Below, one piece after another: positions 1 through 64,000 of a stretch of DNA of 64,000 nucleotides. A model generated the notes under the pieces. The model ran no database searches. It saw only the letters and a list, made by a program, of their open reading frames with translations, and had not been told where the DNA came from. Location of the stretch: the NCBI GenBank assembly GCA_964035545.1, contig OZ037765.1:15374795-15438794 (forward strand), given 5' to 3'. Position 1 is the first letter of the stretch, and each line of letters starts with the position of its first letter. A program made the translations under genes and the position numbers. Source of the stretch: Bugula neritina. Its lineage: Eukaryota; Animalia; Bryozoa.

Positions 1-3000
1 TACTGAAATATACTGCAACATACTGGAATACACTGTAACATACTGAAATACACTGCAACATACTGCAACATACTGAAATACACTGGAACATATTGAAATA
101 CACTACAACACAATGAAATATACTGCAACACACTGAAACATACTGACACATACTGAAATATACTGCAACATATCGAAGTATATTGTAAAATACGGACATG
201 TACTGTAACATACTGAAACATACTGAAGCATACTGAAACATACTGATACATACTGAAGCATACTGAAATATACTTCAACATACTGAGATGTACTGCAACA
301 TACTGCAACATACTGAAATACACTGTAACATACTGAAATACACTGTAAAATACTGAAATACACAGCAACATACTGCAACATACTGCAACATACTGAAATA
401 CACTGCAACACATTGAAATAAACCGCAACATACCTAAGTATACGGTAATATACTGAAATATAATGTAACACATTGAAAAACATTGCAACATACTGAAACA
501 TGCAGTAGCACACTGAAATACACTGCAACATACTGAAATATAATGCAAGATACTGCAACATACAGAAATACACTGTGACATACTGAGATACACTGCAACA
601 TACTGCAACATACTGAAAGACACTGTAACATACTGAAATACAGTGCACCACATTGAAACAAACAGCAACATACCTAAATATACGGTAATATACTGAAATA
701 TACTGCAACACATTGAAAAACACTGCAAGATACTGAAATATGCTGTAGCACACTGAAATACACTGCAACATACTGAAATACACTGTAAACTACTGAAATA
801 CACAGCAACATACTGCAACATACTGAAACACACTGTAACCTACTGAAATACACTGCAACATACTACAACATACTGAAATACACTGTAACATTATGAATTA
901 CACTGCAACGCATTGAAAAATACTGCAACATACCGAAATATGTAGTAAACTACTGAAATATACTGTAACACATTGAAAAAAAACTGCAACATACTGAAAT
1001 ATACTGTAACGCACTGAAATATACTTGAAGATACTGAAATACACTGTAACATATTGAAATACACTGTAACATACTGAAATATACTGCAACACACTGCAAC
1101 ATACTGAAATACACTGCAACATACTACAACATATTGGAATACACTGCAACACATTGAAATATACTGCAACACACTGAAACATACGGCAACATATTGAAAT
1201 ATACTGCAACACATTGAAATATACCGCAACATACTGAACTATGCTGTAGCACACTGAAATACACTGCAACTCACTGAAATATGGTGTAATATACAGAAAT
1301 GTACTGTAGAATATTGAAATATACTGTAACATACTGAAATATATTGCAACATACTGCAACATACTGAAATACACTGTAAGATACTGAAATACACTGCAAC
1401 ATACTGAAATACTTTGAAATACACTGGAACATATTGAAATACTTTACAACACATTGAAATATACTGCAACACACTGAAACATACAGCAACATACTGAAAT
1501 ATACTGCGACACATTGAGATTTACTGCAACATAGTTAAATATAATGCAAGATACTGCAACATACTGAAATACACCGTGACATACTGAAATACACTGCAAC
1601 ATACTGCAACATACTGCAACATACTGAAATACACTGCAACACATTGAAATAAAACCGCAACATACCTAAGTATACGGTAATATACTGAAATATAATGTAA
1701 CACATTGAAAAACATTGCAACATACTGAAACATGCTGTAGCACACTGAAATACACTGCAACATACAGAAATACACTGTGACATACTGAGACACACTGCAA
1801 CATAGTGCAACATACTGCAAAATACTGAAAGACACGGTAACATAATGAAATACACTGCAACACATTGAACTATACTGCAACACATTGAAATATACTGCAA
1901 CATACTGAAATACACTGGAACATACTGAAATATACTGCAACATACTGCAACATACTGAAATACACTGTAACATACTGAAATACACTGCAACATACTGCAA
2001 CATACTGAAATACACTGGAACATATTGAAATACACTACAACACAATGAAATATACTGCAACACACTGAAACATACTGACACATACTGAAATATACTGCAA
2101 CATATCGAAGTATATTGTAAAATACGGACATGTACTGTAACATACTGAAACATACTGAAGCATACTGAAACATACTGATATATACTGAAACATACTGAAA
2201 TATACTTCAACATACTGAGATGTAGTGCAACATACTGCAACATAATGAAATGCACTGTAACATACTGAAATACAGTGCACCACATTGAAACAAACAGCAA
2301 CATACCTAAATATACGGTAACATACTGAAATATACTGCAACACATTGAAAAACACTGCAATATACTGAAATATGCTGTAGCACACTGAAATACACTGCAA
2401 CATACTGAAATACACTGTAAAATACTGAAATACACAGCAACATACTGCAACATACTAAAACACACTGTAACCTACTGAAATACACTGCAACATACTACAA
2501 CATACTGAAATACACTGTAACATTATGAATTACACTGCAACGCATTGAAAAATACTGCAACATACCGAAATATGTAGTAAACTACTGAAATATACTGTAA
2601 CACATTGAAAAAAACTGCAACATACTGAAATATACTGTAACGCACTGAAATGTACTTGAAGATACTGAAATACACTGTAACATATTGAAATACACTGTAA
2701 CATACTGAAATATACTGCAACACACTGCAACATACTGAAATACACTGCAACATACTACAACATATTGGAATACACTGCAACACATTGAAATATACTGCAA
2801 CACACTGAAACATACGGCAACATATTGAAATATACTGCAACACATTGAAATATACCGCAACATACTGAACTATGCTGTAGCACACTGAAATACACTGCAA
2901 CTCACTGAAATATGGTGTAATATACAGAAATGTACTGTAGAATATTGAAATATACTGTAACATACTGAAATATATTGCAACATACTGCAACATACTGAAA

Positions 3001-6000
3001 TACACTGTAAGATACTGAAATACACTGCAACATACTGAAATACTTTGAAATACACTGGAACATATTGAAATACTTTACAACACATTGAAATATACTGCAA
3101 CACACTGAAACATACAGCAACATACTGAAATATACTGCGACACATTGAGATTTACTGCAACATAGTTAAATATAATGCAAGATACTGCAACATACTGAAA
3201 TACACCGTGACATACTGAAATACACTGCAACATACTGCAACATACTGAAATACACTGCAACACATTGAAATAAAACCGCAACATACCTAAGTATACGGTA
3301 ATATACTGAAATATAATGTAACACATTGAAAAACATTGCAACATACTGAAACATGCTGTAGCACACTGAAATACACTGCAACATACAGAAATACACTGTG
3401 ACATACTGAGACACACTGCAACATAGTGCAACATACTGCAACATACTGAAAGACACGGTAACATAATGAAATACACTGCAACACATTGAACTATACTGCA
3501 ACACATTGAAATATACTGCAACATACTGAAACTTGCTGTAGCATACTGAAATACACTGCAACACATTGAAGTATACTGTAATATACAGAAATGTACTGTA
3601 ACATGCTGAACTATACTGCAACATACTGAAATACACTGTAACATACTCAATTACACTGCAACGAACTGCAACATACTGAAATACGCTTTAACATATTGAA
3701 ATACGCTCCAACACATTAAAAGATACTGCAACATACTGAAACATACGTCAACATACTGAAATATACTGCAACGCATTGAAATATACTGCAACATACTGCA
3801 ACATACTGAAATACACTGTAACCTACTGATATACACTGCAATATACTACAACATACTGAAATACACTGTAACATATTGAAATACGCTGCAACACATCGAA
3901 ATATACTGCAACATACCGAAATACATGGTAAACTGCTGAAATATACTGTAACACATTGAAAAATACTGCAACATACTGAAATATACTGTAACACACTGAA
4001 ATATACTGCAACATACTGAAATACACTGTAACATACTGAAATATACTGCAACATACTGAAATATACTGTAACATACTGAAACATACTGCAACATACTGAA
4101 ACACACTGTAACATACTGAAATATACTGCAACATACTGCAACATACTGAAATACACTGTAACATACTGAAATACACTGCAACCTACTGCAAAATACTGAA
4201 ATACACTGGAACATATTGAAATACACTACAACACAATGAAATATACTGCAACACACTGAAACATACTGACACATACTGAAATACACTGCAACATACTACA
4301 ACATACTGAAATACACTGTAACATTATGAATTACACTGCAACGCATTGAAAAATACTGCAACATACCGAAATATGTAGTAAACTACTGAAATATACTGTA
4401 ACACATTGAAAAAAAACTGCAACATACTGAAATATACTGTAACGCACTGAAATATACTGCAACATACTGAAATACACTGTAACATACTGAAATATACTGC
4501 AACATACTGAAATACACTGGAACATACTGAAATATACTGCAACATACTGCAACATACTGAAATACACTGTAACATACTGAAATACACTGCAACATACTGC
4601 AACATACTGAAATACACTGCAACATACTACAACATATTGAAATACACTGCAACACATTGAAATATACTGCAACACACTGAAACATACGGCAACATATTGA
4701 AATATACTGCAACACATTGAAATATACCGCAACATACTGAACTATGCTGTAGCACACTGAAATACACTGCAACTCACTGAAATATGGTGTAATATACAGA
4801 AATGTCCTGTAGAATACTGAAATATACTGTAACATACTGAAATATACTGCAACATACTGCAACATACTGAAACACACTGTAAAATACTGAAATACACTGC
4901 AACATACTGAAATACTTTGAAATACACTGGAACATATTGCCATACTTTACAACACATTGAAATATACTGCAACACACTGAAACATACAGCAACATACTGA
5001 AATATACTGCGACACATTGAGATTTACTGCAACATAGTTAAATATAATGCAAGATACTGCAACATACTGAAATACACTGTGACATACTGAAATACACTGC
5101 AACATACTGCAACATACTGCAACATACTGAAATACACTGTAACATACTGAAATATACTGCAACATACTGCAACATACTGAAATACACTGGAACATATTGA
5201 AATACACTACAACACAATGAAATATACTGCAACACACTGAAACACACTGACACATACTGAAATATCCTGCAACATATCGAAGTATATTGTAAAATACGGA
5301 CATGTACTGTAACATACTGAAACATACTGAAGCATACTGAAACATACTGATACATACTGAAACATACTGAAATATACTTCAACATACTGAGATGTACTGC
5401 AACATACTGCAACATACTGAAATACACTGTAACATACTGAAATACAGTGCACCACATTGAAACAAACAGCAACATACCTAAATATACGGTAATATACTGA
5501 AATATACTGCAACACATTGAAAAACACTGCAAGATACTGAAATATGCTGTAACACACTGAAATACACTGCAACATACTGAAATAAACTGTAAACTACTGA
5601 AATACACAGCAACATACTGCAACATACTGAAACACACTGTAACCTACTGAAATACACTGCAACATACTACAACATACTGAAATACACTGTAACATTATGA
5701 ATTACACTGCAACGCATTGAAAAATACTGCAACATACCGAAATATGTAGTAAACTACTGAAATATACTGTAACACATTGAAAATAAACTGCAACATACTG
5801 AAATACACTGTAACGCACTGAAATATACTTGAAGATACTGAAATACACTGTAACATATTGAAATACACTGTAACATACTGAAATATACTGCAACACACTG
5901 CAACATACTGAAATACACTGCAACATACTACAACATATTGGAATACACTGCAACACATTGAAATATACTGCAACACACTGAAACATACGGCAACATATTG

Positions 6001-9000
6001 AAATATACTGCAACACATTGAAATATACCGCAACATACTGAACTATGCTGTAGCACACTGAAATACACTGCAACTCACTGAAATATGGTGTAATATACAG
6101 AAATGTACTGTAGAATATTGAAATATACTGTAACATACTGAAATATATTGCAACATACTGCAACATACTGAAATACACTGTAAGATACTGAAATACACTG
6201 CAACATACTGAAATACTTTGAAATACACTGGAACATATTGAAATACTTTACAACACATTGAAATATACTGCAACACACTGAAACATACAGCAACATACTG
6301 AAATATACTGCGACACATTGAGATTTACTGCAACATAGTTAAATATAATGCAAGATACTGCAACATACTGAAATACACCATGACATACTGAAATACACTG
6401 CAACATACTGCAACATACTGCAACATACTGAAATACACTGCAACACATTGAAATAAAACCGCAACATACCTAAGTATACGGTAATATACTGAAATATAAT
6501 GTAACACATTGAAAAACATTGCAACATACTGAAACATGCTGTAGCACACTGAAATACACTGCAACATACAGAAATACACTGTGACATACTGAGACACACT
6601 GCAACATAGTGCAACATACTGCAACATACTGAAAGACACGGTAACATAATGAAATACACTGCAACACATTGAACTATACTGCAAAACATTGAAATATACT
6701 GCAACATACTGAAACTTGCTGTAGCATACTGAAATACACTGCAACACATTGAAGTATACTGTAATATACAGAAATGTACTGTAACATGCTGAACTGTACT
6801 GCAACATACTGAAATACACTGTAACATACTCAATTACACTGCAACGAACTGCAACATACTGAAATACGCTTTAACATATTGAAATACACTCCAACACATT
6901 AAAAGATACTGCAACATACTGAAACATACGTCAACATACTGAAATATACTGCAACGCATTGAAATATACTGCAACATACTGCAACATACTGAAATACACT
7001 GTAACCTACTGATATACACTGCAATATACTACAACATACTGAAATACACTGTAACATATTGAAATACGCTGCAACACATGGAAATATACTGCAACATACC
7101 GAAATACATGGTAAACTGCTGAAATATACTGTAACACATTGAAAAATACTGCAACATACTGAAATATACTGTAACACACTGAAATATACTGCAACATACT
7201 GAAATACACTGTAACATACTGAAATATACTGCAACATACTGAAATATACTGTAACATACTGAAACATACTGCAACATACTGAAACACACTGTAACATACT
7301 GAAATATACTGCAACATACTGCAACATACTGAAATACACTGTAACATACTGAAATACACTGCAACCTACTGCAAAATACTGAAATACACTGGAACATATT
7401 GAAATACACTACAACACAATGAAATATACTGCAACACACTGAAACATACTGACACATACTGAAATATACTGCAACATATCAAAGTATATTGTAAAATACG
7501 GACATGTACTGTAACATACTGAAACAAACTGAAGCATACTGAAACATACTGATACATACTGAAACATACTGAAATATACTTCAACATACTGAGAGGTACT
7601 GCAACGTACTGCAACATACTGAAATACACTGTAACATACTGAAATACACTGCACCACATTGAAACAAACAGCAACATACCTAAATATACGGTAATATACT
7701 GAAATATACTGTAACACATTGAAAAACACTGCAAGATACTGAAATATGCTGTAGCACACTGAAATACACTGCAACATACTGAAATACACTGTAAAATACT
7801 GAAATACACAGCAACATACTGCAACATACTGAAACACACTGTAACCTACTGAAATACACTGCAACATACTACAACATACTGAAATACACTGTAACATTAT
7901 GAATTACACTGCAACGCATTGAAGAATACTGCAACATACCGCAATATGTAGTAAACTACTGAAATACACTGTAACACATTGAAAAAAACTGCAACATACT
8001 GAAATATACTGTAACGCACTGAAATAAATGTGAAGATACTGAAATACACTGTAACATATTGAAATACACTGTAACATACTGAAATATACTGCAACACACT
8101 GCAACATACTGAAATACACTGCAACATACTACAACATATTGAAATACACTGCAACACATTGAAATATGCTGCAACACACTGAAACATACGGCAACATATT
8201 GAAATATACTGCAACACATTGAAATATACCGCAACATACTGAACTATGCTGTAGCACACTGAAATACACTGCAACTCACTGAAATATGGTGTAATATACA
8301 GAAATGTGCTGTAGAATACTGAAATATACTGTAACATACTGAAATATACTGCAACATACTGCAACATACTGAAATACACTGTAAAATACTGAAATACGCT
8401 GCAACATACTGAAATACTTTGAAATACACTGGAACATATTGAAATACTTTACAACACTTTGAAATATACTGCAACACACTGAAACATACAGCAACATACT
8501 GAAATATACTGCGACACATTGGGATTTACTGCAACATAGTTAAATATAATGCAAGATACTGCAACATACTGAAATACACTGTGACATACTGAAATACACT
8601 GCAACATACTGCAACATACTGAAATACACTGCAACACATTGAAATAAACCGCAACATACCTAAGTATACGGTAATATACTGAAATATAATGTAACACATT
8701 GAAAAACATTGCAACATACTGAAACATGCTGTAGCACACTGAAATACACTGCAACATACAGAAATACACTGTGACATACTGAGATACACTGCAACATAGT
8801 GCAACATACTGCAACATACTGAAAGACGCGGTAACATAATGAAATACACTGCAACACATTGAACTATACTGCAACACATACAAATATACTGCAACATACT
8901 GAAACATGCTGTAGCATACTGAAATATACTGCAACACATTGAAGTATACTGTAATATACAGAAATGTACTGTAACATACTGAAACATACGTCAACATACC

Positions 9001-12000
9001 GAAATGTACTGCAACATGCTGAACTATACTGCAACATACTGAAATACACTGTAACATACTCAATTACACTGCAACAAACTGCAACATACTGAAATATGCT
9101 TTAACATATTGAAATACGCTCCAACACATTAAAAGATACTGCAACATACTGAAACATACGTCAACATACTGAAATATACTGCAACGCATTGAAATATACT
9201 GCAACATACTGAAATATGCTGTAGAATACTGAAATACACTGCAACACACTGAAGTATACTGTAATATACAGAACTGTACTGTAAAATACTGAAACATACG
9301 ACAACATACTGAAATACACCGCAACATACTGCAACATAGTGCAACATACTGAATTACACTCTAACATATTCAAATACACTGCAACATACTGAAATATACT
9401 GTAACATACTGAAATATACTGCAACATACTGAAATACACTGGAACATACTGAAATATACTGCAACATATCGAAGTATATTGTAAAATACGGACATGTACT
9501 GTAACATACTGAAACATACTGAAGCATACTGAAACATACTGATATATACTGCAACATGCTGAAATATACTGTAACGCACTGAAATGTACTTGAAGATACT
9601 GAAATACACTGTAACATATTGAAATACACTGTAACATACTGAAATATACAGCAACACACTGCAACATACTGAAATACACTGCAACATACTACAACATATT
9701 GAAATACACTGCAACACATTGAAATATACTGCAACACACTGAAACATACGGCAACATATTGAAATATACTGCAACACATTGAAATATACCGCAACATACT
9801 GAACTATGCTGTAGCACACTGAAATACACTGCAACTCACTGAAATATGGTGTAATATACAGAAATGTACTGTAGAATACTGAAATATACTGTAACATACT
9901 GAAATATACTGCAACATACTGCAACATACTGAAACACACTGTAAAATACTGAAATACACTGCAACATACTGAAATACTTTGAAATACATTGGAACATATT
10001 GAAATACCTTACAACACATTGAAATATACTGCAACACACTGAAACATACAGCAACATACTGAAATATACTGCGACACATTGAGATTTACTGCAACATAGC
10101 TAAATATAATGCAAGATACTGCGACATACTGAAATACACTGTGACATACTGAAATACACTGCAACATACTGCAACATACTGCAACATACTGAAATACACT
10201 GTAACATACTGAAATATACTGCAACATACTGCAACATACTGAAATACACTGGAACATATTGAAATACACTACAACACAATGAATTATACTGCAACACACT
10301 GAAACCTACTGACACATACTGAAATATACTGCAACATATCGAAGTATATTGTAAAATACGGACATGTACTGTAACATACTGAAACATGCTGAAGCATACT
10401 GAAACATACTGATATATACTGAAACATACTGAAATATACTTCAACATACTGAGATGTACTGCAACATACTGCAACATACTGAAATACACTGTAACATACT
10501 GAAATACAGTGCACCACATTGAAACAAACAGCAACATACCTAAATATACGGTAATATACTGAAATATACTGCAACACATTCAAAAACACTGCAAGATACT
10601 GAAATATGCTGTAGCACACTGAAATACACTGCAACATACTGAAATACACTGTAAACTACTGAAATACACTGTAACATATTGAAATACGCTGCAACACATC
10701 AAAATATACTGCAAGATACCGAAATACATGGTAAACTGCTGAAATGTACTGTAACACATTGAAAAATACTGCAACATACTGAAATATACTGTAACACACT
10801 GAAATATACTGCAACATACTGAAATACACTGTAACATACTGAAATATACTGCAACATACTGAAATATACTGTAACATACTGAAATATACTGCAACATACT
10901 GAAATACACTGTAACATACTGAAATATACTGCAACATACTGCAACATACTGAAATACGCTGTAACATACTGAAATACACTGGAACATATTGAAATACACT
11001 ACAACAGAATGAAATATACTGCAACCCACTGAAACATACTGACACATACTGAAATATACTGCAACATATCGAAGTATATTGTAAAATACGGACATGTACT
11101 GTAACATACTGAAACATACTGAAGCATACTGAAACATACTGATATATACTGTAACATACTGAAGTATACTGCAACATACTGAAATATACTGCAACATACT
11201 GAAATACACTGTAAAATACTGAAATACACAGCAACATACTGCAACATACTGAAATACACTGTAACCTACTGAAATACACTGCAACATACTACAACGTACT
11301 GAAATACACAGTAACATTATGAATTACACTGCAACACATTGAAAAATACTGCAACATACCGAAATATGTAGTAAACTACTGAAATATACTGTAACACATT
11401 GAAAAAAACTGCAACATACTGAAATATACTGTAACGCACTGAAATATACTTGAAAATACTGAAATACACTGTAACATATTGAAATACACTGTAACATACT
11501 GAAATATACTGCAACACACTGCAACATACTGAAATACACTGTAACATACTGAAATACACTGCAACATACTACAACATATTGAAATACACTATAACATACT
11601 GAAATATACTGCAACACACTGCAACATACTGAAATACACTGTACCATACTGAAATACACTGCAACATACTACAACATATTGAAATACACTGCAACACATT
11701 GAAATATACTGCAACACACTGAAATATGGTGTAATATACAGAAATGTACTGTAGAATGCTGAAATATACTGTAACATACTGAAATATACTGCAACATACT
11801 GAAACATACTGAAATACACTGTAACATACTGAAATACACTGCAACATACTGAAATACTTTGAAATACACTGGAACATATTGAAATACCTTACAACACATT
11901 GAAATATACTGCAACACACTGAAACATACAGCAACATACTGAAATATACTGCGACACATTAAGATATACTGCAACATAGTTAAATATAATGCAAGATACT

Positions 12001-13289
12001 GCAACATACTGAAATACACTGTGACATGCTGAAATACGCTGCAACATACTGCAACATACTGCAACATACTGAAAGACACTGTAACCTACTGAAATACACT
12101 GCAACACACTACAACATACTGAAATACACTGTAACATTATGAATTACACTGCAACACATTGAAATATACTGCAACATACCGAAATATATGGTAAACAACT
12201 GAAATATACTGCAAAAATACTGAAATATACTGTAACATACTGAAAGAAACTGCAACATACTGAAATACACTGTAACATACTGAAATACACTGTAACATAC
12301 TGAAATACACTGCAACATACTACAACATATTGAAATACACTGCAAAACCTTGAAATGTACCGCAACATACTGAAATATGCTGTAGCACACTGAAATACGC
12401 TGCAACTCACTAAAATATGAAGTAATATAGAGAATTGTACTGTAAAATACTGAAATATACTGTAACATACTGAAATATACTGCAACATACTGCAACATAC
12501 TGAAATACACTGTAACATACTGAAATACACTGCAACATACTGAAAAACTTTGAAATACACTGGAACATATTGAAATACCTTACAACACATTGAAATATAC
12601 TGCAACACACTGAAACATACAGTAACATACTGAAGTATACTGCGACACATTGAGATATACTGCAACATAGTTAAATATAATGCAAGATACTGCAACATAC
12701 TGAAATACACTGTGACATACTGAAATACACTGCAACATACTGCAACATACTGCAACATACTGAAATACACTGCAACACATTGAAATAAACCGCAACATAC
12801 CTAAGTATACGGTAATATACTGAAATATAATGTAACACATTGAAAAACATTGCAACATACTGAAACATGCTGTAGCACACTGAAATACAGTGCAACATAC
12901 TGAAATATAATGCAAGATACTGCAACATATAGAAATACACTGTGACATACTGAGACACACTGCAACATACTGAAAGACACTGTAATATATCGAAATACAC
13001 TGCAACACATTGAACTATACTGCAACACATTGAAATATACTGCAACATACTGAAACATGCTGTAGCATACTGAAATACACTGCAACACATTGAAGTATAC
13101 TATAATATACAGAAATGTACTGTAACATACTGAAACATACGTCAACATACTGAAATGTACTGCAACATGCTGAACTATACTGCAACATACTGAAATACAC
13201 TGTAATATACTGAATTAAACTGCAACATACTGAAATAAGCTGTAGCATACTGAAATACATTGCAGCACACTGAAGCGTACTGTAATATA

Positions 13290-13445
13290 CCACAACAAAC
13301 CGAAATTTATGGCATACTGAGATATGTTGCAAACTAGTAAAATCTACTGCAACATACCAAAAAAGACCTCAACTGTGCAAAATAATGAAATATACTGCAA
13401 AAATACTGAAATATACTGCAACAATTTAAAATTTACTGTATGATA
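13290..13445. repeat. Degenerate ~155-bp landmark block inside satellite A (first of 11 copies)
   Basis: CCACAACAAACCGAAATTTATGGCATACTGAGATATGTTGCAAACTAGTAAAATCTAC...AAAAAAGACCTCAACTGTGCAAAATAATG...ACAATTTAAAATTTACTGTATGAT recurs near 13290, 16506, 20872, 23590, 26208, 28386, 32335, 35624, 38342, 42291 and 43878. These are the ORFs ending VEVFFGMLQ in the track. Confidence 0.93.
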
Positions 13446-16400
13446 TTGAAATATACTGAAACACACTGAAACATACTGAAAGAAACTGCAACATACTGAA
13501 ATACACTGTAACATACTGAAATACACTGCAACATACTGCAACATACTGCAACATACTGAATTACACTGTAACATATTGAAATACACTGCAATACATTGAA
13601 ATTTACTGCAACACACTGAAACATACTGCAACATACTGAAATATACTGCAACATATCGAAGTATATTGTAATATACGAACATGTACTGTAACATACTGAA
13701 ACATACTGAAATATACTTCAACATTCTGAAGGACACTGTAACATATTGAAATACACTGCAACACATTGAAATATACTGGAACATACTGAAATGCACTGTA
13801 AAATACTGAAATATACTGCAACATACTGCAACATACTGAAATACACTGTAACATACTGAAATACACTGCAACATACTGCAACATACTGAAATACACTGGA
13901 ACATATTGAAATACACTACAACACATTAAAATATACTGGAACACACTGAAACATACAGCAACATACTGAAATATACTGCGACACATTGAGATATACTGCG
14001 ACATACTGAAATATGCTGTAGTATGCTGAAATACACTGCAACACACTGAAGTATACTGTAAAATACAGAAATATACTGTAACATACTGAAACATCTGTCA
14101 ACATACTGAAATGTACTGCAAAATGCTGAAATATATTGCAACATACTGAAATACACTGTAACATACTCAATTACACTGCAACAAACTGCAACACACTGAA
14201 ATACGCTTTAACATATTGAAATACGCTCCAACACATTAAAAGATACTGCAACATACTGAAACCTACGGCAACATACTGAAATATACTGTGACGCATTGAA
14301 ATATACTGCAACATACTGAAATATGCTGTAGAATACTGAAATACACTGCAACACACTGAAGTATACTGTAATATACAGAACTGTACTGTAACATACTGAA
14401 ACATACGTCAACGTACTGAAATATACTGCAACATGCTGAACGATTCTGCAACATACTGAAATACACTGTAATATACTGAATTAAACTGCAACATACTGCA
14501 ACATACTGAAATAAGCTGTAACATATTGAAATACACTGCGACACATTGTAATATACTGCAACATACTGAATCATACGGCAACATACTGAAATATACTGCA
14601 ACACATTGAAATATACTGCAACACACTGAAATATGCTGTAGCAGACTGAAATACATTGCAGCACACTGAAGCGTACTGATACATACTGAAGCATACTGAA
14701 AAATACTTCAACATACTGAGATGTACTGCAACATACTGAAACATACTGAAACACACTGTAACATACTGAAATACACTGCAACATACTACAACATATTGAA
14801 ATACACTATAACATACTGAAATATACTGCAACACACTGCAACATACTGAAATACACTGTACCATACTGAAATACACTGCAACATACTACAACATATTGAA
14901 ATACACTGCAACACATTGAAATATACTGCAACACACTGAAATATGGTGTACTATACAGAAATGTACTGTAGAATGCTGAAATATACTGTAACATACTGAA
15001 ATATACTGCAACATACTGCAACATACTGAAATACACTGTAAAATACTGAAATACACTGCAACATACTGAAATACTTTGAAATACACTGGAACATATTGAA
15101 ATACCTTACAACACATTGAAATATACTGCAACACACTGAAACATACAGCAACATACTGAAATATACTGCGACACATTAAGATATACTGCAACATAGTTAA
15201 ATATAATGCAAGATACTGCAACATACTGAAACACACTGTGACATACTGAAATACACTGCAAATACTGCAACATACTGAAAGACACTGTAACCTACTGAAA
15301 TACACTGCAACACACTACAACATACTGAAATACACTGTAACATTATGAATTACACTGCAACACATTGAAATATACTGCAACATACCGAAATATATGGTAA
15401 ACAACTGAAATATACTGCAAAAACACTGAAATATACTGTAACATACTGAAAGAAACTGCAACATACTGAAATACACTGTAACATACTGAAATACACTGCA
15501 ACATACTACAACATATTGAAACACACTGCAACACCTTGAAATGTACCGCAACATACTGAAATATGCTGTAGCACACTGAAATACGCTGCAACTCACTAAA
15601 ATATAGTGTAATATAGAGAATTGTACTGTAAAATACTGAATTATACTGTAACATACTGAAATATACTGCAACATACTGCAACATACTGAAATACACTGTA
15701 ACATACTGAAATACACTGCAACATACTGAAAAACTTTGAAATACACTGGAACATATTGAAATACCTTACAACACATTGAAATATACTGCAACACACTGAA
15801 ACATACAGTAACATACTGAAATATACTGCGACACATTGAGATATACTGCAACATAGTTAAATATAATGCAAGATACCGCAACATACTGAAATACACTGTG
15901 ACATACTGAAATACACTGCAACATACTGCAACATACTGCAACATACTGAAATACACTGCAACACATTGAAATAAACCGCAACATACCTAAGTATACGGTA
16001 ATATACTGAAATATAATGTAACACATTGAAAAACATTGCAACATACTGAAACATGCTGTAGCACACTGAAATACACTGCAACATACTGAAATATAATGCA
16101 AGATACTGCAACATATAGAAATACACTGTGACATACTGAGACACACTGCAACATACTGCAACATACTGCAACATACTGAAAGACACTGTAATATATTGAA
16201 ATACACTGCAACACATTGAACTATACTGCAACACATTGAAATATACTGCAACATACTGAAACATGCTGTAGCATACTGAAATATACTGCAACACATTGAA
16301 GTATAGTATAATATACAGAAATGTACTGTAACATACTGAAACATACGTCAACATACTGAAATGTACTGCAACATGCTGAACTATACTGCAACATACTGAA

Positions 16401-19400
16401 ATACACTGTAATATACTGAATTAAACTGCAACATACTGCAACATACTGAAATAAGCTGTAGCATACTGAAATACATTGCAGCACACTGAAGCGTACTGTA
16501 ATATACCACAACAAACCGAAATTTATGGCATACTGAGATATGTTGCAAACCAGTAAAATCTACTGCAACATACCAAAAAAGACCTCAACTGCGCAAAATA
16601 ATGAAATATACTGCAAAAATACTGAAATATACTGCAACAATTTAAAATTTACTGTATGATACTGAAATATACTGAAACACACTGAAACATGCTGCAAGAT
16701 ACTGCAACATACTGAAATACACTGTAACATACTGAAATACACTGCAACATACTGCAACATACTGCAACATACTGAATTACACTGTAACATATTGAAATAC
16801 GCTGCAACACATCAAAATATACTGCAAGATACCGAAATACATGGTAAACTGCTGAAATGTACTGTAACACATTGAAAAATACTGCAACATACTGAAATAT
16901 ACTGTAACACACTGAAATATACTGCAACATACTGAAATACACTGTAACATACTGAAATATACTGCAACATACTGAAATATACTGTAACATACTGAAATAT
17001 ACTGCAACATACTGAAATACACTGTAACATACTGAAATATACTGCAACATACTGCAACATACTGAAATACACTGTAACATTATGAATTACACTGCAACAC
17101 ATTGAAATATACTGCAACATACCGAAATATATGGTAAACAACTGAAATATACTGAAAAATACTGAAATATACTGTAACATACTGAAAGAAACTGCAACAT
17201 ACTGAAATACACTGTAACATACTGAAATACACTGTAACATACTGAAATACACTGCAACATACTACAACATATTGAAATACACTGCAACACCTTGAAATGT
17301 ACCGCAACATACTGAGATATGCTGTAGCACACTGAAATACGCTGCAACTCACTAAAATATGAAGTAATATAGAGAATTGTACTGTAAAATACTGAAATAT
17401 ACTGTAACATACTGAAATATACTGCAACATACTGCAACATACTGAAATACACTGTAACATACTGAAATACACTGCAACATACTGAAAAACTTTGAAATAC
17501 ACTGGAACATATTGAAATACCTTACAACACATTGAAATATACTGCAACACACTGAAACATACAGTAACATACTGAAGTATACTGCGACACATTGAGATAT
17601 ACTGCAACATAGTTAAATATAATGCAAGATACTGCAACATACTGAAATACACTGTGACATACTGAAATACACTGCAACATACTGCAACATACTGCAACAT
17701 ACTGAAATACACTGCAACACATTGAAATAAACCGCAACATACCTAAGTATACGGTAATATACTGAAATATAATGTAACACATTGAAAAACATTGCAACAT
17801 ACTGAAACATGCTGTAGCACACTGAAATACACTGCAACATACTGAAATATAATGCAAGATACTGCAACATATAGAAATACACTGTGACATACCGAGACAC
17901 ACTGCAACATACTGCAACATACTGAAAGACACTGTAATATATTGAAATACACTGCAACACATTGAACTATACTGCAACACATTGAAATATACTGCAACAT
18001 ACTGAAACATGTTGTAGCATACTGAAATACACTGCAACACATTGAAGTATACTATAATATACAGAAATGTACTGTAACATACTGAAACATACGTCAACAT
18101 ACTGAAATGTACTGCAACATGCTGAACTATACTGCAACATACTGAAATACACTGTAATATACTGAATTAAACTGCAACATACTGCAACATACTGAAATAC
18201 ACTGTAACATACTGAAATACACTGCAACATACTGCAACATACTGAAATACACTGGAACATATTGAAATACACTACAACACATTAAAATATACTGGAACAC
18301 ACTGAAACATACAGCAACATACTGAAATATACTGCGACACATTGAGATATACTGCGACATACTGAAATATGCTGTAGTATGCTGAAATACACTGCAACAC
18401 ACTGAAGTATACTGTAAAATACAGAAATATACTGTAACATACTGAAACATCTGTCAACATACTGAAATGTACTGCAAAATGCTGAAATATATTGCAACAT
18501 ACTGAAATACACTGTAACATACTCAATTACACTGCAACAAACTGCAACACACTGAAATACGCTTTAACATATTGAAATACGCTCCAACACATTAAAAGAT
18601 ACTGCAACATACTGAAACCTACGGCAACATACTGAAATATACTGCGACGCATTGAAATATACTGCAACATACTGAAATATGCTGTAGAATACTGAAATAC
18701 ACTGCAACACACTGAAGTATACTGTAATATACAGAACTGTACTGTAACATACTGAAACATACGTCAACGTACTGAAATATACTGCAACATGCTGAACGAT
18801 TCTGCAACATACTGAAATACACTGTAATATACTGAATTAAACTGCAACATACTGCAACATACTGAAATAAGCTGTAACATATTGAAATACACTGCGACAC
18901 ATTGTAATATACTGCAACATACTGAATCATACGGCAACATACTGAAATATACTGCAACACATTGAAATATACTGCAACACACTGAAATATGCTGTAGCAG
19001 ACTGAAATACATTGCAGCACACTGAAGCGTACTGATACATACTGAAGCAAACTGAAAAATACTTCAACATACTGAGATGTACTGCAACATACTGAAACAT
19101 ACTGAAACACACTGTAACATACTGAAATACACTGCAACATACTACAACATATTGAAATACACTATAACATACTGAAATATACTGCAACACACTGCAACAT
19201 ACTGAAATACACTGTACCATACTGAAATACACTGCAACATACTACAACATATTGAAATACACTGCAACACATTGAAATATACTGCAACACACTGAAATAT
19301 GGTGTACTATACAGAAATGTACTGTAGAATGCTGAAATATACTGTAACATACTGAAATATACTGCAACATACTGCAACATACTGAAATACACTGTAAAAT

Positions 19401-21599
19401 ACTGAAATACACTGCAACATACTGAAATACTTTGAAATACACTGGAACATATTGAAATACCTTACAACACATTGAAATATACTGCAACACACTGAAACAT
19501 ACAGCAACATACTGAAATATACTGCGACACATTAAGATATACTGCAACATAGTTAAATATAATGCAAGATACTGCAACATACTGAAACACACTGTGACAT
19601 ACTGAAATACACTGCAAATACTGCAACATACTGCAACATACTGAAAGACACTGTAACCTACTGAAATACACTGCAACACACTACAACATACTGAAATACA
19701 CTGTAACATTATGAATTACACTGCAACACATTGAAATATACTGCAACATACCGAAATATATGGTAAACAACTGAAATATACTGCAAAAACACTGAAATAT
19801 ACTGTAACATACTGAAAGAAACTGCAACATACTGAAATACACTGTAACATACTGAAATACACTGCAACATACTACAACATATTGAAACACACTGCAACAC
19901 CTTGAAATGTACCGCAACATACTGAAATATGCTGTAGCACACTGAAATACGCTGCAACTCACTAAAATATAGTGTAATATAGAGAATTGTACTGTAAAAT
20001 ACTGAATTATACTGTAACATACTGAAATATACTGCAACATACTGCAACATACTGAAATACACTGTAACATACTGAAATACACTGCAACATACTGAAAAAC
20101 TTTGAAATACACTGGAACATATTGAAATACCTTACAACACATTGAAATATACTGCAACACACTGAAACATACAGTAACATACTGAAATATACTGCGACAC
20201 ATTGAGATATACTGCAACATAGTTAAATATAATGCAAGATACCGCAACATACTGAAATACACTGTGACATACTGAAATACACTGCAACATACTGCAACAT
20301 ACTGCAACATACTGAAATACACTGCAACACATTGAAATAAACCGCAACATACCTAAGTATACGGTAATATACTGAAATATAATGTAACACATTGAAAAAC
20401 ATTGCAACATACTGAAACATGCTGTAGCACACTGAAATACACTGCAACATACTGAAATATAATGCAAGATACTGCAACATATAGAAATACACTGTGACAT
20501 ACTGAGACACACTGCAACATACTGCAACATACTGCAACATACTGAAAGACACTGTAATATATTGAAATACACTGCAACACATTGAACTATACTGCAACAC
20601 ATTGAAATATACTGCAACATACTGAAACATGCTGTAGCATACTGAAATATACTGCAACACATTGAAGTATACTATAATATACAGAAATGTACTGTAACAT
20701 ACTGAAACATACGTCAACATACTGAAATGTACTGCAACATGCTGAACTATACTGCAACATACTGAAATACACTGTAATATACTGAATTAAACTGCAACAT
20801 ACTGCAACATACTGAAATAAGCTGTAGCATACTGAAATACATTGCAGCACACTGAAGCGTACTGTAATATACCACAACAAACCGAAATTTATGGCATACT
20901 GAGATATGTTGCAAACCAGTAAAATCTACTGCAACATACCAAAAAAGACCTCAACTGCGCAAAATAATGAAATATACTGCAAAAATACTGAAATATACTG
21001 CAACAATTTAAAATTTACTGTATGATACCGAAATATACTGAAACACACTGAAACATGCTGCAAGATACTGCAACATACTGAAATACACTGTAACATACTG
21101 AAATACACTGCAACATACTGCAACATACTGCAACATACTGAATTACACTGTAACATATTGAAATACACTGCAATACATTGAAATCTACTGCAACACACTG
21201 AAACATACTGCAACATACTAAAATATACTGCAACATATCGAAGTATATTGTAATATACGAACATGTACTGTAACATACTGAAACATACTGAAACATACTG
21301 AAATATACTTCAACATTCTGAAATGTACTGCAACATACTGCAACATACCGAGATACACTGTAACATTCTCAAATACACTTCAACACATTGAAACAAACTG
21401 CAACATACCTAAATATACGGTAATATACTGAAATATACTGTAACACATTGAAAAACACTGCAAGATACTGAAATATGCTGTAGCACAATGAAATCCACTG
21501 CAACATACTGAAACACACTGAAAAATAGTGAAATACACTGCAACATACTGCAACATACTGAAATACACTGTAACCTAATGAAATACACAGCAACACACT

Positions 21600-24500
21600 A
21601 CAACATACTGAAATACACTGTAACATTATGAATTACACTGCAACACATTGAAATATACTGCAACATACCGAAATATATAGTAAACAACTGAAATATACTG
21701 CAAAAATACTGAAATATACTGTAACATACTGAAAGAAACTGCAACATACCGAAATATACTGTAACACATTGAAAAAAACTGCAACATACTGAAATATACT
21801 GTAACGCACTGAAATATACTTGAAAGAAGTGAAATACACTGTAACATATTGAAATACACTGTAACATACTGAAATATACTGCAGCACACTGCAACATACT
21901 GAAATACACTGTAACATACTGAAATACACTGCAACATACTACAACATATTGAAATACACTGCAACACATTGAAATATACTGCAACACACTGAAACATACG
22001 GCAACATATTGAAATATACTGCAACACATTGAAATATACCGCAACATACTGAACTATGCTGTAGCACACTGAAATACACTGCAACTCACTGAAATATGGT
22101 GTAATATACAGAAATGTACTGCAACATACTGAAATACTTTGAAATACACTCGAACATATTGAAATACCTTACAACACATTGAAATATAATGCAACACACT
22201 GAAACATACAGCAACATACTGAAATATACTGCGACACATTAAGATATACTGCAACATAGTTAAATATAATGCAAGATACTGCAACATACTGAAATACACT
22301 GTGACATACTGAAATACACTGCAACATACTGCAACATACTGCAACATACTGAAAGACACTGTAACCTACTGAAATACACTGCAACACACTACAACATACT
22401 GAAATACACTGTAACATTATGAATTACACTGCAACACATTGAAATATACTGCAACATACCGAAATATATGGTAAACAACTGATATATACTGCAAAAATAC
22501 TGAAATATACTGTAACATACTGAAAGAAACTGCAACATACTGAAATACACTGTAACATACTGAAATACACTGTAACATACTGAAATACACTGCAACATAC
22601 TACAACATATTGAAATACACTGCAACACCTTGAAATGTACCGCAACCTACTGAAATATGCTGTAGCACACTGAAATACGCTGCAACTCACTAAAATATAA
22701 AGTAATATAGAGAAATGTACTGTAAAATACTGAAATATACTGTAACATACTGAAATATACTGCAACATACTGCAACATACTGAAATACACTGTAACATAC
22801 GGAAATACACTGCAACATACTGAAAAACTTTGAAATACACTGGAACATATTGAAATACCTTACAACACATTGAAATATACTGCAACACACTGAAACATAC
22901 AGTAACATACTGAAATATACTGCGACGCATTGAGATATACTGCAACATAGTTAAATATAATGCAAGATACTGCAACATACTGAAATACACTGTGACATAC
23001 TGAAATACACTGCAACATACTGCAACATACTGTAACATACTGAAATACACTGCAACACATTGAAATAAACCGCAACATACCTAAGTATACGGTAATATAC
23101 TGAAATATAATGTAACACATTGAAAAACATTGCAACATACTGAAACATGCTGTAGCACACTGAAATACACTGCAACATACTGAAATATAATGCAAGATAC
23201 TGCAACATGTAGAAATGCACTGTGACATACTGAGACACACTGCAACATACTGCAACATACTGCAACATACTGAAAGACACTGTAATATATTGAAATACAC
23301 TGCAACACATTGAACTATACTGCAACACATTGAAATATACTGCAACCTACTGAAACATGCTGTAGCATACTGAAATACACTGCAACACATTGAAGTATAC
23401 TATAATATACAGAAATGTACTGTAACATACTGAAACATACGTCAACATACTGAAATGTACTGCAACATGCTGAACTATACTGCAACATACTGAAATACAC
23501 TGTAATATACTGAATTAAACTGCAACATACTGAAATAAGCTGTAGCATACTGAAATACATTGCAGCACACTGAAGCGTACTGTAATATACCACAACAAAC
23601 CGAAATTTATGGCATACTGAGATATGTTGCAAACTAGTAAAATCTACTGCAACATACCAAAAAAGACCTCAACTGTGCAAAATAATGAAATATACTGCAA
23701 AAATACTGAAATATACTGCAACAATTTAAAATTTACTGTATGATACAGAAATATACTGAAACACACTGAAACATGCTGCAAGATACTGCAACATACTGAA
23801 ATACACTGTAACATACTGAAATACACTGCAACATACTGCAAAATACTGCAACATACTGAATTACACTGTAACATATTGAAATACACTGCAATACATTGAA
23901 ATCTACTGCAACACACTGAAACATACTGCAACATACTAAAATATACTGCAACATATCGAACTATATTGTAATATACGAACATGTACTGTAACATACTGAA
24001 ACATACTGAAACATGCTGAAATATACTTCAACATTCTGAAATGTACTGCAACATACTGCAACATACCGAAATACACTGTAACATTCCCAAATACACTTCA
24101 ACACATTGAAACAAACTGCAACATACCTAAATATACGGTAATATACTGAAATATACTGTAACACATTGAAAAACACTGCAAGATACTGAAATATGCTGTA
24201 GCACAATGAAATCCACTACAACATACTGAAATACACTGTAACATTATGAATTACACTGCAACACATTGAAATATACTGCAACATACCGAAATATATAGTA
24301 AACAACTGAAATATACTGCAAAAATACTGAAATATACTGTAACATACTGAAAGAAACTGCAACATACTGAAATATACTGTAACACATTGAAAAAAACTGC
24401 AACATACTGAAATATACTGTAACGCACTGAAATATACTTGAAAGAAGTGAAATACACTGTAACATATTGAAATACACTGTAACATACTGAAATATACTGC

Positions 24501-27500
24501 AGCACACTGCAACATACTGAAATATACTGTAACATACTGAAATACACTGCAACATACTACAACATATTGAAATACACTGCAACACATTGAAATATACTGC
24601 AACACACTGAAACATACGGCAACATATTGAAATATACTGCAACACATTGAAATATACTGCAACATACTGAACTATGCTGTAGCACACTGAAATACACTGC
24701 AACTCACTGAAATATGGTGTAATATACAGAAATGTACTGCAACATACTGAAATACTTTGAAATACACTCGAACATATTGAAATACCTTACAACACATTGA
24801 AATATACTGCAACACACTGAAACATACAGCAACATACTGAAATATACTGCGACACATTAAGATGTACTGCAACATAGTTAAATATAATGCAAGATACTGC
24901 AACATACTGAAATACACTGTGACATAATGAAATACACTGCAACATACTGCAACATACTGCAACATACTGAAAGACACTGTAACCTACTGAAATACACTGC
25001 AACACACTACAACATACTGAAATACACTGTAACATTATGAATTACACTGCAACACATTGAAATATACTGCAACATACCGAAATATATGGTAAACAACTGA
25101 TATATACTGCAAAAATACTGAAATATACTGTAACATACTGAAAGAAACTGCAACATACTGAAATACACTGTAACATACTGAAATACACTGTAACATACTG
25201 AAATACACTGCAACATACTACAACATATTGAAATACACTGCAACACCTTGAAATGTACCGCAACCTACTGAAATATGCTGTAGCACACTGAAATACGCTG
25301 CAACTCACTAAAATATAAAGTAATATAGAGAAATGTACTGTAAAATACTGAAATATACTGTAACATACTGAAATATACTGCAACATACTGCAACATACTG
25401 AAATACACTGTAACATACTGAAATACACTGCAACATACTGAAAAACTTTGAAATACACTGGAACATATTGAAATACCTTACAACACATTGAAATATACTG
25501 CAACACACTGAAACATACAGTAACATACTGAAATATACTGCGACACATTGAGATATACTGCAACATAGTTAAATATAATGCAAGATACTGCAACATACTG
25601 AAATACACTGTGACATACTGAAATACACTGCAACATACTGCAACATACTGTAACATACTGAAATACACTGCAACACATTGAAATAAACCGCAACATACCT
25701 AAGTATACGGTAATATACTGAAATATAATGTAACACATTGAAAAACATTGCAACATACTGAAACATGCTGTAGCACACTGAAATACACTGCAACATACTG
25801 AAATATAATGCAAGATACTGCAACATGTAGAAATGCACTGTGACATACTGAGACACACTGCAACATACTGCAACATACTGCAACATACTGAAAGACACTG
25901 TAATATATTGAAATACACTGCAACACATTGAACTATACTGCAACACATTGAAATATACTGCAACCTACTGAAACATGCTGTAGCATACTGAAATACACTG
26001 CAACACATTGAAGTATACTATAATATACAGAAATGTACTGTAACATACTGAAACATACGTCAACATACTGAAATGTACTGCAACATGCTGAACTATACTG
26101 CAACATACTGAAATACACTGTAATATACTGAATTAAACTGCAACATACTGAAATAAGCTGTAGCATACTGAAATACATTGCAGCACACTGAAGCGTACTG
26201 TAATATACCACAACAAACCGAAAATTATGGCATACTGAGATATGTTGCAAACTAGTAAAATCTACTGCAACATACCAAAGAAGACCTCAACTGTGCAAAA
26301 TAATGAAATATACTGCAAAAATACTGAAATATACTGCAACAATTTAAAATTTACTGTATGATACTGAAATATACTGAAACACACTGAAACATGCTGCAAG
26401 ATACTGCAACATACTGAAATACACTGTAACATACTGAAATACACTGCAACATACTGCAAAATACTGCAACATACTGAATTACACTGTAACATATTGAAAT
26501 ACACTGCAATACATTGAAATCTACTGCAACACACTGAAACATACTGCAACATACTAAAATATACTGCAACATATCGAACTATATTGTAATATACGAACAT
26601 GTACTGTAACATACTGAAACATACTGAAACATGCTGAAATTTACTTCAACATTCTGAAATGTACTGCAACATACTGCAACATACCGAAATACACTGTAAC
26701 ATTCCCAAATAGACTTCAACACATTGAAACAAACTGCAACATACCTAAATATACGGTAATATACTGAAATATACTGTAACACATTGAAAAACACTGCAAG
26801 ATACTGAAATATGCTGTAGCACAATGAAATGCACTACAACATACTGAAATACACTGTAACATTATGAATTACACTGCAACACATTGAAATATACTGCAAC
26901 ATACCGAAATATATAGTAAACAACTGAAATATACTGCAAAAATACTGAAATATACTGTAACATACTGAAAGAAACTGCAACATACTGAAATATACTGTAA
27001 CACATTGAAAAAAACTGCAACATACTGAAATATACTGTAACGCACTGAAATATACTTGAAAGAACTGAAATACACTGCAACATACTGAAATACACTGTGA
27101 CATAATGAAATACACTGCAACATACTGCAACATACTGCAACATACTGAAAGACACTGTAACCTACTGAAATACACTGCAACACACTACAACATACTGAAA
27201 TACACTGTAACATTATGAATTACACTGCAACACATTGAAATATACTGCAACATACCGAAATATATGGTAAACAACTGATATATACTGCAAAAATACTGAA
27301 ATATACTGTAACATACTGAAAGAAACTGCAACATACTGAAATACACTGTAACATACTGAAATACACTGTAACATACTGAAATACACTGCAACATACTACA
27401 ACATATTGAAATACACTGCAACACCTTGAAATGTACCGCAACCTACTGAAATATGCTGTAGCACACTGAAATACGCTGCAACTCACTAAAATATAAAGTA

Positions 27501-29040
27501 ATATAGAGAAATGTACTGTAAAATACTGAAATATACTGTAACATACTGAAATATACTGCAACATACTGCAACATACTGAAATACACTGTAACATACTGAA
27601 ATACACTGCAACATACTGAAAAACTTTGAAATACACTGGAACATATTGAAATACCTTACAACACATTGAAATATACTGCAACACACTGAAACATACAGTA
27701 ACATACTGAAATATACTGCGACACATTGAGATATACTGCAACATAGTTAAATATAATGCAAGATACTGCAACATACTGAAATACACTGTGACATACTGAA
27801 ATACACTGCAACATACTGCAACATACTGTAACATACTGAAATACACTGCAACACATTGAAATAAACCGCAACATACCTAAGTATACGGTAATATACTGAA
27901 ATATAATGTAACACATTGAAAAACATTGCAACATACTGAAACATGCTGTAGCACACTGAAATACACTGCAACATACTGAAATATAATGCAAGATACTGCA
28001 ACATGTAGAAATGCACTGTGACATACTGAGACACACTGCAACATACTGCAACATACTGCAACATACTGAAAGACACTGTAATATATTGAAATACACTGCA
28101 ACACATTGAACTATACTGCAACACATTGAAATATACTGCAACCTACTGAAACATGCTGTAGCATACTGAAATACACTGCAACACATTGAAGTATACTATA
28201 ATATACAGAAATGTACTGTAACATACTGAAACATACGTCAACATACTGAAATGTACTGCAACATGCTGAACTATACTGCAACATACTGAAATACACTGTA
28301 ATATACTGAATTAAACTGCAACATACTGAAATAAGCTGTAGCATACTGAAATACATTGCAGCACACTGAAGCGTACTGTAATATACCACAACAAACCGAA
28401 AATTATGGCATACTGAGATATGTTGCAAACTAGTAAAATCTACTGCAACATACCAAAGAAGACCTCAACTGTGCAAAATAATGAAATATACTGCAAAAAT
28501 ACTGAAATATACTGCAACAATTTAAAATTTACTGTATGATACTGAAATATACTGAAACACACTGAAACATGCTGCAAGATACTGCAACATACTGAAATAC
28601 ACTGTAACATACTGAAATACACTGCAACATACTGCAAAATACTGCAACATACTGAATTACACTGTAACATATTGAAATACACTGCAATACATTGAAATCT
28701 ACTGCAACACACTGAAACATACTGCAACATACTAAAATATACTGCAACATATCGAACTATATTGTAATATACGAACATGTACTGTAACATACTGAAACAT
28801 ACTGAAACATGCTGAAATTTACTTCAACATTCTGAAATGTACTGCAACATACTGCAACATACCGAAATACACTGTAACATTCCCAAATAGACTTCAACAC
28901 ATTGAAACAAACTGCAACATACCTAAATATACGGTAATATACTGAAATATACTGTAACACATTGAAAAACACTGCAAGATACTGAAATATGCTGTAGCAC
29001 AATGAAATGCACTACAACATACTGAAATACACTGTAACAT
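21600..29040. repeat. Tandem higher-order repeat (HOR) units of satellite A (2618 bp, 2618 bp, then a 2178-bp deleted unit)
   Basis: Near-identical translated variant strings recur at 21626/24244/26862 (+2618), 22424/25042 (+2618), 23644/26262 (+2618), 25042/27220 and 26262/28440 (+2178). Boundaries are approximate. Confidence 0.85.
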
Positions 29041-32000
29041 TATGAATTACACTGCAACACATTGAAATATACTGCAACATACCGAAATATATAGTAAACA
29101 ACTGAAATATACTGCAAAAATACTGAAATATACTGTAACATACTGAAAGAAACTGCAACATACTGAAATATACTGTAACACATTGAAAAAAACTGCAACA
29201 TACTGAAATATACTGTAACGCACTGAAATATACTTGAAAGAACTGAAATACACTGTAACATATTGAAATACACTGTAACATACTGAAATATACTGCAGCA
29301 CACTGCAACATACTGAAATACACTGTAACATACTGAAATACACTGCAACATACTACAACATATTGAAATACACTGCAACACACTGAAATACACTGCAACT
29401 CACTGAAATATGGTGTAATATACAGAAATGTACTGTAGAATGCTGAAATATACTGTAACATACTGAAATATACTGCAACATACTGCAACATACTGAAATA
29501 CACTGTAACATACTGAAATACACTGCAACATACTGAAATACTTTGAAATACACTGGAACATATTGAAATACCTTACAACACATTGAAATATACTGCAACA
29601 CACTGAAACATACAGCAACATACTGAAATATACTGCGACACATTAAGATATACTGCAACATAGTTAAATATAATGCAAGATACTGCAACATACTGAAATA
29701 CACTGTGACATACTGAAATACACTGCAACATACTGCAACATACTGCAACATACTGAAAGACACTGTAACCTACTGAAATACACTGCAACACACTACAACA
29801 TACTGAAATACACTGTAACATTATGAATTACACTGCAACACATTGAAATATACTGCAACATACCGAAATATATGGTAAACAACTGATATATACTGCAAAA
29901 ATACTGAAATATACTGTAACATACTGAAAGAAACTGCAACATACTGAAATACACTGTAACATACTGAAATACACTGTAACATACTGAAATACACTGCAAC
30001 ATACTACAACATATTGAAATACACTGCAACACCTTGAAATGTACCGCAACCTACTGAAATATGCTGTAGCACACTGAAATACGCTGCAACTCACTAAAAT
30101 ATAAAGTAATATAGAGAAATGTACTGTAAAATACTGAAATATACTGTAACATACTGAAATATACTGCAACATACTGCAACATACTGAAATACACTGTAAC
30201 ATACGGAAATACACTGCAACATACTGAAAAACTTTGAAATACACTGGAACATATTGAAATACCTTACAACACATTGAAATATACTGCAACACACTGAAAC
30301 ATACAGTAACATACTGAAATATACTGCGACACATTGAGATATACTGCAACATGGTTAAATATAATGCAAGATACTGCAACATACTGAAATACACTGCAAC
30401 ATACTGCAACATACTGTAACATACTGAAATACACTGCAACACATTGAAATAAACCGCAACATACCTAAGTATACGGTAATATACTGAAATATAATGTAAC
30501 ACATTGAAAAACATTGCAACATACTGAAACATGCTGTAGCACACTGAAATACACTGCAACATACTGAAATATAATGCAAGATACTGCAACATGTAGAAAT
30601 GCACTGTGACATACTGAGACACACTGCAACATACTGCAACATACTGCAACATACTGAAAGACACTGTAATATATTGAAATACACTGCAACACATTGAACT
30701 ATACTGCAACACATTGAAATATACTGCAACCTACTGAAACATGCTGTAGCATACTGAAATACACTGCAACACATTGAAGTATACTATAATATACAGAAAT
30801 GTACTGTAACATACTGAAATATACTGCAACATACTGCAACGTACTGAAATACACTGTAACATACTGAAATACACTGCAACATACTGAAATACTTTGAAAT
30901 ACACTGGAACATATTGAAATACCTTACAACACATTGAAATATACTGCAACACACTGAAACATACAGCAACATACTGAAATATACTGCGACACATTAAGAT
31001 ATACTGCAACATAGTTAAATATAATGCAAGATACTGCAACATACTGAAATACACTGTGACATACTGAAATACACTGCAACATACTGCAACATACTGCAAC
31101 ATACTGAAAGACACTGTAACCTACTGAAATACACTGCAACACACTACAACATACTGAAATACACTGTAACATTATGAATTACACTGCAACACATTGAAAT
31201 ATACTGCAACATACCGAAATATATGGTAAACAACTGATATATACTGCAAAAATACTGAAATATACTGTAACATACTGAAAGAAACTGCAACATACTGAAA
31301 TACACTGTAACATACTGAAATACACTGTAACATACTGAAATACACTGCAACATACTACAACATATTGAAATACACTGCAACACCTTGAAATGTACCGCAA
31401 CCTACTGAAATATGCTGTAGCACACTGAAATACGCTGCAACTCACTAAAATATAAAGTAATATAGAGAAATGTACTGTAAAATACTGAAATATACTGTAA
31501 CATACTGAAATATACTGCAACATACTGCAACATACTGCAACATACTGAAATACACTGTAACATACGGAAATACACTGCAACATACTGAAAAACTTTGAAA
31601 TACACTGGAACATATTGAAATACCTTACAACACATTGAAATATACTGCAACACACTGAAACATACAGTAACATACTGAAATATACTGCGACACATTGAGA
31701 TATACTGCAACATGGTTAAATATAATGCAAGATACTGCAACATACTGAAATACACTGCAACATACTGCAACATACTGTAACATACTGAAATACACTGCAA
31801 CACATTGAAATAAACCGCAACATACCTAAGTATACGGTAATATACTGAAATATAATGTAACACATTGAAAAACATTGCAACATACTGAAACATGCTGTAG
31901 CACACTGAAATACACTGCAACATACTGAAATATAATGCAAGATACTGCAACATGTAGAAATGCACTGTGACATACTGAGACACACTGCAACATACTGCAA

Positions 32001-35000
32001 CATACTGCAACATACTGAAAGACACTGTAATATATTGAAATACACTGCAACACATTGAACTATACTGCAACACATTGAAATATACTGCAACCTACTTAAA
32101 CATGCTGTAGCATACTGAAATACACTGCAACACATTGAAGTATACTATAATATACAGAAATGTACTGTAACATACTGAAACATACGTCAACATACTGAAA
32201 TGTACTGCAACATGCTGAACTATACTGCAACATACTGAAATACACTGTAATATACTGAATTAAACTGCAACATACTGAAATAAGCTGTAGCATACTGAAA
32301 TACATTGCAGCACACTGAAGCGTACTGTAATATACCACAACAAACCGAAATTTATGGCATACTGAGATATGCTGCAAACTAGTAAAATCTACTGCAACAT
32401 ACCAAAAAAGACCTCAACTGTGCAAAATAATGAAATATACTGCAAAAATACTGAAATATACTGCAACAATTTAAAATTTACTGTATGATACTGAAATATA
32501 CTGAAACACACTGAAACATGCTGCAAGATACTGCAACATACTGAAATACACTGTAACATACTGAAATACACTGCAACATACTGCAAAATACTGCAACATA
32601 CTGAATTACACTGTAACATATTGAAATACACTGCAATACATTGAAATCTACTGCAACACACTGAAACATACTGCAACATACTAAAATATACTGCAACATA
32701 TCGAACTATATTGTAATATACGAACATGTACTGTAACATACTGAAACATACTGAAACATGCTGAAATATACTTCAACATTCTGAAATGTACTGCAACATA
32801 CTGCAACATACCGAAATACACTGTAACATTCCCAAATACACTTCAACACATTGAAACAAACTGCAACATACCTAAATATACGGTAATATACTGAAATATA
32901 CTGTAACACATTGAAAAACACTGCAAGATACTGAAATATGCTGTAGCACAATGAAATCCACTACAACATACTGAAATACACTGTAACATTATGAATTACA
33001 CTGCAACACATTGAAATATACTGCAACATACCGAAATATATAGTAAACAACTGAAATATACTGCAAAAATACTGAAATATACTGTAACATACTGAAAGAA
33101 ACTGCAACATACTGAAATATACTGTAACACATTGAAAAAAACTGCAACATACTTAAATATACTGTAACGCACTGAAATTTACTTGAAAGAAGTGAAATAC
33201 ACTGTAACATATTGAAATACACTGTAACATACTGAAATATACTGCAGCACACTGCAACATACTGAAATACACTGTAACATACTGAAATACACTGCAACAT
33301 ACTACAACATATTGAAATACACTGCAACACATTGAAATATACTGCAACACACTGAAACATACGGCAACATATTGAAATATACTGCAACACATTGAAATAT
33401 ACCGCAACATACTGAACTATGCTGTAGCACACTGAAATACACTGCAACTCACTGAAATATGGTGTAATATACAGAAATGTACTGCAACATACTGAAATAC
33501 TTTGAAATACACTCGAACATATTGAAATACCTTACAACACATTGAAATATACTGCAACAACCTGAAACATACAGCAACATACTGAAATATACTGCGACAC
33601 ATTAAGATATACTGCAACATAGTTAAATATAATGCAAGATACTGCAACATACTGAAATACACTGTGACATAATGAAATACACTGCAACATACTGCAACAT
33701 ACTGCAACATACTGAAAGACACTGTAACCTACTGAAATACACTGCAACACACTACAACATACTGAAATACACTGTAACATTATGAATTACACTGCAACAC
33801 ATTGAAATATACTGCAACATACCGAAATATATGGTAAACAACTGATATATACTGCAAAAATACTGAAATATACTGTAACATACTGAAAGAAACTGCAACA
33901 TACTGAAATACACTGTAACATACTGAAATACACTGTAACATACTGAAATACACTGCAACATACTACAACATATTGAAATACACTGCAACACCTTGAAATG
34001 TACCGCAACCTACTGAAATATGCTGTAGCACACTGAAATACGCTGCAACTCACTAAAATATAAAGTAATATAGAGAAATGTACTGTAAAATACTGAAATA
34101 TACTGTAACATACTGAAATATACTGCAACATACTGCAACATACTGAAATACACTGTAACATACTGAAATACACTGCAACATACTGAAAAACTTTGAAATA
34201 CACTGGAACATATTGAAATACCTTACAACACATTGAAATATACTGCAACACACTGAAACATACAGTAACATACTGAAATATACTGCGACACATTGAGATA
34301 TACTGCAACATAGTTAAATATAATGCAAGATACTGCAACATACTGAAATACACTGTGACATACTGAAATACACTGCAACATACTGCAACATACTGAAAGA
34401 CACTGTAACCTACTGAAATACACTGCAACACACTACAACATACTGAAATACACTGTAACATTATGAATTACACTGCAACACATTGAAATATACTGCAACA
34501 TACCGAAATATATGGTAAACAACTGAAATATACTGCAAAAACACTGAAATATACTGTAACATACTGAAAGAAACTGCAACATACTGAAATACACTGTAAC
34601 ATACTGAAATACACTGCAACATACTACAACATATTGAAACACACTGCAACACCTTGAAATGTACCGCAACATACTGAAATATGCTGTAGCACACTGAAAT
34701 ACGCTGCAACTCACTAAAATATAGTGTAATATAGAGAATTGTACTGTAAAATACTGAATTATACTGTAACATACTGAAATATACTGCAACATACTGCAAC
34801 ATACTGAAATACACTGTAACATACTGAAATACACTGCAACATACTGAAAAACTTTGAAATACACTGGAACATATTGAAATACCTTACAACACATTGAAAT
34901 ATACTGCAACACACTGAAACATACAGTAACATACTGAAATATACTGCGACACATTGAGATATACTGCAACATAGTTAAATATAATGCAAGATACCGCAAC

Positions 35001-37030
35001 ATACTGAAATACACTGTGACATACTGAAATACACTGCAACATACTGCAACATACTGCAACATACTGAAATACACTGCAACACATTGAAATAAACCGCAAC
35101 ATACCTAAGTATACGGTAATATACTGAAATATAATGTAACACATTGAAAAACATTGCAACATACTGAAACATGCTGTAGCACACTGAAATACACTGCAAC
35201 ATACTGAAATATAATGCAAGATACTGCAACATATAGAAATACACTGTGACATACTGAGACACACTGCAACATACTGCAACATACTGCAACATACTGAAAG
35301 ACACTGTAATATATTGAAATACACTGCAACACATTGAACTATACTGCAACACATTGAAATATACTGCAACATACTGAAACATGCTGTAGCATACTGAAAT
35401 ATACTGCAACACATTGAAGTATACTATAATATACAGAAATGTACTGTAACATACTGAAACATACGTCAACATACTGAAATGTACTGCAACATGCTGAACT
35501 ATACTGCAACATACTGAAATACACTGTAATATACTGAATTAAACTGCAACATACTGCAACATACTGAAATAAGCTGTAGCATACTGAAATACATTGCAGC
35601 ACACTGAAGCGTACTGTAATATACCACAACAAACCGAAATTTATGGCATACTGAGATATGTTGCAAACCAGTAAAATCTACTGCAACATACCAAAAAAGA
35701 CCTCAACTGCGCAAAATAATGAAATATACTGCAAAAATACTGAAATATACTGCAACAATTTAAAATTTACTGTATGATACTGAAATATACTGAAACACAC
35801 TGAAACATGCTGCAAGATACTGCAACATACTGAAATACACTGTAACATACTGAAATACACTGCAACATACTGCAACATACTGCAACATACTGAATTACAC
35901 TGTAACATATTGAAATACACTGCAATACATTGAAATCTACTGCAACACACTGAAACATACTGCAACATACTAAAATATACTGCAACATATCGAAGTATAT
36001 TGTAATATACGAACATGTACTGTAACATACTGAAACATACTGAAACATACTGAAATATACTTCAACATTCTGAAATGTACTGCAACATACTGCAACATAC
36101 CGAGATACACTGTAACATTCTCAAATACACTTCAACACATTGAAACAAACTGCAACATACCTAAATATACGGTAATATACTGAAATATACTGTAACACAT
36201 TGAAAAACACTGCAAGATACTGAAATATGCTGTAGCACAATGAAATCCACTGCAACATACTGAAACACACTGAAAAATAGTGAAATACACTGCAACATAC
36301 TGCAACATACTGAAATACACTGTAACCTAATGAAATACACAGCAACACACTACAACATACTGAAATACACTGTAACATTATGAATTACACTGCAACACAT
36401 TGAAATATACTGCAACATACCGAAATATATAGTAAACAACTGAAATATACTGCAAAAATACTGAAATATACTGTAACATACTGAAAGAAACTGCAACATA
36501 CTGAAATATACTGTAACACATTGAAAAAAACTGCAACATACTGAAATATACTGTAACGCACTGAAATATACTTGAAAGAAGTGAAATACACTGTAACATA
36601 TTGAAATACACTGTAACATACTGAAATATACTGCAGCACACTGCAACATACTGAAATATACTGTAACATACTGAAATACACTGCAACATACTACAACATA
36701 TTGAAATACACTGCAACACATTGAAATATACTGCAACACACTGAAACATACGGCAACATATTGAAATATACTGCAACACATTGAAATATACTGCAACATA
36801 CTGAACTATGCTGTAGCACACTGAAATACACTGCAACTCACTGAAATATGGTGTAATATACAGAAATGTACTGCAACATACTGAAATACTTTGAAATACA
36901 CTCGAACATATTGAAATACCTTACAACACATTGAAATATACTGCAACACACTGAAACATACAGCAACATACTGAAATATACTGCGACACATTAAGATGTA
37001 CTGCAACATAGTTAAATATAATGCAAGATA

Positions 37031-40000
37031 CTGCAACATACTGAAATACACTGTGACATAATGAAATACACTGCAACATACTGCAACATACTGCAACATA
37101 CTGAAAGACACTGTAACCTACTGAAATACACTGCAACACACTACAACATACTGAAATACACTGTAACATTATGAATTACACTGCAACACATTGAAATATA
37201 CTGCAACATACCGAAATATATGGTAAACAACTGATATATACTGCAAAAATACTGAAATATACTGTAACATACTGAAAGAAACTGCAACATACTGAAATAC
37301 ACTGTAACATACTGAAATACACTGTAACATACTGAAATACACTGCAACATACTACAACATATTGAAATACACTGCAACACCTTGAAATGTACCGCAACCT
37401 ACTGAAATATGCTGTAGCACACTGAAATACGCTGCAACTCACTAAAATATAAAGTAATATAGAGAAATGTACTGTAAAATACTGAAATATACTGTAACAT
37501 ACTGAAATATACTGCAACATACTGCAACATACTGAAATACACTGTAACATACTGAAATACACTGCAACATACTGAAAAACTTTGAAATACACTGGAACAT
37601 ATTGAAATACCTTACAACACATTGAAATATACTGCAACACACTGAAACATACAGTAACATACTGAAATATACTGTGACACATTGAGATATACTGCAACAT
37701 AGTTAAATATAATGCAAGATACTGCAACATACTGAAATACACTGTGACATACTGAAATACACTGCAACATACTGCAACATACTGTAACATACTGAAATAC
37801 ACTGCAACACATTGAAATAAACCGCAACATACCTAAGTATACGGTAATATACTGAAATATAATGTAACACATTGAAAAACATTGCAACATACTGAAACAT
37901 GCTGTAGCACACTGAAATACACTGCAACATACTGAAATATAATGCAAGATACTGCAACATGTAGAAATGCACTGTGACATACTGAGACACACTGCAACAT
38001 ACTGCAACATACTGCAACATACTGAAAGACACTGTAATATATTGAAATACACTGCAACACATTGAACTATACTGCAACACATTGAAATATACTGCAACCT
38101 ACTGAAACATGCTGTAGCATACTGAAATACACTGCAACACATTGAAGTATACTATAATATACAGAAATGTACTGTAACATACTGAAACATACGTCAACAT
38201 ACTGAAATGTACTGCAACATGCTGAACTATACTGCAACATACTGAAATACACTGTAATATACTGAATTAAACTGCAACATACTGAAATAAGCTGTAGCAT
38301 ACTGAAATACATTGCAGCACACTGAAGCGTACTGTAATATACCACAACAAACCGAAAATTATGGCATACTGAGATATGTTGCAAACTAGTAAAATCTACT
38401 GCAACATACCAAAGAAGACCTCAACTGTGCAAAATAATGAAATATACTGCAAAAATACTGAAATATACTGCAACAATTTAAAATTTACTGTATGATACTG
38501 AAATATACTGAAACACACTGAAACATGCTGCAAGATACTGCAACATACTGAAATACACTGTAACATACTGAAATACACTGCAACATACTGCAAAATACTG
38601 CAACATACTGAATTACACTGTAACATATTGAAATACACTGCAATACATTGAAATCTACTGCAACACACTGAAACATACTGCAACATACTAAAATATACTG
38701 CAACATATCGAACTATATTGTAATATACGAACATGTACTGTAACATACTGAAACATACTGAAACATGCTGAAATTTACTTCAACATTCTGAAATGTACTG
38801 CAACATACTGCAACATACCGAAATACACTGTAACATTCCCAAATAGACTTCAACACATTGAAACAAACTGCAACATACCTAAATATACGGTAATATACTG
38901 AAATATACTGTAACACATTGAAAAACACTGCAAGATACTGAAATATGCTGTAGCACAATGAAATGCACTACAACATACTGAAATACACTGTAACATTATG
39001 AATTACACTGCAACACATTGAAATATACTGCAACATACCGAAATATATAGTAAACAACTGAAATATACTGCAAAAATACTGAAATATACTGTAACATACT
39101 GAAAGAAACTGCAACATACTGAAATATACTGTAACACATTGAAAAAAACTGCAACATACTGAAATATACTGTAACGCACTGAAATATACTTGAAAGAACT
39201 GAAATACACTGTAACATATTGAAATACACTGTAACATACTGAAATATACTGCAGCACACTGCAACATACTGAAATACACTGTAACATACTGAAATACACT
39301 GCAACATACTACAACATATTGAAATACACTGCAACACACTGAAATACACTGCAACTCACTGAAATATGGTGTAATATACAGAAATGTACTGTAGAATGCT
39401 GAAATATACTGTAACATACTGAAATATACTGCAACATACTGCAACATACTGAAATACACTGTAACATACTGAAATACACTGCAACATACTGAAATACTTT
39501 GAAATACACTGGAACATATTGAAATACCTTACAACACATTGAAATATACTGCAACACACTGAAACATACAGCAACATACTGAAATATACTGCGACACATT
39601 AAGATATACTGCAACATAGTTAAATATAATGCAAGATACTGCAACATACTGAAATACACTGTGACATACTGAAATACACTGCAACATACTGCAACATACT
39701 GCAACATACTGAAAGACACTGTAACCTACTGAAATACACTGCAACACACTACAACATACTGAAATACACTGTAACATTATGAATTACACTGCAACACATT
39801 GAAATATACTGCAACATACCGAAATATATGGTAAACAACTGATATATACTGCAAAAATACTGAAATATACTGTAACATACTGAAAGAAACTGCAACATAC
39901 TGAAATACACTGTAACATACTGAAATACACTGTAACATACTGAAATACACTGCAACATACTACAACATATTGAAATACACTGCAACACCTTGAAATGTAC

Positions 40001-43000
40001 CGCAACCTACTGAAATATGCTGTAGCACACTGAAATACGCTGCAACTCACTAAAATATAAAGTAATATAGAGAAATGTACTGTAAAATACTGAAATATAC
40101 TGTAACATACTGAAATATACTGCAACATACTGCAACATACTGAAATACACTGTAACATACGGAAATACACTGCAACATACTGAAAAACTTTGAAATACAC
40201 TGGAACATATTGAAATACCTTACAACACATTGAAATATACTGCAACACACTGAAACATACAGTAACATACTGAAATATACTGCGACACATTGAGATATAC
40301 TGCAACATGGTTAAATATAATGCAAGATACTGCAACATACTGAAATACACTGCAACATACTGCAACATACTGTAACATACTGAAATACACTGCAACACAT
40401 TGAAATAAACCGCAACATACCTAAGTATACGGTAATATACTGAAATATAATGTAACACATTGAAAAACATTGCAACATACTGAAACATGCTGTAGCACAC
40501 TGAAATACACTGCAACATACTGAAATATAATGCAAGATACTGCAACATGTAGAAATGCACTGTGACATACTGAGACACACTGCAACATACTGCAACATAC
40601 TGCAACATACTGAAAGACACTGTAATATATTGAAATACACTGCAACACATTGAACTATACTGCAACACATTGAAATATACTGCAACCTACTGAAACATGC
40701 TGTAGCATACTGAAATACACTGCAACACATTGAAGTATACTATAATATACAGAAATGTACTGTAACATACTGAAATATACTGCAACATACTGCAACGTAC
40801 TGAAATACACTGTAACATACTGAAATACACTGCAACATACTGAAATACTTTGAAATACACTGGAACATATTGAAATACCTTACAACACATTGAAATATAC
40901 TGCAACACACTGAAACATACAGCAACATACTGAAATATACTGCGACACATTAAGATATACTGCAACATAGTTAAATATAATGCAAGATACTGCAACATAC
41001 TGAAATACACTGTGACATACTGAAATACACTGCAACATACTGCAACATACTGCAACATACTGAAAGACACTGTAACCTACTGAAATACACTGCAACACAC
41101 TACAACATACTGAAATACACTGTAACATTATGAATTACACTGCAACACATTGAAATATACTGCAACATACCGAAATATATGGTAAACAACTGATATATAC
41201 TGCAAAAATACTGAAATATACTGTAACATACTGAAAGAAACTGCAACATACTGAAATACACTGTAACATACTGAAATACACTGTAACATACTGAAATACA
41301 CTGCAACATACTACAACATATTGAAATACACTGCAACACCTTGAAATGTACCGCAACCTACTGAAATATGCTGTAGCACACTGAAATACGCTGCAACTCA
41401 CTAAAATATAAAGTAATATAGAGAAATGTACTGTAAAATACTGAAATATACTGTAACATACTGAAATATACTGCAACATACTGCAACATACTGCAACATA
41501 CTGAAATACACTGTAACATACGGAAATACACTGCAACATACTGAAAAACTTTGAAATACACTGGAACATATTGAAATACCTTACAACACATTGAAATATA
41601 CTGCAACACACTGAAACATACAGTAACATACTGAAATATACTGCGACACATTGAGATATACTGCAACATGGTTAAATATAATGCAAGATACTGCAACATA
41701 CTGAAATACACTGCAACATACTGCAACATACTGTAACATACTGAAATACACTGCAACACATTGAAATAAACCGCAACATACCTAAGTATACGGTAATATA
41801 CTGAAATATAATGTAACACATTGAAAAACATTGCAACATACTGAAACATGCTGTAGCACACTGAAATACACTGCAACATACTGAAATATAATGCAAGATA
41901 CTGCAACATGTAGAAATGCACTGTGACATACTGAGACACACTGCAACATACTGCAACATACTGCAACATACTGAAAGACACTGTAATATATTGAAATACA
42001 CTGCAACACATTGAACTATACTGCAACACATTGAAATATACTGCAACCTACTTAAACATGCTGTAGCATACTGAAATACACTGCAACACATTGAAGTATA
42101 CTATAATATACAGAAATGTACTGTAACATACTGAAACATACGTCAACATACTGAAATGTACTGCAACATGCTGAACTATACTGCAACATACTGAAATACA
42201 CTGTAATATACTGAATTAAACTGCAACATACTGAAATAAGCTGTAGCATACTGAAATACATTGCAGCACACTGAAGCGTACTGTAATATACCACAACAAA
42301 CCGAAATTTATGGCATACTGAGATATGCTGCAAACTAGTAAAATCTACTGCAACATACCAAAAAAGACCTCAACTGTGCAAAATAATGAAATATACTGCA
42401 AAAATACTGAAATATACTGCAACAATTTAAAATTTACTGTATGATACTGAAATATACTGAAACACACTGAAACATGCTGCAAGATACTGCAACATACTGA
42501 AATACACTGTAACATACTGAAATACACTGCAACATACTGCAAAATACTGCAACATACTGAATTACACTGTAACATATTGAAATACACTGCAATACATTGA
42601 AATCTACTGCAACACACTGAAACATACTGCAACATACTAAAATATACTGCAACATATCGAACTATATTGTAATATACGAACATGTACTGTAACATACTGA
42701 AACATACTGAAACATGCTGAAATATACTTCAACATTCTGAAATGTACTGCAACATACTGCAACATACCGAAATACACTGTAACATTCCCAAATACACTTC
42801 AACACATTGAAACAAACTGCAACATACCTAAATATACGGTAATATACTGAAATATACTGTAACACATTGAAAAACACTGCAAGATACTGAAATATGCTGT
42901 AGCACAATGAAATCCACTACAACATACTGAAATACACTGTAACATTATGAATTACACTGCAACACATTGAAATATACTGCAACATACCGAAATATATAGT

Positions 43001-43355
43001 AAACAACTGAAATATACTGCAAAAATACTGAAATATACTGTAACATACTGAAAGAAACTGCAACATACTGAAATATACTGTAACACATTGAAAAAAACTG
43101 CAACATACTTAAATATACTGTAACGCACTGAAATTTACTTGAAAGAAGTGAAATACACTGTAACATATTGAAATACACTGTAACATACTGAAATATACTG
43201 CAGCACACTGCAACATACTGAAATACACTGTAACATACTGAAATACACTGCAACATACTACAACATATTGAAATACACTGCAACACATTGAAATATACTG
43301 CAACACACTGAAACATACGGCAACATATTGAAATATACTGCAACACATTGAAATA
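37031..43355. repeat. ~6.3-kb near-identical duplicate of ~27075-33399 (offset 9956) within satellite A
   Basis: A constant +9956 offset holds for 27220/37176, 28440/38396, 29828/39784, 31179/41135, 32389/42345 and 32989/42945. The copies diverge at about 33400/43356. Confidence 0.88.
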
Positions 43356-45234
43356 AACCGCAACATACCTAAGTATACGGTAATATACTGAAATATAATG
43401 TAACACATTGAAAAACATTGCAACATACTGAAACATGCTGTAGCACACTGAAATACACTGCAACATACTGAAATATAATGCAAGATACTGCAACATGTAG
43501 AAATGCACTGTGACATACTGAGACACACTGCAACATACTGCAACATACTGCAACATACTGAAAGACACTGTAATATATTGAAATACACTGCAACACATTG
43601 AACTATACTGCAACACATTGAAATATACTGCAACCTACTGAAACATGCTGTAGCATACTGAAATACACTGCAACACATTGAAGTATACTATAATATACAG
43701 AAATGTACTGTAACATACTGAAACATACGTCAACATACTGAAATGTACTGCAACATGCTGAACTATACTGCAACATACTGAAATACACTGTAATATACTG
43801 AATTAAACTGCAACATACTGAAATAAGCTGTAGCATACTGAAATACATTGCAGCACACTGAAGCGTACTGTAATATACCACAACAAACCGAAATTTATGG
43901 CATACTGAGATATGTTGCAAACTAGTAAAATCTACTGCAACATACCAAAAAAGACCTCAACTGTGCAAAATAATGAAATATACTGCAAAAATACTGAAAT
44001 ATACTGCAACAATTTAAAATTTACTGTATGATACTGAAATATACTGAAACACACTGAAACATGCTGCAAGATACTGCAACATACTGAAATACACTGTAAC
44101 ATACTGAAATACACTGCAACATACTGAAATACTTTGAAATACACTGGAACATATTGAAATACCTTACAACACATTGAAATATACTGCAACACACTGAAAC
44201 ATACAGCAACATACTGAAATATACTGCGACACATTAAGATATACTGCAACATAGTTAAATATAATGCAAGATACTGCAACATACTGAAATACACTGTAAC
44301 ATACTGAAATATACTGCAACATACTGAAATATACTGTAACATACTGAAATATACTGCAACATACTGAAATACACTGTAACATACTAAAATATACTGCAAC
44401 ATACTGCAACATACTGAAATACACTGTAACATACTGAAATACACTGCAACACACTACAACATACTGAAATACACTGTAACATTATGAATTACACTGCAAC
44501 ACATTGAAATATACTGCAACATACCGAAATATATAGTAAACAACTGAAATATACTGCAAAAATACTGAAATATACTGTAACATACTGAAAGAAACTGCAA
44601 CATACTGAAATACACTGTAACATACTGAAATACACTGTAACATACTGAAATACACTGCAACATACTACAACATATTGGAATACACTGCAACACATTGAAA
44701 TATACCGCAACATACTGAAATATGCTGTAGCACACTGAAATACGCTGCAACTCACTAAAATATAAAGTAATATAGATAATTGTACTATAAAATACTGAAA
44801 TATACTGTAACATACTGAAATATACTGCAACATACTGCAACATGCTGAAATACACTGTAACATACTGAAATACACTGCAACATCTCGAAGTATATTGTAA
44901 AATACGGACATGTACTGTTACATACTGAAACATACTGAAATATACTGTAACATACTGAAACATACTGCAACATACTGAAATACACTGCAACACATTAAAA
45001 TATACTGGAACACACTGAAACATACAGCAACATACTGAAATATACTGCGGCACATTGAGATATACTGCGACATACTGAAATATGCTGTAGTATGCTGAAA
45101 TACACTGCAACACACTGAAGTATACTGTAAAATACAGAAATATACTGTAACATACTGAATTATCTGTCAACATACTGAAATGTACTGCAACATGCTGAAA
45201 TACACTGTAACATACTCAATTACACTGCAACAAA

Positions 45235-48200
45235 CTGCAACATGCTGAAATACGCTTTAACATATTGAAATACGCTCCAACACATTAAAAGATACTGCAA
45301 CATACTGAAACCTACGGCAACATACTGAAATATACTGCGACGCATTGAAATATACTGCAACATACTGAAATATGCTGTAGAATACTGAAATACACTGGAA
45401 CACACTGAAGTATACTGTAATATACAGAACTGTACTGTAACATACTGAAACATATGTCAACGTTCTGAAATATACTGCAACATGCTGAACGATTCTGCAA
45501 CATACTGAAATACACTGTAATATACTGAATTAAACTGCAACATACTGCAACATACTGAAATAAGCTGTAACATATTGAAATACACTGCAACACATTGTAA
45601 TATACTGCAACATACTGAATCATACGGCAACATACTGAAATATACTGCAACACATTGAAATATACTGCAACACACCGAAATATGCTGTAGCAGACGGAAA
45701 TACATTGCAGCACACTGAAGCGTACTGATACATACTGAAGCATACTGAAAAATACTTCAACATACTGAGATGTACTGCAACGTACTGCAACATACTGAAA
45801 CACACTGTAACATACTGAAATACACTGCACCACATTGAAACAAACTGCAACATACCTAAATATACTGCAACATACCGAAATATATGGTAAACAACTGAAA
45901 TATACTGCAAAAACACTGAAATATACTGTAACATACTGAAATACACTGTAACATACTGCAACATACTGCAACATACTGAAATACACTCTAACCTACTGAA
46001 ATACACTGCAACACACTACAACATACTGAAATACACTGTAACATTATGAATTACACTGCAACACATTGAAATATACTGCAACATACCGAAATATATGGTA
46101 AACAACTGAAATATACTGCAAAAGTACTGAAATATACTGTAACATACTGAAATACACTGTAACATACTGAAATACACTGCAACATACTACAACATATTGA
46201 AATACACTGCAACACCTTGAAATATACCGCAACATACTGAAATATGCTGTAGCACACTGAAATACGCTGCAACTCACTAAAATATAAAGTAATATAGAGA
46301 ATTGTACTGTAAAATACTGAAATATACTGTAACATACTGAAATATACTGCAACATACTGCAACATACTGAAATACACTGTAACATACTGAAATACACTGC
46401 AACATACTGCAACATACTGAAATACACTGGAACATTTTGAAATGCACTACAACACATTAAAATATACTGGAACACACTGAAACATACAGCAACATACTGA
46501 AATATACTGCGACACATTGAGATATACTGCAACATACTGAAATATGCTGTAGTATGCTGAAATACACTGCAACACACTGAGGTATACTGTAAAATACAGA
46601 AATATACTGTAACATACTGAAACATCTGTCAACATACTGAAATGTACTGCAACATGCTGAAATATACTGTAACGCACTGAAATATACTTGAAAGAACTGA
46701 AATACACTGTAACATATTGAAATACACTGCAACATACTACAACATATTGAAATACACTGCAACACATTGAAATATACTGCAACACATTGAAATATACCGC
46801 AACATACTGAACTATGCTGTAGCACACTGAAATACACTGCAACTCACTGAAATATGGTGTAATATACAGAAATGTACTGTAGAATGCTGAAATATACTGT
46901 AACATACTGAAATATACTGTAACATACTGAAATATACTGCAACACACTGCAACATACTGAAATACACTGTAACATACTGAAATACACTGCAACATACTAC
47001 AACATATTGAAATACACTGTAACATACTGAAATATACTGCAACACACTGCAACATACTGAAATACACTGTACCATACTGAAATACACTGCAACACACTGA
47101 AATATGGTGTAATATACAGAAATGTACTGTAGAATGCTGAAATATACTGTAACATACTGAAATATACTGCAACATACTGCAACATTCTGAAATACACTGT
47201 AACATACTGAAATACACTGCAACATACTGAAATATACTGTAACACATTGAAAAAAACTGCAACATACTGAAATATACTGTAACGCACTGAAATATACTTG
47301 AAAGAACTGAAATATACTGTAACATACTGAAATATATTGCAACATACTGCAACATACTGAAATACACTGTAATATACTGAAATACACTGCAACATACTGA
47401 AATACTTTGAAATACACTGGAACATATTGAAATACCTTACAACACATTGAAATATACTGCAACACACTGAAACATACAGCAACATACTGAAATATACTGC
47501 GACACATTAAGATATACTGCAACATAGTTAAATATAATGCAAGATACTGCAACATACTGAAATACACTGTAACATACTGAAATATACTGCAACATACTGA
47601 AATATACTGTAACATACTGAAATATACTGCAACATACTGAAATACACTGTAACATACTGAAATATACTGCAACATACTGCAACATACTGAAATACACTGT
47701 AACATACTGAAATACACTGCAACACACTACAACATACTGAAATACACTGTAACATTATGAATTACACTGCAACACATTGAAATATACTGCAACATACCGA
47801 AATATATAGTAAACAACTGAAATATACTGCAAAAATACTGAAATATACTGTAACATACTGAAAGAAACTGCAACATACTGAAATACACTGTAACATACTG
47901 AAATACACTGTAACATACTGAAATACACTGCAACATACTACAACATATTGAAATACACTGCAACACATTGAAATATACCGCAACATACTGAAATATGCTG
48001 TAGCACACTGAAATACGCTGCAACTCACTAAAATATAAAGTAATATAGATAATTGTACTGTAAAATACTGAAATATACTGTAACATACTGAAATATACTG
48101 CAACATACTGCAACATGCTGAAATACACTGTAACATACTGAAATACACTGCAACATCTCGAAGTATATTGTAAAATACGGACATGTACTGTTACATACTG

Positions 48201-51200
48201 AAACATACTGAAATATCTTGTAACATACTGAAATATACTGCAACATACTGAAATACACTGCAACACATTAAAATATACTGGAACACACTGAAACATACAG
48301 CAACATACTGAAATATACTGCGACACATTGAGATATACTGCGACATACTGAAATATGCTGTAGTATGCTGAAATACACTGCAACACACTGAAGTATACTG
48401 TAAAATACAGAAATATACTGTAACATACTGAATTATCTGTCAACATACTGAAATGTACTGCAACATGCTGAAATACGCTTTAACATATTGAAATACGCTC
48501 CAACACATTAAAAGATACTGCAACATACTGAAAGCTACGGCAACATACTGAAATATACTGCGACGCATTGAAATATACTGCAACATACTGAAATATGCTG
48601 TAGAATACTGAAATACACTGCAACACACTGAAGTATACTGTAATATACAGAACTGTACTGTAACATACTGAAACATACGTCAACGTACTGAAATATACTG
48701 CAACATGCTGAACGATTCTGCAACATACTGAAATACACTGTAATATACTGAATTAAACTGCAACATACTGCAACATACTGAAATAAGCTGTAACATATTG
48801 AAATACACTGCAACACATTGTAATATACTGCAACATACTGAATCATACGGCAACATACTGAAATATACTGCAACACATTGAAATATACTGCAACACACCG
48901 AAATATGCTGTAGCAGACGGAAATACATTGCAGCACACTGAAGCGTACTGATACATACTGAAGCATACTGGAAAATACTTCAACATACTGAGATGTACTG
49001 CAACGTACTGCAACATACTGAAACACACTGTAACATACTGAAATACACTGCACCACATTGAAACAAACTGCAACATACCTAAATATACTGCAACATACCG
49101 AAATATATGGTAAACAACTGAAATATACTGCAAAAATACTGAAATATACTGTAACATACTGAAAGAAACTGCAACATACTGAAATACACTGTAACATACT
49201 GAAATACACTGTAACATACTGCAACATACTACAACATACTGAAATACACTGTAACATTATGAATTACACTGCAACATATTGAAATATTCTGCAACATACC
49301 GAAATATATGGTAAACAACTAAAATATACTGCAAAAATACTGAAATATACTGTAACATACTGAAATACACTGTAACATACTGAAATATACTGCAGCACAC
49401 TGCAACATACTGAAATACACTGTAACATACTGAAATACACTGCAACATACTACAACATATTGAAATACACTGCAACACATTGAAATATACTGCAACACAC
49501 TGAAACATACGGCAACACATTGAAATATACTGCAACACATTGAAATATACCGCAACATACTGAACTATGCTGTAGCACACTGAAATACACTGCAACTCAC
49601 TGAAATATGGTGTAATATACAGAAATGTACTGTAGAATGCTGAAATATACTGTAACATACTGAAATATACTGCAACATACTGCAACAGTCTGAAATACAC
49701 TGTAACATACTGAAATACACTGCAACATACTGAAATATACTGTAACACATTGAAAAAAACTGCAACATACTGAAATATACTGTAACGCACTGAAATATAC
49801 TTGAAAGAACTGAAATATACTGTAACATACTGAAATATATTGCAACATACTGCAACACACTGAAATACACTGTAACATACTGAAATACACTGCAACATAC
49901 TGAAATACTTTGAAATACACTGGAACATATTGAAATACCTTACAACACATTGAAATATACTGCAACACACTGAAACATACAGCAACATACTGAAATATAC
50001 TGCGACACATTAAGATATACTGCAACATAGTTAAATATAATGCAAGATACTGCAACATACTGAAATACACTGTAACATACTGAAATATACTGCAACATAC
50101 TGAAATATACTGTAACATACTGAAATATACTGCAACATACTGAAATACACTGTAACATACTGAAATATACTGCAACATACTGCAACATACTGAAATACAC
50201 TGTAACATACTGAAATACACTGCAACACACTACAACATACTGAAATACACTGTAACATTATGAATTACACTGCAACACATTGAAATATACTGCAACATAC
50301 CGAAATATATAGTAAACAACTGAAATATACTGCAAAAATACTGAAATATACTGTAACATACTGAAAGAAACTGCAACATACTGAAATACACTGTAACATA
50401 CTGAAATACACTGTAACATACTGAAATACACTGCAACATACTACAACATATTGAAATACACTGCAACACATTGAAATATACCGCAACATACTGAAATATG
50501 CTGTAGCACACTGAAATACGCTGCAACTCACTAAAATATAAAGTAATATAGATAATTGTACTGTAAAATACTGAAATATACTGTAACATACTGAAATATA
50601 CTGCAACATACTGCAACATGCTGAAATACACTGTAACATACTGAAATACACTGCAACATCTCGAAGTATATTGTAAAATACGGACATGTACTGTTACATA
50701 CTGAAACATACTGAAATATACTGTAACATACTGAAATATACTGCAACATACTGAAATACACTGCAACACATTAAAATATACTGGAACACACTGAAACATA
50801 CAGCAACATACTGAAATATACTGCGACACATTGAGATATACTGCGACATACTGAAATATGCTGTAGTATGCTGAAATACACTGCAACACACTGAAGTATA
50901 CTGTAAAATACAGAAATATACTGTAACATACTGAATTATCTGTCAACATACTGAAATGTACTGCAACATGCTGAAATACGCTTTAACATATTGAAATACG
51001 CTCCAACACATTAAAAGATACTGCAACATACTGAAACCTACGGCAACATACTGAAATATACTGCGACGCATTGAAATATACTGCAACATACTGAAATATG
51101 CTGTAGAATACTGAAATACACTGGAACACACTGAAGTATACTGTAATATACAGAACTGTACTGTAACATACTGAAACATATGTCAACGTTCTGAAATATA

Positions 51201-54200
51201 CTGCAACATGCTGAACGATTCTGCAACATACTGAAATACACTGTAATATACTGAATTAAACTGCAACATACTGCAACATACTGAAATAAGCTGTAACATA
51301 TTGAAATACACTGCAACACATTGTAATATACTGCAACATACTGAATCATACGGCAACATACTGAAATATACTGCAACACATTGAAATATACTGCAACACA
51401 CCGAAATATGCTGTAGCAGACGGAAATACATTGCAGCACACTGAAGCGTACTGATACATACTGAAGCATACTGAAAAATACTTCAACATACTGAGATGTA
51501 CTGCAACGTACTGCAACATACTGAAACACACTGTAACATACTGAAATACACTGCACCACATTGAAACAAACTGCAACATACCTAAATATACTGCAACATA
51601 CCGAAATATATGGTAAACAACTGAAATATACTGCAAAAACACTGAAATATACTGTAACATACTGAAATACACTGTAACATACTGCAACATACTGCAACAT
51701 ACTGAAATACACTCTAACCTACTGAAATACACTGCAACACACTACAACATACTGAAATACACTGTAACATTATGAATTACACTGCAACACATTGAAATAT
51801 ACTGCAACATACCGAAATATATGGTAAACAACTGAAATATACTGCAAAAGTACTGAAATATACTGTAACATACTGAAATACACTGTAACATACTGAAATA
51901 CACTGCAACATACTACAACATATTGAAATACACTGCAACACCTTGAAATATACCGCAACATACTGAAATATGCTGTAGCACACTGAAATACGCTGCAACT
52001 CACTAAAATATAAAGTAATATAGAGAATTGTACTGTAAAATACTGAAATATACTGTAACATACTGAAATATACTGCAACATACTGCAACATACTGAAATA
52101 CACTGTAACATACTGAAATACACTGCAACATACTGCAACATACTGAAATACACTGGAACATTTTGAAATGCACTACAACACATTAAAATATACTGGAACA
52201 CACTGAAACATACAGCAACATACTGAAATATACTGCGACACATTGAGATATACTGCAACATACTGAAATATGCTGTAGTATGCTGAAATACACTGCAACA
52301 CACTGAGGTATACTGTAAAATACAGAAATATACTGTAACATACTGAAACATCTGTCAACATACTGAAATGTACTGCAACATGCTGAAATATACTGTAACG
52401 CACTGAAATATACTTGAAAGAACTGAAATACACTGTAACATATTGAAATACACTGCAACATACTACAACATATTGAAATACACTGCAACACATTGAAATA
52501 TACTGCAACACATTGAAATATACCGCAACATACTGAACTATGCTGTAGCACACTGAAATACACTGCAACTCACTGAAATATGGTGTAATATACAGAAATG
52601 TACTGTAGAATGCTGAAATATACTGTAACATACTGAAATATACTGTAACATACTGAAATATACTGCAACACACTGCAACATACTGAAATACACTGTAACA
52701 TACTGAAATACACTGCAACATACTACAACATATTGAAATACACTGTAACATACTGAAATATACTGCAACACACTGCAACATACTGAAATACACTGTACCA
52801 TACTGAAATACACTGCAACACACTGAAATATGGTGTAATATACAGAAATGTACTGTAGAATGCTGAAATATACTGTAACATACTGAAATATACTGCAACA
52901 TACTGCAACATTCTGAAATACACTGTAACATACTGAAATACACTGCAACATACTGAAATATACTGTAACACATTGAAAAAAACTGCAACATACTGAAATA
53001 TACTGTAACGCACTGAAATATACTTGAAAGAACTGAAATATACTGTAACATACTGAAATATATTGCAACATACTGCAACATACTGAAATACACTGTAATA
53101 TACTGAAATACACTGCAACATACTGAAATACTTTGAAATACACTGGAACATATTGAAATACCTTACAACACATTGAAATATACTGCAACACACTGAAACA
53201 TACAGCAACATACTGAAATATACTGCGACACATTAAGATATACTGCAACATAGTTAAATATAATGCAAGATACTGCAACATACTGAAATACACTGTAACA
53301 TACTGAAATATACTGCAACATACTGAAATATACTGTAACATACTGAAATATACTGCAACATACTGAAATACACTGTAACATACTGAAATATACTGCAACA
53401 TACTGCAACATACTGAAATACACTGTAACATACTGAAATACACTGCAACACACTACAACATACTGAAATACACTGTAACATTATGAATTACACTGCAACA
53501 CATTGAAATATACTGCAACATACCGAAATATATAGTAAACAACTGAAATATACTGCAAAAATACTGAAATATACTGTAACATACTGAAAGAAACTGCAAC
53601 ATACTGAAATACACTGTAACATACTGAAATACACTGTAACATACTGAAATACACTGCAACATACTACAACATATTGAAATACACTGCAACACATTGAAAT
53701 ATACCGCAACATACTGAAATATGCTGTAGCACACTGAAATACGCTGCAACTCACTAAAATATAAAGTAATATAGATAATTGTACTGTAAAATACTGAAAT
53801 ATACTGTAACATACTGAAATATACTGCAACATACTGCAACATGCTGAAATACACTGTAACATACTGAAATACACTGCAACATCTCGAAGTATATTGTAAA
53901 ATACGGACATGTACTGTTACATACTGAAACATACTGAAATATCTTGTAACATACTGAAATATACTGCAACATACTGAAATACACTGCAACACATTAAAAT
54001 ATACTGGAACACACTGAAACATACAGCAACATACTGAAATATACTGCGACACATTGAGATATACTGCGACATACTGAAATATGCTGTAGTATGCTGAAAT
54101 ACACTGCAACACACTGAAGTATACTGTAAAATACAGAAATATACTGTAACATACTGAATTATCTGTCAACATACTGAAATGTACTGCAACATGCTGAAAT

Positions 54201-56760
54201 ACGCTTTAACATATTGAAATACGCTCCAACACATTAAAAGATACTGCAACATACTGAAAGCTACGGCAACATACTGAAATATACTGCGACGCATTGAAAT
54301 ATACTGCAACATACTGAAATATGCTGTAGAATACTGAAATACACTGCAACACACTGAAGTATACTGTAATATACAGAACTGTACTGTAACATACTGAAAC
54401 ATACGTCAACGTACTGAAATATACTGCAACATGCTGAACGATTCTGCAACATACTGAAATACACTGTAATATACTGAATTAAACTGCAACATACTGCAAC
54501 ATACTGAAATAAGCTGTAACATATTGAAATACACTGCAACACATTGTAATATACTGCAACATACTGAATCATACGGCAACATACTGAAATATACTGCAAC
54601 ACATTGAAATATACTGCAACACACCGAAATATGCTGTAGCAGACGGAAATACATTGCAGCACACTGAAGCGTACTGATACATACTGAAGCATACTGGAAA
54701 ATACTTCAACATACTGAGATGTACTGCAACGTACTGCAACATACTGAAACACACTGTAACATACTGAAATACACTGCACCACATTGAAACAAACTGCAAC
54801 ATACCTAAATATACTGCAACATACCGAAATATATGGTAAACAACTGAAATATACTGCAAAAATACTGAAATATACTGTAACATACTGAAAGAAACTGCAA
54901 CATACTGAAATACACTGTAACATACTGAAATACACTGTAACATACTGCAACATACTACAACATACTGAAATACACTGTAACATTATGAATTACACTGCAA
55001 CATATTGAAATATTCTGCAACATACCGAAATATATGGTAAACAACTAAAATATACTGCAAAAATACTGAAATATACTGTAACATACTGAAATACACTGTA
55101 ACATACTGAAATATACTGCAGCACACTGCAACATACTGAAATACACTGTAACATACTGAAATACACTGCAACATACTACAACATATTGAAATACACTGCA
55201 ACACATTGAAATATACTGCAACACACTGAAACATACGGCAACACATTGAAATATACTGCAACACATTGAAATATACCGCAACATACTGAACTATGCTGTA
55301 GCACACTGAAATACACTGCAACTCACTGAAATATGGTGTAATATACAGAAATGTACTGTAGAATGCTGAAATATACTGTAACATACTGAAATATACTGCA
55401 ACATACTGCAACAGTCTGAAATACACTGTAACATACTGAAATACACTGCAACATACTGAAATATACTGTAACACATTGAAAAAAACTGCAACATACTGAA
55501 ATATACTGTAACGCACTGAAATATACTTGAAAGAACTGAAATATACTGTAACATACTGAAATATATTGCAACATACTGCAACACACTGAAATACACTGTA
55601 ACATACTGAAATACACTGCAACATACTGAAATACTTTGAAATACACTGGAACATATTGAAATACCTTACAACACATTGAAATATACTGCAACACACTGAA
55701 ACATACAGCAACATACTGAAATATACTGCGACACATTAAGATATACTGCAACATAGTTAAATATAATGCAAGATACTGCAACATACTGAAATACACTGTA
55801 ACATACTGAAATATACTGCAACATACTGAAATATACTGTAACATACTGAAATATACTGCAACATACTGAAATACACTGTAACATACTGAAATATACTGCA
55901 ACATACTGCAACATACTGAAATACACTGTAACATACTGAAATACACTGCAACACACTACAACATACTGAAATACACTGTAACATTATGAATTACACTGCA
56001 ACACATTGAAATATACTGCAACATACCGAAATATATAGTAAACAACTGAAATATACTGCAAAAATACTGAAATATACTGTAACATACTGAAAGAAACTGC
56101 AACATACTGAAATACACTGTAACATACTGAAATACACTGTAACATACTGAAATACACTGCAACATACTACAACATATTGAAATACACTGCAACACATTGA
56201 AATATACCGCAACATACTGAAATATGCTGTAGCACACTGAAATACGCTGCAACTCACTAAAATATAAAGTAATATAGATAATTGTACTGTAAAATACTGA
56301 AATATACTGTAACATACTGAAATATACTGCAACATACTGCAACATGCTGAAATACACTGTAACATACTGAAATACACTGCAACATCTCGAAGTATATTGT
56401 AAAATACGGACATGTACTGTTACATACTGAAACATACTGAAATATACTGTAACATACTGAAATATACTGCAACATACTGAAATACACTGCAACACATTAA
56501 AATATACTGGAACACACTGAAACATACAGCAACATACTGAAATATACTGCGACACATTGAGATATACTGCGACATACTGAAATATGCTGTAGTATGCTGA
56601 AATACACTGCAACACACTGAAGTATACTGTAAAATACAGAAATATACTGTAACATACTGAATTATCTGTCAACATACTGAAATGTACTGCAACATGCTGA
56701 AATACGCTTTAACATATTGAAATACGCTCCAACACATTAAAAGATACTGCAACATACTGA
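45235..56760. repeat. Two tandem copies of a 5726-bp higher-order unit of satellite A (sub-units 3223 + 2503 bp)
   Basis: A constant +5726 offset holds for 45257/50983, 46044/51770, 46447/52173, 47727/53453, 49257/54983 and 50230/55956. An internal sub-period runs 47727>50230 (2503) and 50230>53453 (3223). Confidence 0.9.
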
Positions 56761-58537
56761 AAGCTACGGCAACATACTGAAATATACTGCGACGCATTGA
56801 AATATACTGCAACATACTGAAATATGCTGTAGAATACTGAAATACACTGCAACACACTGAAGTATACTGTAATATACAGAACTGTACTGTAACATACTGA
56901 AACATACGTCAACGTACTGAAATATACTGCAACATGCTGAACGATTCTGCAACATACTGAAATACACTGTAATATACTGAATTAAACTGCAACATACTGC
57001 AACATACTGAAATAAGCTGTAACATATTGAAATACACTGCAACACATTGTAATATACTGCAACATACTGAATCATACGGCAACATACTGAAATATACTGC
57101 AACACATTGAAATATACTGCAACACACCGAAATATGCTGTAGCAGACGGAAATACATTGCAGCACACTGAAGCGTACTGATACATACTGAAGCATACTGG
57201 AAAATACTTCAACATACTGAGATGTACTGCAACGTACTGCAACATACTGAAACACACTGTAACATACTGAAATACACTGCACCACATTGAAACAAACTGC
57301 AACATACCTAAATATACTGCAACATACCGAAATATATGGTAAACAACTGAAATATACTGCAAAAATACTGAAATATACTGTAACATACTGAAAGAAACTG
57401 CAACATACTGAAATACACTGTAACATACTGAAATACACTGTAACATACTGCAACATACTGCAACATACTGAAATACACTGTAACATTATGAATTACACTG
57501 CAACACATTGAAATATTCTGCAACATACCGAAATATATGGTAAACAACTAAAATATACTGCAAAAATACTGAAATATACTGTAACATACTGAAATACACT
57601 GTAACATACTGAAATACACTGCAACATACTACAACATATTGAAATACACTGCAACACCTTGAAATATACCGCAACATACTGAAATATGCTGTAGCACACT
57701 TAAATACGCTGCAACTCACTAAAATATAAAGTAATATAGAGAATTGTACTGTAAAATACTGAAATATACTGTAACATACTGAAATATACTGCAACATACT
57801 GCAACATACTGAAATACACTGTAACATACTGAAATACACTGCAACATACTGCAACATACTGAAATACACTGGAACATTTTGAAATGCACTACAACACATT
57901 AAAATATACTGGAACACACTGAAACATACAGCAACATACTGAAATATACTGCGACACATTGAGATATACTGCAACATACTGAAATATGCTGTAGTATGCT
58001 GAAATACACTGCAACACACTGAGGTATACTGTAAAATACAGAAATATACTGTAACATACTGAAACATCTGTCAACATACTGAAATGTACTGCAACATGCT
58101 GAAATATATTGCAACATACTGAAATACACTGTAACATACTCAATTACACTGCAACAAACTGCAACATACTGAAATACGCTTTAACATATTGAAATACGCT
58201 CCAACACATTAAAAGATACTGCAACATACTGAAACATACGGCAACATACTGAAATATACTGCAACGCATTGAAATATACTGCAACATACTGAAATATGCT
58301 GTAGAATACTGAAATACACTGCAACACACTGAAGTATACTGTAATATACAGAACTGTACTGTAAAATACTGTAACATACGGCAACATACTGAAACACACC
58401 GCAACATACTGCAACATAGTGCAACATACTGAATTACACTGTAACATATTCAAATACACTGCAATACATATACATTTACTGCAACACACTGAAACATACT
58501 GCAACATACTGAGATATACTGCAACATATCGAAGTAT

Positions 58538-58636
58538 CACAGTTGGTTTAAGGTCATTACTTTCCAGATTCAGGCACTGCTTTATGTTATATATAAACGG
58601 TTTCCAGGAGATAGCTCGAACAGTTTTTGTCTCACA
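58538..58636 (+). repeat. Left terminal inverted repeat (bipartite)
   Basis: A 20-bp outer block, a 20-bp spacer (58558-58577), an inner 46-bp block TGCTTTATGTTATATATAAACGGTTTCCAGGAGATAGCTCGAACAG (58578-58623), then N8 and TCACA. Confidence 0.93.
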
Positions 58637-59433
58637 TTAATACATTTTACATGAAAAGATAGCTCTTGCATTCCTCTTTCATATACTTTTTTAATTTTTC
58701 AATAAAAAATTTTCTGAGAAAGTTGTTGCATAATAAGTAAAATTTTACACCCTCCATGTTCCACTGCTGTAGCACAGGGGATCCATTTTACAAAGTTTAA
58801 AAGTTAAACTTGACATTCCTTGATATGTTTTCTCTAATATACTTTCTTTGTTTTTTGAAATTCTGTTTATGCTCTTCACAATTTGGTAAAAACATACACC
58901 ATTTTTCAAGTTTCACTGCAATTTTCTAAATTCTTCATATGGTGGTTCTAGCTACGCTCCTGTGACTAATTATAACATTCCTAGTACGTTTGCCGCTCTG
59001 CGCTATCACAATAACATATAGTACCCTCTCGCACAAATTGGCAATCTATTGGATTTCTGCCAATATAATGTTCCCTGTTTTACTTTAGCACTCAGCTGAA
59101 TCATCTCACTAGTTACAATAATATATTGAAAATGCCTCAGCACAACACAATTCTTTGTTTGTTTGGCAGAGTTAATTTCAGCTAAATCACTTCACTTTAC
59201 AGTCTTGTCAGTAAAGGTCTGTCTATAGTGCAGCAGGTGCACTTTCAGTTTCTCTAATTCACATATAATTATTTTAAGTACATTGTATTCTATAAGATCA
59301 ATTTAAAGTTTAGTCCAGTGTTCAGTATCTAATTATTATGCATGTATGTTGTCTTACTGTTGAACAAAAGTTAAAAAAACTTTACAATTATAGCCATATT
59401 TATTATACATGCGTAGGATTTGCATAAGTTGAC

Positions 59434-59440
59434 AAAAAAA
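59434..59440 (-). terminator. T7 run, possible Pol III terminator for the tRNA-like unit
   Basis: A7 on the + strand lies 6 nt downstream of the 3' end of the tRNA-like sequence on the minus strand. Confidence 0.3.
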
Positions 59441-59446
59441 TTGCAA

Positions 59447-59513
59447 CAAAACAGGGTTGAACCATGACCACCCAACTCGTCACTGACGCCTCTAACCTCT
59501 GGACCACGCTTTT
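59447..59513 (-). pseudogene. Degenerate tRNA-like sequence or tRNA-derived SINE-head-like Pol III promoter
   Basis: The minus strand reads AAAAGCG TGGTCCAGAGG TTAGAGGCGTCAGTGACGAGTTGGGTGGTCAT GGTTCAACCC TGTTTTG. It has an A-box-like motif (59506-59496) and a B-box-like motif (59463-59454) at intron-less tRNA spacing. AAAAGCG/TGTTTTG can form 6 of 7 acceptor pairs. The D, anticodon and T stems are imperfect. Confidence 0.45.
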
Positions 59514-59550
59514 ATCTTTTATCTATATGAGTAACTATCATTACATAAAT

Positions 59551-59565
59551 ATTTCGCGCGCAAAT
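59551..59565 (+). promoter_or_regulatory. E2F-consensus-containing quasi-palindrome ATTTCGCGCGCAAAT
   Basis: It contains TTTCGCGC, a match to TTTSSCGC, and is the only (CG)3 run in an AT-rich element. Function is not demonstrated. Confidence 0.2.
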
Positions 59566-60470
59566 GGGTTATAATTATTAGGCTGTCAATTCATGTTGAT
59601 AGCAGTGAACTGTTGCAATAGTCTCGGGTTACTAGCAAAGCTAATGGTTTTGAACAAATAACCCAAAAGTTTAAAAATAAGTAGCTTGCATATTACTAGC
59701 TACAAAAACGGGTCTGAAATAGACTGGTAAAGCAAGCTCTTATTGTAGAGTTTGCAGATGTGCTCTAAAATAAAACTTAAACTGTATGCTATTACATAAG
59801 TATTTGTATGCGAGAGATAAATGGACATTACTGAGTTTCTGGAAAACAACATACTTGAAGTTAACTTTGACAATGGTGTGTTATTTTCATCATAGCTAGC
59901 CTATAGCATAAATCTCTAATCATATGAATCTTTATGAAGCCCACAGCTCATGTAAGGGTGGCAATGTAATTTGAAACGAACAATTATGTTGCTGCATTGT
60001 GTCTAAGGTATATTAGAGAGCAGAATTTGGTTTTACTAGCCTACCCCAACGGCATTCTACAATGCAGCTTATATGCTGGCAGTTGTAATAAGTACTGCCA
60101 ATAGCAAGGTTACTATCACTGCTAGCTCTGTGCAGTATGTAACCTCTTGAATAATTGCGCCAATTTTAAACTCTTGGAAGTTGGCCAAGTTATCATATCG
60201 CAACCAGCCACTGGAGACAAAGCATCAGAGCTATTCATATAATATTATACTGATGCACTTGGTAGCAAAGTGGCTAATCTAATATAGTTCATAGTTCAAC
60301 ACCCTTTACTTTGGGAATACAGCCTCTTTTTTTGGGTTTACCTAACAAAGCATGAAAATATCTAAACTAATATTCTGATAATTTAGAGGTACATTTTGAA
60401 AACTAGGTTAATTGCACTTGTTTGCACAACAATAATAAAATAGATATTATGCAGTATAATAAAAACACAC

Positions 60471-60516
60471 ATAATACTATATAATATATTATAATGATAA
60501 TAATATAATATTATAA
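60471..60516. repeat. AT-rich low-complexity tract (TAA/TATA)
   Basis: ATAATACTATATAATATATTATAATGATAATAATATAATATTATAA. Confidence 0.6.
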
Positions 60517-60976
60517 GTACCATTACTGCATTTTATAACTCACATGGTTGCCAAAAAAATGTATCACAAATGCTGTAATTATAAATCGAAAATAGAACTA
60601 GCTAGGCAGCAGGTTAGAATAGAGTAAATTTTTAAAACATGAAATCATGATTTGACTATTGTTTTATTTAGGCCAACCAACCTAGGAATACAATATTGGG
60701 TTTTAGCTGACAGTTTATAACAATTAGCTTTTGAGCCAGCAGCACTGGCACTTGTGAAGTATAGGCAAAGTTAGTGAAGCGAGACTAACGAGCATTCAAA
60801 TACAAGGCATATTGAGACGCAATAACAAGTCAGGAGCGTATAAATTGAAAAGAATGTGGAAGGGGGACTATGTTTTTCAACAAGCTATAACTTAAACATG
60901 AATTGGCTTTTGAAAAAAATAAAAAAGTATATTGGAGAACATAAGTTTCTTTATCTTTTCATATTTTTTTTGTTCC

Positions 60977-61083
60977 TGTGACATTCAACCTGTTCGAGCT
61001 ATCAGTGGAACATTGTTCATATAGAACATAAAGCACCTGGCAAAGAGCCAGAAAATGAAAAGTATGACCTTAAACCAACTGTG
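60977..61083 (-). repeat. Right terminal inverted repeat (bipartite)
   Basis: On the minus strand: an identical 20-bp outer block, a 28-bp spacer (61036-61063), and an inner block TGCTTTATGTTCTATATGAACAATGTTCCACTGATAGCTCGAACAG (61035-60990). The inner block has 36/46 ungapped identities to the left one, including perfect 11- and 14-bp runs. It is followed by N8 and TCACA. Confidence 0.93.
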
Positions 61084-64000
61084 TTTTAGGCATTTTTTAG
61101 CACATTTAGGCACTTTAAGCACATTTAGGCACTTTTAGGCACTTTTAGTCACTTTTTACCACACTTAGGCACTATTAGCACATTTAGGCACATTTAGGCA
61201 CTTTTAGGCACTTTCCAGCACATTTGGGCACTTTTAGCACATTTAGGCACTTTTAGGCACATTTTAGCACATTTGGGCACTTTTCAGCACATTTAGGCAC
61301 TTTTAGCACATTTGGGCACATTTAGGCACTGTTTAGCACTTTTAGGCACTTTCCAGCACATTTGGGCACTTTTAGCACATTTAGGCACTTTAAGGCACTT
61401 TTTAGAAGATTTGGGCACTTTTAGGCACTTTCCAGCACATTTGGGCACTTTTAGCACATTTAGGCACTTTTAGCACATTTAGGCACATTTAGGCACTTTT
61501 AAGCACTTTCCAGCACATTTGGGCACTTTTAGCACATTTAGGCACATTTAGGCACTTTTTAGCACATTTAGGCACTTTTAGGCACTTTCCAGCACATTTG
61601 GGCAGTTTTAGCACATTTAGGCACTTTTTAGCACATTTAGGCACTTTTTAGCCTATTTAGGCATTTTTTAGCACATTTAGGCACTTTTTAGCACATTTTG
61701 GCACTTTCAGCACACTTAGGCACATTTCGGCACTTTTTAGCACATTTGGGCACTTTCCAGCACATTTGGGCACTTTTAGCACATTTGGGCACATTTAGGC
61801 ACTTTTTAGCACATTTAGGCACTTTTCAGCACATTTAGGCGCTTTTAGGCACTTTCCAGCACATTTGGGCACTTTTAGCACATTTAGGCACATTTAGGCA
61901 CTTTTTAGCACATTTAGGCACTTTTAGGCACTTTCCAGCACATTTGGGCACTTTTAGCACACTTAGGCACTTTTTAGCACATTTAGGCCCTTTTTAGCCT
62001 ATTTAGGCATTTTTTAGCACATTTAGGCACTTTTTAGCACATTTTGGCACTTTCAGCACACCTAGGCACATTTAGGCACTTTTTAGCACATTTGGGCACT
62101 TTCCAGCACATTTGGGCACTTTTAGCACATTTGGCACATTTAGGCACTTTTTAGCACATTTGGGCACTTTTCAGCACATTTAGGCGCTTTTAGCACATTT
62201 AGGCACATTTAGGCACTGTTTAGTACATTTAGGCACTTTTAGGGACTTTCCAGCACATTTGGGAGCTTTTAGCACATTTAGGCACTTTTAGCACATTTAG
62301 GCACATTTAGGCACTTTTAGGCACTTTCCAGCACATTTGGGCACTTTTAGGGACTTTCCAGCACATTTGGGAGCTTTTAGCACATTTAGGCACTTTTAGC
62401 ACATTTAGGCACATTTAGGCACTTTTAGGCACTTTCCAGCACATTTGGGCACTTTTAGCACATTTAGGCACTTTTAGGCACTTTGTACCACATTTGGGGA
62501 TTTTTCAGCACATTTAGGCACTTTTAGCACATTTGGGCACATTTAGGCACTGTTTAGCACTTTTAGGCACTTTTAGGCACTTTCCAGCACATTTGGGCAC
62601 TTTTAGCACATTTAGGCACATTTAGGCACTTTTTAGCACATTTAGGCACTTTTAGGCACTTTCCAGCACATTTGGGCACTTTTAGCACACTTAGGCACTT
62701 TTTAGCACATTTAGGCACTTTTTAGCCTATTTAGGCATTTTTTAGCACATTTAGGCACTTTTTAGCACATTTTGGCACTTTCAGCACATTTGGGCACTTT
62801 TAGCACATTTGGGCACATTTCAGCACATTTAGGCGCTTTTAGCACATTTAGGCACTTTTCAGCACATTTAGGCACTTTTAGGCACTTTCCAGCACATTTG
62901 GCCACTTTTAGCACATTTAGGCACTTTTAGCACATTTAGGCACATTTAGGCACTTTTAGGCACTTTCCAGCACATTTGGGCACTTTTAGCACATTTAGGC
63001 ACATTTAGGCACTTTTCAGCACATTTAGGCACTTTTAGCACATTTAGGCACTTATTACCACATTTAGGCACTTTTTAGCACATTTAGGCACTTTTAGCAT
63101 ATTTAGGCACATTTAGGCACATTTAGGCACTTTTAGCACATTTAGGCACATTTAGGCACTTTTAGGCACTTTCCAGCACATTTAGGCACTTTTAGCACAT
63201 TTAGGCACATTTAGGCACTTTTCAGCACATTTAGGCACTTTTAGCACATTTAGGCACATTCAGGCACTTTTTAGCACATTTAGGCACTTTTTAGCACATT
63301 TAGGCACTTTTAGCATATTTAGGCACATTTAGGCACTTTTTAGCACATTTAGGCTCTTTTTCAGCCTATTTGGGCATTTTTTAGCATATTGAGGCACTTT
63401 TTAGCACATTTCGGCACTTTCAGCACATTTAGGCACATTTAGGCACTTTTTAGCACATTTGGGCACTTTCCAGCACATTTGGGCACTTTTAGCACATTTG
63501 GGCACATTTAGGCACTTTTTAGCACATTTAGGCACTTTTCAGCACATTTAGGCACTTTTAGCACATTGAGGCGCATTTAGGCACTGTTTAGCACATTTAG
63601 GCACTTTTAGGCACTTTCCAGCACATTTGGGCACTTTTAGCACATTTAGGTACTTTTAGCACATTTAGGCACTTTTAGCACATTTAGTCACTTTTAGGCA
63701 CTTTCCAGCACATTTAGGCACTTTTAGCACATTTAGGCACATTTAGGCATTTTTTAGCACATTTAGGCCTTTTTAAGCACCTTTAGGCACTTTTAGTACA
63801 TTTAGGCACTTTTTAGCACATTTAGGCATTTTTAGTACATTTAGGCATATTAAGACTTTTTTAGGCACTTTTAGGCACTTTTTAGCACATTTAGGCACTT
63901 TTGGCCCATTTAGGCACTTTTAGGCATTTTTTAGCACATTTAGGCACTTTTAGCACATTTAGGCACTTTTAGGCACTTTTTAGCACACTTAGGCACTATT
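61084..64000. repeat. Satellite B: 9-11-bp monomer array (TTAGGCACTT / TTAGCACAT / TTGGGCACTT / TTCCAGCACAT); open at the right window edge
   Basis: A GCAC core recurs every 9-11 nt, separated by T-tracts. It starts at the first base after the right TIR and runs to the window end. Confidence 0.98.

Follow-up and report, generated by a model that had tools for sequence, protein, structure and literature searches.

In Bugula neritina, an island of satellite B within a satellite A domain has a copy of an apparently active DNA transposon at each of its two borders, and both junctions are precise to the transposon's ends and lack a target-site duplication (TSD). With about an even chance, we attribute this arrangement to an end-precise exchange of flanking DNA at the two transposon copies (elt1 and elt2) through transposition of an aberrant or alternative kind, perhaps over several steps. 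The origin of one satellite's islands inside another, and the setting of array borders, are poorly understood because such regions are rarely assembled, and the island would illustrate, in a natural setting, how transposon ends can restructure satellite DNA. The mechanism itself is not new; it is known transposon-driven restructuring, here in satellite DNA.

Transposon elt1 at the satellite junction

The window, meaning the whole 64,000-nucleotide stretch that was analysed, contains the left border of the island, with the following features:

1–58537, + strand: satellite A array with a 10-bp period, the 20-mer unit TACTGCAACATACTGAAATA and kilobase-scale higher-order repeats
58538–61083, + strand: elt1, a non-autonomous cut-and-paste terminal inverted repeat (TIR) element of 2546 bp, flanked by AT on the left and TT on the right
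58538–58564, + strand: left TIR, from inverted-repeat pairing
61057–61083, − strand: right TIR, from inverted-repeat pairing
61084–64000, + strand: left edge of the satellite B island, with the 10-mer TTTAGGCACA, stopping at the contig end

The ends of elt1 read 5'-CACAGTTGG...CCAACTGTG-3'. Its TIRs, 27 nt each, are 89% complementary, with subterminal similarity reaching about 125 nt, and a second conserved block (TGCTTTATGTT...GATAGCTCGAACAG) lies about 9 nt nearer the tip at the left end than at the right end. No open reading frame of at least 60 amino acids lies entirely within 58538–61083, so elt1 has no transposase gene, and a search of the element for tRNA and Rfam matches returned none. 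The left flank (...CATATCGAAGTAT) is satellite A, which reaches the element's first base, and the right flank (TTTTAGGCATTTTTTAGCAC) is satellite B, which begins at its last base. The sequence-only reading had placed a TIR element exactly between the two arrays, and the contact of both arrays with the termini of elt1 confirmed this. It had also stated that intact satellite A variants continue with ATTGTAA, which held for 6/6 paralogs of the left flank (ATTGTAA(T/A)ATACG...), and that a TSD was missing, in agreement with the flanking dinucleotides AT and TT, which contain no 2-bp duplication. Instead of the single host sequence on both sides and the family's TSD that mark a simple insertion, elt1 has a different satellite on each side and no TSD.

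The satellite A 20-mer covered positions 1–58528 of the window, and the array continued for at least 10 kb leftward past the window start. The final 200 bp before elt1 matched their best paralogs at only about 90% identity, and we therefore read them as a diverged array edge. The satellite B 10-mer covered 61085–63997, with higher-order units of 49 and 69 bp, and a homologue near 63925 was preceded by ...TTTAGGCAC. A 200-N scaffold gap follows directly on base 64000, 2.9 kb past elt1. This 2.9-kb edge was 91–97% identical to its best paralogs, which are found on the other side of the gap in the same island, while the island core was 99.7–100% duplicated. Diverged edges around a homogenised core appear as they would in a real, old array.

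Target-site duplications across the family

Genome-wide, about 234 left ends were found, all beginning CACAGTT(G/A)G, and at least 40 full-length copies showed 96–98% identity. Part of the TSD census was scored by eye and not by script, and the copies at C2:18.90 Mb and C3:12.33 Mb and a 5.4-kb relative (C2:7190792-7196231) were read through pattern rows only; in this census, 50 copies had a perfect TSD of 2 bp, whose sequence varied among copies, 2 had a 3-bp TSD and 3 had none. The 2-bp TSDs occurred in unique DNA, within satellite A (elt3, elt4, L006, L011, L014 and L015) and within satellite B (C2:18902561-18905093, TSD TA), where the satellite B patch at C2:18.90 Mb measures 2 kb. The family is a non-autonomous, CACAG-ended cut-and-paste TIR transposon that makes 2-bp TSDs. 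Many copies carried only 0–1 private substitutions, on which basis the family appears young and active at present. Abutting, signal-joint-like element ends were sought genome-wide and none were found.

Because TSDs are normal in unique DNA and in both satellites, the missing TSD of elt1 is a scar and not a family trait. The check for such a trait that the sequence-only reading had proposed thus came out in favour of its claim, and its view of elt1 as a product of rearrangement, not of simple insertion, is supported by the 2-bp TSDs that the family makes elsewhere. All three TSD-less copies (3/3) abutted satellite B (Fisher p = 1.5e-4), namely elt1, elt2 and C3:17887439-17890008, the last of which lies 1.2 kb from another gap.

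Second copy elt2 and the satellite B island

Beyond the 200-N gap, satellite B resumed and ran up to a second copy:

C1:15458877–15462748, + strand: elt2, with satellite B on its left and satellite A on its right, flanked by CA and AA without a TSD

This copy lies about 23 kb right of elt1 in the same orientation, giving the order satellite A, elt1, satellite B (with the gap), elt2, satellite A, with every part on the + strand and an island of at least 23 kb inside the satellite A domain. A product of the form B-element-A had been predicted from the window, and elt2 is one, as a mirror image of elt1, though not necessarily the reciprocal of a single exchange. The two copies were about 95% identical and belong to different lineages; elt2 carries a 1.3-kb internal insert and contains a nested element of 755 bp with CACAGGA ends and a 2-bp TSD. 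The tips of all four termini were complete to the final base.

An assembly artefact, through misthreading along the 2.5-kb repeat or a chimeric contig end, could be suspected from the gap just 2.9 kb beyond elt1 and the 1.2-kb distance of the TSD-less C3 copy from another gap, and misthreading through a repeat does give reciprocal joins. We consider it very unlikely. The 5% divergence and the 1.3-kb insert make elt1 and elt2 not confusable, the crosswise TSDs predicted for swapped true copies were absent, and elt1 showed no visible chimerism. The stretch of satellite B that follows elt1 represents a diverged edge variant with its nearest relatives in the same island across the gap and not elsewhere, the junction between the right end of elt1 and satellite B occurred only once genome-wide, and elt2 sits 19.9 kb inside its contig.

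Ordinary insertions on, or targeted to, pre-existing abrupt A/B junctions, followed by mutation of the 2-bp TSD, are highly improbable. Abrupt element-free A/B junctions do exist, the second base of both dinucleotides agrees in elt1 and in elt2, and three satellite B paralogs have ATTTAGGCAT where the elt1 flank has TTTTAGGCAT. However, the paralog at 63925 also has TTTTAGGCAT, so the T may be ancestral at elt1, and each flank of elt2 matched its own satellite paralogs exactly, so that no mutated TSD can be postulated there. Mutation of a TSD has a chance of about 4% per copy at about 1% divergence. With 4 copies per 124 kb locally, we estimate a probability of about 6e-5 that an end lands no more than 2 bp from a particular boundary, and such an event would be needed twice. 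A chance insertion exactly on an A/B boundary is improbable, and the coincidence is seen at both boundaries of one island.

We then compared the four flanks of elt1 and elt2, and no pairing gave a TSD or a contiguous target. The outer ends carried AT vs AA, and the outer satellite A flanks were about 345 bp out of step in the higher-order repeat, with 88% identity and differing continuation. The inner ends carried TT vs CA, and the inner satellite B flanks were offset by 521 bp within a 1575-bp unit; when joined, they scored 435–442 bits (random-joint mean 445, true-contiguous mean 523), a comparison weakened by the divergence of both edges. Two candidates were rejected. A model with a circle or a single target at the inner flanks fits the 10-bp phase, but these flanks are 521 bp out of register with scores like those of random joints; a contiguous satellite A target is contradicted by the different continuation of the left-flank paralogs. 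The outer ends thus lack the TSD and contiguous target of a macrotransposon, and the inner ends lack the shared TSD and contiguous flanks of a reversed-ends event. These results speak against a clean macrotransposon insertion and a single reversed-ends event, and the structure requires two or more events, or else a single imprecise one. A single adjacent deletion or inversion, which had also been suggested, fails to explain two bracket copies.

One macrotransposition, in which a copy-satB-copy composite left a satellite B array by excision at its outer ends and entered satellite A, is distinctly improbable. The block is bracketed by two complete same-orientation copies, as in a macrotransposon, and the inner flanks would need no mutual relation, which matches the observation. 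The private 4-site signature of elt2 was shared only with another satellite B-adjacent copy, on C3, satellite B islands lie within satellite A at several loci, and Ac macrotransposons of 10–28 kb are documented (PMC9910405). Nevertheless, the TSD expected at the outer ends is missing, the satellite A flanks do not form one contiguous target, end joining or target deletion would be needed at integration, and the right flank of elt2 begins at the family's preferred satellite A target (TGA^AA), resembling an ordinary insertion site.

Three B-to-A junctions elsewhere had no element (C1:14695186, C239:4975 and C192:3405). No excision footprints were found at these three, the two satellites accounting for every base. 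The transposon is therefore not a general definer of satellite borders; the proposal that it sets the boundary holds for this island and fails at those three junctions. We also asked whether C239 could be the right border in an allele without the element, and rejected this. Satellite A starts there 4 bp from the position homologous to the right end of elt2, in a shared variant motif, but this motif returns roughly every 1.3 kb and the similarity of the arrays is only about 78%, so the near-match may be a coincidence. A broader and improbable reading is that the CACAG-ended pair, as a macrotransposon or an end-captured composite, brought the satellite B block, at least 23 kb long, into satellite A, the bracket copies being later lost at the three bare loci. 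If true, a RAG1/Transib-like (CMCT) family would be a vehicle seeding one satellite in another and reshaping satellite, possibly centromeric, domains.

Proposed flank exchange and known systems

Non-allelic homologous recombination (NAHR), by crossovers or a long gene-conversion tract between satellite A-resident and satellite B-resident copies, could also have swapped the flanks, and we hold it to be unlikely. The elements are the sole homology common to both satellites, copies are dense and 95–98% alike, and the bracket copies, the satellite A flanks and satellite B all share one orientation, as NAHR needs. A satellite B-resident copy of matching relative orientation is known (C2:18902561), and two independent parent pairs would predict exactly the absence of a TSD in any pairing. 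The composition of elt1 points the other way. It carries 21 private substitutions, evenly spread, and 19 derived variants shared with L002, L003 and L004 at positions 72–2253 of 2546, and among 34 of about 234 copies compared, no recombination breakpoint or chimera was visible over 72–2253. A crossover would have had to hit the roughly 14% of uninformative ends, or to involve two members of one rare subfamily. Moreover, NAHR requires four parent copies and two exchanges, and elt1 and elt2 come from different lineages. The sequence-only reading had offered, as one of two possibilities, recombination of an A-resident with a B-resident copy, and had proposed to check whether the halves of elt1 are closest to different paralogs; one subfamily signature was found in elt1 (34 of about 234 copies), which leaves the recombination unsupported, and the variants of elt2 were uninformative.

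The preferred reading is flank exchange by aberrant transposition. Two old, same-orientation copies bracket the island, and each has one flank in satellite A and the other in satellite B, with the break exactly at its terminal base. Their ends would have been used in aberrant (alternative) transposition, exchanging the DNA beside one end per copy. This could have occurred through one-sided flanking deletions of the hybrid-element type, through pairing of ends from two linked copies, or through capture of an excised copy or composite by end joining at breaks, and the flank exchanges probably took more than one step. We infer that transposase, and not homologous recombination, made the cuts, and likewise the number and order of events. 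Linked cut-and-paste copies are known to yield deletions, inversions, composite insertions and macrotransposons (PMC9910405, PMC4270019, PMC3744419). Against flank exchange by transposition, no pair of ends shares a common TSD, the certificate of alternative transposition in maize; the non-contiguous flanks, the absence of abutting ends genome-wide, the scaffold gap 2.9 kb from the elt1 junction and evidence from the assembly only also count against it.

Ectopic recombination between dispersed copies likewise gives TSD-less copies with unrelated flanks in matching orientation, but it predicts chimeric elements, and none was visible in elt1. The CMCT clade (EnSpm/CACTA, Mirage, Chapaev, Transib and relatives) has 5'-CA...TG-3' termini, TSDs of 2–5 bp and a DDE transposase with C(2)C and H(3-4)H motifs (PMC12730594). 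The family resembles it in its CACAG...CTGTG termini and its TSD of 2 bp, rarely 3, as does the CACAGGA-ended element with a 2-bp TSD inside elt2; unlike members with those transposase marks, elt1 is gene-less, and its placement is by end features only.

Preston, Sved and Engels reportedly described P-element hybrid element insertion with flanking deletions in Drosophila in 1996, and PMC3470690 also mentions the process. There, as at elt1 and elt2, the element stays intact with one flank original and the other replaced from the exact end, and the new flank either retains its orientation, which amounts to a deletion, or lies inverted, as it does at the C3 copy. Unlike that case, our family would be only analogous, and two events would be needed, one per island side.

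Alternative transposition of Ac/Ds in maize and rice includes reversed-ends and sister-chromatid events, composite insertions and macrotransposons (PMC9910405, PMC4270019, PMC3744419, PMC3239180). Ac events are certified by an 8-bp TSD common to two ends, whereas the ends of elt1 and elt2 share no 2-bp TSD; our copies also lie in two satellites and not in genes, belong to another superfamily, and their events are inferred from a single assembly. Both systems keep complete elements at the breakpoints, exchange the flank exactly at the terminus, have two linked direct-orientation copies around a segment of 10–30 kb, and point to progressive, multi-step rearrangement.

Elements, satellites and target-site duplications

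The satellite junction in the window comprises the following features (window coordinates):
1-58537, extending left by at least another 10 kb: satellite A, 10-bp period, 20-mer unit TACTGCAACATACTGAAATA
58538-61083 (2546 bp): elt1, a non-autonomous TIR transposon, starting CACAGTTGGTTTAAGGTCAT and ending with its reverse complement
from 61084: satellite B, unit TTTAGGCACA, in 49/69-bp higher-order units

The TIRs of elt1 span 27 nt with 89% complementarity, end-to-end similarity reaches ~125 nt, and ~9 additional bases separate the right tip from the second conserved block. No ORF of at least 60 aa was contained wholly within elt1, and neither a tRNA nor an Rfam match was found in it. The flanking dinucleotides were AT (satellite A, left) and TT (satellite B, right). 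Both flank details of the sequence-only reading were reproduced: satellite A paralogs of the left flank go on ATTGTAA..., and the satellite B homologue near 63925 is preceded by ...TTTAGGCAC. The final ~200 bp of satellite A beside elt1 showed only ~90% identity to the best paralogs; between 20000 and 57000 the array had kilobase-scale higher-order periodicity (~3 kb at 44-57 kb, ~10 kb before) with near-identical blocks.

The window corresponds to C1:15374795-15438794 of a 216-Mb assembly, which contains at least 40 full-length family copies at 96-98% identity and ~234 left ends. Many copies carry 0-1 private substitutions, so the family is active now or was until very recently. We took a census of target-site duplications (TSDs) in 29 fetched copies, two neighbouring satellite A copies and ~21 further left/right pairs from a pattern search, the pairs being read by eye. 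In 50 copies the TSD was a perfect 2 bp and varied in sequence (TA, AA, TT, CA, CC, CT, TC, GA, AC, AT, TG); 2 had a 3-bp TSD (ATC, AAC) and 3 had none. The 3-bp duplications, at L025 and C2:6763215-6765782, both have C as final base. In end features alone, namely termini and TSD length, the family resembles the EnSpm/Mirage/Chapaev/Transib group, which is characterized by 5'-CA...TG-3' termini and 2-5 bp TSDs (PMC12730594).

Pattern-search copies with identical flanks (C1:14737903, 14871833, 14892753; C2:18691149, 18697463, 18703477) were spaced ~20.9 kb (in satellite A) and 6.0-6.3 kb apart; the element has probably also been amplified passively inside larger repeat units. Two facing left ends, C2:7457 and C2:13100, lie 5.6 kb apart near the contig start beside CCCCAAA-type repeats, and their flanks form no TSD.

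The copies lacking a TSD were elt1, a second copy beyond the window (elt2) and C3:17887439-17890008. The last lies between two oppositely oriented stretches of satellite B (B+, element, B-; flanks CT and TG) and is an inversion-type junction, with a 200-N gap 1.2 kb away. At this locus (C3:17886259-17892287), the element and satellite B give way to 280 bp of satellite A, beyond which lies non-satellite DNA with a long open frame. The copy at C2:18902561-18905093 sits within satellite B of a single orientation and has the usual duplication (TA), and every satellite A-embedded copy seen had a TSD. The TSD was thus missing in 3/4 satellite B-adjacent copies compared to 0/51 others (Fisher P = 1.5e-4). 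As the sequence-only reading had proposed, the missing TSD is a scar, linked to the exchange of flanks, rather than a trait of the family.

A second junction across the satellite B island

The window stops at base 64000, directly before a 200-N scaffold gap (C1:15438795-15438994; window coordinates 64001-64200), so that the contig with the elt1 junction holds just 2.9 kb of satellite B. Beyond the gap, 19.9 kb more satellite B continues in unchanged orientation and stops exactly at the left tip of elt2, and satellite A, also in unchanged orientation, directly adjoins the right tip. The features here are:
C1:15458877-15462748 (3872 bp), + strand: elt2, ~95% identical to elt1
window coordinates ~84922-85677 (755 bp): element nested in elt2, with CACAGGATAGTTA... 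TIRs (CACAGGA-ended) and a 2-bp TSD (AT)
slightly right of elt2: elt3 and elt4, further copies within satellite A, with normal AA duplications

The locus order is therefore satellite A, elt1, satellite B (at least 23 kb), elt2, satellite A; the B-element-A junction sought by the earlier reading is present at elt2, whose flanks are CA and AA without a TSD. Also in elt2 is a partial internal duplication (canonical positions 459-972), and its nested element has a 94% identical copy at L039:5241-5999 (~C1:14681241-14681999). At 106045-107339 (window coordinates), elt4 contains a foldback-like insert of 1.3 kb, whose 400-bp inverted arms are 98.5% identical and which shows an apparent 8-bp duplication, ATAATTAT.

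Identical blocks in the island core account for the gap, and a junction created by misassembly is quite unlikely. The two elements are not confusable, the crosswise TSDs predicted under wrong threading were not found, and the elt1 right junction occurs once in the genome. The 2.9 kb of satellite B adjoining elt1 form a diverged edge variant (91-97%) with its best relatives across the gap in the same island; the core is 99.7-100% duplicated and the elt2-side edge is diverged too, giving the symmetric diverged edges and homogenised core of a real array.

Satellite borders without the element

Satellite B runs straight into satellite A without an element at C1:14695186, C239:4975 and C192:3405, with three different breakpoints, and on C3 satellite A directly abuts an inverted satellite B array as well. 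At C1:14687301, a head-to-head B(-)/B(+) junction (...GTGCTAAAA meeting TTTTGGCAC...) likewise has no element and is probably a fold-back type inversion within the satellite. These junctions demonstrate that abrupt-ended satellite B islands within satellite A are common and that satellite B is rearrangement-prone by itself, and the earlier proposal that the element defines satellite borders does not hold in general. The satellite A start on C239 lies 4 bp off the position homologous to the elt2 right end, in a variant motif present at both, AAAAYACTACAACAYATTGAAA.

Origin of the two junctions

A clean single macrotransposition, in which elt1, satellite B and elt2 moved as one composite, predicts an outer-end TSD and a contiguous satellite A target. 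However, the outer dinucleotides differ (AT and AA), the elt2 right flank corresponds to a higher-order position ~345 bp upstream of the elt1 insertion point (88% identity), and the elt1 left-flank continuation, consistent in six paralogs, is absent after elt2, leaving this route quite unlikely. Insertion with reversed ends into a single target or circle of satellite B predicts an inner-end TSD and contiguous inner flanks, and was not supported: the inner dinucleotides are TT and CA, and paralogs of the two inner flanks are shifted by 521 bp relative to each other within a 1575-bp unit. When joined, the inner flanks scored 435-442 bits, against means of 445 for random in-phase joints and 523 for true neighbours, although divergence of both edges weakens this test.

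Flank swapping by recombination between copies predicts chimeric elements. Among the 34 of ~234 copies compared, elt1 had 19 derived variants in common with the L002/L003/L004 subfamily across positions 72-2253 and its 21 private changes were evenly spread, which makes recombination unlikely; elt2 gave no comparable signal beyond a private 4-site signature shared with the C3 satellite B copy. Plain insertion at a pre-existing A/B border is highly improbable, as a very improbable chance landing would be needed twice; moreover, each elt2 flank is identical to paralogs from its own satellite, which leaves no grounds for inferring a mutated TSD.

The inference that the junction is a rearrangement product stands, with the TSD missing, satellite A on one side and satellite B on the other. 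The specific routes proposed with it (recombination between copies, or intramolecular transposition) were not upheld: elt1 shows no visible chimera (34 of ~234 copies compared), and one deletion or inversion beside an element would leave the second bracketing copy unexplained. The initial observation holds up well, and the locus proved richer than first described. The four unrelated half-sites, intact termini, lack of a visible chimera, active family and strict satellite B association fit end-precise flank exchange at element termini through aberrant transposition, a class of mechanism that we favour with moderate confidence. The elt2 right flank starts at TGA^AA, the target that the family prefers in satellite A, suggesting that elt2 was originally an ordinary satellite A insertion. 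The exchange could have taken the form of two one-sided flanking deletions, as known for P and Ac. Alternatively, the ends of linked copies may have been used as a pair, followed by further change, as in 'progressive rearrangements' (PMC9910405), or an excised copy or composite may have been captured by end joining. The locus would represent a natural case, in an unusual setting, of the known phenomenon of transposon-end-mediated restructuring.
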